Origin: an uncultured Clostridia bacterium
Lineage (GTDB): Bacteria; Bacillota; Clostridia; Christensenellales; UBA1242
Direction: 5' to 3'
Assembly (NCBI GenBank): GCA_944349805.1
Contig: CALVNP010000055.1
Span: 1,565-65,564, forward strand
Length of the DNA stretch: 64,000 nt
In this document: piece after piece, positions 1 to 64,000 of the stretch
Layout of the letters: each line of letters starts with the position of its first letter
How positions within the stretch are numbered: position 1 is the stretch's first letter
The notes under the pieces: generated by a model
Told to the model about the DNA's origin: nothing
Database searches by the model: none
What the model saw: the letters and a program-made list of their open reading frames with translations, nothing else
Position numbers and translations under genes: made by a program

Positions 1-469
1 AGAAGAAAAAATATTTCCAATTTCCCGTGCAATAGGCTTGGATTCTGAGATGGAAGAAGAAAGACGACTTATGTATGTTGGAATAACTAGAGCAGAAAAA
101 AATTTGTATTTGACAAATTGCAGAACAAGATTTATTTATGGTAAACGGGATTATATGATTCCAAGCAGATTTTTAAATGAGCTTGGTTATTCGAGCATAA
201 AACCAAGGAGTAATTATTTTGAAAAGAAAGAAGAACCAAAATATAGTCACAACATAGATTCGTTTAAGACTGCTTATCAGGCATTTACAACAACAAGCAA
301 GGCAGACACAAGCAAATACAAAACAGGACAAATGGTATTGCATACAAAATTTGGTATAGGTATCATAAAATCTATTTCTCAAGATAAAAAATGTGCTGAT
401 ATTGAATTTAATGGCATAGGAATTAAAACATTATTATTAGAGATTGCACCATTAAAAATTATAAAATAG
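1..469 (+). CDS. pcrA: ATP-dependent DNA helicase PcrA/UvrD, C-terminal fragment (5' end lies outside window)
   Basis: The frame is open from the window edge. EEERRLMYVGITRAEKNLYL...IPSRFL matches the conserved UvrD/PcrA C-terminal helicase region. pcrA-ligA adjacency is typical of Firmicutes. Confidence 0.85.
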   Translation, partial: EEKIFPISRAIGLDSEMEEERRLMYVGITRAEKNLYLTNCRTRFIYGKRDYMIPSRFLNELGYSSIKPRSNYFEKKEEPKYSHNIDSFKTAYQAFTTTSKADTSKYKTGQMVLHTKFGIGIIKSISQDKKCADIEFNGIGIKTLLLEIAPLKIIK

Positions 470-479
470 GAGAATTAAA

Positions 480-2417
480 ATGGATAGAATGAAGGAGCTG
501 GTAAACGAACTTGACAAGCATATATACAATTATTATGTACTCGATAAACCAACAATTTCTGATTATGAATACGATAAGCTATATGATGAACTTGTAGAGC
601 TGGAAAGAAAAAGTGGAATAATTCTTCCAAATTCTCCAACACAAAGGGTAGGTGGGCAAATTTTAGATGGGTTTATAAAATATAACCACGAAGTTCAATT
701 ATTTAGTTTGGATAAATGTCAATCATCGGAAGAATTGAAAAAATGGGTTAATGATATAAAAAAAATATATCCATCTGCAAATTTTTCTGTGGAATACAAA
801 TATGATGGACTTACAATTGTGTGTAAATATAAAGATGGATATTTTGTTGAAGCAGGAACTCGTGGGAATGGTTTAGTGGGTGAAAATGTAACCTTGCAGG
901 TAAAGACAATAAAGAGTGTACCACTCAAAATACCATTTAAAAATGAGTTAATTGTTCAGGGTGAGGGAATGATAACATTATCAAATCTTGCCGATTATAA
1001 TAAAACATCAAAAGAACCATTAAAAAATGCAAGGAATGCTGTTGCAGGAGCAATACGAAATTTAGATCCAAAGGAAACAGCAAAACGCAAACTAGATTGG
1101 TTTACTTATCAAATTTTAAAATGTGATGGAAAGACTTTTAACACTCAGCAGGAAATGAATGATTTTTTGATTGAAAATGGCTTTAAAACGGGGGATTTTT
1201 TCAAAGTATGCAATAGTTTTGAAGAAATTTGGAAAGAAATTGAAAGAATTGATGTAGAAAAGAAAAATTACAACATTTTGATGGATGGAATAGTAATAAA
1301 ACTAAATCAAGTGGAACATAGACAAGAGTTCGGCTATACGGCAAAATTTCCCAAATGGGCAATAGCATATAAATTTAAACCTGAAGAAATATCAACAATT
1401 CTTGAAGATGTTGTTTGGCAGGTTGGAAGAACGGGAAAAATTACACCAATTGGCGTGATAGAACCTGTTGAGCTGGCTGGAGCAAGTATAAGGAGAGCAA
1501 CATTAAACAACTTTGGAGATATAAAAAGAAAACAAGTAAAAATTGGAAGTAGAGTTTTTGTAAGGAGAAGTAATGAAGTAATACCAGAAATTTTAGGTAT
1601 TGCAGAAGATTTGCCAAATAGTACGGAAATTATAGCGCCTCAAAAGTGCCCTAGTTGTGGAACAGATGTGATAGAAAATGGAGCAAATCTTTTTTGCCCC
1701 AATAAAGATAACTGCCCAGAACAAATTATAGATAGAATCACAAATTTTGCTTCTAAAGAGGGAGTGGATATTGATGGCTTTAGTATAATGACAGCAGAAG
1801 AATTGTTCTATAAATTAGGAGTAAAAAGTTTTCATCAACTATACGAATTGACAAAAGAAGACTTTTTAAAATTAGAAAATTTTAAAGATAAAAAAGCTCA
1901 AAATCTATTATCTTCAATAGAAAGTTCAAAAATTACTACACTTCCTAAATTTATTTATGCTTTAGGAATTGACGGCGTGGGGGTTAAAACAGCAAAAGAT
2001 ATTGCAAAAAAATTTAAAACAATAGATAATTTAAAGAATGCAAAATTTGAAGATATTTTAAACATTTATAATATTGGAGATGTAATAGCCCAAAATTTAT
2101 ATGAATATTTTCACAATGATAAAAATCTAGAAGAAATTTGTAAGCTTTTAAATTACATTAAAATTGAAGACTATTATTCTGAAATAAAACAAAATACCTT
2201 TACAAACAAAAAAGTTGTAATTACAGGTACTTTTGAAAAATACAATAGACAACAACTAACTGAACTGCTAGAAAGTTTTGGAGTACAAGTTATTGATAGT
2301 GTTTCTAAAAAAACCGATTATGTTATAGTTGGTCAAAATGCAGGAAGTAAGCTTGCCAAAGCAAGAAATTTGGGAATTAATGTAGTTATGGAACAAGATT
2401 TTTATAAAATGATATAA
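480..2417 (+). CDS. ligA: NAD-dependent DNA ligase LigA
   Basis: 645 aa. The adenylation motif is KYDGL. There is a Cys4 zinc finger (CPSCGT...CPN..C), an HhH region and a C-terminal BRCT-like tail. RBS AGGAG lies upstream. Confidence 0.95.
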   Translation: MDRMKELVNELDKHIYNYYVLDKPTISDYEYDKLYDELVELERKSGIILPNSPTQRVGGQILDGFIKYNHEVQLFSLDKCQSSEELKKWVNDIKKIYPSANFSVEYKYDGLTIVCKYKDGYFVEAGTRGNGLVGENVTLQVKTIKSVPLKIPFKNELIVQGEGMITLSNLADYNKTSKEPLKNARNAVAGAIRNLDPKETAKRKLDWFTYQILKCDGKTFNTQQEMNDFLIENGFKTGDFFKVCNSFEEIWKEIERIDVEKKNYNILMDGIVIKLNQVEHRQEFGYTAKFPKWAIAYKFKPEEISTILEDVVWQVGRTGKITPIGVIEPVELAGASIRRATLNNFGDIKRKQVKIGSRVFVRRSNEVIPEILGIAEDLPNSTEIIAPQKCPSCGTDVIENGANLFCPNKDNCPEQIIDRITNFASKEGVDIDGFSIMTAEELFYKLGVKSFHQLYELTKEDFLKLENFKDKKAQNLLSSIESSKITTLPKFIYALGIDGVGVKTAKDIAKKFKTIDNLKNAKFEDILNIYNIGDVIAQNLYEYFHNDKNLEEICKLLNYIKIEDYYSEIKQNTFTNKKVVITGTFEKYNRQQLTELLESFGVQVIDSVSKKTDYVIVGQNAGSKLAKARNLGINVVMEQDFYKMI

Positions 2418-2523
2418 TTTAATGTACAAATTTAAAATAAAATGAAAAAAATTTTTAAAAAGTGTGTACAAAATGAAAAACTTGTGATATACTCTCTAAG
2501 TTAAAAAGCGAGGTGTTAAAAGT

Positions 2524-2727
2524 ATGGCAATGATTGAACCACCAATCGATGAATTGGCAAGTAAATTCGGTGGAAATAAATATAAGCTCAGTTGCGTTCT
2601 TGCAAAAAGAGCAAAAGAGCTTGAAAAAAGAATTCCTGCTGAAATTGAAAAAAGTGATAAAAAAGCTATAAGCTTAGCAGCAGACGAAATCTACAATGGG
2701 GAAGTTGTTTCCTCTGACCAAGAATAA
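2524..2727 (+). CDS. rpoZ: DNA-directed RNA polymerase subunit omega
   Basis: 67 aa. The pattern PPIDEL....NKYKL..VLAKRAKEL is characteristic of RpoZ. RBS GAGGTG. Confidence 0.8.
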   Translation: MAMIEPPIDELASKFGGNKYKLSCVLAKRAKELEKRIPAEIEKSDKKAISLAADEIYNGEVVSSDQE

Positions 2728-2762
2728 ATTTTGGTTAATATATAGAGAAAGGAGTTGATAAA

Positions 2763-2963
2763 ATGGCAGTACCAAAGGGTAAGGTTTCAAAGGCAAGAAG
2801 AAATAAAAGAAATTCTGCAAACTTTAAAGCTGGCACAGTAACACTTGTTGAATGTCCACATTGTCACGAACTAAAACTTCCACACAAAGTTTGCAAAGCT
2901 TGTGGAATGTACGATGGCAAAAAAGTTGTTGAAACAGAAAAGAAAGAAAAAAAGGCTAATTAA
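2763..2963 (+). CDS. rpmF: 50S ribosomal protein L32
   Basis: MAVPKGKVSKARRNKR start plus the CPHC...CKAC zinc ribbon. RBS AAGGAG. Confidence 0.95.
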   Translation: MAVPKGKVSKARRNKRNSANFKAGTVTLVECPHCHELKLPHKVCKACGMYDGKKVVETEKKEKKAN

Positions 2964-2965
2964 AA

Positions 2966-3298
2966 ATGTGTGTGTTTTGTGATATAATTGATGGAAAAAT
3001 TCCATCAAAAAAACATTTTGAAAATAATGATTTTATTGTTATTGATGATATAAGTCATAAAGCAAAAAAACATTATTTACTAATACCTAAGAAGCATTAT
3101 GTTGGACTTTTTGACCAAAGCGAAGATGACGCAATAAAACTTGCAAAAATGTTGCGTTTTTTGCCTTCTTTACAGTCTGAACTTGGTTTGGAAGATGGTT
3201 ATAGACTTATCATAAATCAAGGGGGAAATGCTGGTCAAAGCGTAATGCATTTGCATATTCACATACTTGGGGGAGAAATTCTTCCAATAGCACCATAG
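2966..3298 (+). CDS. HIT-family (histidine triad) nucleotide hydrolase
   Basis: 110 aa with N-terminal CVFCDII and the HLHIHILGG histidine triad. Confidence 0.9.
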   Translation: MCVFCDIIDGKIPSKKHFENNDFIVIDDISHKAKKHYLLIPKKHYVGLFDQSEDDAIKLAKMLRFLPSLQSELGLEDGYRLIINQGGNAGQSVMHLHIHILGGEILPIAP

Positions 3299-3333
3299 AA
3301 TGCTAAATATAAAACAAAAAGGTGGTGAAAACA

Positions 3334-3516
3334 ATGACAACAGTTAAAGTGGGCGAAAACGAAAGCTTAGAAAGTGCTCTTAAACGCTTTAAAAGAAAAT
3401 GTCAAAAAGATGGCATTATTGGAGATATAAGAAAGAAAGAAGCATATGACAAGCCAAGTGTTGCAAAAAAGAAAAAAAGAGAAGCAGCAAGAAAAAAAGC
3501 AAGAAAGCATATGTAA
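3334..3516 (+). CDS. rpsU: 30S ribosomal protein S21
   Basis: VKVGENESLESALKRFKRKCQKDGI... followed by a basic tail. ATG at 3334 sits behind RBS AAAGGTGG. The ORF-track GTG at 3322 lies inside that RBS. Confidence 0.93.
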   Translation: MTTVKVGENESLESALKRFKRKCQKDGIIGDIRKKEAYDKPSVAKKKKREAARKKARKHM

Positions 3517-3520
3517 TAAA

Positions 3521-3550
3521 AAAATCCAAACAATTTGTTTGGATTTTTTT
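3521..3550 (+). terminator. Rho-independent terminator after rpsU
   Basis: Stem AAATCCAAAC/GTTTGGATTT followed by a T-run. Confidence 0.8.
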
Positions 3551-3590
3551 GTATATGTTCTAAAAAACTTTAAAATTCTAATAAAAAAAT

Positions 3591-3619
3591 TTGACATTAT
3601 ATAAATAAAAATGTAAAAT
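3591..3619 (+). promoter_or_regulatory. SigA-type promoter for the 3677 gene
   Basis: TTGACA, then a 17-nt spacer ending in TG, then TAAAAT. Confidence 0.55.
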
Positions 3620-3676
3620 TAAGAAAAATTAAATTATATTTTAATTTTTGGTAAACATATAAAAAGGGGATAGATA

Positions 3677-5014
3677 ATGAAAAAGAGAGCAAAAATTTTA
3701 GCATTAGCTTCAACAGTATGTTTTTGTTTGAGTTTATTGGTGGTATGTGTTTTTGCAGCAACATCTGTTTCATTTAGCGTAACGAGTAATTTAAATTTTA
3801 GTGCAGATAGTGTTTTTGTCAAAGTTGACGGCGCACTAAAACAAGGTGCAACACCAGCAAGTGCAAATACAGTAAAACAAGAATACGAAGCATATTCTTA
3901 TAAACCAAAGGCAGATGGTACTCCGGATGGTTCAGCACCCAAAAGTACATTTGTAGCTTCTGATGGAACAACAGATAGAAGTGATTGGGATATAGGAGCA
4001 ATTGATTTCAGTACTCAAGAACCAACTGTTGTGTATGAGTTTACATTTACTAATTATTCTGAAGAAATGGTTTGGGTAAATCCTACATCAAATGCAAAAA
4101 GTATAATGACGACATTTGCTGGAAGTGCATATTCTACAACAGGTGAAAATTTAAATTCTTTGTACAAATACATTCATATTTTTGAAAATTATCCAACAGG
4201 ATTCATTCTTGATGGATATTCGGGGACGGTTAATGCAGACAATCAAAAAACTTACAGAATGGAAATAACATTAGGAAGTTTTGTGACAAAAATAACAAAT
4301 GAACCTGTTACTATTGATTTTGATGTTGAAAAAATTGAAGTTCATCCTGAATATTTTGAAGGGACAACAACCATTACAGGATTGTCTTCTGTGTATACAA
4401 GTCTTTCAGAAAAACCAACAACATTAGTTATTCCTTCAAATTGTACAAATTTTAATGTAGGTAGTCAATTTAATGGTTTAAAAGCAAATACTAATTTAAT
4501 ATTTTTAGATGGTGTTACAAGCATATTATTTAATACGTTTCCTTCCCCTGCTCCATCTTTGCTATGTATTCCTGAAAGCGTTAATTCTTTAAGGCTTTAT
4601 GATAATATGTCTCCCAAGTTTAATGTTCCCAACAACTCTGCTTTTACTTTAACATTATACTTATCAGGGGCAGGAACCAAATCTCCACTCTATATTCCTA
4701 AAAATGTTACATCGCTTAACGATTTTAATTCTGAAGTTTCAATGCCTTATTTAATTATTGAGTCAACATATTTTAATTTTCCATCGCTTTCTCAAGCCCA
4801 TTGTAGGTTAATAGATGCAAGTAATGTTGATTGGAGTGATGGTAGAACAACAGTTAAGTCATCAGGATTATTAACGGGGGATAAATTAATAATGAAAATT
4901 GGTGTTGGTGAAATAGAAGACGCAAAAACTAAGTTGTTACAAAATGTTTCATCTGGTACGATTTTAACTGACGGTGTTACAACTTATACTTGGAACGGTT
5001 CTGCTTGGGCATAA
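3677..5014 (+). CDS. Secreted or cell-surface protein; the C-terminal half has degenerate BspA-like leucine-rich repeats
   Basis: N-terminal signal/TM segment (KILALASTVCFCLSLLVVCVFAA). Recurring units (L)vIPsNcTnf, LCIPESVNSL and LYIPKNVTSLNDF resemble the IP.sVtsI motif of BspA-type LRRs. RBS AAGGGG. Confidence 0.5.
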   Translation: MKKRAKILALASTVCFCLSLLVVCVFAATSVSFSVTSNLNFSADSVFVKVDGALKQGATPASANTVKQEYEAYSYKPKADGTPDGSAPKSTFVASDGTTDRSDWDIGAIDFSTQEPTVVYEFTFTNYSEEMVWVNPTSNAKSIMTTFAGSAYSTTGENLNSLYKYIHIFENYPTGFILDGYSGTVNADNQKTYRMEITLGSFVTKITNEPVTIDFDVEKIEVHPEYFEGTTTITGLSSVYTSLSEKPTTLVIPSNCTNFNVGSQFNGLKANTNLIFLDGVTSILFNTFPSPAPSLLCIPESVNSLRLYDNMSPKFNVPNNSAFTLTLYLSGAGTKSPLYIPKNVTSLNDFNSEVSMPYLIIESTYFNFPSLSQAHCRLIDASNVDWSDGRTTVKSSGLLTGDKLIMKIGVGEIEDAKTKLLQNVSSGTILTDGVTTYTWNGSAWA

Positions 5015-5035
5015 TATAATTATTAGTTCTCTATT

Positions 5036-5072
5036 AAAAAATTCTATGAATTGTTTTCATAGAATTTTTTTT
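5036..5072 (+). terminator. Rho-independent terminator
   Basis: Stem ATTCTATGAA/TTCATAGAAT followed by T8. Confidence 0.8.
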
Positions 5073-5130
5073 CTAATAAAACTACAAGCTAAGCTAGTGG
5101 TTTATTTGTTTTTTTAAATTTAATTTCTTT

Positions 5131-6153
5131 TTATGCAACAAGCTCTGCCATTAGTTCGTTCGCTATGCTGTTATCTACAACCTTGCTGAATGGAATATTA
5201 TTTTTATTGTTTAATTCACCAGCATTATCCATTATATCTAACATTCTGTTATATGCATTTTCACTCATTACAGGTGTTGAATTCCAAGCATCAGATGCTA
5301 TATAGCTATTTATTGATGTTATTATGCTTTGTTTATCAAATCCGTCAAATGATGGTAATAATGCTTCATATATTTCATCTACACTTGCTGATTTTAAAAA
5401 TTCTAATCCGCGCATAACTGCTTTTAAGAATTTTTTCGCATTGTCTCTATTATTTTCTAAATAAGATTTTGTTGCACAGAAAGCAGTGTAGGGAACTTCG
5501 CCACTTTCTAAGCCCACACTTGCAACGACATATCCTTTTCCTTTTGCTTCCATATCGCTTGCTGTTGGTTCAAACAATGTACAGTACTCGGCATCAGTAC
5601 TTTCAAAAACACTTGCTGTTAAGTTAAATTCAACATCAGTTCTTAAATTAACTTCATTTTCACCTGTACCAATTGTCAGACCAGCTTCTTCAATTACATA
5701 TTGAAGGGTCATTGCAGGCATTCCACCTTTTCTGCCACCAATTATTGTTTTACCTTTTAAATCACTCCAATTAAAATCATTTGTATCTGTTTTTGCAACA
5801 ATAAATGAGCCATCTCTTTTTGTCAATTGACCAAAAACAACAGGGTGATCGCTTGCACCACCATCAACAACATAAACCGTTGCTTCTGGGCCCAAAAGTC
5901 CTATGTCTGCACTCCCAGAAAGAAGGGCAGTCATTCCTTTATCTGAGCCTCCAGCATTTGTTAATTCAACTTCAAGTCCTTCATCTTCAAAATACCCGTT
6001 ATTTAATGCTACATATAATGGTGCATAAAAGATGCTATGCGTTACTTCAACTAGATTAATTTTGTTATCGTTGTCACCACCACAGCCTATGCTAAATAGA
6101 GAAACACCAATAATGAGCATTAAGCACGCCATAAAGCCAGCTATTTTTTTCAT
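5131..6153 (-). CDS. ABC-transporter substrate-binding lipoprotein, NMT1/THI5-like (NitT/TauT family)
   Basis: Lipobox LFSIGC at the end of the signal peptide. Overall resemblance to NMT1/THI5-type binding proteins (H..FYAPLYVA..NGYF..EGL). Strong RBS AGGAGG. No permease or ATPase gene is adjacent. Confidence 0.7.
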   Translation of the reverse strand: MKKIAGFMACLMLIIGVSLFSIGCGGDNDNKINLVEVTHSIFYAPLYVALNNGYFEDEGLEVELTNAGGSDKGMTALLSGSADIGLLGPEATVYVVDGGASDHPVVFGQLTKRDGSFIVAKTDTNDFNWSDLKGKTIIGGRKGGMPAMTLQYVIEEAGLTIGTGENEVNLRTDVEFNLTASVFESTDAEYCTLFEPTASDMEAKGKGYVVASVGLESGEVPYTAFCATKSYLENNRDNAKKFLKAVMRGLEFLKSASVDEIYEALLPSFDGFDKQSIITSINSYIASDAWNSTPVMSENAYNRMLDIMDNAGELNNKNNIPFSKVVDNSIANELMAELVA

Positions 6154-6283
6154 TTTTCCTCCTTGACTATAAAAATTCTATTCAAAATTTATGAATAATG
6201 TTAATTTTTAAAGTTTTTTTAAAAAAACTATTGAAAAATTAATTATGTCGTGCTAAAATTGTATCAATAGATAAGGAGAATTT

Positions 6284-6508
6284 ATGCTTTTGTTTGTAGA
6301 TTTATTGACAAGACTAGCAATGCCAAATGTAATAACAGGTTTAGTTTTAGCAGCACTTGGACTTGCTATAACATTCCTTGCAAGAAAAATTGCCAGAGTT
6401 GTTAGAAAGGAAAAGGAAATTCCAAACAATGACAATGTATACTTGATTTGTAAAGCACTTGGACTTGTTATGATTTGTGTAGCGCTGATTGTTATGATTA
6501 TACAATAG
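6284..6508 (+). CDS. Small two-TM membrane protein, unknown function
   Basis: 74 aa with two hydrophobic helices flanking a basic loop. RBS AAGGAG lies 6 nt upstream. Confidence 0.5.
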   Translation: MLLFVDLLTRLAMPNVITGLVLAALGLAITFLARKIARVVRKEKEIPNNDNVYLICKALGLVMICVALIVMIIQ

Positions 6509-6544
6509 GCAATGATAAACAATAATAAAAAAATACTTAAAAAC

Positions 6545-6991
6545 TTATTTGTTTTTAAGTATTTTTTCTACCTCGTTTCTTGCTAGTTCATCACATCTGT
6601 TATTAAGTTCATTATCTGAATGTCCTTTAACTTTATTCCAATGTATATTATGAATTCTGGATAATTGTATAAGTTCTTTCCAAAGCTCTTGATTTAAAAC
6701 TTCCTTTTTATTTGATGTTTTCCAGCCATTTTTTATCCAATTTCCAATCCAATCATTTAAAAAAGCATTCACAACATAAGCTGTGTCTGAGAATATTTCA
6801 ACATTACAAGGTTCCTTTAATGCCTTTAATCCATTTATAACAGCCATAAGCTCCATTTTATTATTTGTTGTTAAGCTTTCTCCACCTGACATTTCTTTTT
6901 TATTATCATTAAAAATTAGTACACAAGCCCAGCCACCAGCTCCTGGATTTCCTGAACAGGCACCATCTGTATATAGAGTTATATTTTTCAT
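6545..6991 (-). CDS. rnhA: Ribonuclease HI
   Basis: LYTDGACSGNPGAGGW...MELMAV...SDTAYV...W.KVKGHS...N..CDELA gives the D-E-D-D catalytic pattern of RNase H1. Confidence 0.92.
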   Translation of the reverse strand: MKNITLYTDGACSGNPGAGGWACVLIFNDNKKEMSGGESLTTNNKMELMAVINGLKALKEPCNVEIFSDTAYVVNAFLNDWIGNWIKNGWKTSNKKEVLNQELWKELIQLSRIHNIHWNKVKGHSDNELNNRCDELARNEVEKILKNK

Positions 6992-7073
6992 AATTATATA
7001 TTAAATTAATTAAAAATTAATATCAAGTTTTTATATAATAAAAATAAAAAAATGCACAAGTTATTGTGCATCT

Positions 7074-7147
7074 TGGCAGGGGTGGAAGGAATCGAACCCT
7101 CAATAATGGTTTTGGAGACCATCGCTATACCGTTTAACTACACCCCT
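7074..7147 (-). tRNA. trnW: tRNA-Trp (anticodon CCA)
   Basis: The reverse complement reads AGGGGTG-TA-...-ATGGT-CTCCAAA-ACCAT-...-GGGTTCGATTCC-...-CACCCCT-G-CCA. This folds as a full cloverleaf with CCA encoded. Confidence 0.93.
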
Positions 7148-7214
7148 AAGCCTTGTTAGTATATATCATTATAAAAATAAATGTCAATAAAAATTTCCCA
7201 TTTATTTTAATTTT

Positions 7215-8399
7215 TTATCTTAAAAAGTTTGCCTTTTTTAAGCTTGCTGACTTGATTATATCTTCACCATATTTTCTTCTAATTATATCTATTGCTTTGC
7301 TTAATTCTGCATTTTTTGTTGTTTTATCAAACATAGATAGTTGTTTAATGGGCATTGTTGAAAGGGAAGAACAGCAAATTCTTATTGCTCTTATTTTTTC
7401 TTTATAATCCCAAAAACTATTAAGAAGTTTCATTGCATTTTCAGCAATGTCCTTTGTGCTGTTTGTTGGGGCTTGCATTTTGCAAGAATGATGCTCATAC
7501 TTAAATTCACAAGTTTTTACGGTAACTGAAATAGCATAGGAAAAGAGTTTTTTTTCTCTTAATCTTCTTCCAACTTCTTCTGATAAATATAGTATTGTAT
7601 CATTAACTTCTTTGGGAGTAAAAATGTCGACTATGGTTGTTGTTCCATTTCCAACGCTTTTGGGAAGTTCGTCTTCATATATACTTTTAACTGTTTCATT
7701 ATATATTCCTTTCACTTTTAAACTTAATTCTTCGCCAACAATACCAAATTTATGCTTTAATATTTCTGTTGGAATATTTGCCAAATCTCCAATTGTTGTT
7801 ATATTCATTTTTGATAGATGCATTTCCATTTTTCTTCCTATGCCAACAATACTACTTATTGGAAGTAAATATGTTAAAGCTTTGAAGTTTTGCTTTGGTA
7901 TAACAGTTATTGCATCTGGTTTTTTAATGTCGCTACCAAGTTTTGCAAAAAGTTTACTAAAACTAACTCCAATTGATACAGTTATATTTAATTCACTTTT
8001 AACCCTTGCTCTGATGTCTTCTGCTAAATTTAATGCACCATTAAAAAGCTGTTCCGTTTCTGTGACATCCAACCAACATTCATCAATACCAAATGGCTCA
8101 ATAAGGTGAGTGTAGGTTGAATATATTTCGTGTAGTTTTTTAGAGTAAGTTTCATATAATTCGTGATTTGGAGAAACACATATGAGTTCTGGGCATTTTT
8201 CTTTTGCTTGCCAAATTGCTTCACCTGTTTTTATTCCATATTTTTTTGCAATATCATTCTTAGCAAGAATAATTCCTGTTCTTTTTTGTGGATTTCCAGA
8301 AACGGCAACTGCCTTTCCTTTAAGTTCTGGATTTATTGCACATTCAACGGAAGCATAAAAACTATTAGCATCACAATGTAAAATAACCCTTTCTTTCAT
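7215..8399 (-). CDS. dinB: DNA polymerase IV (Y-family translesion polymerase)
   Basis: ILHCDANSFYASVE, a GIDECWLDVT-like motif and SIGVS. The start is placed at ATG 8399 behind RBS AGGAG. The 16 extra N-terminal codons in the ORF track are unlikely to be translated. Confidence 0.9.
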   Translation of the reverse strand: MKERVILHCDANSFYASVECAINPELKGKAVAVSGNPQKRTGIILAKNDIAKKYGIKTGEAIWQAKEKCPELICVSPNHELYETYSKKLHEIYSTYTHLIEPFGIDECWLDVTETEQLFNGALNLAEDIRARVKSELNITVSIGVSFSKLFAKLGSDIKKPDAITVIPKQNFKALTYLLPISSIVGIGRKMEMHLSKMNITTIGDLANIPTEILKHKFGIVGEELSLKVKGIYNETVKSIYEDELPKSVGNGTTTIVDIFTPKEVNDTILYLSEEVGRRLREKKLFSYAISVTVKTCEFKYEHHSCKMQAPTNSTKDIAENAMKLLNSFWDYKEKIRAIRICCSSLSTMPIKQLSMFDKTTKNAELSKAIDIIRRKYGEDIIKSASLKKANFLR

Positions 8400-8461
8400 T
8401 TTACTATTTCTCCTTTTTTTGTTAGAATACACATATAAATAAGACACAGGGAGACAAGTTT

Positions 8462-9733
8462 ATGAAATATCATTTTTACAATGCAAATATTTTATCTGCT
8501 GGTGAAATAATAAAAGGAGATGTTGTTGTAGAAGATAATGTAATAACATATGTTGGAAGTTCAATAGACACCATTTCTGATAGAAAAATAGATGTTAATG
8601 GTAATCTGTTAATGGCAGGCTTTGTAAATGCGCACACTCATAGTCCAATGTCCATTTTTAGAGGTATTGCAGACGATATCGACTTAAATTCTTGGCTTTT
8701 TGATAAAATCTTCCCAGCAGAGCAAAAACTAACACCAGAAGATGTTTATTGGGGAGAAATGCTTGGTATTGCTGAGCAGGTTAGGGCAGGAATTACAACA
8801 ATTGAAGAGTGTTATTTCTTTTATGATAAGCTTTTGGAAGCGATAAATAAAAGTGGTATTAGATGTAGAATTGGAATACCAAATAACTTTCAAGAATGTG
8901 AAGATGGCAAAATGAAAGAGTTTTTGGACTCAATAATTTCCCAACTAGATAATGAACTTATAAAACCTGTAATCTATGCACATTCAATTTATACATTAAG
9001 CGATGATGAACTAAATTATTTAGTTGATTATTCTGCTAAAAACAAACTTCCAATGAGTATGCATATGTCTGAAACATTGAAAGAAGTTGGAGATTGTACT
9101 GTAAAAAATGAATGTACTCCACCTGAATATTTGGAAAATATTGGTTTTTTAGACAGAAAAACAACTTTGTATCATTGCGTGCACTTAGATAAAGATGATA
9201 TAAAAATTTTGGCAGATTATAATGTGAATGTTGTTACTTGCCCTTCAAGTAACCTTAAACTTGCTTCTGGTATTGCTCCAATTTATTCAATGTTGAATCA
9301 GGGCTTGAATATATGTATAGGTACTGACGGCGTAGCTAGTAATAATGCTTTTGATATGTTTAAAGAGATGTTTTTGGTTGCAACTTTAAATAAGGCACTT
9401 TTATATGATGCATCTATTATTTCTGCTAAGCAGGTAATAGAAATGGCAACTAAAAATGGTGCAACTGCTTTAGGCTTTGATAGGTGTGGTGATATTAAAG
9501 TTGGGAATTTAGCAGATTTAATTTTATTGGATTTAAACGCAGTTCACCATCAACCACTAAATAACATTATTTCTAACATTGTTTATTCTGCAAAAAGCTC
9601 TGATGTATATTTTACTATGGTGAATGGTAAAATTCTTTATGAAAATGGTAAATTTTATATTGGAGAAAATATTGAAGATATTTATAGTAATTGTAAAAAA
9701 ATTGCAAAAAGAATTTTTAATTTAATTGATTAA
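8462..9733 (+). CDS. mtaD: Amidohydrolase of the MtaD/SsnA chlorohydrolase family (probable 5-methylthioadenosine/S-adenosylhomocysteine deaminase)
   Basis: Metal motif FVNAHTHSPMS. Downstream H, H and D positions (MHMSET, YHCVH, GTDG) fit the amidohydrolase superfamily. Confidence 0.75.
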   Translation: MKYHFYNANILSAGEIIKGDVVVEDNVITYVGSSIDTISDRKIDVNGNLLMAGFVNAHTHSPMSIFRGIADDIDLNSWLFDKIFPAEQKLTPEDVYWGEMLGIAEQVRAGITTIEECYFFYDKLLEAINKSGIRCRIGIPNNFQECEDGKMKEFLDSIISQLDNELIKPVIYAHSIYTLSDDELNYLVDYSAKNKLPMSMHMSETLKEVGDCTVKNECTPPEYLENIGFLDRKTTLYHCVHLDKDDIKILADYNVNVVTCPSSNLKLASGIAPIYSMLNQGLNICIGTDGVASNNAFDMFKEMFLVATLNKALLYDASIISAKQVIEMATKNGATALGFDRCGDIKVGNLADLILLDLNAVHHQPLNNIISNIVYSAKSSDVYFTMVNGKILYENGKFYIGENIEDIYSNCKKIAKRIFNLID

Positions 9734-9774
9734 ATTCATATGTGGGTTTATAATATTGAAAAGAGGTGATTAGT

Positions 9775-12231
9775 ATGAGTAATTTGAATTCTTTTTCAGA
9801 TAGTGCTGAAAAAGTTATAAAAAATGCTGGCAAAATAGCAAAAGAATTAGGTAGTAATGAAGTTGGAACAGAACATATTTTGTATGGAATTACAAGCGTA
9901 AAAGAGTGTGCTTCATCAAAACTTTTAGCTGAATATGGTATCACAGAAGAAAGTATGGAAAATGTACTTGAAGAAAATGCTGATAGCATTCAAATTTTTG
10001 GGACGGAAATTGAATTTACTCCAAGAGTTAAGGATTTGTTTAGATTGGCTCAAAATATAGCTATGCAACTTGGACACAATTTTATTGGTACTGAACATCT
10101 ATTGTATGCTCTTTTGTCTAGTAGTGGAAGCTTTGCATATAGGCTTATGTTTGCATATTTTAGAGTAAATATAAATGAATTAAAAACAAAAGTATTAACA
10201 TATTTACAAGGTCAAAATAATTCTAATTCCAATTCAAATGATATAGATGCTGGGAGCACAGGAATGAAAAGCACTCTTCCAGAAAAATTGTTATCAATGG
10301 GTACGGATATCACATTAAAAGCTAGGGAAGGCAAAATTGACCCAATTATAGGTCGTGAACAGGAGATTGAAAGAGTTATTGAAATTCTTTGTAGAAAAAC
10401 AAAAAATAATCCTGTTTTAATTGGTGAGGCTGGTGTTGGTAAAACAGCAGTAGTTGAAGGCTTGGCTCAGGCAATTGTAGAAGGAAATGTACCAGAATTA
10501 TTGAAAGATAAAATTATATATTCACTTGAAATTGGTGGGCTTATGGCAGGAACAAAATATCGCGGTAGTATGGAAGAAAGGCTTAAAGATGTTATAGAAA
10601 CAATAATAGCAAGTAAAAATATCATTGTGTTTATAGATGAAATTCACACTCTTGCACAAGCTGGTTCTGAAAAAGGTGAAACAAGTCCTGCTGATATGCT
10701 AAAACCTTATCTTGCCCGTGGAGAATTGCAAACGATTGGTGCAACTACAACAGATGAATATAAAAAATTTGTGGAAAAAGATAAGGCATTGGAAAGAAGA
10801 TTTCAACCTATAATGGTAAATCCACCAACCGTTGAACAGACAATTGAAATATTGAAAGGCTTAAAAGATGCTTATGAAGCATTCCATAAAATAACCATAA
10901 CCCCAGAAGCAATTGAGGCAGCTGCAACACTTTCAGACAGGTATATAATGGATAGAAGCTTGCCAGATAAAGCAATAGATTTAATTGACGAAGCAAGTAG
11001 TAAAGCAAAAGTTAACTTTAATTTAAAACCAAGTGCAATTAGGGAAAAAGAAGAAAAAATAAAACAACTTTCTGCAAACAGAGATGATGCTTCAATACAA
11101 AGAAATTATGAGAAGGCTGCGAAATTACAATCTGAAATAATTAAGCTTGAAAACGAACTTGAAACATTGAATGCTGATTATAACAAGACAGTAAAGAGAG
11201 CATCGAGCTCAATAGGTGCAAATGAAATTGCAGAAGTTGTATCAAAATGGACAGGTATTCCTGTTACAAAAATAACTGAGTCAGAAAAAGATAGGCTTAT
11301 TCATTTGGAAGAAATATTGCATAAGCGAGTTGTAGGACAGGAAGAGGCTGTAAATGCAGTTGCAAGGGCAATCAGGCGTTCAAGAGTTGGTCTCCAAGAT
11401 AATAAAAGACCAATTGGCTCATTCTTGTTTATGGGGCAAACAGGTGTTGGTAAAACAGAGCTTTCAAAAGCAATAGCTGAAGCAATGTTTGATAACGAAA
11501 ATAACATCATCAGACTTGATATGAGTGAGTATATGGAAAGTCATTCAGTGGCTAAGTTGATTGGTGCTCCTCCTGGATATGTTGGATACGATGAAGGTGG
11601 TCAATTGACAGAACAAGTCAGACGCAGACCTTATAGTGTTGTGTTGTTTGATGAGATAGAGAAAGCTCATCCTGATATTTTTAATGCGCTATTGCAAATT
11701 TTAGATGATGGAAGATTGACCGATGGACAAGGTAGACTTGTAAGTTTTAGAAATACAATAATAATTATGACAAGTAATCTTGGTTCAGCAGAAGTCAGAG
11801 CTAAACATTTGGGATTTAATGAAAATGAAGAGCAAAGAGATATGACTGAGGTCAAGAAAATATATTTAGAGGCATTGAAGCATAAGTTTAAACCAGAATT
11901 TATTAACAGAATTGATGTTATTTGCGTTTTCCATCCATTATCTAAGGAAGATTTAACAAAAATTGCCAAAATGCTTATAAGCAACATAAATGAAAGATTG
12001 AAGAAACAAAATTTAGAGTTAAAAATAACAGAAGATGCTTTAAATTTAGTTGTTAATAATGGGTGTGCAAATGCTGAATATGGCGCTAGACCACTTAAAA
12101 GATATATTCAACAAGAAATAGAAGATAGAATTGCAGAAAAAATGCTTTTAGGTGAGCTTGAAAAAGAAGGAACAATTATTATTGATTGCGAAGGTAATGA
12201 ATTAACATTTGAAAGTGAAAATAATGCATAA
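9775..12231 (+). CDS. clpC: AAA+ chaperone ClpC (Clp protease ATP-binding subunit)
   Basis: Double Clp_N repeat. Two Walker A motifs ([16 protein letters not shown]). The middle domain is short, as in ClpC rather than ClpB. ATG 9775 sits behind RBS AGAGGTG. Confidence 0.9.
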
Positions 12232-12279
12232 ATGTTTGTTTTTATAGTTTAAATTTGGTATAATACTAACGGAGGATGT

Positions 12280-12810
12280 ATGAAAATTGAATTTATAGAA
12301 AGAAATTATGATATTGGAAATAGATTAAAGGAACTTTTAACAAAAAAGATAAATAAACTTGATAGATATTTTGGTGATGATGCAACTGCAAGAGTCGTAT
12401 GTAAATTGGAAAACAAAACTTATAAATTAGAGCTTACGATAACAAATAAAGGATTATTGTACCGTTCAGAAGTTACAGGGGAAAATATGTATGAAAATAT
12501 TGACCTTGCACTTCCTAAAATTGAAAGACAGATTATTAAACAATCAGAAAAAAGGAAAGATAAATTTAAGGCAGGAGCATTTGATGTTCCAGAATTCTTG
12601 TTCTTAGAAGAAAAACCAGAAGAGAAAAAGAGTGAAATTTATAAGAAAAAGACATTTGATCTTATTCCAATAACAATTGAAGATGCAAAAGAGTTTATGG
12701 AAGCATTAGACCATAAGTTCTATGTATTCTTGAATGCTGAAACAGGACTTGTAAATGTTTTGTACACAAGGGGAGATGGACAATTAGGTCTTATTGAATG
12801 TAACTATTAA
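12280..12810 (+). CDS. hpf: Ribosome hibernation-promoting factor (long HPF)
   Basis: 176 aa with an N-terminal S30AE/YfiA-like domain, a charged linker and a C-terminal dimerisation domain (FYVFLNAETGLVNVLYTRGDG.LGLIE). Confidence 0.9.
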   Translation: MKIEFIERNYDIGNRLKELLTKKINKLDRYFGDDATARVVCKLENKTYKLELTITNKGLLYRSEVTGENMYENIDLALPKIERQIIKQSEKRKDKFKAGAFDVPEFLFLEEKPEEKKSEIYKKKTFDLIPITIEDAKEFMEALDHKFYVFLNAETGLVNVLYTRGDGQLGLIECNY

Positions 12811-12816
12811 TATAAT

Positions 12817-12841
12817 TCACCAGCTAAGCTGGTGGATTTTT
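12817..12841 (+). terminator. Rho-independent terminator after hpf
   Basis: Stem CACCAGC/GCTGGTG followed by a T-run. Confidence 0.75.
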
Positions 12842-12896
12842 AGTAATTAACCAACCACATCTTTTCTGCATAGTATATAGAGAAGAGGTGGAAAAG

Positions 12897-12992
12897 GTGA
12901 GAATAATTTGTGTTAAGGCGCCAAAAATTCTTTCTGGTTTGTTAAAATTAATTTTTAGGAAGAAAATAATAAAGCCTGATGTATTGGATTGA
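12897..12992 (+). CDS. spoVM: Stage V sporulation protein M (small amphipathic peptide); absent from the supplied ORF track
   Basis: A 31-codon GTG ORF, VRIICVKAPKILSGLLKLIFRKKIIKPDVLD, lies behind RBS GAGGTGG. It matches the SpoVM pattern M(K/R).(I/V)..K.PK.L.G..R..F. Its position next to rpmB matches the spoVM-rpmB neighbourhood in Bacillus subtilis. Confidence 0.7.
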   Translation: MRIICVKAPKILSGLLKLIFRKKIIKPDVLD

Positions 12993-13000
12993 TACATAAT

Positions 13001-13032
13001 AAAAAAAGACGACTTTAAGTCGTCTTATTTTT
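13001..13032. terminator. Bidirectional terminator between spoVM and rpmB
   Basis: Stem AAGACGAC/GTCGTCTT, flanked by an A-run on one side and a T-run on the other. Confidence 0.8.
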
Positions 13033-13214
13033 TAATTCTTTTTGCTTGTTTTAATACATTTTGTGCAAGCTCTAACTTTCTTTTGCTCGCCATCTATTTC
13101 CATAACAACATCTTGAAGATTAGCGTCCCAATGTTTGTTTGCTTTACGATTTGAGTGGCTAACTGTGTTGCCTTTCATTTTACCTTTTCCACAAACTTCA
13201 CAAACTTTACTCAT
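13032..13214 (-). CDS. rpmB: 50S ribosomal protein L28
   Basis: MSKVCEVCGKGKMKGNTVSHSNRKANKHW..NLQ is the typical L28 sequence. RBS AGGAGG. Confidence 0.95.
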   Translation of the reverse strand: MSKVCEVCGKGKMKGNTVSHSNRKANKHWDANLQDVVMEIDGEQKKVRACTKCIKTSKKN

Positions 13215-13440
13215 ATTTCCTCCTAAACTAGATTATTACTACTAATGCTTGCCTATTCTAGCATTAAAAAGATTTTTTTGCAAGCATTTTGTTTAAAAAA
13301 TTTCAAAAAGATATATAATTTTAGTTGAAAATTAATTATTAGTGTAGTATATTATATTTGTATGCTAGCTATTGGCAGATTTTAAGTTCAAAATTTCAAT
13401 TTTTTGTTTATATATAATTTAAAAAAAGGAATTCACACTG

Positions 13441-13791
13441 TTGACAGTTGAAACTAATAACTATTATGGTAAAATAAGTATATCCGGCGAAGCAATTGCT
13501 GTCGTTGCGGGCTATGCTGCACTAGATTGTTATGGTGTGGTTGATCTTGTATCTAAAAATTTAAGAGATAACATTAAGGAATTAATTAAAAGAAAAAAAT
13601 ACTCTAAAGGTGTTAAAATTACAACTGTAGAAAATAGAATATTTATTGATATATACTGTATTTTAAAATACGGTGTTTCTATTAGTGCCGTTGCTGAAAG
13701 CCTTAAAAAATCTGTCAAATATAGCGTAGAGAATTTTACCGGAATGATTGTGGACACTGTAAATGTACACGTCGTTGGTGTAAGGGTGTAG
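13441..13791 (+). CDS. Asp23/Gls24-family envelope stress protein (YloU homologue)
   Basis: 116 aa with I...AIA.VAG.AAL.CYGVV, typical of Asp23. It lies directly upstream of the DAK2 gene, as yloU-yloV does. The start is TTG. Confidence 0.85.
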   Translation: MTVETNNYYGKISISGEAIAVVAGYAALDCYGVVDLVSKNLRDNIKELIKRKKYSKGVKITTVENRIFIDIYCILKYGVSISAVAESLKKSVKYSVENFTGMIVDTVNVHVVGVRV

Positions 13792-15429
13792 GTGCATATG
13801 CAGAAGGTTATAAATGGCGCAGAATTAAGAAAAATGATAATAGGTGGAGCTAGCTTGCTTGAACAAAATAAAAAGCTTGTAGACTCTTTAAATGTTTTCC
13901 CTGTACCAGATGGTGACACAGGGACAAATATGTTTTTAACTATGAAATCAGCTGTTAACGAAGTTAACAACTGTTTGAATAACAATTTGGACAGTCTTTG
14001 TGAAGCATTTGCAAAGGGTGCTCTTCGTGGTGCAAGAGGTAATTCTGGGGTTATTACATCTCAGATTATTAAAGGCTTTTGTAGTGTGTTAAAAACAGCA
14101 ACAGAAGTAAATACAAAGGTTTTTGCAAAGGCAATTCAAGAAGGTGCAAACATTGCTTATAAGGCAGTTACAAAACCAAAAGAAGGCACAATTTTAACTG
14201 TTATAAGGGTTATGGCAGAGAGTGCTGTTGATGCTGCTAAAAGGAATTCAACATTTGAAAATTTCTTTAAAATTGTACTTGATAAGGGTGAAGAAATTTT
14301 ACAACAAACTCCTGAAATGTTGCCTGTGCTTAAAAAAGCTGGTGTTGTTGATGCTGGTGGAAGGGGACTTATAGTCATCTTTACAGGTTTTTATAAAGTT
14401 CTTTTGGGTGAAGAACTTGATTTTGTGTTTGAAGATGCTCCAATTCAGGCAACTGTGGAAGATGTTGTTCCGGACTTAAATAACATCCCTGAAATTGAAT
14501 TTGGTTATTGTACAGAATTTATGATAATCAATATGCATAAAAAGACTACGGAAGCAGATATTGATAAGCTTCGTGAAAAACTTATGCAGATAGGGGACTC
14601 TGTGCTTTGTATAGGGGATTTATTGCTTGTAAAGGTGCACGTTCATACAAATCAACCAAATGTTGCTCTTGGATATGCTCTTGAACTTGGTGAACTCTTC
14701 AATTTAAAAATTGAAAATATGAGGGAGCAAAATAGAGAACTTAAAAGAAAAGCACAGCAACAACAGGACCTTAAAGAACACGGAATGGTTGCCGTTGCTC
14801 CTGGAAAAGGCATTGCTGACTTGTTTAAGGATTTATATGTTGACCAGATCATAGAAGGTGGGCAAACAATGAACCCAAGTGCTGCCGATATAGCTAGCGC
14901 AGCAGACAAAATTCCAGCGAAGAATGTGTTTGTGTTCCCAAACAACAAGAATATAATTTTGGCAGCAGAACAAGCTAAGGGCTTGACAACAAAAAACCTG
15001 AGAGTTATTCCATCTAAGAGTGTTCCGGAAGGTATTTCATCAGCACTTGCTTTTAATCCAGAAGGTACTGTGGAAGAAAACGAAGAGGCAATGATTGCTT
15101 CACTTCAAAATGTAAAGTCTGGTTCTGTGACTTATGCAGTTAGAAGTACTCACGTTGATGGCTTTGACTTGTCTGTTGGGGAAATTATAGGTCTTGATGA
15201 TAAAGCTATTTTGTCAAAAGGAACACTTGTTGGTCCAACAACGGAAGCTTTGATAGAAAAATTAATAACAGATAGTGCAGTAAACATAACACTTTTTTAT
15301 GGTGAAGATATCAAGGAAGAAGAGGCATTAAACTTACAACAAAAACTTGCTGAGAAATATCCAGAATGTGAAGTTACAGCAATATATGGGGGACAACCTG
15401 TTTATTATTATATAATTTCAATAGAGTAA
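13792..15429 (+). CDS. DAK2-domain fusion protein (YloV homologue)
   Basis: N-terminal Dak2 signature LN.FPVPDGDTGTNM and a C-terminal DegV-like/uncharacterised domain. 545 aa, typical for YloV. Confidence 0.9.
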   Translation: MHMQKVINGAELRKMIIGGASLLEQNKKLVDSLNVFPVPDGDTGTNMFLTMKSAVNEVNNCLNNNLDSLCEAFAKGALRGARGNSGVITSQIIKGFCSVLKTATEVNTKVFAKAIQEGANIAYKAVTKPKEGTILTVIRVMAESAVDAAKRNSTFENFFKIVLDKGEEILQQTPEMLPVLKKAGVVDAGGRGLIVIFTGFYKVLLGEELDFVFEDAPIQATVEDVVPDLNNIPEIEFGYCTEFMIINMHKKTTEADIDKLREKLMQIGDSVLCIGDLLLVKVHVHTNQPNVALGYALELGELFNLKIENMREQNRELKRKAQQQQDLKEHGMVAVAPGKGIADLFKDLYVDQIIEGGQTMNPSAADIASAADKIPAKNVFVFPNNKNIILAAEQAKGLTTKNLRVIPSKSVPEGISSALAFNPEGTVEENEEAMIASLQNVKSGSVTYAVRSTHVDGFDLSVGEIIGLDDKAILSKGTLVGPTTEALIEKLITDSAVNITLFYGEDIKEEEALNLQQKLAEKYPECEVTAIYGGQPVYYYIISIE

Positions 15430-15457
15430 AAAATGCGAGTTCAAACTCGCATTTTTA
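15430..15457 (+). terminator. Rho-independent terminator after yloV
   Basis: Stem AAATGCGAGT/ACTCGCATTT followed by a T-run. Confidence 0.8.
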
Positions 15458-15533
15458 TTTTGAAATCGACTAAATGATAGAAAAGAATTGCAAAAAGATA
15501 GTAAATATGATAAACTAGTCAAGTTTAAGGTAT

Positions 15534-15572
15534 GTCCTCTTAGTTAAACGGATATAACAAGCCCCTCCTAAG
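15534..15572 (+). other. attL: 5' half of the host tRNA-Arg(CCT) gene, ending in the 8-bp core CTCCTAAG (15565-15572)
   Basis: GTCCTCT-TA-GTTAAACGGATATAAC-A-AGCCC-CTCCTAAG gives the acceptor 5' strand, D arm, 5' anticodon stem and anticodon loop. tRNA-like sequence stops abruptly after the core. Confidence 0.85.
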
Positions 15573-15655
15573 TATCGCATTGAACACAATAAAAATCGCT
15601 AAATCGCCCGAATTACGCATACTTTCAAACCAAACAAACAACCACAAAACACAAT

Positions 15656-15677
15656 TTGTACCCAAATTGTACCCAAA
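15656..15677 (+). repeat. Tandem 11-bp repeat TTGTACCCAAA x2 (candidate arm-type integrase sites, left end)
   Basis: A perfect tandem duplication lies about 85 bp inside attL. The same motif recurs near attR. Confidence 0.6.
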
Positions 15678-15717
15678 ACAAAAATTAACCCCAATAACAC
15701 AACAAAATCACTCATAT

Positions 15718-15794
15718 GTGGGTATAGCTCAGCTGGATAGAGCGTCCGCCTCCTAAGCGGAAGGTCTGCAGTTCAAATCTGCATACTCACACCA
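15718..15794 (+). tRNA. Element-borne tRNA-Arg (anticodon CCT), complete
   Basis: GTGGGTA-TA-GCTC-AGCTGGATA-GAGC-G-TCCGC-CTCCTAA-GCGGA-AGGTC-TGCAG-TTCAAAT-CTGCA-TACTCAC-A-CCA. 77 nt with a canonical cloverleaf and one G-U pair in the acceptor stem. Confidence 0.92.
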
Positions 15795-15798
15795 ATTT

Positions 15799-15822
15799 AA
15801 CATCCCCAATGGGGTGTTTTTT
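15799..15822 (+). terminator. Terminator after the element tRNA
   Basis: Stem ACATCCCC/GGGGTGT followed by T6. Confidence 0.7.
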
Positions 15823-15871
15823 ATAAAATATGATTTTAATCAAAATTGATTTATTTTTTTTATAAAAATGG

Positions 15872-15900
15872 TTGACAAATGAAAAATATTAATTTATAAT
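15872..15900 (+). promoter_or_regulatory. Consensus SigA promoter upstream of the XRE/ImmA pair
   Basis: TTGACA, exactly 17 nt, then TATAAT. It lies 26 nt upstream of the XRE start codon region. Confidence 0.7.
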
Positions 15901-15925
15901 GTAGGCATGATAAAGGAGAAAAATT

Positions 15926-16288
15926 ATGAAATATACACCTTTTGGAGAATTTTATAAAATACTTCGTATAAAAAATCATGAGAACTTAAATGACGCTAGT
16001 AATCTTTTAGATGTGTCACCAGCTTTTATTTCATCTGTAGAGTGTGGTAAAAGACCTGTTCCTGATGATTGGTATAATATTTTATGTAAACACTATTCTT
16101 TATCACAAACAGAACAGTCACAATTAAAAGACGCCATAGACGCATCTCAAACTATTGTCAAGTTGGGGTTACTTAATGCATCTCTTCAGCAAAGAAAAGT
16201 TGCTGTAGCATTTCAGCGATCATTTGATAATTTAAATGAAGAGGTAGCAAATGAATTATTAAAAATCCTTAATAAGGTTAAAAAGTAG
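15926..16288 (+). CDS. XRE-family helix-turn-helix regulator (ImmR/CapH-like)
   Basis: 120 aa. The HTH is LNDASNLLDVSPAFISSVECGKRPVP. RBS AAGGAG. Its stop overlaps the start of the downstream metallopeptidase gene (TAGTG). Confidence 0.8.
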   Translation: MKYTPFGEFYKILRIKNHENLNDASNLLDVSPAFISSVECGKRPVPDDWYNILCKHYSLSQTEQSQLKDAIDASQTIVKLGLLNASLQQRKVAVAFQRSFDNLNEEVANELLKILNKVKK

Positions 16289-16812
16289 TGGATTATAAAA
16301 CATATCCAATTAAACGACAATCATTGAGAGAAATTGCGTCTATATTAAGAAAAATATTTGGCTGTAAAAATAAGTATAAATTTAATGTTGTGGATTCTTT
16401 TGAAAGAATACATTCTTTATTCTCCAATATTTATACGGAAGTAGTTGAAGATGAAGAATTAGAAAGAAATATTCCAGCAAGATGTATTCCAGATTTTGCA
16501 AATAATGAATATTTGATACAAGTTAAAAATTCAGTTTATGAGGGTGCTTGCGATGAAATTGGAGGATATCGAGCTCACATTCTACACGAAATATGTCATG
16601 CCATACTTTGTATTTTAGGTTTCGTTCCAATTATGGATAGACAGTACAAAAATAATGAAATTAAATGTTATGAAAGCATGGAATGGCAGGCAAAAGCTTT
16701 GTGTGGAGAAATTCTAATGCCATATAATGAAACTCAAAATTTAAGTACTGAAGAAATTATGAGATTTTGTAAAGTTTCTAGAGATAGTGCAGAAAAAAGA
16801 AAAACTTATTAG
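16288..16812 (+). CDS. ImmA/IrrE-family zinc metallopeptidase (ImmA/CapP-like)
   Basis: 174 aa with HEXXH motif HEICH within AHILHEICHAIL. It is translationally coupled to the upstream XRE gene, the classic repressor/anti-repressor protease arrangement. Confidence 0.75.
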   Translation: MDYKTYPIKRQSLREIASILRKIFGCKNKYKFNVVDSFERIHSLFSNIYTEVVEDEELERNIPARCIPDFANNEYLIQVKNSVYEGACDEIGGYRAHILHEICHAILCILGFVPIMDRQYKNNEIKCYESMEWQAKALCGEILMPYNETQNLSTEEIMRFCKVSRDSAEKRKTY

Positions 16813-16944
16813 TTGATTTCAGGTATTACCTGTTTTCATAAAAAAAAGAACAAGTTCGCACCTTGTTCTAAAACGGATAAGGCTCCGTAATGCCGTTTGA
16901 AATATGTTCTAATTTCGTAACAATAATATTATAACATATTTTGT

Positions 16945-16976
16945 ATCGGTATGCAAGTCCTTGCGCCGATTTTTTT
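16945..16976 (+). terminator. Rho-independent terminator after the XRE/ImmA operon
   Basis: Hairpin ATCGG..GCAAG-TC-CTTGC..CCGAT followed by T6. Confidence 0.65.
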
Positions 16977-17018
16977 AAATTTACTAAAAAAATCGAGACT
17001 ACTTCAAGGAGGTGTTAA

Positions 17019-17237
17019 ATGGGAACACTGTACACACTTATTACCGGTATGAGTATAGTAGGTATCAAGGCATTAGATATATTCCTATCTTTTATATTTG
17101 ATTGCTTGTCATTTACTATTGCTTGGAAGATTGGTGGACTAGGTACGACTTCAAAAATGCGTGGCTTTTTACACTGGTCTAGTAGAATTGGTATATATAT
17201 TTTATTAGTAATCACAACAAAAAATATAATTTTATAG
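17019..17237 (+). CDS. Small 2-3 TM membrane protein, first gene of the CBASS-like operon
   Basis: 72 aa behind the very strong RBS AAGGAGGTG with 5-nt spacing. It is hydrophobic. There is only a faint resemblance to the N-terminal part of phage_holin_4-type holins. Confidence 0.5.
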   Translation: MGTLYTLITGMSIVGIKALDIFLSFIFDCLSFTIAWKIGGLGTTSKMRGFLHWSSRIGIYILLVITTKNIIL

Positions 17238-17243
17238 GAGACA

Positions 17244-18485
17244 ATGTTTATGGATAAATTTAAAAAAGAAGAACTAATGAATAAAATTGCGCATGCACTG
17301 GATATCACTCCTCAAATTTATAACGAATCGATAAGTGCTGTTCGTGGATTAAGTGCTTATATAAAAAATCAAATTAAAAATGTTGAGATTTATAAACAGG
17401 GTTCGTTTAAATTGGGCACAATAGTTAGACCATATTACAAAGATAAAGACGGCGAATTTGATATTGACTTAGTAGTACAATTTCAAGCGAGCAAAAATAA
17501 TATAAAACCTTCAACAATAAAACAAGCATTAAGATCATGTTTATCTTCTCAAAATTACAGGAACTTATTAGAAGAAGAAAAAAGAAGATGCTGGACTTTA
17601 CACTATCCTTCTAATACGTGTTCATTCCATGTTGATTTATTGCCATGTGTTGATGAATCATCAGAAGTTAAAAGCTCTATTGCTCCTGTACAATATAGAA
17701 ATACCTCTATTGCAATAACTGAAATTGAAGATAAAAAAAACAAACCTTATAATTATAAATGGATGACCAGTAATCCTAAAGGCTATGCTGAGTGGTTTGA
17801 TGATATCAATCAACGTGTTTATGGAGAAATAAAAAAACAAGATAGGCTCAGAGTTTTGAACGAGAATATAACAATGTTTGATTCTATTGATTCTGTTTCT
17901 GATGAATATACTAGAACTCCTTTGCAACAAGTAATACAAATATTAAAAAGACATCGTGATGTTATGTATTGCAACGATAGCGACAATGCTCCAATCTCTA
18001 TTATTATAACTACATTGGTTGGTAAGATTGTTGAAGAAAATCCAAAAGTATACAATACCACATATGATTTATTAAATTCTGTTATCGAAGGCCTAAATTT
18101 TTATTCTCAACTAACAATTGGTGGTATAACAACAGATTTTAGTGAGGATTTTAAGACCAAAAAATTAATTACTAAAAATATGCAAAACGGTAAACCTTAT
18201 TGGTGTATAAAAAATCCAGCAAATTCTCAAGAAAATTTAGCAAACAAATGGAATGAAAATCCAGAAAAAGCAACTGAATTTTTTAAATGGGTTCGTCAAG
18301 TAAAAAGTGATTTGATAGATATATTAGACTTTGAGCCAGAACAAATTAAGCAAAAATTAAAGTACTGTTTAGGAGAACGAATTAGTAACCAGGTTTTATA
18401 TGATTTTAATTTCAATAACATAGATAGTTCTAAATCACGCACATTAAATTTTAGTGATAGTACTCCTAAACCATATAGATGGTAG
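17244..18485 (+). CDS. CD-NTase / SMODS-family nucleotidyltransferase (CBASS cyclase candidate)
   Basis: Pol-beta-type NTase motifs QGSFKLGT...(13)...EFDIDLVV, with the third acidic residue in FHVDLLPC. The downstream LKRHRD and SIIITTL helices are typical of cGAS/DncV-like enzymes. RBS AGGAG. The second ATG at 17250 is better spaced from it. Confidence 0.7.
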   Translation: MFMDKFKKEELMNKIAHALDITPQIYNESISAVRGLSAYIKNQIKNVEIYKQGSFKLGTIVRPYYKDKDGEFDIDLVVQFQASKNNIKPSTIKQALRSCLSSQNYRNLLEEEKRRCWTLHYPSNTCSFHVDLLPCVDESSEVKSSIAPVQYRNTSIAITEIEDKKNKPYNYKWMTSNPKGYAEWFDDINQRVYGEIKKQDRLRVLNENITMFDSIDSVSDEYTRTPLQQVIQILKRHRDVMYCNDSDNAPISIIITTLVGKIVEENPKVYNTTYDLLNSVIEGLNFYSQLTIGGITTDFSEDFKTKKLITKNMQNGKPYWCIKNPANSQENLANKWNENPEKATEFFKWVRQVKSDLIDILDFEPEQIKQKLKYCLGERISNQVLYDFNFNNIDSSKSRTLNFSDSTPKPYRW

Positions 18486-18489
18486 CCTT

Positions 18490-19170
18490 ATGGATTTTGA
18501 TTTTTTTAGAGATGGGCTCGTATTATTTGATGAATATCAATTAACAAAGTTTGACAAATTTGAAACAATCTCTGGGATATACAACTTAGATGTGATAGTT
18601 AAAGATAAAGTTTATCAAGGGAAATTTGCAGTAATTATAAATATTGAAAATACAAAAAATTTTATTCCAGAAGTTTATTTACCAAATCTTTCTTTACCTT
18701 ACAAATTCGAGCATGTATACAAAGACAAAAACAATTTATGCTGTTTAGGATTAAACTATGAAATTGAGCTAACTTGGGGAGAAAAACGTAACTTTTATAA
18801 TTTTTTAACAAAGATCTTAGATCCTTTCTTAGTAAATTATTTAGAATACTGCCAAACTAAAAATTATATAAACGGTGATAGACCTCATGCAAAAGAAGGA
18901 TTAATTGAGTACTACTCTCAATTTTTTCCTAATGAAAACCACAATAAAATAATTCCTATTTTATTATATTGTTATCATAAAATTTCAAGAAACGAATTTG
19001 CAAAAGGTAATAACTTGTGCCCTTGTGGCAGCGGTAAAAATATTAGGCATTGTATTCATCAACAGAAAATTAGAGAATTTATTAATAATGCATTAAATAA
19101 TGCTTACTTAAAAAATGCGTTTCTAAACGATATGAAAAATTATATAGGAGACAAAAATGAGCAAAGGTAA
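18490..19170 (+). CDS. E2/UBC-like protein with C-terminal SEC-C zinc motif (Cap2-short-like candidate)
   Basis: The sequence shows a UBC-like layout. The beta-meander is GKFAVIINIENTKNFIPEVYLP. The catalytic-loop-like segment is EHVYKDKNNLCCLGL (H75, C84/C85). A helix TWGEKRNFYNFLTKILDPFL follows. The C-terminal CPCGSGKNIRHC is a SEC-C motif. The start is uncertain (ATG 18490 or GTG 18454). Confidence 0.5.
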   Translation: MDFDFFRDGLVLFDEYQLTKFDKFETISGIYNLDVIVKDKVYQGKFAVIINIENTKNFIPEVYLPNLSLPYKFEHVYKDKNNLCCLGLNYEIELTWGEKRNFYNFLTKILDPFLVNYLEYCQTKNYINGDRPHAKEGLIEYYSQFFPNENHNKIIPILLYCYHKISRNEFAKGNNLCPCGSGKNIRHCIHQQKIREFINNALNNAYLKNAFLNDMKNYIGDKNEQR

Positions 19171-20296
19171 AAATATTAACAAAGAAACAAGAAACTATTC
19201 AAAAGAAACAATAGCTTTACTTTATGGAAAAACTGCAGGTCATTGTACAATTTGTAATCGACCTTTGCAGTTTGACAATTACTCCCATAGTGATGTAAAC
19301 ATTTCAGAAAAAGCACACATTAAACCTTTTAGCGAATTAGGACCTCGCTCTTCAACTGAAGTTTTAACCACAGAAGAAAAAAACGGTTATGATAATTTAA
19401 TTTTGCTCTGTGGAGCATGTCATTCTACTATCGATAAAAAAGTTTTAGAAGGTGTATATACTGTAGACTGGCTGAAAGAGGAAAAAATACGAAAAGAAAA
19501 ACAAATACGCGAAGTGATGAAGTGTTTAACTCCAAAAGAAATATATTGCTTAAAGTTATTTAGCCCGATAGCTGATTCAAATTTTGATTATGATGATAAT
19601 TTGTTAAAAAGATTGTGCTACAAAAATGGTTTTCATGTAAATGAAACTTTAATTGATTTAGGAGATAATCTTAATATTGAAAATAAAAAAATAAATTTAA
19701 CTGTATTCAATCAACAAATAAAATCTAAAGTGAAATTATTAAATAATAATGGAGAAAATAATGAACTTTGTATATTTGCACTTGGACCACAATATTTGTT
19801 AATAAAATTAGGTTATGAATTATCCGATAAAATAGATGCACATATTTTTACAAAACATAGAAATGGATGGATTTATGATAATATCAATGAAAAGAAAAAT
19901 TACTTTTCTATAATTCGTCCTGTGAAAATTGAAAAAAATAACCAAGTGTCTATAATTGTTTCATCTAGCGCAGAAGTAAATCACGATAGAGTATATCATT
20001 GTTTAGGTAAAAATATAGATATCTGGGAATTAAAGGCAAATAATATAGGTATTGATAATATAAATTCAATAGAAGAAATAGTACAGTTTTCAATTCAATG
20101 TGTTACTATTATTGATAATATTGGCACTATATATGGTAAGGATAAAATAATTAATTTATTTCCTGCTATGTGTAATTCTTTGGCTGTTAAATTTGGACAA
20201 TCAATATTTCATAAAAGCCATAATAAAATTTTGATATATGATACTATTAAAGATAAAACAGGGGAAATAATAGAAAAACCCATTTTAAAAATTTAA
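19157..20296 (+). CDS. HNH endonuclease fused to a SAVED sensor domain (Cap5-like CBASS effector)
   Basis: The N-terminal HNH is CTICNRPL...EKAHIKPFS...NLILLCGACHSTID. The C-terminal ~230 aa contains two CARF-like repeats (ELCIFALGPQYLLIKLGYELSD and IINLFPAMCNSLAVKFGQSI) as in SAVED. RBS AGGAG. It overlaps the previous gene by 14 nt. Confidence 0.7.
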   Translation: MSKGKNINKETRNYSKETIALLYGKTAGHCTICNRPLQFDNYSHSDVNISEKAHIKPFSELGPRSSTEVLTTEEKNGYDNLILLCGACHSTIDKKVLEGVYTVDWLKEEKIRKEKQIREVMKCLTPKEIYCLKLFSPIADSNFDYDDNLLKRLCYKNGFHVNETLIDLGDNLNIENKKINLTVFNQQIKSKVKLLNNNGENNELCIFALGPQYLLIKLGYELSDKIDAHIFTKHRNGWIYDNINEKKNYFSIIRPVKIEKNNQVSIIVSSSAEVNHDRVYHCLGKNIDIWELKANNIGIDNINSIEEIVQFSIQCVTIIDNIGTIYGKDKIINLFPAMCNSLAVKFGQSIFHKSHNKILIYDTIKDKTGEIIEKPILKI

Positions 20297-20337
20297 AAAA
20301 TATCCACCACCAATAAATTTGGTAGTGGATTTTTTTA
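20296..20337. terminator. Bidirectional terminator between the Cap5-like gene and the integrase gene
   Basis: A 12-bp stem ATCCACCACCAA/TTGGTAGTGGAT with one mismatch, with an A-run on one side and a T-run on the other. Confidence 0.75.
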
Positions 20338-21729
20338 TCCAAAAATTTTATTGATTTTTTCTGAGGCGTGGATGTCGCTATTTTGCAAAAAGTGAGAATA
20401 AAAGTCGCTTGTCGTGCTTGCTCTGGCGTGGCCTGCACGCGTTGAAACCGTCTTCATATCAACTCCAGCATTGAGTTGCAATGTGATATTGGTATGGCGC
20501 AGCGAGTGTAGTGTAACCTTAGGCAAACCCGCTTTATTCAAAATCTTATGTAGCCAAACTATGTATAGCCCATGTGATATTGGCTCACCAGAATCTGTTG
20601 AGAACAATCTATCAATCGTTTCCCATCTATCGCCAAGATATGACTTATGTTCTTGCCACCAAGTTTGGTATTCCTTTAAATATGTGATCAAGTTCTCTGG
20701 CATTGAGATCGTTCTTTTGGACGTTTCTGTCTTTGGCTCTTTTGTGAATATCCCAAAACCAGGTAATTCTTGCACTGAGCGGCATATTCTCATTGTGCCA
20801 TTTTCAAAGTCAATATCTTTCCACTCAAGGCCACCAAGTTCACCGCGTCTAAGCCCCATATACAAAATTGTTAAAATTGCAATGCGCCAACGCGGATTTA
20901 TTTCTTCTTCTCGCAAATAGCGTTCCAATTCAATAGCCTCTTTATCATTAAGGATTTTTATTTCCTTTTTATATCCCTGTATAGGAGCAATGTATTCTTG
21001 GGATGCAAAATTGTGTTCAATTAAGCCTTGACGCTTTGCACTCGCGAGTATTGTCGCAAGCGTGCGCTTTAGCTTTAATATTGTTTCTTTTGCATATGGA
21101 TGACTATCTGTTTGAATTTTGAAATAATCATCAAATTTGAGATTTAAAATTTCACATAACTTTTGTGCATTTGAAACTAATATGCCATGGCCTGAAAGTG
21201 CTGAAAAGTATGTTGACCTAGAAAAGTCGTTTTCTCGCAGTTTCTTGCACAAATCTACCGAATGCGATCTTACAAATAGTTGTAAATCTTTAATAAGGAA
21301 CGCTCGTTCCATTTGCACTTTATGGCTGCAAAGCTTGTCCAAATATCCTTGTACTGTTATTGGCCTGATGTCTGCAAGTTTGATGTTCCCAAAGTATTCT
21401 TCAAACTTTCGCAGTGCATCTCTGCCTTTAATAAAGTAGTTGACTGAACGCGTCATTTTAATCGTTTCAAGCCACTTGTATGCATATTCCATAAAGGTGA
21501 TAGAATCGTCAACCATAATGTCGCCATTCAGTTGCTTTCTAAACTTGTCTTCAAATTCAATTTCAAGGCGTTTAAGTTCCTTTTCACATTGTCTCTCAGT
21601 CAGTTCTGCAGGCTTGCGCCATGTCATAACCTTAGCCTCAAATTTACCTGTTCGCAAGTTTTTTGCTTTGACCTGTATGCGATAAGATATATCACCATTT
21701 TGCAAAACATTCTTTTTTATGCATCCCAT
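20335..21729 (-). CDS. Tyrosine site-specific integrase
   Basis: 464 aa. Box I is LYMGLRRGELGGLEWKDI. Box II is LHSLRHTNIT...AGHARASTTSDFYSH, giving the R..HxxR..Y catalytic set. The N-terminal arm-binding-type domain is GDISYRIQVK. RBS AGGAGG. Confidence 0.92.
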   Translation of the reverse strand: MGCIKKNVLQNGDISYRIQVKAKNLRTGKFEAKVMTWRKPAELTERQCEKELKRLEIEFEDKFRKQLNGDIMVDDSITFMEYAYKWLETIKMTRSVNYFIKGRDALRKFEEYFGNIKLADIRPITVQGYLDKLCSHKVQMERAFLIKDLQLFVRSHSVDLCKKLRENDFSRSTYFSALSGHGILVSNAQKLCEILNLKFDDYFKIQTDSHPYAKETILKLKRTLATILASAKRQGLIEHNFASQEYIAPIQGYKKEIKILNDKEAIELERYLREEEINPRWRIAILTILYMGLRRGELGGLEWKDIDFENGTMRICRSVQELPGFGIFTKEPKTETSKRTISMPENLITYLKEYQTWWQEHKSYLGDRWETIDRLFSTDSGEPISHGLYIVWLHKILNKAGLPKVTLHSLRHTNITLQLNAGVDMKTVSTRAGHARASTTSDFYSHFLQNSDIHASEKINKIFG

Positions 21730-21740
21730 AATTGCACCTC

Positions 21741-21959
21741 CTAATTTATTTTTATTTGTTCCATTGGTAATGCGTATTCTTTACTTTGAAGGAAAGCAAG
21801 TAGTGAATCGAAGTCCACCATAACTTTACTTCCTGTTTTTACTGAACGAATTTTCTCGTTGTATGCAAGCATCCTAATGAAGTAAGCAGTGATACTAGAA
21901 TCAGGATCTTCATGCTTAATCATTTTTACAGCCTCGTTTATTGTTCTTATTCTTGTCAT
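21741..21959 (-). CDS. Small Xis-like / excisionase-type DNA-binding protein
   Basis: 72 aa (MTRIRTINEAVKMIK...ITAYFIRMLAYNEKI...) lying immediately upstream of int in the same direction. RBS GGAGG lies 6 nt before ATG 21959. The longer 120-aa ORF-track form is rejected. Confidence 0.6.
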   Translation of the reverse strand: MTRIRTINEAVKMIKHEDPDSSITAYFIRMLAYNEKIRSVKTGSKVMVDFDSLLAFLQSKEYALPMEQIKIN

Positions 21960-22072
21960 TGAAACCTCCTCGTGCTGTCCTTGACTGGAGCTTTTTGGTA
22001 GCAGTGATGTTACCTCTAAATTTATTAAAAGTCCAGACAATTCGCAGCTAATCTTAAAACTTATTTCTAAAT

Positions 22073-22106
22073 AGCGCGGCATTTGCCCTAAACAGCGCGG
22101 CATTTG
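22073..22106. promoter_or_regulatory. Direct repeat AGCGCGGCATTTG x2, spaced 21 bp start to start (candidate operator of the xis-int promoter)
   Basis: Two perfect 13-bp GC-rich copies (22073-22085 and 22094-22106) sit in an AT-rich region about 115-150 bp upstream of the xis-like start. Confidence 0.5.
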
Positions 22107-22171
22107 TGCAGAAACACTTTTCTTGAATAAATTATCGTCTTTGATAAAACATCGCCACAGAGCGCAAATAT

Positions 22172-22235
22172 TTGATTTCTTTTGAATTTTGATTTTATTT
22201 GATTATTTTTTGATTTATTTTTGATTTTTTATCAA
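22172..22235. repeat. Helically phased TTGATTT repeats, 6 direct copies plus an inverted copy
   Basis: TTGAT/TTGAA motifs start at 22172, 22182, 22189, 22199, 22210 and 22221 (spacings 10, 7, 10, 11, 11). An inverted ATCAA lies at 22231. The block sits between the rep-like and xis-like genes. Confidence 0.6.
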
Positions 22236-22311
22236 CGAAAATCCATATATTAAAACATCAAAAACTTAAGAATTGCCTTATATTTAGGGCAATTTGCCAA
22301 GCTAACAACTA

Positions 22312-23088
22312 TTATTTTTTTGATTTTTGATTTCGCGAACTTTTGTGTGAAAGCCCGCGTCCGCTCACAAGCCTAATCCCGTAGAGATTTAGAGCCCCTC
22401 CCTCAGAAAGTGGTGGAAGTTCACTTATCATTTCAGTTAACACTTCCTTCACAACATTTTCAAAAGGATTATTTGGTCTGCGCTGTAATTCATCTGCTGA
22501 TGGTACAGTAAGAAGAATTAACTTGTCCGATACACTATCAGTTTTTGAATCTTTAAAATGCATATCAAAAGCATATTCACTTATTAGCGGTTTAATCTTT
22601 TGCTTTAATTTTAAAACAAACAAGTTCCCATCCAGATCCTTCACGCGCGCGTTTCTAGAAATAATTTTAATTTTATTTTTATAATATCTCACTATTACAG
22701 GTACTGCTTGTCCGGCTGGTAGGCAAAGAATGTCTTGTCTATCATCAGGTGTCAGCATTGGGCTACCGTCCAAACCCCAAAAAAGAATCTCAGAATTTAT
22801 GTAAATGTAAAGGCGGTTGTTGTTTTCTAAATGCCTTTTTATTATTCCTTTTTCTTCTAAGCCAACAAGAATTCTGCGAGTTTGGCGCTCCTTTCTTCTT
22901 AGGATAGGTAGGTCATCAAGCATCTTTTTGTATGTAATCCAACAATACTTCCTCCTGTTAATGAATTTTGTAACAGCGTTGCCGCTATCAAAGAACTTGA
23001 TTAAATAATCAAGTAGCAATGCATCTTGCATTGTAAGTCCAAGTCCGACCATAGTTTTTTGATCAAAGTCGAAAATGTATTCTCTCAT
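22312..23088 (-). CDS. Winged-helix replication-initiator / replisome-organizer-like protein
   Basis: 258 aa. The N-terminal ~100 aa (LTMQDALLLDYLIKF...WITYKKMLDDLPIL..KERQTRRILVGLEEKGIIKR) looks like a DnaD/replisome-organizer-type wHTH. It has a basic C-terminal tail and is flanked on both sides by repeat fields. RBS AGGAGG. Confidence 0.45.
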   Translation of the reverse strand: MREYIFDFDQKTMVGLGLTMQDALLLDYLIKFFDSGNAVTKFINRRKYCWITYKKMLDDLPILRRKERQTRRILVGLEEKGIIKRHLENNNRLYIYINSEILFWGLDGSPMLTPDDRQDILCLPAGQAVPVIVRYYKNKIKIISRNARVKDLDGNLFVLKLKQKIKPLISEYAFDMHFKDSKTDSVSDKLILLTVPSADELQRRPNNPFENVVKEVLTEMISELPPLSEGGALNLYGIRLVSGRGLSHKSSRNQKSKK

Positions 23089-23510
23089 AATATCCTCCTA
23101 ATTAAATTTTTTTGCCACGCAATAGGTTGATCAGGTCTATCACGAAGCATATATTTTAACGAGCTCTCGAGCACTCGATAAAACCAAATTGAAATGTGCC
23201 TACATATATAAGGACTAAGAAAGGCAAAAGTCCCCTAGCAATGTGCCAAAAATTTTCATCCTCCTATATATAAGGACAGAAAAAGTTAAATCACCACTAG
23301 TAAAGCGCCAAGTTTTTTATAAAACAAAAAAAGACCGCTAAACTAATAGCAGTCTCTTTTGACCTTCCTCTTATATTATACGGCTCGGCACAGACATAGC
23401 GTAATCCGGTCGTTCACTTTTCATAATCTTTTCGTGACTTTTTTTGAATTATCGCAAAATAACACACCTACAAAAGAACAAAATTTAATCCTGTTTAATA
23501 AATAATTTGC

Positions 23511-23940
23511 TGTCACAAGTGTCATATCCGTCACTAAAAAATAAACTTACATAATAAAAAACGTTGTCATCCTTGTCACATCCGTCACAAGAAAAATGAC
23601 AGAAATGACAAATGACATTAAAATTCGTTTATATAGGAATTAGTGACACTTATGACAACGATGACAAGGATTTTAATATAAAACAGTGACACTTGTGACG
23701 CTTGTGACAGGTAATTTTTATATAAAAACATTTGTCCTATTTGTCCTTTGTCCACAAAATAATGGACAGAAAGACAAAAGGCAAATAGATTCGTTTAAAA
23801 GGACATATTGGACAAACAGGACAAATAGACAAATAAATTTTTTATTTTTTACCGAATCTCACGCGTACGCGCACGTAAAATAATTAGTGTTTTAGTGTCT
23901 TTAGTGTCAGAAATTACACTAATTACACTATTACACTAAA
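23511..23940. repeat. Non-coding iteron field: three short-repeat families in direct and inverted trimer arrays plus one GC-rich direct trimer, mostly at 9-bp periodicity
   Basis: GTCAC/GTCAT trimers lie at 23512-23534 and 23566-23588. Inverted TGAC(A) trimers lie at 23597-23617, 23644-23666 and 23686-23708. TTGTCC x3 lies at 23732-23753. Inverted GGACA arrays lie at 23764-23786 and 23801-23832. ACGCG x3 lies at 23859-23876. TAGTGT x3 lies at 23885-23907. Inverted TACACTA x3 lies at 23915-23938. Confidence 0.9.
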
Positions 23941-24001
23941 TTTGTTTGATCTATATATTAGTAGTAACCCCAAATTTTCCGATAAAAAAAGAACGGGCAG
24001 G

Positions 24002-24382
24002 TTAGTCCGTTCTCTTTTTATTCAATATCATTAATACTATTACACTTATTATTCCTATCAGAAGAATTGACGGAACTACAATTTTAATCCACAATGGCCA
24101 AGAAATAAGCCATCGTTGAAACTCTATAATACCTTGATATATGAATATTCCAATGATAATAAGAATTACAAAAACAGCAATAAAAGCATCTTTTCCATCT
24201 TTTTTATTTGTTATCAAATGAAGTGAGTATAACACACCTACAATCGCATATGCAATCATGCCTATTATTGCAAATACAGTATTCCAAAAATAATTATCTA
24301 AAAAGCCAATGCCGGTTATACTTAAAGAGGAAATCAAAGCAACCAATAAAATTTTATAATAACTAAGAGAATTGTTCTTCAT
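24002..24382 (-). CDS. Four-TM membrane protein, last gene of the R-M operon
   Basis: 126 aa with four hydrophobic helices. The start lies 8 nt after the ASCH gene stop. No recognisable family. Confidence 0.55.
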   Translation of the reverse strand: MKNNSLSYYKILLVALISSLSITGIGFLDNYFWNTVFAIIGMIAYAIVGVLYSLHLITNKKDGKDAFIAVFVILIIIGIFIYQGIIEFQRWLISWPLWIKIVVPSILLIGIISVIVLMILNKKRTD

Positions 24383-24389
24383 ATTTTAC

Positions 24390-24734
24390 CTACACATTAA
24401 CCCAAATTATCGCACCCTTAGGGTGTTTATATTTTATTGGCTTTTCAAATCTTTGAGCGTTAGCTAAGACCCATGCGTATGTATTTTTATAGGGCAATTT
24501 ATTTACATCTTGTATACAATGTTTCATTGATTCTTTTTGAAACATATCCATAGACAAATGGATGGAATCAATTAATTCACAACTACCTACAATTAAACCT
24601 GAGCCGCTTTGAATCAAAAAAATTTTACCTCTAATTTTTGTGTTAGAACCTCTAATTTCCCAAGTTTTCTTTCTGTTAAGGATATAATCAACCCACGGTT
24701 GTTTTATAATTAAAGCTTTCATATAATTCGCCAA
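24390..24734 (-). CDS. ASCH-domain (PUA-like fold) protein
   Basis: ALIIKQPWVDYILNRKKTWEIRGSNTKIRGKIFL is the characteristic ASCH N-terminal strand pattern. The gene abuts the endonuclease stop codon. The start is TTG 24734 or ATG 24722. Confidence 0.65.
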   Translation of the reverse strand: MANYMKALIIKQPWVDYILNRKKTWEIRGSNTKIRGKIFLIQSGSGLIVGSCELIDSIHLSMDMFQKESMKHCIQDVNKLPYKNTYAWVLANAQRFEKPIKYKHPKGAIIWVNV

Positions 24735-25502
24735 CTATTTGTAGATTTTAATAGTTCCATATGTAAGAAGTTTTTGTAAAATAATTCTAAATCCCGTTCC
24801 ATGATCATGCGTTTTACCTTTGTTTTTACCAGAAGCATAGACACCAATTCTAATATCAATAAATAAATCTCCATTTTCTATGGCTGATAACATTTTTTCA
24901 ATTGTTAACCCTTCTAAAATGACCATCTGTTCATATCGAACGAAATGGTAACCACCTTCATCTTTTTCTTCGCCATATAGGATTGCAATTTTATTCAATT
25001 TTTTTGATAATGCATTTTCTAGAACAGAAAAGTCCCAATACACATTTTTCCCTATACTTTCACTTTCTAAAATAACATCGTCAACTGTTCTTTTTACGAC
25101 TAATCTAAGTTTTTTGGAAGCCCGATCTACATTTACTTTAAAGCAGTGGCCACCTCTATGAGAATTAAATTTATTGCCACTAACAGTTGTATTAAGAACC
25201 TTTTTCCCTGAATCTGGTTCTATCACACCATAACTTTCTCTAAGATATGTATTTACCCCTTTGGGGGATGATGGTGATTTAGAAAAAAGCGACATGAGAC
25301 TAGACGTAATTATTCTGTGTGATTTTAATTCAATTCCTTTAAAATCTGCCTCTGGTTTGTTGTCTTCTTTTTTACCAATTAAGTCTTCAAAGGCATTCCC
25401 TAAACACTGGTCTCCATGCCTTTTTGTTTCTATCCATCCCAACTTCTTTATTGAATAGAAAAGGTCAACCAATTCTTGCTCTGCTTGTAAATAATTATCC
25501 AT
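24735..25502 (-). CDS. Type II restriction endonuclease, MvaI/BcnI family
   Basis: GNAFEDLIGKKEDNKPEADFKGIELKS and the C-terminal ...KTHDHGTGFRI....L parallel BcnI (GQILERQFGVQENN...DLGEFELKG and ...GPHDRGPHLRI). ATG 25502 sits behind RBS GAGG. Confidence 0.7.
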   Translation of the reverse strand: MDNYLQAEQELVDLFYSIKKLGWIETKRHGDQCLGNAFEDLIGKKEDNKPEADFKGIELKSHRIITSSLMSLFSKSPSSPKGVNTYLRESYGVIEPDSGKKVLNTTVSGNKFNSHRGGHCFKVNVDRASKKLRLVVKRTVDDVILESESIGKNVYWDFSVLENALSKKLNKIAILYGEEKDEGGYHFVRYEQMVILEGLTIEKMLSAIENGDLFIDIRIGVYASGKNKGKTHDHGTGFRIILQKLLTYGTIKIYK

Positions 25503-25584
25503 ATATACCTCACTATGACCAATTATAGCAAAAAAAATGATGCAACACAAATCTTGCATCATTTTTATTATACTTTTTTAAAAA

Positions 25585-26835
25585 TTATTTAATCCTTTTC
25601 ATTACAACAATATATTCTTTAGTCATTGTTGAAATTTGGCCTCCAACTCTATTAGATGGGGATGCTTTTGAAGGCATACGCTTATTCAAGATATCTCTTA
25701 CATGAGTAACAATATGTTCATATCCTAATTTTTCAAACATTTTATAAGTAATAACATCTAATGGCAATTCAATATTTCTAACTCTACGATTACCAACAAC
25801 ATACACAACATATCCTCCAATTTTAACTGTCTGAGATATCGCCTCAATCGTTTCAAGATAGTCTTTATAAAAAGATATGACAGATCTATATCGGTCTCCA
25901 TTATTATTTAAATCGTATTTCTTTATTTTATCTATAGCATCATCTAATTCTTCTATATTAAAATGATATGCATTTATTTTTCGACCACCCATTAGTTTTG
26001 AATCAACTTGACCAGCATCTGTAAAACCAAGCCATTCATTTGAGAGTCTCGAAAATTGGCCATAGGCTACTGTCGTGTGGCTATCTCCATATGGAGGAGA
26101 TGTTATAATTAAATCAAATTTGTCTTGTAAATGATATTTTTGTATACACATGTTTGAGTTGTCATAAAATAATTTAACATTAGTATTATATTTAACATCC
26201 GCATTTTCTAAAATTTCTATATTTCTATCAACAATTTGTTCAAATAACTTAAATGCGTCAGGATTAAAATTTTCTAGCGATTTTTTTGACATTCTATATA
26301 ATTTAAATTCGCCATTTCTTGTTTCAGAAACACATCTAACCACTTCAGAAAAACACATTTTAAAAAACTTCAACGAAGAATCATCAAAAGATTCAAAAAC
26401 AAATTTTTTAATTTTTGCTAATTCAATAATACTTTGTTCTTTAAACCAAGAATGAAGAATTGAAAAACTAGGTATTTCACTAGGTTCTATATTTAGTATT
26501 TTGTAATTTTCAAACTTTTTAAATCTTTCTTTAATATTTTCTATTACTATAGGTTTTGTTTTTACTTCTGTAATTAACAAAGCCAAAGGATTTAGATCAA
26601 AACCATATGCTTCTTTAGCTCCATATAATTGAGCTTCCGCAATAGTTGTGCCAGATCCAACATAAGGATCTAGAAAAATTGTATCTGGACCTTTCCCATA
26701 TTCTTTTAACATTTCTCTTGCAATTAAAGGCATCATCATTGCTGGATAAGGATGAAGTCCATGCACATATTCTTTCATGCTGTGTTCTTTAAAGTTCCAT
26801 TTTTCATCATATTGTCTCTTATAATTGTTTTTCAT
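25585..26835 (-). CDS. DNA methyltransferase (amino-MTase with SPPY motif; N4-cytosine or N6-adenine)
   Basis: SAM motif I is LDPYVGSGTT near residue 56. Catalytic motif IV is ITSPPYGD near residue 245. The order I...TRD...IV indicates the alpha class. Confidence 0.85.
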   Translation of the reverse strand: MKNNYKRQYDEKWNFKEHSMKEYVHGLHPYPAMMMPLIAREMLKEYGKGPDTIFLDPYVGSGTTIAEAQLYGAKEAYGFDLNPLALLITEVKTKPIVIENIKERFKKFENYKILNIEPSEIPSFSILHSWFKEQSIIELAKIKKFVFESFDDSSLKFFKMCFSEVVRCVSETRNGEFKLYRMSKKSLENFNPDAFKLFEQIVDRNIEILENADVKYNTNVKLFYDNSNMCIQKYHLQDKFDLIITSPPYGDSHTTVAYGQFSRLSNEWLGFTDAGQVDSKLMGGRKINAYHFNIEELDDAIDKIKKYDLNNNGDRYRSVISFYKDYLETIEAISQTVKIGGYVVYVVGNRRVRNIELPLDVITYKMFEKLGYEHIVTHVRDILNKRMPSKASPSNRVGGQISTMTKEYIVVMKRIK

Positions 26836-27028
26836 TTTTACCTCTTATTATTCCTGATTCCACAAATAATTTATATAATTTTTTTCTGTATTTCGTTGAA
26901 GGATTAAATTTTCCTTTTTCCCATCGATTTACGGTTGTTTTAGAGACGTTTAAAATTTGAGCCAAATCATTTTGTGTTAGGAAATTATTTTCACGATATA
27001 CAAATATATTCTTTTGAAAATCAATCAT
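26819..27028 (-). CDS. Controller (C) protein-like XRE HTH regulator of the R-M operon
   Basis: 69 aa starting at ATG 27028 (MIDFQKNIF...LTQNDLAQILNVSKTTVNRWEKGK). It overlaps the MTase start by 17 nt. Confidence 0.7.
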   Translation of the reverse strand: MIDFQKNIFVYRENNFLTQNDLAQILNVSKTTVNRWEKGKFNPSTKYRKKLYKLFVESGIIRGKNEKQL

Positions 27029-27053
27029 TATATTTACCTCAATATATGACATT

Positions 27054-27083
27054 ATTATAACATAAAGTTGACATAAAATCAAC
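27054..27083 (-). promoter_or_regulatory. Promoter with overlapping inverted repeat (C-box-like operator) for the C-M-R operon
   Basis: The minus strand reads TTGATT, 17 nt, TATAAT. The inverted repeat GTTGA-N7-TCAAC (27067-27083) overlaps the -35 element. Confidence 0.5.
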
Positions 27084-27165
27084 ATTTTAAATTTATTTTT
27101 TTTAGAACTACTTGGCTTTTTAATAAAAACGTTTTATAGTGTCACACAACGCAAGGAGGTGTAGT

Positions 27166-27567
27166 GTGAAAGCACGATTTATTTATAAAAAGCCAGATGC
27201 ACGACTTGTGCGCAATGCAATTGATCGTGGAGAAGGTCAAAGAGCCGAGTATGTTGTAGAAAGAACAATTTACCTTCCAAAAGAAAAGTTTATTCATTTT
27301 AGAAGTCACTTGCTGGAAGATAATGATGCGATAATGACCTACAAAAATGAAATGTATGTTGACGAAAACAAAGTGTGGCACGTCTTGATGTTTTGCTCAA
27401 TGATTGCCGATATTATGATTCTTGTTAACAGTGAAGGATTTAATTATGCGCGCTACTGCTCAATAATTTGCAATGGAGGTGAACAAGTTGAAAAACGTTA
27501 TTCGACTCGTCAGAGATATCCTACAAGACCAAAAAATAACTGCAGAAGAACAACTGCAGTTAAATAA
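27166..27567 (+). CDS. Hypothetical protein; the 3' part may be out of frame
   Basis: The GTG start lies 6 nt after the strong RBS AAGGAGG. The last ~30 codons overlap the next ORF in another frame. Confidence 0.45.
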   Translation: MKARFIYKKPDARLVRNAIDRGEGQRAEYVVERTIYLPKEKFIHFRSHLLEDNDAIMTYKNEMYVDENKVWHVLMFCSMIADIMILVNSEGFNYARYCSIICNGGEQVEKRYSTRQRYPTRPKNNCRRTTAVK

Positions 27568-27730
27568 AATTTGTGAACTAGAAGAAAAATTCGTTAAAGA
27601 TTTTTCTAAAGACAAATGGAGAGAATATTTTGATTTAGATGTTGAAAAAGGTCAACTTGTAAACTTACAAATTGACCAAGTGATTAAAATTACATATGAA
27701 GTTTATAAACGACTTTTTATTGGAAAGTAG
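27473..27730 (+). CDS. Hypothetical helical protein (possibly the displaced C-terminal part of the preceding gene)
   Basis: 85 aa with no RBS. It overlaps the upstream ORF by 95 nt in the +1 frame. Confidence 0.4.
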   Translation: MEVNKLKNVIRLVRDILQDQKITAEEQLQLNKICELEEKFVKDFSKDKWREYFDLDVEKGQLVNLQIDQVIKITYEVYKRLFIGK

Positions 27731-27736
27731 CCAAGA

Positions 27737-27786
27737 GTACCCAAAGTCAAAAATTGCCTAAAATTGTACCCAAATAGTGCCCAAGT
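27737..27786 (+). repeat. GTACCCAAA-type repeats (candidate arm-type integrase sites, right end)
   Basis: GTACCCAAA lies at 27737-27745 and TTGTACCCAAA at 27764-27774. Degenerate copies are TTGCCTAAA (27754-27762) and GTGCCCAAG (27778-27786). All have the same orientation as the left-end copies. Confidence 0.6.
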
Positions 27787-27906
27787 TTTAGGTATGCGCA
27801 AGAAAAGATATAAAAATTGATATAGTTTTTGCTTGATTTGAAAGATATTTTGAGCGATATTGCGCAAATAGATATATAAAATGAGAAAAAAGTAAGATTT
27901 TGAGCG

Positions 27907-27950
27907 CTCCTAAGGGCTAGTTAGGGGTTCGATTCCCTTAGGGGACGCCA
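27907..27950 (+). other. attR: 8-bp core CTCCTAAG plus the 3' half of the host tRNA-Arg(CCT) gene
   Basis: CTCCTAAG-GGCT-AGTT-AGGGG-TTCGATT-CCCTT-AGGGGAC-G-CCA. The 3' acceptor strand pairs with GTCCTCT at 15534-15540. Confidence 0.85.
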
Positions 27951-27969
27951 TTTTTTTGTGTTATCTTTG

Positions 27970-27998
27970 TAAGCAATTTTTTGTTGCTTATTTTTTTT
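27970..27998 (+). terminator. Terminator downstream of the tRNA 3' half
   Basis: Stem AAGCAA/TTGCTT followed by T8. Confidence 0.6.
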
Positions 27999-28111
27999 AC
28001 TCAATTTTTAATATTTTGACTTACATTTTTTGTAATTCAATTTTATTTTTGTTTGTTTTTTAAAACATTTTTTTGCGTTTAAAAAGTTGTTTGTTTGTCT
28101 ATATTTGTTGT

Positions 28112-28483
28112 ATGGAAACATTTTTAACTTATTTATATGTCTTTTTGGTGGGTGGACTTATTTGTATGATAGGTCAAATTTTGATTATAAGGACAAAAAT
28201 CACTTCGGCAAGAATTTTGGTTACTTTTGTCCTTGTGGGTGTTGTTTTGGAAGCTGTTGGAGTTTTCGATTACATCTCAGCTTTTGCTAAAGCTGGGGTT
28301 AATGTTCCAATAACGGGTTTTGGAGCTTCTCTTGCAAAGGGGGCAATGGGTGGTGTTAAGGCTATGGGACTTATTGGAGCATTCACTGGTGGACTTGAAG
28401 CTGTTGCTGGTGGAATTGCTGCTGCCGTTGGCTTTGCATTCTTGTTTTCTTTGATTTTTAGAGCACACACAAAAAAGAATTGA
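28112..28483 (+). CDS. spoVAE: Stage V sporulation protein AE (SpoVAEB-type)
   Basis: FLVGGLICMIGQILI..TKITSARILV.FV..GV.LEA.G..D....FA.AG..VPITGFG..LAKG is the SpoVAE signature. The start is placed at ATG 28112. Confidence 0.8.
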   Translation: METFLTYLYVFLVGGLICMIGQILIIRTKITSARILVTFVLVGVVLEAVGVFDYISAFAKAGVNVPITGFGASLAKGAMGGVKAMGLIGAFTGGLEAVAGGIAAAVGFAFLFSLIFRAHTKKN

Positions 28484-28555
28484 AATTTCCTATTGCAAAA
28501 TTAAAATTTTTATGTTAAACTTGCAATGAAGAAAGTTTCTGCAGGGGGGGAGATT

Positions 28556-29758
28556 ATGGCAGAAAATAAGAAGTTTAGTGTAAAAAAAGCAATTGCAGTT
28601 GCTGGTTGCGTTACAATTTTGGGGCTGAGCATTTTTCTTGGTCAGAAGTATATTTCAGAAAAATTGCAGGAAGAACCAGATTTACCACCTGTTGTGGATA
28701 CAATTCCAGATGAAACACCAGCTGTTGAAACACCAGCTGTTGAACTTGCAAAACTTGAAACACCTGTTGTTGAGTACGATGAAGAAAACAACATTGTTTC
28801 TTGGAATGAAATTGAAAATGCTGAAAAGTATCTTCTTAAAGTAAACGGTGTTGAACAGGAAGTTGAAGAAACACAGGCGCAAGTGGACATTGAAGAAAAG
28901 AGCAATTATACCATAAGTGTTAAAGCGTTGGGTGATGGTAAAGAATACTTGGACAGCGAAGAAGCAAGCATAAGTGGTTACAGGCAGGACCAAAACGAAG
29001 TTTATTACAAAAACATAGAGAGCAACATCTACAAGTTTTTTGATACTTATAAGTATAATGGAAAATATTTAACTTATGTAAAAGATATTTTAAATGTCGA
29101 GTATGAAGATAATAAGCTTACAGTTTTGTTTAAATGTACAACTCGTGAAGAAACAGCTCCTGTAATGGAATATAAAGAAATTATTTTTGATTTAAACAGT
29201 GTATATTCTAATGATAATGTAACATTAAAAACAATCTCAGAAGCATCAAATTACATTTTTGATTTAAATTTTAATCAAATAAATTATAGGAATTTAACAG
29301 ATAATATATTCTCTTATGGTACAGGTTGTTATGATGTTATGATAGAAGATGAAAGGCTTACAGGACAGCTAAGGGAATATTTGGACAATGGCTACACTGC
29401 AACAAGATTGTATTCTGAAATATCAGCAGATGTACAACCAGATAAGTTTGTTGTTAATTCTTGTATAAGACTACAAAAAGATGAAGAAATTAAAATTGTA
29501 ACTGTTCAAAATTTTATATATCAAAAGTATAATGGAGCTTATGCACTTGATGGTTATGTTAAAGCATATTTGAATGGAACAGCAGAAGATGTTAGAATTG
29601 AAGAAAGCAAGTTTGAAGAAAATTCCAGCACATCAGAGATATGGCAAAAAGCAGATGATAAGTACGGGCAAGCTGAAATTCAGCAGGCAAAAGCTCAGTA
29701 CTACACTGGTGCTGAAATGAAATTTTATAGTCAACCAGCATATTCTCCAGAACTTTAA
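28556..29758 (+). CDS. Membrane-anchored extracellular protein, unknown function
   Basis: N-terminal TM (AIAVAGCVTILGLSIFLG). A Pro/Glu/Thr-rich linker carries the repeat ETPAVETPAVE. An Fn3-like segment follows (SWNEIENAEKYLLKVNG). ATG 28556 sits behind RBS GGGGGAG. Confidence 0.6.
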   Translation: MAENKKFSVKKAIAVAGCVTILGLSIFLGQKYISEKLQEEPDLPPVVDTIPDETPAVETPAVELAKLETPVVEYDEENNIVSWNEIENAEKYLLKVNGVEQEVEETQAQVDIEEKSNYTISVKALGDGKEYLDSEEASISGYRQDQNEVYYKNIESNIYKFFDTYKYNGKYLTYVKDILNVEYEDNKLTVLFKCTTREETAPVMEYKEIIFDLNSVYSNDNVTLKTISEASNYIFDLNFNQINYRNLTDNIFSYGTGCYDVMIEDERLTGQLREYLDNGYTATRLYSEISADVQPDKFVVNSCIRLQKDEEIKIVTVQNFIYQKYNGAYALDGYVKAYLNGTAEDVRIEESKFEENSSTSEIWQKADDKYGQAEIQQAKAQYYTGAEMKFYSQPAYSPEL

Positions 29759-29767
29759 AAAACAAAG

Positions 29768-29799
29768 AATCAACAAAAAGTTATTTGTTGATTTTTTTT
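29768..29799 (+). terminator. Rho-independent terminator
   Basis: Stem AATCAACAAA/TTTGTTGATT followed by T8. Confidence 0.8.
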
Positions 29800-29858
29800 A
29801 ATATGCAATTTTTAAATTTTACTTGATATATTTTACATAAGTTGATAAAATAAGTTTG

Positions 29859-31439
29859 ATGAAAAAGTTTTTTAGCTTTGTTTTATTTACACTTCTTATC
29901 ACCATTTCAGTTTTTACAAGTGGTTGCTTTTTTATTCCTGGCCTTGATGACATTGGTGGTTTAGGTGATGACCTTTTGTACCCATCAGGTACGGTTTCAG
30001 GGTACAAGGTGTGTTATAAACCTGAAATTTACGATTTCGGCAAAATTTTTGAAACATTTAGCAGAACTATTACAGCTGAATTATATACATATTTTACATT
30101 TTCAACTTTAACGGTGGACAATAAGAATTCATTTGGTTGGAATGATGTTTTAAACTTGGACAGGGTAAGATATCAAACTAAAATTGTTACTGAAATTGTC
30201 AATGAAGTTGAAACAGAGTACTATACTTATGATGATGTTTCTTGGAATTGGAGTTTTGGGAAGAATATTCAATATTTTGAAACACATTTAAATATTAATA
30301 CTAACAAAATAATATGTGAAGGAAATTTACAAAATGTTATAAGCACTTATTTAAGTTATAATACAAATAGAATTACAGAAATTTCAAATATATATTCCAC
30401 TGTGCTAGAATACAACATTTATGAGCTTGTTTTGGGCAGAACTCCAACAAGTCCTGTTGTAACAATTGATGACAATGCAACAACTGTTCCTGCATCTGTT
30501 AATGTGACATTAAATGGGGAAAAAGTTGACGGAACAACAGAAACAAGGAATGATATTCTTGCTTCAATAAAGGAAGAGTACTCCAAATACGGAACTTATG
30601 TTGGCTTTTCTGAAAGAGATAGGGAGAATTTAAAAAATTATATTCTTGAAACGGTGATAGGAAGTCAGATTGTAAATAACCCTACTTACAATAAAAATAA
30701 TGAATATCAAAATAAAGTGGCTGACATTATAAATAATGCTAATCCGTCTTTAAATCAAGGTGGTGAAGGGGAGCAGGAAGCATTAAGAGATTTCTTTGAC
30801 CCTTATCCTGCAAGTAAGATTAAAGACTTTAACGGTACAGCATTTTATATCAATGGTGGTATTGATGAAAATGGAGCTTCGGCTGACAATGCTTTTGACC
30901 ATATTCAGTCTGCTGAATACCAAAGTTTTGTTATTATGCCAGAAGAAGATGATTTGTCCTTATGTGCATTATGGCTTGCGTTTGAGTCTGAGCAAGCAAT
31001 GGACGCTGTAATTCGAGTTAGGTATTATGATGGCAATGGAAGGTTGTTTGAAACAGCAAAACAGCGTATTTCAATGTCTGGTGAAGCTTTTAATGCTGAA
31101 ACAGACATTATAATGATGGACTTAGTTTATAGTGAAATTTCTGACACTGAGCTTGATACATCTGTTGATATGACGCTTGATAAATTTGATAATAATCTTG
31201 ATAACGGTGTTTTAAAAGCTGATAGTATTGATGGTAAATATGTTTCTGGTGAGCTTGCAAACTACTACAACATAATAGAGTCAGACAGTGGTTTTGGGGC
31301 AATTGGAGTGCTTAATCATAACAAAATTCCATTTGCGTATATGGAGATTGTCATTGATGTTATAAAGGATCCAAACACGCCACAAGCAACTTATCCATTC
31401 AAAATGGGTGTGGTTGGAATTTTTCCAACAGCGGAGTAA
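29859..31439 (+). CDS. Large lipoprotein, unknown function
   Basis: Signal peptide with lipobox VFTSGC. 526 aa with no recognisable catalytic motif. Confidence 0.6.
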   Translation: MKKFFSFVLFTLLITISVFTSGCFFIPGLDDIGGLGDDLLYPSGTVSGYKVCYKPEIYDFGKIFETFSRTITAELYTYFTFSTLTVDNKNSFGWNDVLNLDRVRYQTKIVTEIVNEVETEYYTYDDVSWNWSFGKNIQYFETHLNINTNKIICEGNLQNVISTYLSYNTNRITEISNIYSTVLEYNIYELVLGRTPTSPVVTIDDNATTVPASVNVTLNGEKVDGTTETRNDILASIKEEYSKYGTYVGFSERDRENLKNYILETVIGSQIVNNPTYNKNNEYQNKVADIINNANPSLNQGGEGEQEALRDFFDPYPASKIKDFNGTAFYINGGIDENGASADNAFDHIQSAEYQSFVIMPEEDDLSLCALWLAFESEQAMDAVIRVRYYDGNGRLFETAKQRISMSGEAFNAETDIIMMDLVYSEISDTELDTSVDMTLDKFDNNLDNGVLKADSIDGKYVSGELANYYNIIESDSGFGAIGVLNHNKIPFAYMEIVIDVIKDPNTPQATYPFKMGVVGIFPTAE

Positions 31440-31441
31440 TT

Positions 31442-31780
31442 ATGGGAATTTTTGATAAAATTTTAAAAGGGTTAGGGTTTGAAGGTGAAAACAAATCTTC
31501 AAGTACTAAAATTAAAAAGCAAATTAAAAAGAAAGCTGGTGTTTATTCCTTAGATGATGAAAAAGAAGAAATCATTGAAGAAATGAAACCTAAAAATCAA
31601 GAAGAAGTTGCAAAAATTGTTGATTTTTTGAAAAAGGAAGGAAAGGTCATTGCAGACCTTTCAAATTTTGAAGAGCAGAATTTTTACAATGCATTAAGCT
31701 TTTTGTCTGGGGCAGTATATGCATTTGGTGGTCAAGTTTACAAGCTTGATGACACAAGATACAAACTTATGGTGGTGTGA
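31442..31780 (+). CDS. sepF: Cell division protein SepF
   Basis: The N-terminal amphipathic membrane-targeting helix is MGIFDKILKGLGF. The C-terminal SepF core is P.NQEEVAKIVDFLK.G..VI..L...E...........FLSGAVYA.GG. Confidence 0.85.
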   Translation: MGIFDKILKGLGFEGENKSSSTKIKKQIKKKAGVYSLDDEKEEIIEEMKPKNQEEVAKIVDFLKKEGKVIADLSNFEEQNFYNALSFLSGAVYAFGGQVYKLDDTRYKLMVV

Positions 31781-32325
31781 TGAAGAAGAAAAAAAATATA
31801 TTCAATGTTTACGGCAAAGGTTATAAAGCAATTGCAATTGTAATTTGTGTTGTGTTTTGGGACTTACTGACAAAAGTTTTAACAGATGGTTTTTCTGTTA
31901 AAATTTGGCCAAATGTAATAAATTTTGTTTCCGTTCACAACACAGGTGGAGCTTGGAGCATACTTAACCAGCACACTTGGATTTTAATTGTTTTAACATT
32001 TTTATTTTTAATTGCATTTTTTACTTTTAATTATTTTTTCAAACAAAGGACAACATTTTATACCATTGCATTTTCCTTAATTGTTGGTGGAGCAATTGGA
32101 AATTTAATTGACAGATTGTTTTTAGGTTATGTTCGAGATTTTATTAGCTTAGACTTAATTCCAAATTTTCCTGTATTCAATATTGCTGACATATGCTTAT
32201 GTGTTGGTGTTGTACTGTTTTGTGTGTTCTTTATCTTTATATTACCAAAGCTCAACAAAGGATTTGTTAAAAAGGAAATAAAGCTTAAAAAATCTAATGC
32301 TATAAAGCATATTAAAAAGGATTAG
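31777..32325 (+). CDS. lspA: Lipoprotein signal peptidase II
   Basis: VHNTGGAWS, GGAIGNLIDR and FPVFNIAD motifs. It overlaps the sepF stop. Confidence 0.92.
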   Translation: MMKKKKNIFNVYGKGYKAIAIVICVVFWDLLTKVLTDGFSVKIWPNVINFVSVHNTGGAWSILNQHTWILIVLTFLFLIAFFTFNYFFKQRTTFYTIAFSLIVGGAIGNLIDRLFLGYVRDFISLDLIPNFPVFNIADICLCVGVVLFCVFFIFILPKLNKGFVKKEIKLKKSNAIKHIKKD

Positions 32326-32326
32326 T

Positions 32327-33229
32327 ATGGTTTTTACAGTTGACATCAATGATAAAGGAAAGAGATTAGATCTCTTTCTTTTAAACAACCTTAAAGATAT
32401 TTCTCGTTCTAGAATTAAAACATTAATTGAAAACGGAAATATTCTTTTAAATGATGAAAAAATTAAAAGTGGAGAAAAGTTAAGAGTTGGAGATGTAATT
32501 TCGGTTGAAATTCCTGAAATTGAAGAAGTTAAAACCAAACCAGAAAACATTCCACTTGATATTGTGTATGAAGATGATGATTTGGCAGTTATAAACAAAG
32601 CACAAGGAATGGTTGTTCACGCAGGAGCAGGGAACAGCTCAGGGACACTTGTAAATGCTCTTTTATATAATTTAAAAAATCTTAGTGGAATAAATGGAAA
32701 ACTAAGACCTGGAATTGTACACAGGCTGGACAAAAACACATCTGGACTTTTACTTGTTGCAAAAAATGACAGTGCTCACATTAGCTTAGCAAAACAAATT
32801 GCTGACAAAACTTGCAAAAGATGTTATATTGCTCTTTTAGAAGGAAATTTAAAGGAAGAGTCGGGCACAATTACAACTCATATTGCACGAGATAAAAAAC
32901 ACAGAACTCTTATGAACATATGCGAAAATGATAAAGGCAAATTAGCAATTACGGACTTTAAGGTTTTAGAAAGATTTAATGGCTTTACTCTTGTTGAATT
33001 TAGTCTAAAAACAGGTAGAACACATCAAATTAGAGTACACGCATCAAGGTACTTACATAAACCAATAGTTGGTGACAAAGAATATAATCCATCAACAAAA
33101 ATTAATGGTCAACTTTTGCACGCATACAAAATTGAGTTTAATCATCCAAAAACAAATGATAGAATTTGTTTTCAAACAAACCTTCCAACATACTTTGAAA
33201 ATGTATTACAAAAATTAAGAAAAAAATAG
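32327..33229 (+). CDS. rluD: 23S rRNA pseudouridine synthase, RluA family (RluD)
   Basis: N-terminal S4 domain, catalytic HRLDKNTSGLLLVAKN, and the RTHQIRVH motif. Confidence 0.92.
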   Translation: MVFTVDINDKGKRLDLFLLNNLKDISRSRIKTLIENGNILLNDEKIKSGEKLRVGDVISVEIPEIEEVKTKPENIPLDIVYEDDDLAVINKAQGMVVHAGAGNSSGTLVNALLYNLKNLSGINGKLRPGIVHRLDKNTSGLLLVAKNDSAHISLAKQIADKTCKRCYIALLEGNLKEESGTITTHIARDKKHRTLMNICENDKGKLAITDFKVLERFNGFTLVEFSLKTGRTHQIRVHASRYLHKPIVGDKEYNPSTKINGQLLHAYKIEFNHPKTNDRICFQTNLPTYFENVLQKLRKK

Positions 33230-33280
33230 TAGACAATTATTGCAATTGCATATATAATATTATGGTTAAAGGAGTGAAAT

Positions 33281-33616
33281 ATGGCAAGTAATAGTAGTAA
33301 AAGCAGTAATAGTAGTAGCAAAAGCACAAGTACGCAAAAAAGAGGCTTTTCAATTAAATGGTTTTTAAATTTGCTTTCTTTTGTTGCTCTCGTGGTAGTT
33401 GGAATTTGCCTTTTGTTGCAAGTTATTTTTAATGCAATCGATGCACAAAGACTTTCAAGTGCAATCAATGCAACGAGAACAATTGGTGAATGTATAGCTT
33501 ACTGTGTAATTGCAGCTTATGCATTTTTCTTTGTGAAAAATAAGAAAAAACCTATATGGTTTGTTCTTTACGCAGTTGCACTTACAGCAATATTGATTTT
33601 AATTATATTTAGATAA
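33281..33616 (+). CDS. Membrane protein with a Ser/Asn-rich N-terminus
   Basis: 111 aa with three TM segments. RBS AAGGAG. The N-terminal codons form an 18/21-bp tandem repeat. Confidence 0.55.
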   Translation: MASNSSKSSNSSSKSTSTQKRGFSIKWFLNLLSFVALVVVGICLLLQVIFNAIDAQRLSSAINATRTIGECIAYCVIAAYAFFFVKNKKKPIWFVLYAVALTAILILIIFR

Positions 33617-33618
33617 TA

Positions 33619-33999
33619 ATGGCTAAAAAAATCGTGTTTATTGTTATGTTTACATTCTTGGCACTGGGCTTTGCGTGTTTGATTTTAAAGCTCGCAAGTC
33701 CAGTGTTTAACTATGTGTCTATTTTTTCGTTGGCTTTGTGTTCAGCTTGTTTTGGTTGTTTTGAAATTTGTAAGTATTTTGAATTAAAAAAACAAATTAT
33801 GAACGATTATCCATTGTTTCTAGCTGAATTATATTCTAAAGGTATTGCTACAAAGTCGCAAGTAGAAAATGTGGACAAGGTCTTTTTTAAGCAACATAAA
33901 AGAAAGTATTTGACATTAATTCTGGTAAATATAGGACTAATTATGGTAGGATTTTCTTTGATGATAACTCTTCTTTATGTCTTTTTTGCCAAAGTTTAA
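33619..33999 (+). CDS. Membrane protein, unknown function
   Basis: 126 aa with three hydrophobic helices, closely following the previous gene. Confidence 0.5.
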   Translation: MAKKIVFIVMFTFLALGFACLILKLASPVFNYVSIFSLALCSACFGCFEICKYFELKKQIMNDYPLFLAELYSKGIATKSQVENVDKVFFKQHKRKYLTLILVNIGLIMVGFSLMITLLYVFFAKV

Positions 34000-34061
34000 C
34001 AAAATATTATTTGAAAAGTGCGAGTTAGTGTGTTATACTCTCGCAAGAAAAGGAGAAAATT

Positions 34062-35342
34062 ATGTATACAGCAGAAAAAATCGAAGATGATAAGTTTAAA
34101 ATTAAAATTTCTTTAACAGCAGATGAATGGAATTCTTATGTTAATGAAGCATATGAACAAAATAAAGGTAAGTTTAGTGTTCAGGGATTTAGAAAGGGTA
34201 AAGTTCCTAAAAAAGTTATAGAACAAAACTATGGTGCTGATATCTTTTTTGATGATGCACTTCAACTTGCTTTTTCAAAAGAATATGGTGATATGCTTAG
34301 CAAAGAATTACAAATTCAACCTGTTGACCATCCAGATGTAAAACTTGAAAAATTTGATTCTGATGGCTTAGTTTTAGATGTTACAGTTCAATCTATTCCT
34401 GAAGTAAAATTAGGAAATTACAAAGGTCTTGAAATATCTAAGGCAAAGGGTGAAGTTAAGGAAGAACAAGTTCAAGATGAAATTAATCAAGCTCGTGAAA
34501 GAAACGCAAGGTTTGTTGAAGTCCAAAGAGAAGCAAAACTTGGGGATTTTGTTACAATAGATTTTTCAGGAAGTGTTGATGGGGTCAAATTTCCAGGTGG
34601 AGAGGCAAAAGATTATCGTTTAGAATTGGGCTCTAAAAGTTTTATTGAAGGTTTTGAAGACCAAATTGTTGGTATGAAAATCGGTGAAACAAAAGTTATT
34701 AATGTAAAATTTCCAGACGATTATCACGCTGAAAATCTTAAAGGAAAACCTGCTGATTTTGAAATAAAATTGAACAAAATTGAAGAAAAACAACTTCCTG
34801 AACTTAATGATGAGTTTGCTTCTAATGTCAGCGAATTTGAAACATTAAAAGAATACGAAGACGATATTAAAAAACATTTGGAAGAAAGTTTACAAGAAAG
34901 GCTTGAAAGAGAAACTGAAAACAATATAATTAAAGAAATTGTAAAAAATGCAACTGTTAAAATTCCAGATTGTATGGTTGAAAGTCAACTTGATGCATAT
35001 ATGAAAGATATGGAAACAAGACTTTCATATCAAGGCTTAAAACTTGAAGATTACTGTTCTTATATGAATACATCTGTTGACAATATCAGAAAAGAAAATC
35101 GCGAACACGCAGTTGAAACTGTTAAAACAAGGCTTGTTATTGAAAAAATTATTGATGTTGAAAACTTAAAAGTTACAGATAAAGAACTTGATGAAAAATT
35201 AAGCGAAGTTGCAGAAAAGTATAAAAAATCATTGGAAGACTATAAAAAGTCTTTGAGTGAAAAACAATTGATATATTTTGAAAATGATATTTTGATGGAC
35301 AAATTGGTTAAATTCTTAAAAGAAAATAATAAATTAATTTAG
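34062..35342 (+). CDS. tig: Trigger factor
   Basis: GFRKGKVPKKVIEQ ribosome-binding signature, a central FKBP-type PPIase domain, and tig-clpP-clpX synteny. Confidence 0.95.
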   Translation: MYTAEKIEDDKFKIKISLTADEWNSYVNEAYEQNKGKFSVQGFRKGKVPKKVIEQNYGADIFFDDALQLAFSKEYGDMLSKELQIQPVDHPDVKLEKFDSDGLVLDVTVQSIPEVKLGNYKGLEISKAKGEVKEEQVQDEINQARERNARFVEVQREAKLGDFVTIDFSGSVDGVKFPGGEAKDYRLELGSKSFIEGFEDQIVGMKIGETKVINVKFPDDYHAENLKGKPADFEIKLNKIEEKQLPELNDEFASNVSEFETLKEYEDDIKKHLEESLQERLERETENNIIKEIVKNATVKIPDCMVESQLDAYMKDMETRLSYQGLKLEDYCSYMNTSVDNIRKENREHAVETVKTRLVIEKIIDVENLKVTDKELDEKLSEVAEKYKKSLEDYKKSLSEKQLIYFENDILMDKLVKFLKENNKLI

Positions 35343-35351
35343 AGGTGATTT

Positions 35352-35945
35352 ATGTTAGTTCCTATGGTAGTTGACCAAACAGCAAACGGAGAAAGGTCCT
35401 ATGATATTTATTCTCGTTTGCTTGAAGATAGAATTATATTTTTAACAGGTGAAATTAATGATGCAATGGCAAACATTATCGTTGCTCAAATGATATATCT
35501 TGAAGGTAAAAATCCTGATAAGGATATATATTTATATATAAATAGTCCTGGTGGAAGTGTTAGTGCTGGTATGGCCATTTACGATACTATGAATTATTTA
35601 AAATGTGATGTTTCTACAATTTGTATTGGACTTGCTGCGTCAATGGGTGCTTTTCTTTTAAGTAGTGGGGCAAAAGGCAAAAGATTTGTTTTACCAAACA
35701 GCGAAGTTATGATTCATCAACCTCTTGGTGGTGCACAAGGTCAAGCAAGTGATATTGCTATTCAAGCTAAACACATACAACATATAAAGGAAAAAATAAA
35801 CATAATTCTTAGTGAAAACACAGGACAACCTTTAGAAAAAATCGAGAGAGATACGGACAGAGATAATTATATGACAGCTGAAGAAGCTAAGGAATATGGC
35901 TTAGTTGATAAAATTTTTGTTAAACGCTCAAACGAAAATAAATAA
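35352..35945 (+). CDS. clpP: ATP-dependent Clp protease proteolytic subunit
   Basis: Catalytic context GLAASMGAF (Ser) and MIHQP (His), with the typical [12 protein letters not shown]-terminus. Confidence 0.97.
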
Positions 35946-35960
35946 TAAAAGAGGTGAACT

Positions 35961-37244
35961 TTGAAAGGTAATGATAACTTATTTTGTTCTTTTTGTGGAA
36001 AATCTCAAAAACAAGCAAAAAGACTAATTGCAAGTCCAGATGGCGAGAGTTATATTTGTGATGAATGTGTTGAAGTTTGCAAGGATATTATTAAACAAGA
36101 TAAAGTAACAACTGTAGAAACAAGTATTGACCTTCCAACTCCACAAGAAATTAAAGAGCAACTCGACGAATACATTATTGGTCAAGATGATGCAAAAAGG
36201 GTGTTGTCTGTTGCCGTTTATAATCACTACAAAAGAATCAACTATAATATTGTTGCGAAAAGAAGTAAAGACTCGTCAACTGATACAAGCATAGAGTTGG
36301 AAAAAAGCAATATTTTAATGGTGGGACCAACAGGTTGTGGTAAAACACTTTTGGCTAAAACCCTAGCAAAAATTTTAAAAGTTCCTTTTGCTTCTGCTGA
36401 TGCAACAACTCTAACAGAAGCTGGATATGTTGGTGATGATGTTGAAAATATACTTTTAAAATTGATACAAAATGCTGATTACGATATAGCAAAAGCTCAG
36501 CGTGGAATTATTTATGTTGACGAAATTGATAAAATTGCAAGAAAAACTCAAAATGTTTCAATAACCCGTGATGTTTCTGGTGAAGGAGTACAGCAGGCAC
36601 TTTTAAAAATCATTGAAAGCACAACAGCAAGCGTTCCTCCACAGGGTGGAAGAAAACATCCACATCAGGAGATGATACAAATAGACACAACAAATATTCT
36701 TTTTATATGTGGTGGAGCTTTTGTAGGACTTGATAAAATTATTGAATCAAGACTAAACAACACTAGCTTAGGTTTTAACGCAACAATAAATACAACTATT
36801 GAAAAAAGTCAAATAAATTTTGTAAAGCATTTACAGCCACAAGATTTAATTAAGTTTGGCTTGATACCAGAATTTGTGGGAAGATTACCTGTGGTTGTTG
36901 GTTTGCACGATTTAACTGAAAATGCTTTAATTAGAATTTTAACTGAACCTAAAAATGCTATTTTAAAACAATATAAAAAGATGTTTGATATAGACAAAGT
37001 AGAGCTTGAATTTGAGCCAGAGGCAATTAGGTCGGTTGCTCATAAGGCAATGGAACTTAAAACGGGTGCAAGGGGATTAAGAACCATATTAGAAGATGGC
37101 ATGCTTGAACTTATGTATGAAATTCCAAGCCGTAAAGATGTTGCAAAAGTTATAATTCCTAAGGATTATTTTACAGAGTCAGACATTCAACCTATAATTG
37201 TAAATAGGGAAGAAAACAAAAAGAATAATGAAGATGCAGTTTAA
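35961..37244 (+). CDS. clpX: ATP-dependent Clp protease ATP-binding subunit ClpX
   Basis: N-terminal C4 zinc finger (CSFCGK...CDEC), Walker A GPTGCGKT and Walker [10 protein letters not shown]. The start is TTG behind GAGGTG. Confidence 0.97.
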
Positions 37245-37268
37245 AACAGGATTTTATCCTGTTTTTTT
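37245..37268 (+). terminator. Rho-independent terminator after clpX
   Basis: Stem AACAGGAT/ATCCTGTT followed by T7. Confidence 0.85.
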
Positions 37269-37437
37269 AACACCATTATGTATGGTGTTATTTTTTTGTC
37301 ATAAATCGTTTTATATACAAATATATTACAATGTAGGAATTGAATATTCGACAATACAATATCTTTTCTGACAAATTAAATCTATATTAGCATTTGTATT
37401 TTTTTCATAAGCTTTTATAGTTAAAAGTGAGGATTTA

Positions 37438-38205
37438 ATGCACTTTTTATGTGTAAAACTAAAATCTATCAAATTTGTATTATTAATGGGTCTTGTTGCT
37501 ATATTGCTTGCTGTTAGCATCAATGGAGTTGCTTCTGCACAAGTATTTTTTGGTTATTCAACAAAAAGAGTTCCAATTTATTCAGTTGAAACAGTCAACA
37601 AACAAGTTGCTATAAGTTTTGATGCTGCTTGGGGTGCAGATAAAACTGCTAAAATTGTTGAAACATTACAAGAATACAATGTTGGTGCAACATTCTTTTT
37701 AGTCGGATTTTGGGTAGATAAAAACTCAGATATGGTAAAACTTATTGATGAAGCAGGCTTTGAAATTGGGAACCATTCAAGTACACATCCAGATTTAACA
37801 ACCGTAAGCAGTGAAAAATTGGAAGCAGAATTAGATGGCTGTAACACTTTAATAAAAAATATTACAGGGAAAGATGTAAAACTTTTTAGGGCTCCTTATG
37901 GTGCATACAACAACACAGTGTTAGATACAGTTACAAAATTAGGAATGCAAACAATTCAATGGGATGTGGATTCTTTAGATTGGAAAGGGCTTTCAGCTGA
38001 CCAAATTACAATGCGAATTCTAAACAATGTTAAAAATGGTTCAATCATTTTATGTCATAACAATTCCGACCATATTTTAGATGCATTGCCAATGGTTTTA
38101 GACAGATTACAAAAACAGGGATATAAGGTGACATCAATTGGAGATTTAATCTATAAAGATAACTACAATATTGATAGAAATGGAATCCAAAAACAAAAAG
38201 TATAA
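37438..38205 (+). CDS. Polysaccharide deacetylase (NodB domain; PdaB-like sporulation type)
   Basis: Signal/TM segment. NodB motifs are FDAAWG, HSSTHPD and RAPYG. Confidence 0.85.
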   Translation: MHFLCVKLKSIKFVLLMGLVAILLAVSINGVASAQVFFGYSTKRVPIYSVETVNKQVAISFDAAWGADKTAKIVETLQEYNVGATFFLVGFWVDKNSDMVKLIDEAGFEIGNHSSTHPDLTTVSSEKLEAELDGCNTLIKNITGKDVKLFRAPYGAYNNTVLDTVTKLGMQTIQWDVDSLDWKGLSADQITMRILNNVKNGSIILCHNNSDHILDALPMVLDRLQKQGYKVTSIGDLIYKDNYNIDRNGIQKQKV

Positions 38206-38219
38206 AAGGAGAAAAATAT

Positions 38220-38855
38220 ATGAATTATGAACTAATGAATAACAACAAAGTTCAATTAAGTGGTATTGTAAAGGAAAAGCCTGTTTTTAGTCACGAAACA
38301 TTTGGAGAAGCTTTCTATGAGGTCAAAATATCTGTACCTAGATTGTCCGAACATATAGACATATTGCCTGTGACTGTGTCGGAAAAGATGTTGAATTATT
38401 TTGAAATTGGTAAAAAGGTATCATTGAAAGGACAGTTAAGAAGTTATAACAAATTAGAAGATGAAAAAAGTAAGCTTATATTAAGTGTTTTTGTTAGGGA
38501 AATAATTGATGAATGCGAACAAGATAATCCGAATGTCATAGAGATAAGTGGATTTGTTTGTAAACCACCAATTTTTAGAACAACACCATTTAAAAGAGAA
38601 ATTTGTGATGTTTTAATAGCTGTAAATAGGGCTTATAATAAATCTGATTATCTACCTTGTATAGCGTGGGGAAGAAATGCAAGGTTTATTAAAGATGCTC
38701 AAATTGGTTCTAAAATAGAAATTGTTGGAAGAATACAAAGTAGGGAATATCAAAAAAAACTAGATGATGGAACAATTGAAACAAGAACTGCCTACGAAAT
38801 TTCAGTTAATCACGTAAATGTATTTTCTGAAAATAACATAGAAATTATAGGGTAG
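38220..38855 (+). CDS. Tandem OB-fold, SSB-like protein
   Basis: It has two ~95-aa halves, each with an SSB-like pattern. The first is N.V.LSG.V...P......G.......I........D.L.V.....M. The second is I.ISGFV.KPP.....................AWGRNA.F......GSKIEI.GRIQSREY. Confidence 0.6.
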   Translation: MNYELMNNNKVQLSGIVKEKPVFSHETFGEAFYEVKISVPRLSEHIDILPVTVSEKMLNYFEIGKKVSLKGQLRSYNKLEDEKSKLILSVFVREIIDECEQDNPNVIEISGFVCKPPIFRTTPFKREICDVLIAVNRAYNKSDYLPCIAWGRNARFIKDAQIGSKIEIVGRIQSREYQKKLDDGTIETRTAYEISVNHVNVFSENNIEIIG

Positions 38856-38905
38856 ATGTTTATTTGGGTATTGTATAATTTTAGATATTATGTTATCATT
38901 TAGTT

Positions 38906-39898
38906 ATGAAATACAAAAAGGAAATTTGTGATGTGTACGGTGAGCGTATGCATCCTAAAAACAAAAAAAGATTTAGAAACTATGTTTGTTCTGTTGCAAA
39001 AAGTCTAGATTATAAATGTAATATTGAAAGTGGTTTGTTGGCAAAAAATATTATAATAGGTAATCCTAAAAAAGCTGAATTTGTTGTCACAGCACATTAT
39101 GATACACCACCAAGGCTTCCCAAATTTTTTGTAAAGCATATGTTGTTTCATAGTTTAATATCTTTACCATTATTGTTTTTAGGGTTTAATTTTTTACTCA
39201 CACAAGTTTTCCTTTTTTTTAATTTATCAATTAATTTTGTTAATATAGTATTTCCAACAATTAATTATTTAATTTGTGGAGGACTTGTTGGATATAGTTT
39301 AGGGTTTTTAGGAAATGCTAATAAAAAAAATTATAATGATAATTCAAGCGGAATTTTAGGTATTTTAAATTTAATGGAAAAATATAAATCTGATGAATTT
39401 AAAAGCAAAATTTGTTTTGTTTTAACTGACAATGAAGAAAAGGGACTTTTAGGTGCATTATATTACTCTAGAAAACATAAGAAATCTTTAAGGTGTCAAA
39501 CAGTTATAAATCTTGATTGCATAGGTAATGGCGACCAATTTAATTTATATTATTGTGGGGAAAAGGAAACTGAAATTATTAAAAGCATAAAAGAATCAAA
39601 ACAAGAAAAATATAAGTTTAAATCTATTAAAAGTAGTCTACTTAGTATGAGTGATCATATTGCTTTTAGAAAAAGTAATCATGTATGTTTGCTTTCAGTT
39701 GAGCAGAAAAACAATAAATCATTATATAATCAAATACATTCAATTAATGATACTATCATAAATGAGAATAACATTGATTTTGTAGTTTCAACATTAAATG
39801 ATGTTATGAAAAAAGAAAATAAATTTTATAAGAAAAAGAAGCTTGATTTAATCAATAAAACCGATAAAAAAGCAGAAGAGTTGTGTATAAACAATTAA
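38906..39898 (+). CDS. M28-family metallopeptidase with inserted TM segments
   Basis: VVTAHYDTPP, DNSSGILGIL, TDNEEKGLLGA, NLDCIG and SDH are M28 zinc-ligand contexts. A hydrophobic insertion spans residues 80-130. Confidence 0.7.
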   Translation: MKYKKEICDVYGERMHPKNKKRFRNYVCSVAKSLDYKCNIESGLLAKNIIIGNPKKAEFVVTAHYDTPPRLPKFFVKHMLFHSLISLPLLFLGFNFLLTQVFLFFNLSINFVNIVFPTINYLICGGLVGYSLGFLGNANKKNYNDNSSGILGILNLMEKYKSDEFKSKICFVLTDNEEKGLLGALYYSRKHKKSLRCQTVINLDCIGNGDQFNLYYCGEKETEIIKSIKESKQEKYKFKSIKSSLLSMSDHIAFRKSNHVCLLSVEQKNNKSLYNQIHSINDTIINENNIDFVVSTLNDVMKKENKFYKKKKLDLINKTDKKAEELCINN

Positions 39899-39929
39899 AA
39901 AAGCACTTTACTTTGTAAAGTGCTTTTAT
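39897..39929. terminator. Bidirectional terminator between convergent genes
   Basis: Stem AAGCACTTTAC/GTAAAGTGCTT with A- and T-runs on either side. Confidence 0.8.
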
Positions 39930-42900
39930 TTATTTACCTTGTTTAATCTTTTTAATTTCTTTTATTAAGAACTCAGGAGAGTTGGCATTTTCTATTTCTA
40001 TCTTTATGCTGTCCAATCTATTTAAAAGTTTTGTATGTTTATTGGCATATAGCTTAAATGCTTTTTCATCTTCCTTAGTTATATTCTTTCCGTGTTCTTT
40101 TCTTTGATTTGCAATTCTTTCTTTATTTTCATTTTCAAGTGTTTGTATTTCTTCTTCAATTTCTTTTAAGCTTTGTTTTAATTCTTTAATGTAAGCATCT
40201 CTTCTGTCTTCTGCTTCTTTTTTAATTGCATCTCTATAAAGTGTTTGTTCACGGTCATAATTGCCTTTTTTCTTAGAATCAGGTTTTTTAATTTTTACTT
40301 TCTTCATTGCATATGCAACAAGAGCTAAAATCAATGCAATAGCAAATAGAATTGAAGGAATTAAATACCAAATCATAGCATTGTTATTAGATGGTGTTTC
40401 TGTGTTGTCATTATCAGTGGTATCATCATCTTGTTCCGTTTCTACGAATAATGCAGTACCTATTGGATTTTGCTTTTCTGTATTATAAATTTCTTCACTA
40501 ACTGTTTCATACGCAAAACTATCAAATACTGCAGAACCTGTGTTGCTGATTGAGTCAGATGAAATAGCAAATCTTACATTTACATCGAGGTCTTTTAAAG
40601 CTTTAACATAAATTGTGTATTGTGTATATACATTATTTGTAATTTCATCAATTATTGCACCATCAAGACCTTCTAACGAGAATTCAGCACCGTATTTATT
40701 GTCATCGCTATTGTTTTCGGGGAGATTTGTTTTTACATAAACTGTAAATTTATAATAGGAACCTTGTGTTAATGAAATTGAATCATTAGCTTTCATTGAA
40801 TAAGTTGCAATTCCATTTGTCTTTAAGTACATCACATTTTTAATAATGCTTGTATTATTTTCATTAGGTACAACACTCAACAAGTTATTTTCTGAATCTA
40901 CAATTCCACCAAATGCAATAGGGTCACCAGATGATTGGTTAGAACCATTTTCAAGTGTGCCTGTGTAGGTGAGTGGAGCATAAACTCCATATTCTTCTGT
41001 ACTTGCTTTTAAATTAAAACCAGCATTTGTAAAGTCTACAATATTTGCATTATATACAAGAGATTCATATTCTTCGTTTGTATATTCAACTGAGTTTAAT
41101 TCAAAATTATCAAAATAAGCTATTCCAGAAACTGTATTGTTTTCTGTCCCAAGTTCTAATTTTACCTTCAAATTTTTTGAAGCTTGACTGGTTCTAAAAA
41201 TTATTTCAAAAGTTGACCAATTTTTATCTGCAACATTATTTGAATTAATACCCAATTTTTCATATAGTATTGTATCATCATCAGCTAGAACATAGACATT
41301 TAAAATATTTTCATCATCAATATTATCTGAAATTGTTTTAAAGTTAAATGTTAGTTTATAATAACTATCAGCAGAAACTGTAAAACTAGGGCTAATTAAG
41401 GATTGATAACTTTCTCCCTTATTCCACATCATCAAAATGTTGTTTGTATCAGTTGTTGGAATATTTATGCCTTGATATTTAGGATTTTCAGGATTTGCTC
41501 TTCCACCTAAGTATTCATCTTTAATTTGGTCATACAATTCATAATAAGTATTTATTATTCCCCAAACTGAAGAATTTTCTTCTGATATGTCAGCTGTCCA
41601 ATCTGATGCGTGTATAGGGTATTCTAAATTTTGAGATTGATTATTTAAGTTATTAAATGTACCATTTGTAAATGTCAATTCAGACTCGAAAGATGTTAAC
41701 TCTATTTTATTGTTGCTTGTTGAAGACGATACATTGTTATAATCTTCAGCGCTTATACTTTCTATTCTTATAGTATCAAAAACAACTGTACCTTTTGTTA
41801 AGTCATCGCTTTGACCCAACCATAATTCTAAATTGAATGATGTAGGGTAGAGAGAGTTTCCATAAATATAGAAGGAATAGGTTGTATAATTGTTTTTAAA
41901 CTCGTCAGTTTCATTTGTTGTTATAACAATTTCTTCTTCGATTGGAGTGTAATCCGTATAAGGATTTTCACTATCATAAAATTCATTTACATCATTATTT
42001 TCTTTTAAAATGATGTACGCACTGCCTGTCAAATTATCCACTTTTGCATTTACAGATATCTTATAAATTGCGTGCATTGGCATTTCAATTTTTGGTGATT
42101 TATAACCAAAGAATCCTGCATTTTCAGTTGATAGCACCAAAGCATAATTATTATTTGCTGTGTTGTCTGTTCCCAATTCAAAGTTTTGATTTGTATTGAA
42201 AACATCTGCGATTGCATTTTCAGGAAATTCATTGTTTGTTATTTCCCAATTTGTCAATGTCCCTTTTTCGAAATCAAGATTTGCATCTTTATATGTCAAT
42301 GTTGAATTTATATTTTCAACATAGTTGATTTCAATGTTTGCTTCACTATAAACATAAGAATTAGATTCTGTACTTAAACTTGCATTTTTTAAATTTGTTT
42401 GATAATTTGCCTGTGTATGTCTTTCTACTGTAACATTATCGAAGAAAACGACACCAGAAGAAGTTGTGTTCTCCTTTTTACCTAACCAAAGCTCAATATT
42501 TACTGTTTCTTCATTTGTCCCCGTTGATAGAAAGAATTCATATTCCGTCCATTCCGTAGCTTCATAACTTTCAAAGCTTACATTTTGTATGCTTTCATCT
42601 AAGCCTGTTAAATATATTGATGCCTTTGCATTATTCATAGTTTTAGTATGAATGCTGAATGTATAAAAAGAATATGGTTTCAACTCAATACTCTGACTTT
42701 TATATCCTTGTACAGAAGGGAGCTCTGATCCAGTTGATGATGTTCTAGCATTTATCATTAACACCTTGTCATCATAATCAACATTCATCTTTTCAGGGTT
42801 TTCGTCAGCATACAAAAAGTATGATGAGTAGTTCGATTTAAACTTACTATCATTTACATTAATAATTCCACTTTTAACAGTGCTTGTTGTTTTAATTAAG

Positions 42901-43088
42901 CTCCAACCTGTTGGATTGGAATCTAATGTAGATGTATTAGGAGATGAATTAAAATCTCCATTTGTTAATTCAATATTTTCAAAAGTTGTTTTGCTTAGTG
43001 CTTGTGCAACATTATAATTTGGAAAAATAAATGCGATAGCTAGCACCAATAAGCAAAATGTTATAATAAAGTTTTTAGTTTTGTTCAT
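39930..43088 (-). CDS. Large type-I membrane surface protein with repeated CBM-like beta-sandwich modules and a cytoplasmic coiled-coil tail
   Basis: 1052 aa with a signal peptide. Motifs recur at module starts about every 170-230 aa: ELTNGDFNS...PTGWSL, DANLDFEKGTLTNWEI, LTFTNGTFNN...ASDWTA and VDFTNAGFNL. A single TM (IWYLIPSILFAIALILALVAYAM) is followed by a ~150-aa K/E-rich helical tail. Confidence 0.6.
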   Translation of the reverse strand: MNKTKNFIITFCLLVLAIAFIFPNYNVAQALSKTTFENIELTNGDFNSSPNTSTLDSNPTGWSLIKTTSTVKSGIINVNDSKFKSNYSSYFLYADENPEKMNVDYDDKVLMINARTSSTGSELPSVQGYKSQSIELKPYSFYTFSIHTKTMNNAKASIYLTGLDESIQNVSFESYEATEWTEYEFFLSTGTNEETVNIELWLGKKENTTSSGVVFFDNVTVERHTQANYQTNLKNASLSTESNSYVYSEANIEINYVENINSTLTYKDANLDFEKGTLTNWEITNNEFPENAIADVFNTNQNFELGTDNTANNNYALVLSTENAGFFGYKSPKIEMPMHAIYKISVNAKVDNLTGSAYIILKENNDVNEFYDSENPYTDYTPIEEEIVITTNETDEFKNNYTTYSFYIYGNSLYPTSFNLELWLGQSDDLTKGTVVFDTIRIESISAEDYNNVSSSTSNNKIELTSFESELTFTNGTFNNLNNQSQNLEYPIHASDWTADISEENSSVWGIINTYYELYDQIKDEYLGGRANPENPKYQGINIPTTDTNNILMMWNKGESYQSLISPSFTVSADSYYKLTFNFKTISDNIDDENILNVYVLADDDTILYEKLGINSNNVADKNWSTFEIIFRTSQASKNLKVKLELGTENNTVSGIAYFDNFELNSVEYTNEEYESLVYNANIVDFTNAGFNLKASTEEYGVYAPLTYTGTLENGSNQSSGDPIAFGGIVDSENNLLSVVPNENNTSIIKNVMYLKTNGIATYSMKANDSISLTQGSYYKFTVYVKTNLPENNSDDNKYGAEFSLEGLDGAIIDEITNNVYTQYTIYVKALKDLDVNVRFAISSDSISNTGSAVFDSFAYETVSEEIYNTEKQNPIGTALFVETEQDDDTTDNDNTETPSNNNAMIWYLIPSILFAIALILALVAYAMKKVKIKKPDSKKKGNYDREQTLYRDAIKKEAEDRRDAYIKELKQSLKEIEEEIQTLENENKERIANQRKEHGKNITKEDEKAFKLYANKHTKLLNRLDSIKIEIENANSPEFLIKEIKKIKQGK

Positions 43089-43180
43089 TTTTCACCTGCA
43101 ATTAAAATTTAACTTGGATAGTATATAACAAATAACGCTTAAAATCAAATATTTTTTCAAAAATAAACAATAATATTTTT

Positions 43181-43552
43181 GTGAAAATTAAAAGTAAGGT
43201 TGTTTATTGGATTATATTAGTCCTTTCTAGTGTGTTTATAGGATTAATAAATGGATTTTTTGGTGGTGGGGGAGGAATGGTGACCGTTCCATTGCTTGAA
43301 GAGATTTTGAATATAGATAACAAAAAATCACACGCAACAGCAATGTTGATAATTTTTCCGTTGAGTTTAATAAGTGCGATAACATATGCTTTAAACACTA
43401 AAATTAATTATATTGACGTTTTATATACAAGCATTGGTGTTTTAGTAGGAGGCATATTGGGAGCTTTATTATTAAAGAGATTAAATAACAAGGTTGTAAG
43501 AATAATTTTTATATTCGTTATGCTGTCAGCTGGTATTAAAATTCTAATATAA
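43181..43552 (+). CDS. TauE/SafE (TSUP) family transporter, half-size subunit 1
   Basis: 123 aa with 4 TM and the GFFGGGGGMVTVPLL motif. Confidence 0.7.
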   Translation: MKIKSKVVYWIILVLSSVFIGLINGFFGGGGGMVTVPLLEEILNIDNKKSHATAMLIIFPLSLISAITYALNTKINYIDVLYTSIGVLVGGILGALLLKRLNNKVVRIIFIFVMLSAGIKILI

Positions 43553-43564
43553 TGGGGAATAGAG

Positions 43565-43945
43565 GTGTTAATGGTTATAATCTTAATTTTATTTGGTTTT
43601 TTGTCAGGAATTTTAGGTGGTATGGGAATGGGTGGGGGTACTGTGCTAATTCCATTATTGACTATATTTTTAAGTTTTAGTCAAAAGACGGCACAAGCAT
43701 TTAATTTGTTTTCATTTTTACTTATGTGCATATTTGCTTTGGTTATACATTTTAAAAATGGGCTTGTTGAGTTTAAAAAGGTAATACCAATAATTTTGAT
43801 TAGTCTGCCATTTAGCTTTGTTGGTTCGTACATTGCAATCTATATTGATGAAAAAATATTAAAAATTGCTTTTGGGGTGTTTTTATTGCTTATTTCTCTC
43901 ATTGAAATTGTAAAACTTTTTAAAAAAAATAAAATAAATAATTAG
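43565..43945 (+). CDS. TauE/SafE (TSUP) family transporter, half-size subunit 2
   Basis: 126 aa with 4 TM and the GILGGMGMGGGTVLIPLL motif. Confidence 0.7.
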   Translation: MLMVIILILFGFLSGILGGMGMGGGTVLIPLLTIFLSFSQKTAQAFNLFSFLLMCIFALVIHFKNGLVEFKKVIPIILISLPFSFVGSYIAIYIDEKILKIAFGVFLLLISLIEIVKLFKKNKINN

Positions 43946-43997
43946 TTTACAAAATTGCGAATGTGTGTTATCATTAGGTGTTTATAAGGAGAAAAAT

Positions 43998-44171
43998 ATG
44001 CCAGTAGATAAAAATAAATGTATAAGTTGTGGCTCTTGCGTTGGTATTTGTCCTGTTGGAGCAATAAGTTTTGGAGAAGATGGTAAAGCTGAAATTGATG
44101 AGTCTAAATGTATTAGATGTGGTTCTTGCGAAGCAACTTGTCCTGTTAGTGCAATTAAGATTAATTATTAA
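43998..44171 (+). CDS. 2x[4Fe-4S] ferredoxin
   Basis: Two CxxCxxCxxxCP motifs (CISCGSCVGICP and CIRCGSCEATCP). ATG 43998 sits behind RBS AAGGAG. Confidence 0.9.
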   Translation: MPVDKNKCISCGSCVGICPVGAISFGEDGKAEIDESKCIRCGSCEATCPVSAIKINY

Positions 44172-44183
44172 GGGTGTGAAGAT

Positions 44184-45692
44184 TTGGAAAAATTAGGTTT
44201 AGTATATATAAGTGAAAGTATTCATAGGTTAGTTCTTTTAGAGTTGGAAGGCACTTACTTTAATGTTTTTGAAGACATATCAGAAAGTATAAAACTCAAT
44301 GAAGATATATTATCAAACGGAATGATTAAAGCTAATAAAGTTAAAGATAGCTTAAATGTCCTTAAAATGTTTAGAAAAATATGTGATAATAATGAAATTA
44401 CAAAAATAACTTCAATTGCTTCAAGTTTTATATTATCGTCAAAAAATCAAAAGAGTTATTTTGAAGAAATTTACAATAACACAGGATTTAATTTTTTAAT
44501 TATGCAATCAGAAGATGAGACGAAAATGATTTATTCTGGTGTTATTAACTCAATTGATGTACCAAAAGGATTGATAGTCAATGTTGGACAAAATGAAACA
44601 AATTTAATCTCATATAATAGAAGGAATATCAATTTTTCACTTTCTTTACCTTTTGGGTCTCAAAATTTGAGCTGTATAGTAGATGTTGAACCTACATCAA
44701 GAGAAGCTGTATCCAAAATTTTAGCTTATGTAAAAAAAGAGCTTGATAAAAAGGATATTCTTTCAAATATAGAACCAGAAACATCATTTGTTGGTGCAGG
44801 AGAACTTTTTGCAACACTCGGAAAGCTTGCTAGAAAAAGTACACATTATTCACTTGAAATAGAAAACAATTATATCTTAGATACTTCTGTATTTGAAAAA
44901 GTATTTGGAGTTGTTAAGGATTTGGGTTTAGATAAGACAAAAAGGTTAAAAGGCATTTCTGAAGACAGTGTGGATTCTTTGCTTTGTGGTTTTTGCATTG
45001 TGAAAGCAATTATAGATTTTTTAAGTGTTGAACAATTAACCATTGCAGGTGATAGATTGCGTGAAGGTTTAATATATAGTTATATAGCTGTTGAAGCTAA
45101 CGATAAACCTTTTAGTGATATGTTGGGATACAGCTTAGAAAATATCAGAACTTTTAGTGATATTAAGTATTCTAACTCTGCCCATGTTTATAATTTAGCA
45201 ATAATTCTGTTCAAGCAATTGAAAGTTATACACAAACTTCCAAGAGTGTATGTAAAAGCATTAAGAATTGCAGCATCAATGTACGATTGTGGTAAAAGAA
45301 TATGTTTTGATAATCACGAAAAATATGGTTTTAATGTGATATTAAATTCTGCACTTAATGGAGTTTCTCATAAAGATGTTTTGCTGGCGGCGTTTACTTG
45401 TGTTTGTCAAAATCCAGATAATTTAAATTTATCAGATTGGATAAAATATAAGGATATATTAACAGAAGAAGATATTGAAGCTGTAAAGAAAATGGGTGTT
45501 ATTATAAAGCTTGCTGATCAGCTTGATAAGTCTAAAAGAGGTAATGTAACTGATATTTGTTGTGACATTTTAGGCGATTCAGTAATTTTGAAAACAGTAG
45601 TAAAAGGAAATGCTGATTTTGAAATTATGGAGGGAATGAAATTAGGTTCAACATTTAAAAAAGTATTTAAAAAGTATTTAGAAATAATTTAG
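44184..45692 (+). CDS. Ppx/GppA-family protein with degenerate phosphate-binding loops, plus a C-terminal HD-like domain
   Basis: Overall layout and length match Ppx/GppA. However, the canonical DIGSNS and DIGGGSTE loops read YISESI and NVGQNET. Confidence 0.5.
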   Translation: MEKLGLVYISESIHRLVLLELEGTYFNVFEDISESIKLNEDILSNGMIKANKVKDSLNVLKMFRKICDNNEITKITSIASSFILSSKNQKSYFEEIYNNTGFNFLIMQSEDETKMIYSGVINSIDVPKGLIVNVGQNETNLISYNRRNINFSLSLPFGSQNLSCIVDVEPTSREAVSKILAYVKKELDKKDILSNIEPETSFVGAGELFATLGKLARKSTHYSLEIENNYILDTSVFEKVFGVVKDLGLDKTKRLKGISEDSVDSLLCGFCIVKAIIDFLSVEQLTIAGDRLREGLIYSYIAVEANDKPFSDMLGYSLENIRTFSDIKYSNSAHVYNLAIILFKQLKVIHKLPRVYVKALRIAASMYDCGKRICFDNHEKYGFNVILNSALNGVSHKDVLLAAFTCVCQNPDNLNLSDWIKYKDILTEEDIEAVKKMGVIIKLADQLDKSKRGNVTDICCDILGDSVILKTVVKGNADFEIMEGMKLGSTFKKVFKKYLEII

Positions 45693-45701
45693 GGAGGATT
45701 T

Positions 45702-46787
45702 ATGAAAAATAAAGTATTTTTATTAAGTTTTGTGTTCTTATTTAGCATAATTTCTCTTGCAGGTTGTTCTCTTACTTTTGATTTTGGTGGTGGAAAAACT
45801 ATAACCAATACAGAACCTTTGGTAGTTGAAACAGGAGCAACCCCATCCGATATTATAAATGAGTATTTAGATGCAACTGTAACTGTATTCAATGTTGACA
45901 AGTCTGGAAATTCTATTAGCTTTGGTAGTGGTATAGCAGTACATTCAGGTGGGTATATTGCAACCAATTATCACGTAATAAGTTATACTGTTGCATCGCC
46001 AACTATGTATTCATTAAAAGTGTATTTAAATAATGGCGAAGTTGGTTATGATGCTGATATTTTATGGTATAATCAGCAATTAGATCTTGCAATTATTAGA
46101 TGCGATTATTTTGATATACCATTTGTAAAAATGGCTGATAGGTGGGTAGACACATACAATAGATTAATCGTTTTAGAAGAAGTAATAACATTGGGTACTC
46201 CAATAGATTTTAGTTTGCAAAACACTGCATCACTTGGTTATATCAGTAGTACGGAATATAGATACGCAACAAATAGTGGAAATGTTTATGAAGATTTAAT
46301 ACAACACTCTGCTCCAATAAGTAATGGTAATAGTGGTGGGCCATTATTTGATATGCAAGGGAATTTAATAGGTTTGAACACATTAGGAGTTTCAGATAGT
46401 AATGGAAATGATGCAAATAGTTTATTTTTCGCAGTTCCAATTTATCCTATAATGCTTGTAATAGATAGAGTTGTTGACGGTAATTATCAAACTTCAAGTT
46501 TTGGTATCTCAGGGTATGACAGCATTGAAGCAAAACAAAGTGGAATTACAACATTCACAGAATCTGGGGTAAAGGTTGTAAGTGTGGACTCTTCATCTTG
46601 TTCATATAATAAATTGACGGTTGGAGATGTTATTAAGTCTGTTAAATGTGCAGATGGTAAGATTTTTGAAATTGATAGTAGAAATGATTTAATTTATGCA
46701 AAATTATATTCAAATGTCGGAGAGACTGTTGAAGTTACTTATACCAGAAACAATGTTACAAATAGTGTAAACATAACTTTAGATTAG
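45702..46787 (+). CDS. Trypsin-like serine protease (HtrA/S1C-like) lipoprotein with a C-terminal PDZ-like domain
   Basis: Lipobox SLAGCS. The catalytic triad contexts are TNYHVI, DLAIIRC and SNGNSGGPLFD. Confidence 0.8.
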   Translation: MKNKVFLLSFVFLFSIISLAGCSLTFDFGGGKTITNTEPLVVETGATPSDIINEYLDATVTVFNVDKSGNSISFGSGIAVHSGGYIATNYHVISYTVASPTMYSLKVYLNNGEVGYDADILWYNQQLDLAIIRCDYFDIPFVKMADRWVDTYNRLIVLEEVITLGTPIDFSLQNTASLGYISSTEYRYATNSGNVYEDLIQHSAPISNGNSGGPLFDMQGNLIGLNTLGVSDSNGNDANSLFFAVPIYPIMLVIDRVVDGNYQTSSFGISGYDSIEAKQSGITTFTESGVKVVSVDSSSCSYNKLTVGDVIKSVKCADGKIFEIDSRNDLIYAKLYSNVGETVEVTYTRNNVTNSVNITLD

Positions 46788-46795
46788 GAGGAAAA

Positions 46796-47803
46796 ATGAA
46801 AACCATCTTAGCAATTGATATGGGAAATTCCTATATTTCTATTTTCAAAAAAAATTTTGGTATTGTACTCAAAGAACCAAATTTAATTGCTGTAAGTGGT
46901 TCAAACTCTAATTATAAAATTATTGCGTATGGTAATGAAGCAAAAAAACTGCAAGGTAAAACTTCTGAAAATATCGTCATATTTACACCAATTTCAGAAG
47001 GAGAAGTAAAGAGTAAAGAGTATTTAAGTTCACTTTTAAAACATTTCTTAGATAAATTAAATATTTCAAAATTTAGCAAAATAAAGGCGCTTGTAACAAT
47101 TCCTTGTGGTATAACTGATGAAGCTAAGGAAGCATATAGAAAAGCTTGCTTTATGGCAGGAATTGATGAAGTAAATTTGTTGCCTTCAGTGATTGCTGGC
47201 GCTATTGGGTCGGGGAAAAATATAAAAGGTGAAGAAACAACATTTATTGCATCATTAGGTGGTGGAGTTACTGATGTTGCTGTCATTAATTTGAACTCTA
47301 TTTTAAAAGGAGGCACACTTGCAGTTGGTGGTAGGGCTCTTGATATTTCAATTGCAAGTGCAATAGCAGATAGAAGTAAAGTGTTGATAGGAGTAGCATC
47401 AGCTGAAAAAGTCAAAGAAGAAATTGGTAGTTTGTTTGAAAATGACACTTTAAATATTGAAATTTCAGGAAACAATTTAACTTCCAAAATGCCAGAAAAT
47501 GTAATTATATTCTCAAAAGATATAAGAGATAAAGTTGCAGAATATGTAGATAATTTTTTAAAGTTAATTGAAACGACTTTAAATTTATGTCCCCCTGAAA
47601 TTTCTTCTGATATAGCTCAAAATGGCTTAATTTTAATAGGTGGTGGCGCAAAACTTGTTGGTTTGTCAGAGTACATATCAAAGGTAATAAAAATGCCTTG
47701 TACGGTATCAGATAGCCCTGAAAATGCAACAATATTAGGTGCAGGTAAACTTTTGTCAGATGAACAAAATTTAAATACAATACTAAATAATGTTGGGAGC
47801 TAA
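46796..47803 (+). CDS. Divergent MreB/Mbl-like actin-family ATPase
   Basis: AIDMGNSYISIF, LKEPNLIAV, IASLGGGVTDVAVI and ILIGGGAKLVGL align with the MreB phosphate and adenosine motifs, but the sequence is strongly diverged. Confidence 0.65.
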   Translation: MKTILAIDMGNSYISIFKKNFGIVLKEPNLIAVSGSNSNYKIIAYGNEAKKLQGKTSENIVIFTPISEGEVKSKEYLSSLLKHFLDKLNISKFSKIKALVTIPCGITDEAKEAYRKACFMAGIDEVNLLPSVIAGAIGSGKNIKGEETTFIASLGGGVTDVAVINLNSILKGGTLAVGGRALDISIASAIADRSKVLIGVASAEKVKEEIGSLFENDTLNIEISGNNLTSKMPENVIIFSKDIRDKVAEYVDNFLKLIETTLNLCPPEISSDIAQNGLILIGGGAKLVGLSEYISKVIKMPCTVSDSPENATILGAGKLLSDEQNLNTILNNVGS

Positions 47804-47806
47804 AAT

Positions 47807-50008
47807 TTGTACGCAGAGGTTATAGTTGATTTATTAAATTCAGAAACAGATAAGGTATTTGATTACATAATACCTGACAATCTAAACATAAAGGAAGGCA
47901 CAAGGGTTCTTGTGCCTTTTGGTAATAGAAAAATAGAAGGGTATGTTATAAAAATAAAAAATCAAACAGAATTAAGTTTAAACAAGCTTAAACCAATTAT
48001 AAAAGTGTTAGACGATTTTGTAGCAATTATTCCAGAAATGTTGACATTAAAAGATTATATGGTTGAAAAATATAATTTAAGGTTAGCAGACACACTTAGA
48101 TTATTTATACCATCTGAAATGAGGGGAAGTAAAGTAAGACCTATCATAAAAACATACTGCGAACTGAATTTAGGTAATAATTTGGAAAATATCATAAACA
48201 AACTGCCTAAAAATGCAAAACGACAAATTGAGCTTTTATCATTTTTAACTAAATCAGGGAAAACAGAGATTTCAATACTTAACAATAAGTTTGGGTCAAA
48301 TAATGTTAAAAAGTTTATTAGTTTAAAATATATTCTTGAAACAAAGGAAGAAGTTGAAAGGTCTCCAGATTATGTGGGTGAAAAACAAACAATTTTAAAA
48401 CATACAAAAGAACAAGAAAGAGCAATTGATAACATAATATTAAACAAATATGAAAAATATCTATTGCACGGGGTGACGGGCAGTGGTAAAACAGAAGTTT
48501 ATATGACTATCATTGAAAATGTTTTAAAATTAAATAAATCTGCAATTATGCTTGTTCCTGAAATATCTTTAACTCCACAAATAATGCACAATTTTAAAAG
48601 CAGATTCGGAGAAAATGTTGCTTTATTACATAGTGGACTTTCAGCTGGAGAAAGATTTGATGAATGGCGAAGAGTTAGGAGTGGAAAAGCAAGGGTTGTG
48701 GTTGGTGCAAGATCTGCAATATTTGCTCCAATAGAAAATGTGGGCGTAATAATAATTGATGAAGAACACGACTCTTCATACAGTAGTGAATCAAATCCAA
48801 GATATAAAACTCAGGAAATTGCAGATTTTAGAGCTAAATACAATAATTGCCCGTTAATTTTGGGAAGTGCAACACCTAGTATTAATTCCTATTATCAAGC
48901 TGAGAAAGGCAATTATAAACTTCTGGAATTGCCAACAAGAGCAAACGGAAAAGAAATGCCCAAAATTCAAATTGTGGATATGTTAAGTGAAATACGAAAT
49001 GGGAATATGGGTATTTTTTCCAATGTATTAAAAAACGAACTTTATGATTGTATAAATGAAAAAAAACAAGCAATGTTGTTTTTGAATCGTAGAGGTTATG
49101 CATCATTTATGATGTGTAGAAATTGTGGTTATGTTGCAAAATGTTCAGATTGTGATGTTTCTCTTGTGTACCATAAGTATGAAGATAGGTTAAAGTGTCA
49201 TTATTGTGGTAAACGATTTAAGGCATTGACAAAATGTCCTCAATGTGGTAGTTCTGAAATAAAGCAAGGAGCAATTGGTACACAAAAAGTTGTAGATGAA
49301 TTAAGGAGTATGTTTCCAAGTGTAAATATTTTAAGAATGGATAACGATACAACAAAAAATAAAAATGCTCATCAAAAAATTTTGGAGGAATTTTCATCAT
49401 CACATCCTGGAATTTTGGTTGGAACACAAATGATAGCAAAGGGTCACGATTTCCCAGATGTTACACTTGTTGGAATTATAGATGCTGACCAAAGTTTGTA
49501 TCAATCTGATTATAGAAGTCCAGAAAGAGCTTTTGCTCTTATAACACAGGTAAGTGGGCGAGCTGGTAGAAAGGATTTAGAAGGGAAGGTTATATTGCAA
49601 ACATATAATCCTAAACATTACGTATATAAGTTTGCTTCAAATTATAATTACAAAGCTTTTTATGAAAAAGAAATTAATTTAAGAGAAACTACAAAATTTC
49701 CACCATTTACAACTATTGTAAGAATATTAGTAAGTAGTGAAAATGAAGATTTGACTAAAAATGTTATAAGGAAAATATATAATGAACTAGCAGATATTTA
49801 CAATAGTAATAAAGAAAGTTTCTATTATTTTAATGCGATGAAATCACCTGTTGGGCGAATTAAAAATAAAATTAGATATCAAATTTTAATGAGATTTACA
49901 AAAAGTATAGAAGGTGATATAATGAAGAAGATTTATGCTATTACTGATAGTGAAAAGTGTGCAAAAGTAAGCATTTTTGTTGAAATTGACCCACAAAATT
50001 TAAGTTAG
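47807..50008 (+). CDS. priA: Primosomal protein N' (PriA helicase)
   Basis: Walker A GVTGSGKTE, a DEEHD box, and the Cys-rich zinc insertion CRNCGY..KCSDCD...CHYCG...CPQCGS. Confidence 0.95.
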   Translation: MYAEVIVDLLNSETDKVFDYIIPDNLNIKEGTRVLVPFGNRKIEGYVIKIKNQTELSLNKLKPIIKVLDDFVAIIPEMLTLKDYMVEKYNLRLADTLRLFIPSEMRGSKVRPIIKTYCELNLGNNLENIINKLPKNAKRQIELLSFLTKSGKTEISILNNKFGSNNVKKFISLKYILETKEEVERSPDYVGEKQTILKHTKEQERAIDNIILNKYEKYLLHGVTGSGKTEVYMTIIENVLKLNKSAIMLVPEISLTPQIMHNFKSRFGENVALLHSGLSAGERFDEWRRVRSGKARVVVGARSAIFAPIENVGVIIIDEEHDSSYSSESNPRYKTQEIADFRAKYNNCPLILGSATPSINSYYQAEKGNYKLLELPTRANGKEMPKIQIVDMLSEIRNGNMGIFSNVLKNELYDCINEKKQAMLFLNRRGYASFMMCRNCGYVAKCSDCDVSLVYHKYEDRLKCHYCGKRFKALTKCPQCGSSEIKQGAIGTQKVVDELRSMFPSVNILRMDNDTTKNKNAHQKILEEFSSSHPGILVGTQMIAKGHDFPDVTLVGIIDADQSLYQSDYRSPERAFALITQVSGRAGRKDLEGKVILQTYNPKHYVYKFASNYNYKAFYEKEINLRETTKFPPFTTIVRILVSSENEDLTKNVIRKIYNELADIYNSNKESFYYFNAMKSPVGRIKNKIRYQILMRFTKSIEGDIMKKIYAITDSEKCAKVSIFVEIDPQNLS

Positions 50009-50019
50009 GAGTGTTGTAT

Positions 50020-50472
50020 ATGGCGACAAGAAATGTGATTAAAATAGGAGATGAAATTTTAAGAAAGGTTTCAAAACCCGTAAAAAATTTTGATGAAGGT
50101 CTTTGGGAGCTTCTAGATGATATGAGAGAGACTATGTATAAGAATGATGGGGCTGGCTTAGCTGCTGTTCAAGTTGGTGTGCTAAAACGAGCTATCGTTA
50201 TGGAAATTAATAATATGTATTTTGAATTGATAAATCCTGAAATTGTACAAGAAGAAGGTGAAGAAATTGCAAAAGAAGGGTGTTTAAGTGTCGGTGGTGT
50301 TCAAGAGTACGTAAAAAGACCACATAAAGTTACAGTTAAGGCAAAAGACAGGTTTGGGTACGATATTGAAATAACAGGTGAAGGTTATCTAGCAAGATGT
50401 ATTTGTCACGAAACAGATCATTTGAATGGAATCTTATTTGTTGATAAAATTGAAAAAGGATATAAGGAATAA
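50020..50472 (+). CDS. def: Peptide deformylase
   Basis: GAGLAAVQVG, EGCLS and HETDHLNG motifs. ATG 50020 lies 8 nt after RBS AGGAG. Confidence 0.95.
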   Translation: MATRNVIKIGDEILRKVSKPVKNFDEGLWELLDDMRETMYKNDGAGLAAVQVGVLKRAIVMEINNMYFELINPEIVQEEGEEIAKEGCLSVGGVQEYVKRPHKVTVKAKDRFGYDIEITGEGYLARCICHETDHLNGILFVDKIEKGYKE

Positions 50473-51377
50473 TGAAAATTGTTTTTTTAGGGAGTTCAAA
50501 TTTTTCCCTTCAATGTTTAAAAGCATTATTAAATGCTAATTATGAAGTTATAGCAGTTGTGTGTCAACCAGACAAGCCTAGTGGAAGAGGGAATAAAACT
50601 ATGCCTTCGGAAATTAAAAACTATGCAATAAGCAACAACATACCTGTTTTTCAATTTAATAAAATTAGGGTTGATGGAGTTGAGACATTAAAATCTTTAA
50701 AACCTGATATTATTGTTGTTGCATCGTATGGTCAAATTTTAAGTCAGGAAATATTAGATATTGCATTGCCAATTAATGTTCACGGTTCCCTGTTGCCCAA
50801 ATATAGAGGGGCAACTCCGATTCAAACTGCATTATTAAATGGAGATAAAGAAACGGGAATTACAATAATGAAGATGGAATACGAGGTTGATTCTGGCGAT
50901 ATTATTTTGCAAAAAGGTATATGTATTGAAGATGATGACAATGCAGAAACACTATTTGAAAAAATGGGTACGCTGGGTGGAGAACTTTTAGTTGAAGCGC
51001 TAAGATTGATAGAAGAAAATAAAGCACATTTTGTACCACAAAAATCCGAGTATGCAACTTTTACTAAGCTGATAAAAAAGGAAGATGCAGAAATAAACTT
51101 TAATGAAGATGCAGAGACAATTGTAAATAAGGTAAGGGCATATTACAAAAACCCAACTGCGTATTTTGTAAGAGATGGAGAAAAATTTAAAGTTTATAAA
51201 GCTTGTAAAAGGGAAAATTTAACTAAACTTTTAAGTGGGGAAGTTGTGTGTGCAAACAGTAAAGAAGGACTTGTTATTAAGTGTTTAAATGGAGCTGTTG
51301 AAATTTTAGAAATTCAAGCACCTAATGGGAAAAGAATGAATGCGAAAGCTTTTTTAAATGGAAGAAAATTTGCGTAG
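50472..51377 (+). CDS. fmt: Methionyl-tRNA formyltransferase
   Basis: INVHGSLLPKYRGATPIQ motif. The ATGA overlap with def gives def-fmt synteny. Confidence 0.95.
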   Translation: MKIVFLGSSNFSLQCLKALLNANYEVIAVVCQPDKPSGRGNKTMPSEIKNYAISNNIPVFQFNKIRVDGVETLKSLKPDIIVVASYGQILSQEILDIALPINVHGSLLPKYRGATPIQTALLNGDKETGITIMKMEYEVDSGDIILQKGICIEDDDNAETLFEKMGTLGGELLVEALRLIEENKAHFVPQKSEYATFTKLIKKEDAEINFNEDAETIVNKVRAYYKNPTAYFVRDGEKFKVYKACKRENLTKLLSGEVVCANSKEGLVIKCLNGAVEILEIQAPNGKRMNAKAFLNGRKFA

Positions 51378-51432
51378 TACACAAAATATAGTATTATGCT
51401 AATAATATATATACAATATATAAAAGGTAATA

Positions 51433-52290
51433 ATGAAAAAGGGAATTGTTATAAAAAAACTTGCTGATAAATTTTGGGTTAAAAGTGATAATCTCACTTA
51501 TGTTTGTGCATCTAAAAAAAATTTAAAAACGATGGGCTTGTATGTTGGTGACTATGTATGTTTTGATGAATTTCAAAATCAAGTTTTGAGTATTGAAAAA
51601 AGAAGTTCTTTACTTATAAGACCTCCGATTGCTAATATTGATCAACTTTTAATTGTTGTTGCTCCTATTCCAAAACCTGATTTGCTTTTGGTTGATAAAT
51701 TGATTTTGTTTGCTTTTACGAACAATATCGAACCAATATTATGCATAAATAAAAACGATATTGTACAAGAATCTTTTGTTGATGATTTTACTTCTGCCTA
51801 TAAAAATGTTGTAAATATTATAAATATTTCTGCTCACAAAAATATAGATGAATTGTTAAAAATTTTAAAAGGAAAAGTCTCTGCTTTTGCTGGTCAATCT
51901 GCTGTTGGAAAATCTTCATTGACTAATGCAATTTTACCTGATTTATGTTTGGAAGTTGGAGATATTTCAAAAATTGAAAGGGGTAGGAATACAACAAGAC
52001 ATACGCAGTTGTATGAAATTGATGATAATAGTTTTATTGCCGATACATCAGGGTTTAATTCTCTTGATGAAAAGTATCTCACAATTAATTATGAAGAGCT
52101 TGATAAATACTATCCAGATTTTATCAAATACATATCTGGTTGTAAATTCAGGTCTTGTAATCATATAAACGAAACAAATTGTTGTGTTAAAACTGCCGTA
52201 AAAAATGGCGAAATTGATTTAGGTAGATACAACAGATACAAAATAATTTATGAAAATTTAAAAAAGGAATGGGAAAGAAAATATGATTAA
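51433..52290 (+). CDS. rsgA: Ribosome small-subunit-dependent GTPase A (RsgA/CpgA)
   Basis: Circularly permuted GTPase with NKND before GQSAVGKSSL, RGRNTTRH, DTSGF, and the C-terminal zinc knuckle CKFRSCNHINETNC. Confidence 0.92.
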   Translation: MKKGIVIKKLADKFWVKSDNLTYVCASKKNLKTMGLYVGDYVCFDEFQNQVLSIEKRSSLLIRPPIANIDQLLIVVAPIPKPDLLLVDKLILFAFTNNIEPILCINKNDIVQESFVDDFTSAYKNVVNIINISAHKNIDELLKILKGKVSAFAGQSAVGKSSLTNAILPDLCLEVGDISKIERGRNTTRHTQLYEIDDNSFIADTSGFNSLDEKYLTINYEELDKYYPDFIKYISGCKFRSCNHINETNCCVKTAVKNGEIDLGRYNRYKIIYENLKKEWERKYD

Positions 52291-52924
52291 AATAGCACCA
52301 TCTACTGACCCTGCCAAATCTTATGATGAACTTTTAGAATATATAAACGAAATAAAAGGCTATGCTCATTTTTTACACATTGATGTTATGAATAAAAATT
52401 TTGTCGGCAAGACTAATTTTGATGAAACATTTGTAAAAAAAATAAATGAACATACTATAATGATGTTAGATGTCCATTTAATGATTAAAAAGCCTGATGT
52501 TTTAAAATATATAAATGCTGGGGCAAATGTTGTTACAATTCATTATGAAGCATTTGATAATAAAAAAGACCTTATAAAAGCATTAAGAACAATAAATGCC
52601 AATAAAACATTAGTTGGTTTAAGTTTAAATCCAGAGACTGAAATTTCATTGTTAAAGCCATTTTTAAAATATTGTAATATCATTCTTTTAATGACTGTCG
52701 AACCTGGAAAAAGTGGACAAAAATTTATGGACAATGGTATTTCTAGATTGCAAGAATTGAAAAAATTAATAGGGAATCGCAATATTCAAATAGAAGTTGA
52801 TGGGGGAATTAATCCAGATAATGCTAAGCTTTTAAAGGACAATGGGGCAAACATATTAGTAAGTGGGAGCTATATTTTTTCGAGTAAAGATAGAGTAAAA
52901 GCTATTAAAGAACTAATTGAGTAA
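52283..52924 (+). CDS. rpe: Ribulose-phosphate 3-epimerase
   Basis: HIDVMN, DVHLM, MTVEPG..GQKF and VDGGIN motifs, with rsgA-rpe synteny. Confidence 0.9.
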   Translation: MIKIAPSTDPAKSYDELLEYINEIKGYAHFLHIDVMNKNFVGKTNFDETFVKKINEHTIMMLDVHLMIKKPDVLKYINAGANVVTIHYEAFDNKKDLIKALRTINANKTLVGLSLNPETEISLLKPFLKYCNIILLMTVEPGKSGQKFMDNGISRLQELKKLIGNRNIQIEVDGGINPDNAKLLKDNGANILVSGSYIFSSKDRVKAIKELIE

Positions 52925-52959
52925 TGTTTGAAATATAAAATTTTGTCAAAACTTACTAT

Positions 52960-53451
52960 ATGATTAAAAAATTAATTATAATATTGTTAATATGTAATGT
53001 TTTAATATTATCGTCTTGTTATACTGACAATACATTGCAAGCAGTTTATTTTAAAAATTTAACTACTGCTGGTTCTGAAAATTATACAATTTCAGTTAAT
53101 AAATTAAACGATAGTTCATTAAAAGATTTGTATGTAGATATACTATTAAAGGTCGATACTGACAATTTAGATTTTAACTTGTCGCTTGAAAACAATGAAC
53201 CATTTAAACTTTATATTTCTAAAAGTTACGAATATGTTTCTCTGACAAATCTTATAAATACTCAAACAGATTACAATATAAATTTTGAAACATTTAACAG
53301 TTTTAAAAATAAAACTTTTATTTTAAATTCCAATCAAGATGTAACATTTACTTTTAAAGCTGTTGCTGGAAAAGTGAGTGAAAATGCCTTTAAGGAACAA
53401 AATGCAATATCAAGCGAATTCAAAATTAGTGTGAAAAAGACAATAAAATAA
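52960..53451 (+). CDS. Small lipoprotein, unknown function
   Basis: Signal peptide with lipobox ILSSC. 163 aa. Confidence 0.5.
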   Translation: MIKKLIIILLICNVLILSSCYTDNTLQAVYFKNLTTAGSENYTISVNKLNDSSLKDLYVDILLKVDTDNLDFNLSLENNEPFKLYISKSYEYVSLTNLINTQTDYNINFETFNSFKNKTFILNSNQDVTFTFKAVAGKVSENAFKEQNAISSEFKISVKKTIK

Positions 53452-53500
53452 TTGCAATTTGGTTCTTCAAAATGATATACTTTAAACCGAAGAGGTAAAT

Positions 53501-54142
53501 ATGATTTTAGTAAAAAACTTATATTTAAAGTATATAAGAGAGTATTTTGCGCTATATGATATTAATGTAAAGATAGACGATGGAGAAAAAGTGGCACTTT
53601 TGGGCGAAGAACATAGTGGTAAAACAAGTTTTCTGAGAATATTGGCTAAGTTGGAAAAACCATCTAAAGGGGAAGTTTATATAAAGGACATACCAATAAA
53701 AAAATTAAACTATAAGTTTGACCTTAATGCTGGTTATATTCCTGCTAGTCCTGTTTTTTTTGATAAGAAAACTCTATATGAAAATTTTAAATATATACTA
53801 AAATATCAAAAGCTCAACGAAGCCGAATTAGAGAACAAAATTAATGAAGCATTAATTAATTTTAACATTGAAACATTAAAAGATACTAAAATTAAAGATT
53901 TGACACTTTTTGAAAAATATTTAATATCTATCGTAAGGTTATCTTTTAGAAATCTTGATTTGTTGATGATTGACAATATTTTTGATAATTTAACCGACGA
54001 AGAAAATGAAAAAATTATTTCCATTATAAAGGATAAATTTTATGATAAAAAGTTGACACTTTTGGTTGCAACAACTTCTCAAAAAATAGCTGAACAGCTT
54101 TCAACCAGAATTATACACTTTTCAAATGGGTCAATTGTTTAA
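53501..54142 (+). CDS. ABC-type ATPase-like protein with degenerate catalytic motifs
   Basis: Walker A is GEEHSGKTS. The position of the LSGGQ signature reads LTLFEK. Walker B/catalytic Glu reads LLMIDNIF. No permease gene is adjacent. Confidence 0.6.
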   Translation: MILVKNLYLKYIREYFALYDINVKIDDGEKVALLGEEHSGKTSFLRILAKLEKPSKGEVYIKDIPIKKLNYKFDLNAGYIPASPVFFDKKTLYENFKYILKYQKLNEAELENKINEALINFNIETLKDTKIKDLTLFEKYLISIVRLSFRNLDLLMIDNIFDNLTDEENEKIISIIKDKFYDKKLTLLVATTSQKIAEQLSTRIIHFSNGSIV

Positions 54143-54153
54143 AGGGATAAAAT

Positions 54154-54516
54154 ATGAAAAAGAAAAAGGAATATTCTTGTGATATTGTTTTTAAAGATTT
54201 TGAAGGCGAGGTTAGAGGACTTTTTTCAACTGAACATATTTTAAATTGTTTCAATAATCGAGATGTTTACTTTTCTATTTTGCAGAATGAAAATATAAAA
54301 GCTTTGTTTAAAGATGAAGAATTAATGAGTACTGTAGAACATTTTTTTAAAAACAATTTAAATGTTTTGCAAACATCAAAAGCAAGTTTTATGCATAGAA
54401 ATACACTTTTATATAGACTAGATAAAATTAAAAAGTTGACAGGGCTTAATTTGAAGAGTTTTGAAGATGCTGTGGTATTTGAAAATTTAATTTGTGTTAA
54501 GAATCTTCTTTCTTAG
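54154..54516 (+). CDS. PucR/CdaR C-terminal-type HTH protein
   Basis: NLNVLQTSKASFMHRNTLLYRLDKIKKLTGLNL matches the PucR C-terminal HTH pattern. Confidence 0.65.
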   Translation: MKKKKEYSCDIVFKDFEGEVRGLFSTEHILNCFNNRDVYFSILQNENIKALFKDEELMSTVEHFFKNNLNVLQTSKASFMHRNTLLYRLDKIKKLTGLNLKSFEDAVVFENLICVKNLLS

Positions 54517-54826
54517 AACTATAATAATCTTTAACACTTACATATTTACAATCACTTATTTTAGTGGTTGTTTTTTTTACTTTTTTTTGTGTTGGTTGCA
54601 TTAAATTCATAATGCTCATTATTTGTGTTAATTGTGGATTATTAGATGATAAATTTTTTATTATTTCAATAGGGGAAGAGTTATTATTTAAAATAGAAAT
54701 CAAGGTTTCAAAATTTAAACCACTTTGTTGCGATTGTTGGTTGTTATTTTTATAAAAACTACTATCGTCTGGATAGTAATTAAACACATTGTTTTGATTA
54801 TTGTCAATATTATTTTTACTAAACAT
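54497..54826 (-). CDS. Asn/Gln-rich hypothetical protein
   Basis: 109 aa and low-complexity N/Q-rich. It converges on the previous gene with a 20-nt overlap. Confidence 0.35.
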   Translation of the reverse strand: MFSKNNIDNNQNNVFNYYPDDSSFYKNNNQQSQQSGLNFETLISILNNNSSPIEIIKNLSSNNPQLTQIMSIMNLMQPTQKKVKKTTTKISDCKYVSVKDYYSSKKEDS

Positions 54827-54896
54827 AAATTTCCTTATATGTACATTAATTTATATGCAAGCATATAATAGATTAGTTCAATAAAGGAGAATATTT

Positions 54897-55175
54897 GTGA
54901 AAAGTTTGTCAGAATTTGGTAATGAAAAGATTGAACAAGATAAGATTGAACAAGATGCAATCTTTGACGAAAAAAATATAAGAAACACTTATGAAAAATA
55001 TAAAGATTTACCAGAAGATGAATTGTTAAAAACTTTTTTGAAAGAAGTTGAAAATCAAAAAAGTAATGGTACTTTTAATTACGAAAATCTTAAGAGCTTG
55101 GTTGACAGTATGGCACCAATGCTTTCAACAGAACAACTTTTTAACATAAACACTCTTTTAGAAAAAATTAAGTAA
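54897..55175 (+). CDS. Hypothetical small acidic protein
   Basis: 92 aa. The GTG start sits behind RBS AAGGAG, directly upstream of the S8 protease gene. Confidence 0.45.
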   Translation: MKSLSEFGNEKIEQDKIEQDAIFDEKNIRNTYEKYKDLPEDELLKTFLKEVENQKSNGTFNYENLKSLVDSMAPMLSTEQLFNINTLLEKIK

Positions 55176-55191
55176 AAATTGTGGGTGGCAA

Positions 55192-56337
55192 ATGATAAAT
55201 AAAAAAATTGATTGTGAACTAAAAAAAATTATTGCTCTTGAAGATATAGAAAGAAATATTGATTGTTTAATATATCTTTCAAATTATCAATTTGCTTTAA
55301 ATAAAATTCGTGAAGCGGGATACAAAATTGAAAAAGAATTTCCTTTCATTAATGCCGTAAGTATTAAAACCCCAATAAGACTTTTAAATAAACTATCTAC
55401 CAAAAACTATGTACAATTTATTTCAAGTCAAAGTAAAGTTGAAGCGTTGATGCATATTTCAAGAAAGGTTTTAAAATTAAACAGCTTTGACGGTGGAAAC
55501 AATATTTCAATTGCATACATTGATACGGGAATATCTCCTCATCCTGACTTTAAATTAGTTAGAAATAGGATTATAAAATTTGTTGATTTAATCAACAACA
55601 AACCAACACCTTATGATGACAATGGACACGGAACTTTTGTTGCTGGAGTCGGTTCTGGAAATGGACTCATTTCAGCAGGAAGGTATAAAGGAATTGCTCC
55701 AAATTCAAACATTATTTCAATTAAAGCACTTGATAAAAATGGGGAAGCAAATGCCACAAAAATTTTAGAGGGTATGCAATGGATTTATGACAACTATAAA
55801 AAGTATGACATTAAAGTTGTTTGTATGAGTTTTGGGAGTGACCCTTTAGGATTTAATGACCCAATAATGAAAGGAGCTGAAACTCTTTGGAAAAATGGTA
55901 TTGTTGTTGTTTCTGCTGCAGGTAATAGTGGGCCAGATTATCAAACAATAAAAAGTCCTGGTGTTAGTCCTAAAATAATAACAGTTGGTGGTATGAATGA
56001 CAATAGATTTGATGATGAGTTTAAGGAAGAGTTTTATGAAATAGCAAAATTTTCATCTAGAGGACCTGCTTTAAATAGGTATAAACCTGATATTGTTGCA
56101 CCATCAGTTGATATCAATTCTTGTTCTAATGAATATGGTTATACAAAACTTAGTGGAACAAGTGTCGCAACGCCTATGATTGCAGGATTATGCGCCTTAG
56201 CTTTTGAAAAGAACAAAACACTTAGACCAGACCAAATAAAAAGAGCATTAATATACAGTGCTAACGGAATAACATATAACAAAAATATTGAAGGATTTGG
56301 ACTACCGAATGCTGAAAAATTTTTAAGTTTCATTTAG
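55192..56337 (+). CDS. Subtilisin-like serine protease (S8 family), no signal peptide
   Basis: The catalytic triad contexts are AYIDTGI (Asp), GHGTFVAG (His) and SGTSVATPMIAG (Ser). Confidence 0.88.
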   Translation: MINKKIDCELKKIIALEDIERNIDCLIYLSNYQFALNKIREAGYKIEKEFPFINAVSIKTPIRLLNKLSTKNYVQFISSQSKVEALMHISRKVLKLNSFDGGNNISIAYIDTGISPHPDFKLVRNRIIKFVDLINNKPTPYDDNGHGTFVAGVGSGNGLISAGRYKGIAPNSNIISIKALDKNGEANATKILEGMQWIYDNYKKYDIKVVCMSFGSDPLGFNDPIMKGAETLWKNGIVVVSAAGNSGPDYQTIKSPGVSPKIITVGGMNDNRFDDEFKEEFYEIAKFSSRGPALNRYKPDIVAPSVDINSCSNEYGYTKLSGTSVATPMIAGLCALAFEKNKTLRPDQIKRALIYSANGITYNKNIEGFGLPNAEKFLSFI

Positions 56338-57382
56338 AACTTGTTTTTGCAAGTTCTATTATTTTGTCAATAATTATTTTGTTTGAAGAAGCTGTTGTTA
56401 TGTTTTCCATATTCTTAAGATATTCATCTTTGTTTTGTTTTAATTTAATAATTGAATTGACAAGGGAAAGTGGTGATAAATTCTCTTCATATAAAACACT
56501 TGCATATCCATATTTTTTAAAGGCGTCAGCATTTTCAATTTGGTCGCCCCTTGATTGTGCTTTGCTTAATGGTATCAAAAGCATTGGTTTTTTTAAAGCT
56601 AAAATTTCAAATATTGAATTTGCACCTGCTCTTGATATTACATAATCGCATAAGGCAAAGTAATCCCAAATGTTTTCTGCAAACTCAAGCTGAAAATAAT
56701 TTGATTTGTTTATTTTTTTAGAATTGTTTTTCCCAACTATATGAACAATGTTAAAGTCTTTTAATTTGTCTATACTTTTGTAAACAACTTCATTAATGCT
56801 TTTAGAACCCAAACTACCACCAAAAATTAAAATGGTTGGTTGTTTTTTTTCAAATTTACATAAACATTTTTCTTTATTTCCATTAAAAATTTCTTGTCTT
56901 ATAGGAGAACCTGTATAGATGCATTTATTGTTTTTACATGATTCTCTAAAACTTGTAAACATATATGTACATTTTTTAAGTATTAATTTATTTGCTAAAC
57001 CAAAAGAAAAATCGCTTTCGTGACTTATAATTGGGATTCCAAGTTTCTTTCCAGCAAAACAAACAGGAACAGAAACAAATCCTCCTTTTGAAAAAATTAT
57101 ATCTGGTTTTATGTCTTTTAAAATCTTTTTACATTGTGATATGAAAGAAAAAAGTTTAAAGGGAATAAGTAAATTTTTTAGTGTCAGCTTTCTTATAAAT
57201 TTTACTGTATTTATTTCTATAAACTCCACACCCTTAATTTTTGATATTAAGTGTTTTTCCATACCGTTTTTACTGCCAATATAAATTATTTTTTGAAAGT
57301 GCTTTTTAAGTTCTGGAATAAGTGCAATATTGGGCATAATATGTCCAGCAGTACCACCACCAGTTAATACAATTGTTTTCAT
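56330..57382 (-). CDS. murG: UDP-N-acetylglucosamine--N-acetylmuramyl-(pentapeptide) pyrophosphoryl-undecaprenol N-acetylglucosamine transferase (lipid II synthase)
   Basis: The N-terminal TGGGTAGHIMPNIAL motif and the C-terminal GGSLGS/RAGANS pattern. Confidence 0.9.
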   Translation of the reverse strand: MKTIVLTGGGTAGHIMPNIALIPELKKHFQKIIYIGSKNGMEKHLISKIKGVEFIEINTVKFIRKLTLKNLLIPFKLFSFISQCKKILKDIKPDIIFSKGGFVSVPVCFAGKKLGIPIISHESDFSFGLANKLILKKCTYMFTSFRESCKNNKCIYTGSPIRQEIFNGNKEKCLCKFEKKQPTILIFGGSLGSKSINEVVYKSIDKLKDFNIVHIVGKNNSKKINKSNYFQLEFAENIWDYFALCDYVISRAGANSIFEILALKKPMLLIPLSKAQSRGDQIENADAFKKYGYASVLYEENLSPLSLVNSIIKLKQNKDEYLKNMENITTASSNKIIIDKIIELAKTSSK

Positions 57383-57547
57383 ATTTTTATTTTATGATTT
57401 TGTTTAATTTTTATGCTATAATGAATAATTATGCAATATTATGTATAAATAATAATTTTTGCAAAATATAAAAATGTTTTTAGACTTTTATTTTCTTGAC
57501 AATAATTTTTTAAAATTGTTATACTAAAATGTTAATAAGAGGGATAT

Positions 57548-59488
57548 ATGGCAAATTATGAATCTAAAGATATTGTGGTTTTAGACGGCTTAGATGCAGT
57601 CAGGTTGCGTCCTGGAATGTATATAGGAACTACAGGTAATAAAGGATTGCATCACATTCTTTGGGAGATTGTCGACAATGCAATAGATGAAATTTCAAAT
57701 GGTTTTGGTAATAAAATTGTAATCACCTTAGAAAAAGATGGCTCTGCCACTGTTGAAGATAATGGAAGGGGTATACCTGTTGATATACATCCAACTGAAA
57801 AAAAATCAGGTGTGGAAGTGGTGTTTACAAAGCTTCACGCAGGTGGAAAATTTGATACACATAATTATGGATTTTCTGGTGGATTGCACGGTGTCGGTGC
57901 ATCAGTTACTAATGCTTTATCTGAATGGCTTAAAGTTACAGTGTGTAAGGACAAGAAAAAATATTTTATGGAGTTTAGGAGCTACGCAGATGAAAAGGGA
58001 AAGGTTCATAGTGGTGTTCCAATTTCGCCATTAACAGAAATAGGTGTTGCAACGACATCTGGAACAAAAGTACAGTTTCTTCCAGATAAGAGAGTGTTTG
58101 AAGATATAAAATTTAATTATGATGTTATTGCTAGAAGAATTAAAGAGTTGGCATTTTTAAACAAAGGGATAATAATACAATTAATTGATAAAAATTCTGG
58201 TCAGGATCAGACATATTGTTATGAAGGTGGCTTAAAGGATTTTATTCTTTATATTAATGAAGGTAAAACAACACTTTTTAGTCAACCAATTTATTTGTCA
58301 GCTGAAAGCAAAATTATAAAAATGGAAAGTGTTATTCAGTATACAGATTCTTATACTGAGAATTCTTTTTCTTTTGTAAACAACATACCAACCACAGAAG
58401 GTGGTACACACGAGACAGGCTTTAGGACAGGCTTTACAAAATTTATGAACGAATTTGCAAGAAATAATGGGTTTTTAAAAGATAAAGAACAAAATTTTAT
58501 AGGTGAAGATTTCAGAGAAGGTATAACAGTAATTCTTGCAATTAAAATGAACAATGTTCAGTTTGAAGGACAGACAAAAACCAAGCTTGGTAATCCAGAA
58601 GCAAAGACAGAGATTGAAGCTATGGTTTATAAGGGGCTGAGTAAATTCTTTGAAGTTAAAGATAATCAGAAAATTGCAGAAATTATTATAAACAAGGCAA
58701 AGGGTGCTGCAAAAAGCAGAGAAGCAGCAAAAAGAGCAAAAGAGCTTACCAGAGCAAAAAACTCAGTAGATAATTATAATTTAGTGGGTAAGCTTGCAAG
58801 TTGTACAAGTAGAAAGTCTGAATTGTCAGAATTGTTTATTGTGGAAGGTGATAGTGCAGGTGGAAGCGCAAAACAAGGTAGAGATAGGACATTTCAGGCA
58901 ATTTTACCTTTAAGAGGAAAACCTCTAAATGCTGAGAAAAAAAGATTAGAACAAGTTTTGGCAAATGAGGAAATTAGAACAATAATAAGTGCGCTTGAAA
59001 CAGGAATTAGTGAAGATTTCAATATTAACAATTTAAGATATAATAAAGTTATAATTCTGTCAGATGCTGACCAAGATGGTGCACATATAAGAGCAATTCT
59101 GTTAACATTCTTTTTTAGGTATATGAAGGAATTAATAACAGATGGACACGTATTTATAGGACTACCACCACTATATAAAATTCAAAAGGGTAATCAGGTA
59201 GAATATGTTTATTCTGATTATGAACTTCCAGATGCAATAAAAAAATTTGGTAAAAATTATCAAATTCAGAGATATAAAGGATTAGGGGAAATGAATCCTG
59301 AACAACTATGGGAAACAACTATGGACCCTGCTAAAAGGTCTTTGGTTAAAGTTACAATTGAAGATGCAACTGAAGCAGAAAAAATGGTTACTACTTGGAT
59401 GGGAGATAATATAGAAGCTAGAAAATCTTATATAAATGAACACGCTAATTTTAATAGAGAAGATACATTTTTAGAAGAAATAAGGTAG
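57548..59488 (+). CDS. parE: Type IIA topoisomerase subunit B (ParE/GyrB family; ParE favoured)
   Basis: The GHKL ATPase is GLHHILWEIVDNAIDE and DNGRGIP. The TOPRIM region is EGDSAGG and DADQDGAHI. It is called ParE because the partner lacks a GyrA box and the locus is not next to dnaA/recF. Confidence 0.7.
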   Translation: MANYESKDIVVLDGLDAVRLRPGMYIGTTGNKGLHHILWEIVDNAIDEISNGFGNKIVITLEKDGSATVEDNGRGIPVDIHPTEKKSGVEVVFTKLHAGGKFDTHNYGFSGGLHGVGASVTNALSEWLKVTVCKDKKKYFMEFRSYADEKGKVHSGVPISPLTEIGVATTSGTKVQFLPDKRVFEDIKFNYDVIARRIKELAFLNKGIIIQLIDKNSGQDQTYCYEGGLKDFILYINEGKTTLFSQPIYLSAESKIIKMESVIQYTDSYTENSFSFVNNIPTTEGGTHETGFRTGFTKFMNEFARNNGFLKDKEQNFIGEDFREGITVILAIKMNNVQFEGQTKTKLGNPEAKTEIEAMVYKGLSKFFEVKDNQKIAEIIINKAKGAAKSREAAKRAKELTRAKNSVDNYNLVGKLASCTSRKSELSELFIVEGDSAGGSAKQGRDRTFQAILPLRGKPLNAEKKRLEQVLANEEIRTIISALETGISEDFNINNLRYNKVIILSDADQDGAHIRAILLTFFFRYMKELITDGHVFIGLPPLYKIQKGNQVEYVYSDYELPDAIKKFGKNYQIQRYKGLGEMNPEQLWETTMDPAKRSLVKVTIEDATEAEKMVTTWMGDNIEARKSYINEHANFNREDTFLEEIR

Positions 59489-59497
59489 AGGTGTTGT

Positions 59498-62416
59498 TTG
59501 AAAGATGATGAATTTGACGGCGAATTAAAAGGTGAAGAATTATTGCCGGGACAGATGTGTTATGATGAGTTGTTAACAAATGACAATATTGACGAAGATT
59601 CTGAACAAGAATATAAAAATTTTGTTTTACAAAATCAATTAAACATCGATGATCTTGTTGTAAATAATCTGAATCAAAATAAAGATGAGAATTTAAAGAA
59701 TTTTATCGACAAAGATTCAATTAATACACCTATTGGGAAAAACAATTTAGAATCAGATGACTTGGGGAAAAATAATGTAGAATCAGATGAAAACCAAATA
59801 GATGATATAGATTTGGAAGTAGATAATTTAAAAAAGGAACATAGTGATGAAGTAAAACAAGCAACTGAAAAAATAATAGAAAATGAAAACCATTATGAAG
59901 AAGACAGTGTTTATGATAACACTTTTAACATAAATTTAAGAGAAAATAAAAAGAAGGATAGTATGTCAGAAAAACAAGAAAAAAATAATTCTTTAAGGTT
60001 CAAACCGTTTGATTATGAAGATGGAGTTATTGTAAAGACAATAGATGAGGTTCTTCACGAGTCTATGATACCATACACAGAACACGTTGTAATGGATAGA
60101 GCTCTGCCAAGAGTTGAGGATGGACTAAAACCTGTTCAAAGACGCATTCTTTATTCAATGCTGGAATTAGGGCTAACACCAGATAAGCAATATAGAAAGT
60201 CAGCTCGTATTGTGGGTGATTGTATGGGTAAGTACCACCCACACGGTGATAGTTCTGTTTATGATGCAATGGTGCGTATGTCACAAGATTTTAGTTTACG
60301 AGCACCACTTGTTGATGGGCACGGAAACTTCGGTTCTGTTGACGGTGATAGTGCTGCAGCTATGAGATACACCGAAGCAAAACTTACGCCATTAGCAATG
60401 GAACTTTTGAGAGATTTAGAAAAAAATACTGTCCATTGGAGCTTAAATTTTGATGATACAATAAAAGAACCAGATATGTTGCCTGGAAGATTTCCAAATC
60501 TTTTAGTCAATGGGGCATCAGGTATAGCAGTTGGTGTTGCAACAAACATACCACCTCACAACTTAGGAGAAGTTATAAATGGAGTTGTGGCATACATTGA
60601 TAACAATAAGATTACAATAGATGAAATGATGAAGTATATTCCTGCACCAGACTTTCCAACAGGTGGTATAATTATCTGTAATGAAGAATTAAAAACGGCC
60701 TATGAAACAGGTAAGGGTAAAATTGTTTTAAGAGCAAAAGTAAAGCTTGAAGAGGAGGGGGATAAACAAAATTTAGTTATAACTGAAATTCCCTATCAGG
60801 TTAATAAAGCAGCATTGTTGCAAAAAATAGCAGAATTAAAATCTGATGAAAATTCTTTAGCGTCCTATATTGGTGAAATCCGTGACGAGTCCGATAGAAA
60901 TGGAATGCGTGCTGTTTTAAAAATAAAAAAGGGTGGCAATGCAGAAAAGATATTGGAGTACTTATTCAAAGTTACACAATTAGAAATATCTTTTGGAATT
61001 AATATGGTTGCTATTGCAAATGGAAAGCCAAAGCAGTTAGGACTGCTTGATATCATTAGTTACTATGTTGAATATCAAAGAGAGGTTATTGTTCGAAGAA
61101 CAAAATTTGACCTTGATGTTGCAAAAGATAGGGCACATATTGTAGAAGGTCTGCTGATTGCCATACGAAATATTGATGAAGTTGTTAAAATAATTAAAAA
61201 ATCTGCAACAACTACGGAAGCTAAACAAAAATTAAAAGACAGATTTAATTTGTCAGAAAAACAAGCTCAGGCAATTTTAGATATGAGATTGGCAAGATTA
61301 GTTAACCTTGAAATAACTAAACTTGAACAAGAGCTAAAAGACCTAAAACTTCTTATAGAAAAATTGACAGCTATTTATAATTCTAAAAAACTTCAATACA
61401 ACACTGTCAAAACTGAAATATTGTCAATTAAAAACAAATTTGCAAATCCAAGAAGAAGCAATATAACCAAAGTTAAGGGAAATGTTGAAAGAAAAGTAGA
61501 ATTAAAAGTTGAAAATGAGGTCGTTTCAAAAGATGTTGTTGTGACAATTTGTGCTGATAAGACTGTAAAAAGTATACCACTTAAAAATTATATGATGAGT
61601 AGCAAAGAGTTAACAGACACCTCTTCATTAAATGATGTACATTTGACAGAGCTATTTAGTGTTACAACAAACAAAGGCTTAATTTTTACAAATTTCGGAA
61701 ATGTTTTGAAGATTAATTTTTCTGAAATAAATGAATGTAAGTGGAGGGGAAAAGGTGTTTCATTAAAATCTATAAATTCAAAAGTTCTTACAGATGAATA
61801 TCCTGTATCTATAATAGAAATACCTGATAATCTTGAAAATTTAGAATTGCTTTTTTATACACAGAAGGGTATGGTTAAACTTAGCACCCTAGATGAATGC
61901 GTTGTAAACAAATCTTATTATCAAGCCATTAAATTAAAAGATGATGATTTATTGTTAAATGTAGAAATAAAGAATGAAGATTCCTCAGTTTTAATGGTTA
62001 CACAAAAAGCTATGGCGTTACATTTCAAATTAGATGATGTTCCTGTTATGGGTAGAGTTTCTGTTGGTGTTAAGGGAATAAACTTAGATGATGATGATTT
62101 TGTAATCTTTGCAGGTCAAACTGAAAGAACGGGTGCTATAACTGTTTTGACAAGTGATGGTTTTGGTAAAAAAGTCCCAATTGGTGAGTATGAAAAAATG
62201 GCTAGATATAGAAAAGGGTTAAGAATTATATCTTTAAATAATGGTTCAAATTTAATTTATGCTTCCTTTAAAAAGGAACCAAAGTCAATTGCTATAAAGA
62301 AGGAAACAAGTTTAGAATTATTGAAAGATAAGAATATAAGTTATGATTCAAGAACCTCAAAAGGTAAACAACTTATAAAAAGTAAATTTTTAGAAGCATT
62401 TATTTATCAGGATTAA
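59498..62416 (+). CDS. parC: Type IIA topoisomerase subunit A (ParC-like) with a ~170-aa acidic N-terminal extension
   Basis: The core begins at ...[32 protein letters not shown]. The active-site region is [10 protein letters not shown]. No QRRGGKG GyrA box is present in the C-terminal domain. The TTG start sits behind RBS GAGGTG. Confidence 0.7.
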
Positions 62417-62451
62417 ATTATTTATTTTATTTAAAAACTTTTATAAATGTA

Positions 62452-62480
62452 TTGATTTTTATTTTTATAGGTGTTATAAT
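62452..62480 (+). promoter_or_regulatory. SigA-type promoter of the rimP-nusA operon
   Basis: TTGATT, then a 17-nt spacer ending in TGT, then TATAAT (extended -10). Confidence 0.6.
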
Positions 62481-62498
62481 AAACGCGTTAGCAACTTT

Positions 62499-62530
62499 GG
62501 GAGTGGGCAGTTTGCCCACTCTTAATTTTA
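62499..62530 (+). promoter_or_regulatory. Leader hairpin / attenuator-like terminator upstream of rimP
   Basis: Stem GAGTGGGCA/TGCCCACTC followed by the interrupted U-tract TTAATTTT. It lies between the promoter and the rimP RBS. Confidence 0.5.
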
Positions 62531-62542
62531 GAAAGGAGTTTT

Positions 62543-63004
62543 ATGGCAAGTAAGGTAGAAATGCTTTGTGAAGAAAACATTGTACCTTTAATTGAAAAGT
62601 TGGGTTACGATGTTATTGAAGTAGAGTATGCGAAAAAGGTAGACGGAATGAATTTGACATTTGTCATAGATAAAGAAAATGGTGTGAATCTAGATGATTG
62701 TGAAAAGGTTCATAAATTGGTTGATGAGAAACTAGATGAATTAAATCCCACTAATGATTCCCCATATATTTTAAATGTCAGTTCGGCAGGCATAGATAGA
62801 CCTATAAAAAATTATAAAGATTTTTTAAGGAACAAAGGCAAACAAGTTGAGTTAAAGCTTTTTACTCCTGTTGATGGAAATAAAAATTTTGTTGGAGAAT
62901 TAAAAGACTTTACTGATTCAAGTATAGTAATTGTTGTGGACAAACAAGAAAAAGTTTTTAATAGAGATAAAGTTGCGCAGGTAAATCCTGTAATCAAATT
63001 TTAA
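62543..63004 (+). CDS. rimP: Ribosome maturation factor RimP
   Basis: 153 aa in the YlxS/RimP pattern (GY.....V.........L...ID......L.DCE..). It lies directly upstream of nusA. Confidence 0.88.
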   Translation: MASKVEMLCEENIVPLIEKLGYDVIEVEYAKKVDGMNLTFVIDKENGVNLDDCEKVHKLVDEKLDELNPTNDSPYILNVSSAGIDRPIKNYKDFLRNKGKQVELKLFTPVDGNKNFVGELKDFTDSSIVIVVDKQEKVFNRDKVAQVNPVIKF

Positions 63005-63014
63005 GGAGATAAAA

Positions 63015-64000
63015 ATGGTAAATAAAGATTTTTTTCAAGCATTAGACGAATTAGAGGCAGAAAAGAAAATAAATAAGGAACAATTTATTGAAACTTTAGA
63101 AACGGCACTGACATCTGCATATAAAAAAATGTATGGAGAGGCAAAGTCTGCAATGGTAAAACTTATTCCAGAAAAGAATACAATTAAAATTTATTCTTAT
63201 AAGACAGTTGTAGATAATGTTGAAGATGAAGATAAACAAATAAGTTTAGAAGATGCAAAAAAGATTAAAAAATCTTACGAACTTGGTGATACTGTTGTTA
63301 ATGAAGAATCAACAAAAGAATTTGGTAGAATTGCAGCACAAACAGCAAAACAAGTTGTAATGCAAAAATTAAGAGAAATTGAAAGATCAATTGCCGTTTC
63401 AGAATTGTCTGAAAAAGAAGATGAGCTTTTAACTACAATTGTAAAAAGAATTGATAATGGAACAGTTTATGTTAGTATCGCAGGCTCTCATACAGAAGGT
63501 GTTATGCTTGAATCAGATCAGATTCCTGGAGAAAAATTCCGTGTTGGTGATAGGGTTAAAGTTTATGTTAAAAGAATAAAAGAAAGTTTTAAGGGAACAC
63601 AAATTCAAGTATCAAGAAGTAATGCTGAATTTGTAAAAAAACTTTTTGAGCTTGAAATTCCTGAAATTACAAGTGGAGATGTAATAATAAAAGATATTGC
63701 AAGAGATCCTGGAAATAGGACAAAGATTTCTGTATATTCAAACAAACCAAATGTTGATGCTTTAGGGGCTTGTGTGGGCAACAGAGGAATAAGAATAAAC
63801 CAAATTGTTTCTGAAATAAATGGTGAAAAAATAGATTTGGTGTTATATTCAGATGACCCACTTGAATACATTGCAAGAGCATTGAGTCCTGCAAAAGTTA
63901 TAAGTGTTGAAACAAACGAGAGCTTAAAAGTTTCAAGAGTTATAGTTCCAAAAGATAAATTATCCTTGGCAATTGGTAAAAACGGACAGAATGTTAGGCT
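63015..64000 (+). CDS. nusA: Transcription termination/antitermination factor NusA (3' end outside window)
   Basis: ATG 63015 sits behind RBS AAGGAG. The translation reads MVNKDFFQALDELEAEKKI...FGRIAAQTAKQVV.QKLRE...S1 domain...RDPG.RTKI.V......D..GACVG.RG.RI. It is not in the ORF track because the frame is still open at the window end. Confidence 0.93.
   Translation, partial: MVNKDFFQALDELEAEKKINKEQFIETLETALTSAYKKMYGEAKSAMVKLIPEKNTIKIYSYKTVVDNVEDEDKQISLEDAKKIKKSYELGDTVVNEESTKEFGRIAAQTAKQVVMQKLREIERSIAVSELSEKEDELLTTIVKRIDNGTVYVSIAGSHTEGVMLESDQIPGEKFRVGDRVKVYVKRIKESFKGTQIQVSRSNAEFVKKLFELEIPEITSGDVIIKDIARDPGNRTKISVYSNKPNVDALGACVGNRGIRINQIVSEINGEKIDLVLYSDDPLEYIARALSPAKVISVETNESLKVSRVIVPKDKLSLAIGKNGQNVR

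Follow-up and report, generated by a model that had tools for sequence, protein, structure and literature searches.

A probable E2-like regulator with a Cys/His knuckle in an E2-only CBASS operon whose cyclase tail lacks the prototype glycine

Introduction

A 64,000-nt stretch of DNA from an uncultured Clostridia bacterium (hereafter the window) contains a three-gene operon encoding a CD-NTase cyclase, an E2-like protein and a Cap5 effector. The operon is very probably an E2-only (type II short) CBASS carried by an integrase island, with the middle gene supplying its E2-like regulator, for which we infer an E1-independent processing of the kind performed by SmE2 of Serratia marcescens. CBASS with an E2 but lacking E1 and JAB is a described class, with 616 operons (Yan et al., 10.1101/2022.05.25.493364). 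Judged by its sequence, the window locus is an ordinary member of this known system. A preliminary description had singled it out for lacking E1 and JAB, for its Cys/His knuckle and for a cyclase tail that does not end in Gly. None of these sets it apart: the class is described, the knuckle is found in 152 of 158 family sequences, and non-Gly tails are family-wide.

Results

Operon and island

The operon and its neighbors are arranged as follows.

15718–15794, + strand: tRNA-Arg(CCT), called by ARAGORN, just upstream of the regulator genes
15926–16288, + strand: HTH regulator, CapH-like (weak; Pfam HTH_31 E 1.4e-3, PADLOC capH E 2.6e-3)
16288–16812, + strand: M78/IrrE-type peptidase, CapP-like (weak; Pfam Peptidase_M78 E 8e-4, PADLOC capP E 0.028)
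17019–17237, + strand: conserved hydrophobic small ORF of 72 aa at the operon head, with a strong Shine-Dalgarno sequence (AAGGAGG)
17244–18485, + strand: CD-NTase cyclase, CdnG-like (PADLOC Cyclase 1e-93; Pfam SMODS, DncV-like NTase)
18490–19170, + strand: E2-like (UBC-fold) CBASS regulator, 226 aa, with a C-terminal helical extension (PADLOC E2 PDLC00872, 2.4e-31)
19157–20296, + strand: Cap5 effector, HNH nuclease plus SAVED sensor (PADLOC endonuclease effector 3.5e-69; Pfam SAVED 4.6e-28, HNH)
20335–21729, − strand: tyrosine integrase of the operon-bearing island (Pfam Phage_integrase 2e-19)

The genes are tightly coupled in the order cyclase, E2-like protein, Cap5. The mechanical reading frame of the middle gene opens with GTG (18454–19170, 238 aa), but homologues start with M-[DAE]-[FY]-[DE]-F-F, so the true start is ATG 18490. 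This ATG sits 4 nt past the cyclase stop TAG (18483–18485), and the Cap5 start overlaps the 3′ end of the E2 gene by 14 nt. The cyclase itself likely starts at ATG 17250, its homologues opening with MDKFKKEEL.

The cyclase has the active-site residues G53-S54, D73, D75 and D131 (GS...DxD...D), and its nearest relatives of solved structure are 9woo (5e-35) and SmCdnG 8hsb (1.5e-16). The operon includes an effector with a nucleotide-sensor domain, the HNH-SAVED Cap5, which matches the Cap5 structures 7rwm (3.6e-28, full length) and 7rwk (6e-22). As the preliminary description stated, an E1 or JAB partner is absent. No ThiF or JAB domain occurs among six scanned proteins, the whole operon included, and the sole ThiF match and one sub-threshold JAB match in the genome both lie on other contigs.

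The surroundings are partly shared by relatives. The HTH and M78 gene pair is kept at the equivalent place in seven loci (L001, L003–L008), near-identical ORFs of 71–72 aa stand at the position of the small ORF in four (L001, L003, L006, L008), and an integrase of the same kind comes after the operon in two (L001, L006). A family search with the 72-aa ORF gave no match.

Fold and family of the E2-like protein

Seven PADLOC E2 models match the protein, the best being PDLC00872 listed above. A profile built from 48 family sequences matches eukaryotic UBC E2s (2h2y, E 1.5e-6) over the β-meander/His/Cys region, and UBE2W at 1e-4 with His and Cys aligned. Of the individual family members, two match Pfam Prok-E2_B and two UQ_con. 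In the AF2 model (pLDDT 94.1) the order of secondary structures is that of UBC: an N-terminal helix, a four-stranded meander, a His-x9-Cys loop and a crossover helix. These comparisons bear out the preliminary assignment as a 226-aa E2-like CBASS regulator of UBC fold.

Could the protein be unrelated to E2, with a His/Cys stretch that resembles E2 by chance in a SEC-C-domain protein of another function? The window protein has no family match in Pfam or NCBIfam, and its relatives are publicly annotated as ‘hypothetical’ or ‘SEC-C metal-binding domain-containing protein’. Foldseek against the PDB gave nothing better than E 0.05, the top matches being TSG101 UEV (probability 0.90–0.95), which are weak and suggestive alone. 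Against this, the profile reaches many UBC E2s with alignment exactly on His and Cys, the Pfam and PADLOC E2 matches agree, and the gene lies immediately downstream of the CD-NTase in each of the 16 loci where a CD-NTase and E2 pair was called (among L001–L009, L011, L012 and L040–L045). A non-E2 protein is therefore highly improbable.

The E2-like family is large, its members being ~220-aa proteins with a UBC-type N-terminal half. The long knuckle-bearing E2s, with about 492 clusters at 50% identity, appear to account for much of the regulator pool of E2-only CBASS.

Catalytic residues

Two loops carry invariant or nearly invariant residues.

18712–18744, + strand: catalytic loop H75 to C85 (EHVYKDKNNLCC), aligning with tHVYSNGDICL of UBC 2h2y
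18886–18900, + strand: invariant H133...G137 loop (DRPHAKEG), with H133 and G137 each in 146/146 members

H75 is kept in 145/146 family members and C85 in all 146. The Cys codons at 18739–18744, correctly placed by the preliminary description, encode C84 and C85, which it had treated as a pair. Only half of that pair stands: C84 is Cys in only 28/146 members (Leu in 84/146), and C85 is therefore the predicted catalytic cysteine. A Trp said to start the following helix in fact closes it, as W96 ends helix 89–96 in the AF2 model.

H133 would correspond to SmE2 H152, the spacing from C85 to H133 being 48 residues and that from C101 to H152 in SmE2 being 51. No lysine equivalent to the SmE2 acceptor K159 is conserved in the family alignment.

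Cys/His knuckle

The C-terminal half contains a SEC-C-type knuckle.

19018–19059, + strand: knuckle C177-x-C179-x8-C188-x-H190, supported by family conservation and a SecA profile match

The segment CPCGSGKNIRHC is encoded at 19018–19053, where the preliminary description had put it, and the fourth ligand H190 at 19057–19059. The ligands are kept in 146/146 (C177, C179), 145/146 (C188) and 138/146 (H190) members. The CxCx8CxH spacing of the window is a minority form, found in 16 sequences versus 119 with CxCx8CH. Over the knuckle, the 48-sequence profile of the family aligns with the zinc domain of SecA (1ozb, E 5.5e-6). The window protein alone scores 15.9 bits against Pfam SEC-C (cut-off 20.4); of the 48 family members, 18 have a SEC-C match with E ≤ 0.01, the best at 2.1e-6. 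The knuckle is a putative site for a single Zn2+, and its most likely role is to staple together the sub-domain of C-terminal helices peculiar to this family.

The SEC-C zinc motif of SecA and YchJ (PF02810; 1ozb, 1sx0, 1tm6, 9l6b) has the CPCGSGKxxRxC-H pattern in common with the knuckle. There, however, the motif lies on a free tail at the C-terminus whose partners are SecB or ribosomes, whereas the window motif is internal, packed between E2 helices, and the window clade has one additional residue before His (C-x-H). Papers that mention SEC-C alongside CBASS or SMODS proved, in a literature search, to use the motif in unrelated settings, and none described the knuckle. No experimental study of the knuckle-bearing E2 sub-family was found by literature search; the sub-family is already catalogued.

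Cyclase tail

The cyclase ends in ...T-P-K-P-Y-R-W, with Gly neither terminal nor penultimate; the Tyr-Arg-Trp ending given in the preliminary description holds.

18468–18482, + strand: cyclase tail K409-P410-Y411-R412-W413, with KPY as conserved motif, R412 as residue X and W413 as variable last residue

Among 120 cyclase homologues, 117 have the tail motif [KR]P[YW]-X followed by 1–13 further residues. An X with one or more residues beyond it fits a processed tail. Arg stands at X in 52 of the 117 homologues, Gly in 28, Lys in 13, Ser in 8 and another residue in 16, amounting to 12 residue types (R, G, K, S, C, N, L, A, Q, T, I, Y). Gly- and Arg-tailed cyclases partner the same E2 family.

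E2 residue 91 is acidic in 78% of the family, and we considered whether its charge pairs with Arg or Lys at X. This was rejected because L044, with a Gly tail, has Glu at 91 and its close relative L045, with an Arg tail, has Ala.

Discussion

In the class described by Yan et al., the E2 itself cleaves and conjugates the cyclase tail, requiring neither ATP nor E1 (10.1101/2022.05.25.493364). The preliminary description had measured the tail against the terminal Gly/Ala of Cap2-dependent systems, which is for this reason the wrong yardstick. In Cap2/Cap3 type II CBASS (Ledvina et al., 10.1101/2022.03.31.486616; Jenson et al. 2023, PMC10097602), a UBC-like E2 module likewise regulates the CD-NTase via its C-terminus. 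That system, however, relies on an E1 domain to adenylate a free terminal Gly/Ala and on a JAB protease to reverse the link, and the window operon has none of these.

The closer prototype is SmCdnG with SmE2 of S. marcescens (8hsb, 8yjy, 9kkb; 10.1101/2022.05.25.493364; Xiao et al., PMC12948482). Like the window operon, it pairs a CdnG-like cyclase, extended at its C-terminus, with a stand-alone E2 gene downstream and lacks both E1 and JAB. SmE2 carries out E1-independent self-processing and conjugation with H87, C101, H152 and K159, and its His...Cys...His residues are similarly spaced to those of the window protein (H87/C101/H152 versus H75/C85/H133). In both cyclase tails an aromatic residue precedes the reactive position, beyond which one or more residues are removable. 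The reactive residue of SmCdnG is the penultimate Gly406, and the Glu407 that follows it is cleaved off; the link was assigned to G406 by cryo-EM density and mutants, G406V and G406L abolishing linkage and Y405A having no effect (10.1101/2022.05.25.493364). The prototype reactive position needs Gly or Ala.

The two systems also differ. SmE2 has 162 aa and lacks the knuckle and the C-terminal helical sub-domain, the SmCdnG tail is Y-G-E rather than Y-R-W, and the Serratia effector is 2TM-SAVED plus exonuclease rather than Cap5. Similarity between the E2 sequences is undetected: phmmer runs with two family members as queries did not recover SmE2 (8hsb chain B) at an E cut-off of 10, nor was it among the best 60 of 95 profile matches or the best 50 of 568 Foldseek matches. 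The mechanism outlined below is thus a transfer from a distant relative.

By analogy with the Serratia prototype and CdnG-Cap5 systems, the E2 would dock on the cyclase's C-terminal extension, and the K-P-Y-R-W tail would thread into the C85/H75 site. C85 would attack a tail peptide bond, so that the last residue or residues are released and the cyclase is held as a thioester. The cyclase would then be passed on to a lysine in a sortase-like transpeptidation using neither E1 nor ATP, and this transfer would prime or activate it. Upon infection, the cyclase would make a cyclic dinucleotide, probably 3′,2′-cGAMP-like, whose binding to the SAVED domain of Cap5 would switch on the HNH DNase and abort infection. 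Three-gene CdnG-Cap5 operons were described in Asticcacaulis sp. and Lactococcus lactis (Fatma et al. 2021, PMC8568899), and 7rwm, which the window Cap5 matches, and 7rwk appear to belong to these 3′,2′-cGAMP systems. The middle gene of those operons was not studied there and is likely, as a putative member, of the same family as the window E2.

The tail is where the prototype fits least. R412 occupies the position equivalent to SmCdnG Gly406, with W413 after it, and the ‘highly conserved glycine’ of the published account fails for this clade because X is mostly non-Gly. Since G406V and G406L abolish linkage in SmCdnG, Arg at X is unexplained by the published mechanism. One answer would make the invariant aromatic Y411 the acyl donor, the E2 cutting after K-P-Y; R412-W413 would be a mere leaving group, with codons free to serve as ribosome-binding site of the E2 gene. 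What is conserved is indeed [KR]P[YW], while X takes 12 residue types and is Gly in one and Arg in the other of two cyclases with 77% identity (L044 and L045), whose E2 partners show no change that would compensate; one relative, L011, ends in KPWG with a single residue past the aromatic. Tail codons overlap the E2 ribosome-binding region. The X and X+1 codons (e.g., AGG GGA, AGG AGT, GGA GAG) lie 5–10 nt before the E2 ATG, and the X codon, usually AGG, is at the expected Shine-Dalgarno site. AGG is the Arg codon at X in 7/9 loci versus 15% of Arg codons in the same operons, a contrast inflated by the common ancestry of five loci, and the window codon is AGA. With the SmCdnG link at G406 and Y405A harmless to linkage, donation by Y411 is unlikely.

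Conjugation might instead be lost where the tail has Arg or Lys, the E2 serving only as a non-covalent clamp or tail-trimming protease that keeps the cyclase inactive until infection. The abolition of linkage by bulky residues at the Gly position in SmCdnG, the sole tested system, and the missing conserved lysine at the SmE2 acceptor place would suit this. However, H75, C85 and H133 are invariant or nearly so across Arg-, Lys- and Gly-tailed systems, which argues for retained cysteine chemistry, and one E2 family partners both Gly- and Arg-tailed cyclases. We regard a role confined to clamping or trimming as doubtful, and SmE2-like processing stays the preferred reading. As a tentative suggestion, knuckle-bearing E2s could be sortase-like transpeptidases with a specificity of their own, following their own acyl-donor rule (Arg/Lys accepted, or a cut after the K-P-[Y/W] aromatic), with the knuckle acting as a regulatory input and not a staple.

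A literature search found no paper testing a non-Gly tail or any member of the knuckle-bearing sub-family. A preprint on a phage-protease activation loop (PMC12991175) was set aside as it concerns an internal cyclase loop and not the tail or the E2.

As a further intact E2-only CBASS carried by a mobile island, the window locus has little weight in itself. For the sub-family, two generalizations drawn from a single studied system fail, namely ‘C-terminal glycine highly conserved’ and ‘E2 structure highly conserved’. At the position where the prototype requires Gly/Ala, most of the cyclases paired with this sub-family carry Arg, Lys or some other residue, and whether E1-independent conjugation tolerates such tails bears on how ubiquitin-like ligation can run without ATP.

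Distribution of the E2

A genome-collection scan with the single E2 protein returned one locus, and a plasmid tblastn search gave five weak matches only. In a phylum-wide search 90 of 401 genomes ‘matched’, mostly with low scores over the knuckle region alone and many in SecA-sized frames; a full-length E2 was present in only 4 genomes. When the E2 region of P0045 was used to search for further fusions, only P0045 itself was returned, which is a natural fusion of cyclase and E2.

The CBASS operon of the window

The window carries an intact and ordinary E2-only CBASS. Two features of its sub-family, a putative zinc knuckle (a SEC-C-type Cys/His motif) in the E2-like protein and a non-Gly tail on the cyclase, are family-wide and uncharacterised, and do not fit statements drawn from the one studied prototype, SmCdnG (cyclase) and SmE2 of Serratia marcescens. 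The genes around the E2 gene form a compact operon on the + strand.

Operon genes and flanking features (window positions)
15718-15794, tRNA-Arg(CCT), upstream of the operon
15926-16288, +, HTH protein (Pfam and PADLOC, weak)
16288-16812, +, M78/IrrE-type peptidase, overlapping the HTH gene
17019-17237, +, 72-aa hydrophobic ORF
17244-18485, +, CD-NTase (PADLOC Cyclase 1e-93; Pfam SMODS and DncV-like NTase)
18454/18490-19170, +, E2-like protein (PADLOC E2 2.4e-31)
19157-20296, +, HNH-SAVED protein, Cap5 (PADLOC endonuclease effector 3.5e-69; Pfam SAVED and HNH)
20335-21729, -, tyrosine integrase, downstream of the operon

Six further PADLOC E2 models match the E2 gene product. Cap5 matches solved Cap5 structures (7rwm, 3.6e-28; 7rwk, 6e-22), and the three-gene layout is like that of the CdnG-Cap5 operons studied by Fatma et al. 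(PMC8568899). The lack of E1 and JAB genes, pointed out in the preliminary description, is real; the source genome has a single ThiF match and one weak JAB match, both on other contigs. It carries no special status, however, because E2-only CBASS is a described class, with 616 operons having E2 alone (Yan et al., 10.1101/2022.05.25.493364).

The E2-like protein has a UBC fold

The mechanical ORF start of the E2 gene is GTG 18454, and all homologues begin at the equivalent of ATG 18490 (M-D/A-F/Y-D/E-F-F), making the protein 226 aa. The C84 and C85 codons lie at 18739-18744 and the knuckle (C177-P-C179-GSGKNIRH-C188-I-H190) at 19018-19059, while the cyclase ends in T-P-K-P-Y-R-W followed by TAG, 4 nt from the E2 ATG. 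Thus, the coordinates and motifs first described (C84/C85, knuckle, PYRW tail, 226 aa) are correct; this observation is confirmed, and the interpretation put on it is partly supported.

When 1.8 billion representatives were scanned in full, 492 relatives emerged (E up to 1e-3), most of them 210-260 aa long. The family profile matches eukaryotic UBC enzymes (2h2y at 1.5e-6, UBE2W at 1e-4, RAD6, UBC9 and UFC1), aligning 'fHiysdgtlCLgv' over 'tHVYSNGDICLSV', and some family members, taken singly, match Pfam Prok-E2_B and UQ_con. The AlphaFold2 model on a 48-sequence alignment is confident (pLDDT 94.1), and its elements run as helix, meander strands, His/Cys loop and long crossover helix, then extra helices around the knuckle. 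Profile and model back the UBC-like order proposed earlier. Foldseek against PDB gave no match better than E 0.05, and the best real matches among 50 of 568 listed are UEV domains, a UBC-fold variant (probability 0.90-0.95), which is suggestive of the fold. The UBC assignment is sound, resting mainly on the sequence profile.

Among 146 full-length members, C85, H133, G137, C177 and C179 are invariant and H75 occurs in 145; in the 48-sequence alignment P60, H75, C85, H133, G137, C177, C179 and C188 are invariant. Because C84 is Cys in only 28 of the 146, C85 is assigned as the catalytic cysteine.

The knuckle is family-wide

CPCGSGKxxRxCH or a near variant is present in 152 of 158 retrieved family sequences, by which the knuckle is not special to this locus but family-wide. 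The C-x-H spacing of the window's clade is a minority form (16 members vs 119 with C-H). The SecA zinc domain is among the matches of the family profile (5.5e-6), and Pfam gives SEC-C only, sub-threshold, on the window protein. Since the matching PADLOC E2 models, of 216-241 positions, align through the knuckle region, the long E2 form is already catalogued. Relatives are annotated in public records as either 'hypothetical protein' or 'SEC-C metal-binding domain-containing protein'. Searching the literature for SEC-C combined with CBASS or SMODS turned up the motif in unrelated contexts only; the word 'zinc' is absent from the preprint of Yan et al. (10.1101/2022.05.25.493364), and Xiao et al. 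(PMC12948482) describe no metal site in their Results.

The cyclase tail varies

In the prototype, 162-aa SmE2 takes E407 off the cyclase tail and joins G406 first to its C101 in a thioester, then to K159 through an isopeptide bond, using H87 and H152 with no E1 or cofactors; G406V and G406L abolish linkage and G406A is tolerated (10.1101/2022.05.25.493364). The glycine has been called highly conserved in E2-associated cyclases (Yan et al., 10.1101/2022.05.25.493364; Xiao et al., PMC12948482).

Nine close relatives end in T-P-K-P-Y-[R/K]-x, x being W, C, R, G, S or I. More widely, 117 of the 120 best cyclase homologues have [KR]-P-[YW], then a residue X and a further 1 to 13 residues. X is most often Arg (52), followed by Gly (28), Lys (13), Ser (8) and Cys (5), with other residues making up the last 11. 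Every tail kind looked up, in about 16 cyclase-E2 pairs in all, has a knuckle-type E2 partner.

Cyclase tails in related loci
L011, KPWG, end of protein
L040, KPYGE
L041, KPYGYKNDEV
L044, KPYGL
L012, KPWRYSE
L042, KPYRN
L045, KPYRR
L043, KPWYDG

These tails and pairs show that the 'conserved glycine' is no rule in this clade; Arg at X, as in the window, is the commonest state in these homologues. P0045, a natural cyclase-E2 fusion, has RPWR-SNG... ahead of its E2 domain. The cyclases of L044 (Gly) and L045 (Arg) are 77% identical, and comparison of their E2s revealed no obvious compensating change for the switch.

In Arg/Lys-tailed loci only 1-4 nt separate the cyclase stop from the E2 start, which places the X and X+1 codons where the E2 Shine-Dalgarno sequence must be. 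The last two cyclase sense codons thus double as that region (window 18474-18489, and junctions in L001-L045), as in AGG GGA, AGG AGT, AGG GGT and GGA GAG; the window has AGA TGG. In 7 of 9 loci the Arg at X is encoded by AGG, a codon that accounts for 15% of Arg codons across those operons (binomial probability 5e-5, inflated by shared ancestry). The data suggest a loose protein-level constraint on X. This leaves two candidate mechanisms: the donor position of the E2 site may accept Arg, or cleavage may occur after the invariant aromatic, X and the tail then being only a leaving group.

Proposed mechanism

The E2 family is not linked to SmE2 by phmmer or among 60 of 95 profile matches listed, and SmE2 is absent among 50 of 568 Foldseek matches listed; what we infer here is therefore by analogy. 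The E2 would bind the cyclase at its extended C-terminal region, and C85, with H75 and H133, would cut the tail and capture the cyclase covalently, yielding a primed cyclase. Upon infection, cyclic dinucleotide would be synthesised and bound by the SAVED domain, activating the Cap5 DNase. The likely role of the knuckle is to bind a structural zinc within a family-specific C-terminal sub-domain.

Surroundings and related loci

The HTH and M78 pair is kept in relatives L001 and L003-L008, and its likeness to the CapH/CapP transcriptional switch is weak (PADLOC capH and capP, E 2.6e-3 and 0.028). The 72-aa ORF immediately 5' of the cyclase has a strong AAGGAGG ribosome site, and near-identical 71-72-aa ORFs occupy the same place in L001, L003, L006 and L008; a family search gave no match. 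Its product is possibly a small membrane component, so far undescribed, of this clade of CBASS. The first ATG of the cyclase ORF is 17244 (MFMDKF...), and homologues begin at the second, 17250 (MDKFKKEEL), which is better spaced to the AGGAGA site; the cyclase is probably 411 aa.

With the tRNA-Arg(CCT) gene and the integrase flanking the operon, and the same integrase after the operon in L001 and L006, this CBASS is cargo of an integrative island. The source assembly is 926 kb in 55 contigs, scored 98.7% complete. Full-length E2s of this family occur in 4 of 401 sampled genomes of the phylum.

The metagenome protein P0010 (360 aa) is a chimaera that matches the E2 family over its first ~155 residues and looks like a Cap5-type SAVED region thereafter, lacking the H133 loop, knuckle and HNH domain. 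It probably arose by deletion within an operon similar to the window's. In L040 (1-6000), further CBASS-type genes (SMODS, SAVED, and SMODS with AGS_C) are directly followed by a related E2-CBASS whose cyclase has a KPYGE tail, whose E2 bears the knuckle and whose effector has SAVED, the whole being a tandem CBASS cluster.

Follow-up and report, generated by a model that had tools for sequence, protein, structure and literature searches.

A 430-bp non-coding field of short repeats (23511–23940), found in a 64,000-nucleotide stretch of an uncultured Clostridia genome (the window), is probably a tandem array of helper-phage replication origins within a minimal cos-type satellite and defence island; from the sequence comparisons and analyses below, we put the probability of this reading at roughly 0.6. 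By sequence, the modules of the field appear to have their relatives in the origin-like gaps of a single phage family, each in another branch of it, and, as the island has no matching replication helicase, it is probably copied by several different infecting phages. A preliminary description of the field had listed, among other explanations, an origin of several specificities that different initiators or helpers could use, and this explanation gains support from our finding that the modules match gaps lying 3′ of phage primase–helicase genes.

Three repeat modules in two architectures

The field contains approximately 31 short units with a period of mostly 9 bp. Fifteen belong to a TGTCA family, with GTCAC/GTCAT at 23512, 23521, 23530, 23566, 23575 and 23584, and GTGAC/ATGAC at 23596, 23605, 23612, 23643, 23652, 23661, 23686, 23695 and 23704; this unit has the core (T/C)GTCA, after which come Y and W. 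About 10 belong to a TGTCC family (TGTCC at 23733, 23742 and 23749; GGACA/AGACA at 23764, 23772, 23801, 23810, 23819 and 23827) and 6 to a TAGTGT family (TAGTGT at 23885, 23893 and 23902; ACACTA at 23916, 23925 and 23933), and a purine–pyrimidine tract, CACGCGTACGCGCACGT, occupies 23860–23876. The repeat coordinates and the 15-copy count for the GTCAC/GTCAT family in the preliminary description were all verified; its 9-bp period held for most steps, but some are 7 or 8 bp. When TGTCA steps were pooled from the island loci and one phage module, 9-bp steps numbered 49 and 7-bp steps 12, and there was one 10-bp step.

Identical 5-mers occurred 38 times at a lag of 9 bp, against a mean of 0.87 (s.d. 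1.27, maximum 7) in 500 dinucleotide shuffles, with 11 at lag 7, 13 at lag 8 and 0–2 at each of the remaining lags. The field has the top lag-9 score of the whole window, and TGTCA-N4 trimers are confined to it, a single two-mismatch chance match being found elsewhere. The arrays are real and far above chance expectation. A 65-aa open reading frame (23686–23883) lies entirely within them.

What had been taken for three families sharing one grammar turned out to be three modules in two architectures, one (type A) common to TGTCA and TGTCC and the other (type B) combining TAGTGT with the GC tract. Type A consists, in order, of three or four direct units, a CCTATATAAACGAAT box, three direct units and three inverted units, and occurs once with TGTCA (together with two flanking arrays) and once with TGTCC. 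Type B has three direct and three inverted TAGTGT units, an AT stretch and the alternating purine–pyrimidine GC tract. Every module contains convergent unit sets; the AT-rich element lies between the two same-orientation sets in type A and after the convergent sets in type B. The parts of the field are as follows.

23511–23535, plus strand: outer TGTCA array (TGTCACAAG, TGTCATATC and CGTCAC), part of a 42-nt imperfect inverted repeat with 23685–23726
23565–23670, minus strand: core type-A TGTCA module, homologous to phage L292/L282; on the minus strand, three direct units (23643–23667), the box CCTATATAAACGAAT (23623–23637), three direct units (23596–23617), then three inverted units (23565–23589)
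23686–23709, minus strand: outer TGTCA array (GTGACACTT, GTGACGCTT and GTGACA on the plus strand), the partner of 23511–23535
23731–23836, minus strand: type-A TGTCC module, with the part order of the TGTCA module; on the minus strand, four direct units (GGACA/AGACA, plus strand 23801–23831), the box TTTTAAACGAATC (23788–23800), three degenerate direct units (23764–23786), then three inverted units (TGTCC at 23733, 23742 and 23749)
23857–23985, minus strand: type-B module, colinear with the gaps of phages L356, L360, L359 and L355; AT-rich flank (23941–23985), three plus three TAGTGT units (23885–23938), AT stretch, then CACGCGTACGCGCACGT (23860–23876)

Two candidate identities for the repeats were rejected. 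Integrase arm sites were dismissed because TGTCA trimers are absent near the island ends and the field lies kilobases from both of them; a resemblance to DnaA or Spo0A boxes was dismissed because TTGTCCACA, one mismatch from a DnaA box, is just one unit.

Modules of the same grammar, varying in number and kind, were found in related islands, whose Rep-like proteins are 56–97% identical and which share a synteny of cargo, hairpin, field, promoter cassette, repeats, Rep-like gene, xis and int. The type-B module is also present in islands L004, L006 and L011 and in the metagenome fragment L311. No type-A module was found in islands L011, L013 and L014, of which L011 retains type B and L013 and L014 have neither. 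In L311, one array (corresponding to 23686–23709 or 23643–23667) and its spacer have been lost by a repeat-to-repeat deletion. Differences in unit cores versus spacers numbered 3/163 versus 7/266 against L006, and 1/148 versus 13/236 against L311, both comparisons having little power with so few differences.

Phage counterparts lie 3′ of primase–helicase genes

Both architectures recur, with sequence homology, directly 3′ of primase–helicase genes in related phage and prophage loci. The TGTCA module is colinear with one in a 65-kb viral contig (L282/L292), for which BLAST gave 88.9% identity across 99 nt and local alignment 94% across 94 nt. There, the module fills a 134-bp gap between the stop codon of a primase–helicase gene (683 aa; Zn-ribbon, Toprim and AAA_25 domains) and a VRR-NUC gene, within the phage replication module. 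The gene order of this phage family is HNH, SNF2 helicase, DUF7307, primase–helicase, gap and VRR-NUC, with a sigma-like regulator, HNH and small terminase further along.

We examined nine further relatives of the L292 helicase (43–76% identity) and found a short-iteron module after the gene in all of them, giving 10 related phage or prophage loci with a module right behind the primase–helicase gene. The gap to VRR-NUC is 128–171 bp in eight loci, the exceptions being L358 (about 510 bp) and L361 (43 bp to the next called gene). Type A with TGTCA is present in L353, L354 and L357, type B with TGTCA and the purine–pyrimidine tract in L355 and L359, and type B with TAGTGTCA and the tract in L356 and L360; L358 and L361 have iterons of other sequence.

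The TGTCC module of the window is 81% identical to phage L353 over 72 nt, and the type-B module is 84% identical to L360 over 74 nt and 77% to L356 over 83 nt. A type-A module with TGTCC was not found in phages of this family, and the two outer TGTCA arrays had no phage counterpart. No phage with exact TAGTGTW units was found, the TAGTGT(A/T) of the window differing from the phage TAGTGTCA; scans of viral contigs for TAGTGT arrays returned chance or coding matches and then none, and the phage counterpart of this module was reached only via helicase homologues. Of 42 matches in a scan with CCTATATAAACGAAT, one was relevant. The 913-bp intergenic region had no BLAST match among GenBank plasmids and phages, and Rfam returned nothing at the gathering threshold and noise alone at E < 1.

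The position behind a helicase gene extends to unrelated viral contigs (L050, L055, L073, L310, L339, L322, L329, L344, L318, L313 and L327), in which 9-bp TGTCA/TGTCC arrays, direct and inverted, lie at the 3′ end of VapE/DUF3987/AAA_25 primase–helicase genes. Among loci whose abutting open reading frame was scanned, TGTCC/GGACA arrays with 9-bp spacing were directly 3′ of a Pfam-confirmed VapE or AAA_25 primase–helicase gene in 7 of 9. Separately, metagenome loci of 51% GC (L302, L305 and L307–L309) carry TACCCAT and TGTCAC arrays for which no link to helicase genes was seen, with a 902-aa MutS-sized open reading frame near the arrays of L307.

The repeats are conserved in related islands, and homologous to and colinear with phage modules 3′ of primase–helicase genes. 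By analogy with staphylococcal pathogenicity islands, we infer origin function for the phage gaps; we further infer binding of the helicase to their iterons, and replication of the island in trans. Each module would then consist of short iterons recognized, as in the origins of those staphylococcal islands, through the C-terminal winged-helix domain of a self-loading phage primase–helicase. An infecting or induced phage of this family would provide this enzyme in trans, loading at the cognate module and replicating the island, and the presence of several specificities would broaden the range of usable helpers.

The island carries cos-like and late-promoter-like segments

The field lies in an island of about 12 kb, with an undefined right end, that adjoins tRNA-Arg(CCT) in five loci and has an XRE gene with divergent genes at its far end. 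Outside the field and the cargo, its parts include the following.

20335–21729, minus strand: tyrosine integrase gene
21741–21959, minus strand: xis-like gene (72 aa)
22100–22403, minus strand: cos-like segment and, after it, AATCAAAA repeats, lying between the xis-like gene and the Rep-like gene
22312–23088, minus strand: gene for the 258-aa Rep-like protein, of predicted winged-helix fold and distantly RepA_N-like
23204–23318, minus strand: a 53-nt direct repeat in two copies, spaced 62 bp apart, with a promoter-like TCCTTATATATGTAGGCAC at the end of each
23327–23449, minus strand: phage late-promoter-like cassette, homologous to phage L292
23990–24013, no strand assigned: terminator-like hairpin (AGAACGG..CCGTTCT) at the border of variable cargo and conserved core

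The cargo consists of defence genes (MvaI/BcnI restriction–modification and CBASS with a CapH/CapP-type regulator pair), and relatives carry type I and type III restriction–modification, KAP NTPase and PIN genes. The terminator scan placed the hairpin on the plus strand, yet it closes the minus-strand cargo operon at its 3′ end; its stem is palindromic, flanked on both sides by T/A runs, and is kept in all related islands, the homology to L006 beginning there. The phage loci contained no match to the hairpin units or to the leader of the Rep-like gene.

The promoter cassette combines repeated xxACGAAA sites, TATAAT at 23375–23380, a short transcript and a predicted terminator at 23327–23360. 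Across 96 nt, it is 90.6% identical to the promoter that immediately precedes the HNH/terminase operon in phage L292, and the TATAATATAAGTG motif followed by a terminator is also found in phages L353, L355 and L361. At least seven copies of the adjacent 53-nt repeat are present in relative L005. The cos-like segment matches L292 at 80% identity across 97 nt and L357 at 83% across 54 nt, where its counterparts are directly upstream of the small terminase gene, and it is kept in all nine distinct islands with the region available, L013 and L014 included. That both the late-promoter cassette and the cos-like segment have homologues in these phages fits a satellite lifestyle, and these two segments hint at induction and packaging by a helper phage.

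No helicase or primase gene was detected among the island proteins scanned, and no att duplication in comparisons of the tRNA-Arg 3′ end or the integrase flank with the right flank. In its integrase, xis, regulator pair, attachment site and size, the island corresponds to a phage-inducible chromosomal island (PICI; ~10–15 kb); in place of its own primase or Rep helicase with a cognate origin, it has a RepA_N-like protein only.

The Rep-like and xis-like proteins matched nothing in Pfam or NCBIfam. For the Rep-like protein, there was no Pfam PF06970 match and no sequence similarity to RepA of pSK41 or pTZ2162, and a profile search against PDB sequences returned nothing. Similarity at fold level was seen to 4pql, 5kbj and 4pt7 (E 0.01–0.07), along with a match to PHROG 428 (replication initiation proteins; 5e-8), and the fold predicted for it is similar to that of the N-terminal domains in RepA_N initiators. 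The protein has no similarity to the phage primase–helicase, and no homologue was found in viral contigs. Relatives carry semi-palindromic units converging on CAAATGG right beside the Rep-like gene (24 units, 89.8% paired, with 0 of 500 shuffles as high), at the place taken by the 62-bp repeats in the subclade of the window. Given its own RepA_N-like protein and these cognate-looking repeats in relatives, the island may not need a phage initiator.

Alternative roles for the arrays

Defence genes make up the cargo, and one could suppose that the array is a decoy that titrates a phage initiator and diverts phage replication, with no role in propagating the island. Non-coding phage origins supplied in trans do block phage DNA accumulation in a copy-number-dependent manner (PMC6356513), an effect known as phage-encoded resistance (PER), and multiple modules per island would raise the titration capacity. 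However, PER requires high copy, so a single chromosomal array would be weak unless amplified, and amplification is what the helper-origin reading proposes; the cos-like segment and late-promoter cassette also indicate exploitation of the phage over pure interference. We therefore regard a decoy without an origin role as unlikely, the two roles not being mutually exclusive. The arrays might instead belong to the island itself, as iterons for its neighbouring Rep-like protein, whose RepA_N-like fold and match to a replication-initiation family would suit a Rep-plus-iteron origin. The preliminary description had placed the field upstream of the Rep-like gene, and it does lie 420 bp away, but the promoter/terminator cassette and two 62-bp repeats intervene. 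Further, the same modules occur in phages with no Rep-like homologue in viral contigs, L013 and L014 have the protein without such arrays (and L011 only TAGTGT), and a single protein is unlikely to recognize three cores. The units, 5–6 bp at a 9-bp period, also depart from the 17–22-bp units bound by an adjacent Rep in iteron plasmids, and the gene-proximal CAAATGG repeats of relatives better match published RepA_N iterons (PMC7145576). The arrays are thus probably not iterons of the Rep-like protein, a role that we consider improbable.

Modules 77–94% identical to phage DNA could also be vestiges of a degraded prophage, or homology handles for co-integration into phage concatemers and transduction; inserts of 360–1340 bp homologous to phage SPP1 raised plasmid transduction more than 1000-fold, independently of function (PMC5615212). 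Vestiges would not be expected to keep intact cores at the same position in islands with proteins down to 56–69% identity, nor to be multiplied with different specificities, and 80–90% identity across roughly 100 bp is a poor substrate for recombination; we consider either reading very improbable. Runs of short direct and inverted repeats, placed end to end, are characteristic of ribbon–helix–helix centromeres and operators, such as the omega heptads of pSM19035 and the 8-bp repeats of pAD1, and TGACA resembles a −35 hexamer. A partition centromere or transcriptional operator array, bound by a ribbon–helix–helix, ParR or XRE protein, would nevertheless leave the recurrence 3′ of primase–helicase genes across unrelated helicase families to be explained, and no ParA, ParM, TubZ or ribbon–helix–helix gene was found in the scanned island or phage-adjacent proteins. 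We give this reading very little credence, and the earlier suggestions of adjacent origin, centromere and operator, or of ParR/ribbon–helix–helix sites, are set aside with it for want of a partition gene among those proteins.

Relation to known satellites and phage origins

The cos-type PICIs SaPIbov5 and EfCIV583 reportedly carry an island copy of the helper cos site, and helpers of cos-type PICIs package with an HNH nuclease and terminase. The present island resembles them in having an apparent cos-site copy (cos-like by sequence), an integrase, xis and defence or accessory cargo, but they encode a primase/Rep and an origin themselves and, in many cases, capsid-size genes, neither of which the island has. 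The ori and crr of phage P4 consist of octamer TGTTCACC iterons bound by the alpha primase–helicase. P4 is similarly a satellite with short direct and inverted iterons for a primase–helicase and with helper-responsive late promoters; unlike the island, it encodes its own alpha protein and has a single specificity.

Origins of the staphylococcal pathogenicity islands (SaPIs) have 6–12 penta- or hexanucleotide iterons immediately downstream of rep, flanking an AT-rich centre in opposite directions, to which the helicase has been shown experimentally to bind through its winged-helix domain (PMC9371898). The modules share with these SaPI/PICI origins the penta- or hexanucleotide iterons, the opposite-orientation sets and the AT-rich element, and their phage counterparts sit immediately 3′ of the gene for a helicase with a C-terminal winged-helix-like domain. 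In contrast to SaPIs, the island has iterons without a helicase gene and several origin specificities in tandem; type A has its conserved, AT-rich box amid same-orientation sets and type B a terminal alternating purine–pyrimidine GC tract. The phage helicase is Toprim/AAA_25 (DnaB/RecA-like), whereas SaPI Rep belongs to a different helicase clade (PMC9371898).

In PER, phage origins are supplied in trans, for example as a 302-bp element of Streptococcus thermophilus phage Sfi21, and are activated by the infecting phage, with which they interfere by binding its replication proteins (PMC6356513). The island modules are likewise non-coding phage origins (as we read them) apart from the initiator gene. 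PER, however, is a phage or cryptic-prophage element with an effect that needs raised copy number (PMC6356513), whereas the modules are conserved, chromosomal, multiplied with different specificities and placed beside cos-like and late-promoter-like segments. The PLE of Vibrio cholerae has a RepA_N initiator and iterons, and its replication requires the phage, ICP1, on which it depends (PMC7145576). Both are integrated satellites with iterons in a non-coding region and a RepA_N-type initiator that has no helicase or primase, but the PLE origin is bound by its own RepA and copies of a helper origin are unreported (PMC7145576). The PLE integrase is also a serine recombinase, the Rep-like protein of the window falls below the Pfam RepA_N threshold, and the two elements have no sequence relationship.

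Implications

The SaPI/PICI, PLE and PICMI satellites carry their own initiator together with the origin, as does P4. If the reading given here is true, an island with only its helpers' origins, and several of them, would represent a different and cheaper route to helper-dependent replication, and its origins would be a direct sequence read-out of the phages that it can exploit or resist. More tentatively, it is possible, though somewhat against the odds, that such islands practise origin piracy, in which tandem origins from at least three lineages of one phage family, with a late promoter and cos, would allow an island with no replicative helicase to be activated, replicated and packaged by multiple helpers, and would also divert the initiator from the phage genome as a multi-specific PER. 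On this view, the helpers open to a satellite would be determined by origin modules that can be exchanged as cassettes.

The finding connects natural defence islands with the PER effect and offers a compact, testable origin grammar for the large Toprim/AAA_25 primase–helicase family of gut Clostridia phages. It also points to a family of integrated cos-type elements of about 12 kb whose defence cargo is exchangeable. Lacking the usual primase/Rep and capsid genes, such elements may escape satellite searches that rely on marker genes.

Organization of the repeat field

The short-repeat field at 23511–23940 lies within a 913-bp non-coding stretch (23089–24001). Our recount returned the motif positions of the preliminary description, and the sequence is as described there:

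23512–23534 and 23566–23588 (+ trimers), 23596–23617, 23643–23667 and 23686–23709 (− trimers): (T/C)GTCA units, n = 15
23733, 23742 and 23749: TGTCC ×3, opposite GGACA/AGACA at 23764, 23772, 23801, 23810, 23819 and 23827
23860–23876: CACGCGTACGCGCACGT, the GC tract of the field
23885, 23893 and 23902: TAGTGT ×3, opposite ACACTA ×3 at 23916, 23925 and 23933

Identical 5-mers at lag 9 numbered 38 in the field, against a mean of 0.87 (s.d. 1.27, maximum 7) in 500 dinucleotide-preserving shuffles, and by this measure the field was the top-scoring 430-bp window across all 64 kb. The pattern TGTCA-N4-TGTCA-N4-TGTCA (≤2 mismatches) matched four times inside the field and once outside it, with 2 mismatches (expected, 0.31). 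Tandem Repeats Finder and a repeat finder agreed on the field, in which imperfect palindromes (42 and 35 nt) are nested. The 9-bp period reported earlier holds for most steps, but some are 7–8 bp.

The three families had been thought to share one grammar; the TGTCA and TGTCC families are alike, but the TAGTGT family is built differently. Read along the Rep-like gene strand, type A modules open with 3–5 direct units and a conserved box (CCTATATAAACGAAT; the TGTCC copy has TTTTAAACGAATC), after which come 3 further direct units, a short run of T and 3 inverted units. Type B modules begin with a conserved AT-rich flank, followed by direct and inverted units (3 of each), an AT stretch and an alternating purine–pyrimidine GC tract, in which the alternation is constant and the length and sequence vary. 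This tract (11–23 nt), beside convergent iteron sets in otherwise AT-rich DNA, was found at 23860–23876, in island relatives L004, L006 and L011, in metagenome fragment L311, in phages L355, L356, L359 and L360, and in metagenome locus L304; that of L006 is 6 nt longer than the window tract. Alternating purine–pyrimidine tracts are Z-DNA-prone.

Few homologues of the 258-aa Rep-like protein exist (14 clusters at 90% identity), and we obtained 11 distinct island loci from metagenomes and metagenome-assembled genomes, all from uncultured Clostridia. The repeat grammar, which the preliminary description had proposed to look for beside such homologues, was present in most relatives but missing from the two listed last:

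Field modules in the window and island relatives
Window, L006: one type B, one TGTCC type A, and one TGTCA type A with two additional outer arrays
L001, L007/L008: two TGTCA type A
L010: one TGTCA type A
L005: TGTCA arrays
L004: type B and a miniature TGTCA set
L011: type B alone
L013, L014 (protein identity 32–35%): no modules

In L311, a deletion relative to the window has fused two arrays. Because module number and kind vary independently of the island proteins, as these relatives and L311 illustrate, we regard the modules as cassette-like.

Modules lie 3′ of phage primase–helicase genes

Scanning viral contigs for the type-A box gave one relevant match, a 65-kb contig (L282/L292) in which a complete type-A TGTCA module takes up the 134 bp separating a 683-aa primase–helicase gene from a VRR-NUC gene. 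This protein has DnaG-type zinc ribbon, Toprim and AAA_25 domains (PHROG ‘DNA primase/helicase’), and both genes belong to a block that also contains HNH, SNF2 helicase and nuclease genes. The phage module matched window 23565–23670 at 88.9% over 99 nt by BLAST and at 94% over 94 nt by local alignment.

The helicase has at least 803 relatives, nine of which (43–76% identity) were looked up, giving ten loci with L292. A short-iteron module was directly 3′ of the helicase gene in all nine, and phage synteny was kept in eight, the neighbouring genes of L358 being arranged otherwise. The gap measured 128–171 bp in 8 of the 10 loci, about 510 bp in L358 and, to the next called gene, 43 bp in L361.

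Modules in the gap 3′ of the phage helicase gene
L292, L353, L354, L357: type A, TGTCA
L355, L359: type B, TGTCA and purine–pyrimidine tract
L356, L360: type B, TAGTGTCA and purine–pyrimidine tract
L358: iteron GTGYCC
L361: iteron AAGTGTGCA

Island type-B modules were colinear with those of L356 and L360, flank included; the window copy was 84% identical to L360 over 74 nt and 77% identical to L356 over 83 nt. Neither an exact TAGTGTW partner nor a type-A TGTCC partner was found among the phages compared. Judged by alignment alone, the C-terminal ~140 residues of these helicases look like a winged helix-turn-helix domain; in most relatives no other part of the protein is less conserved.

In independent scans, primase–helicase genes of other families also had, right at their 3′ end, facing direct and inverted sets of TGTCA or TGTCC units spaced at 9 bp: Prim-Pol/VapE (loci L050, L073, L339 and L322), AEP with DUF3987 (L055), and AAA_25 with various primase domains (L329, L344, L318, L313, L327 and L310, the last on a GC-67% contig). 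Experimentally defined SaPI origins have a similar layout, with 6–12 penta- or hexanucleotide iterons immediately 3′ of rep, flanking an AT-rich centre on both sides in opposite directions; a self-loading helicase binds them through its C-terminal winged helix (PMC9371898). The island modules resemble them in grammar and presumably in mechanism, but SaPI origins adjoin their cognate helicase gene and the island modules do not.

Two specificities are also adjacent in a setting unrelated to the island: five metagenome loci of GC 51% (L302, L305, L307, L308 and L309) carry 5–7 TACCCATNN units at 9-bp period abutting TGTCAC ×4 / GTGACA ×4. The block occurs twice, in inverted orientation, in L302 and L308, and a MutS-sized ORF lies near it in L307; these blocks could be transposon ends.

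The Rep-like protein and its proximal repeats

The 258-aa protein had no match in Pfam or NCBIfam and a weak PHROG match (residues 11–97, ‘replication initiation protein’, 5e-8). Its AlphaFold model (pLDDT 80.5) has a repeated helix/beta-hairpin pattern that we read as two winged-helix-like halves. N-terminal domains of staphylococcal RepA_N initiators (4pql, 5kbj and 4pt7), together with viral ‘replication initiator A’ or ‘replisome organizer’ proteins, were the best specific Foldseek matches, every score being modest. It is thus reasonable to call the protein Rep-like at the level of predicted fold, not as family membership.

All relatives outside the window subclade carry 2–6 semi-palindromic units in the 300–400 bp before the Rep-like gene (L001 5666–5892, L004 5427–5875 and L007 7637–7875; also L010, L013 and L014), spaced about 45–120 bp apart, most often 55–75. 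The units share an unvarying CAAATGG centre and differ in the sequence of the 11-bp stem around it; a TAAAAT-like hexamer usually comes next. Covariation was strong: 89.8% of positions paired across 24 units (30–53% in slid controls) and double compensatory cells numbered 70 against 22 in shuffles (0 of 500 reaching 70), figures somewhat inflated by pre-selection of units at ≥8/12 pairs. The units may act as protein sites in duplex DNA or fold into hairpins, either in single-stranded DNA or in RNA. They fit the description of RepA_N iterons as semi-palindromic direct repeats that converge on an A tract (PMC7145576), and for that reason the proximal repeats, rather than the field, are likely to be the sites of the Rep-like protein.

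CAAATGG-centred units are absent from the window subclade and the phage loci; the subclade has promoter-like 62–75-bp repeats instead. In the window, two 53-nt direct repeats 62 bp apart (23204–23318) each end in promoter-like TCCTTATATATGTAGGCAC, with a 13-codon ORF with a strong AGGAGG between them; L005 has at least seven such units. Similar promoter copies (≥3, spaced, with CCGTATAATATAAGTGTAG at the end and a TTGAAAAGTTGAC element upstream of each) occur at 1103–2418 of L358, in the same phage family. Just upstream of the Rep-like gene, a leader hairpin (CGAGTGCTCGAGAGCTCG) is followed by TTAAAATAT (23154–23183); its stem shows compensatory changes in relatives (CGAAGG..CCTTCG, CAAAGG..CCTTTG, CGATGG..CCGTCG).

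An integrated island with two cargo slots

All genes around the field are on the minus strand:

20335–21729 (−): tyrosine integrase, downstream of the field
21741–21959 (−): xis-like gene, 72 aa, downstream
22312–23088 (−): Rep-like 258-aa protein, downstream
Upstream of the field: membrane protein, ASCH protein, MvaI/BcnI endonuclease, methyltransferase and XRE regulator

The islands run from variable defence cargo through a hairpin (AGAACGG..CCGTTCT), the short-repeat field, a promoter/terminator cassette, longer repeats, the Rep-like gene and a ~450-bp non-coding gap to xis and integrase. L006 was 94.7% identical to the window between the hairpin (24019) and the integrase stop (20340), with no relationship past either limit. 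A tRNA-Arg(CCT) gene lies past the integrase in the window, L006, L001, L004 and L011; between the two, the window has a CBASS operon with a CapH/CapP-type regulator pair (15926–20296). The window shares a far-end gene pair (27139–27730) with L007, L008 and L011. Given these homology limits, the tRNA position, the CBASS insert and the far-end genes, sequence comparison indicates that the element is an integrated island, estimated at roughly 12 kb, with two cargo slots.

After the tRNA gene, at 15718–20296, HTH and M78 peptidase genes (the CapH/CapP-like pair) precede the operon, which encodes a CD-NTase, a 238-aa protein and an HNH-SAVED effector. The HTH-gene promoter, TTGACA-17-TATAAT-GTAGGCA (15873–15907), has the start motif GTAGGCA common to island promoters; the window has just two occurrences of TGTAGGCA. 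The other cargo (24002–27085), bounded by the far-end regulators and the hairpin, is different in each of L001, L004, L005, L006, L007, L011 and L311, and homology between relatives stops sharply, precisely at the hairpin. It includes MvaI/BcnI restriction-modification with ASCH, type I restriction-modification with KAP NTPase or PIN, a type III-like restriction pair of methylase and helicase-type genes, methyltransferases and, by eye, a MazG-type-looking gene. A tRNA-like 3′ fragment (..CTCCTAAGG..GGTTCGATTCC..GACGCCA) without a gene call lies at 27905–27950. Its sequence does not correspond to the 3′ half of tRNA-Arg (15718), and it may represent what is left of an old att site.

Phage-like late promoter and candidate cos site

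Two further non-coding island segments are homologous to DNA of these phages:

23327–23449 (−): promoter/terminator cassette; TATAAT 23375–23380, ~40-nt transcript, terminator 23327–23360
22100–22403: candidate cos site with AATCAAAA repeats, in the gap between the Rep-like and xis-like genes

The cassette, conserved across islands, had no match in Rfam. Window 23354–23449 was 90.6% identical over 96 nt to the promoter directly before the HNH/terminase operon of L292, and TATAATATAAGTG, followed by a short transcript and terminator, precedes that operon in L353, L355 and L361 too. In the phages a small sigma-region-4-like regulator gene lies just upstream of this promoter; in the island, the phage-like promoter and terminator are followed by the Rep-like, xis and integrase genes. 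The promoter-then-terminator layout of both is similar to the lambda PR′–tR′ late switch, an analogy which suggests that a phage late regulator may switch the island on.

Window 22311–22403, followed by the AATCAAAA repeats, matched the DNA immediately before the small terminase gene in L292 (80% over 97 nt) and L357 (83% over 54 nt). It was kept in 9 of 9 island loci examined, the most distant included (the L010 sequence ended early). The segment may plausibly have a cos-like role, because in these phages an HNH gene accompanies the terminase. The window’s Rep-like ORF exceeds all homologues by 20–30 codons and its tail (22312–22400) runs into this segment, so its stop codon was probably lost or shifted.

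Interpretation of the field

On sequence comparison, the best reading of the field is a row of phage-type origins in tandem. Position, grammar and the precedent of SaPIs lead us to infer that the phage gaps are origins bound by the helicase. No primase–helicase gene was found in the island, no Rep-like homologue was found in viral contigs and the Rep-like protein shows no relationship to the phage helicase; cognate initiators must therefore be phage-supplied. The origin reading does not account for the outer TGTCA arrays or for the role of the purine–pyrimidine tract. That the field holds iterons of the island’s own Rep-like protein is disfavoured by the counterparts 3′ of phage helicase genes and by the RepA_N-like proximal repeats already next to the Rep-like gene in relatives. 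For the centromere and operator readings of the preliminary description, no supporting genes were seen among the proteins scanned in the island or beside the phage copies.

That the modules are a vestige or a homology handle is unlikely given their conserved position, intact cores and multiplication with different specificities, although any phage homology does increase transduction (PMC5615212). A pure decoy, a non-replicative trap for the phage initiator, is compatible with the field and has a precedent in phage origins supplied in trans as resistance (PER; PMC6356513), but the single-copy state of the island and its cos-like and late-promoter segments weaken this reading. A decoy effect may well coexist with hijacking of phage replication.

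Under the origin reading, and as a step beyond it, the primase–helicase of a helper phage would act at the island modules and replicate the island in trans. The island would be similar in its working to PICI and PLE satellites, but without a primase/Rep helicase; our limited literature search found no described satellite carrying helper origins without an initiator, or several tandem origin specificities. In sequence, the island has the look of a minimal cos-type satellite with additional defence cargo.
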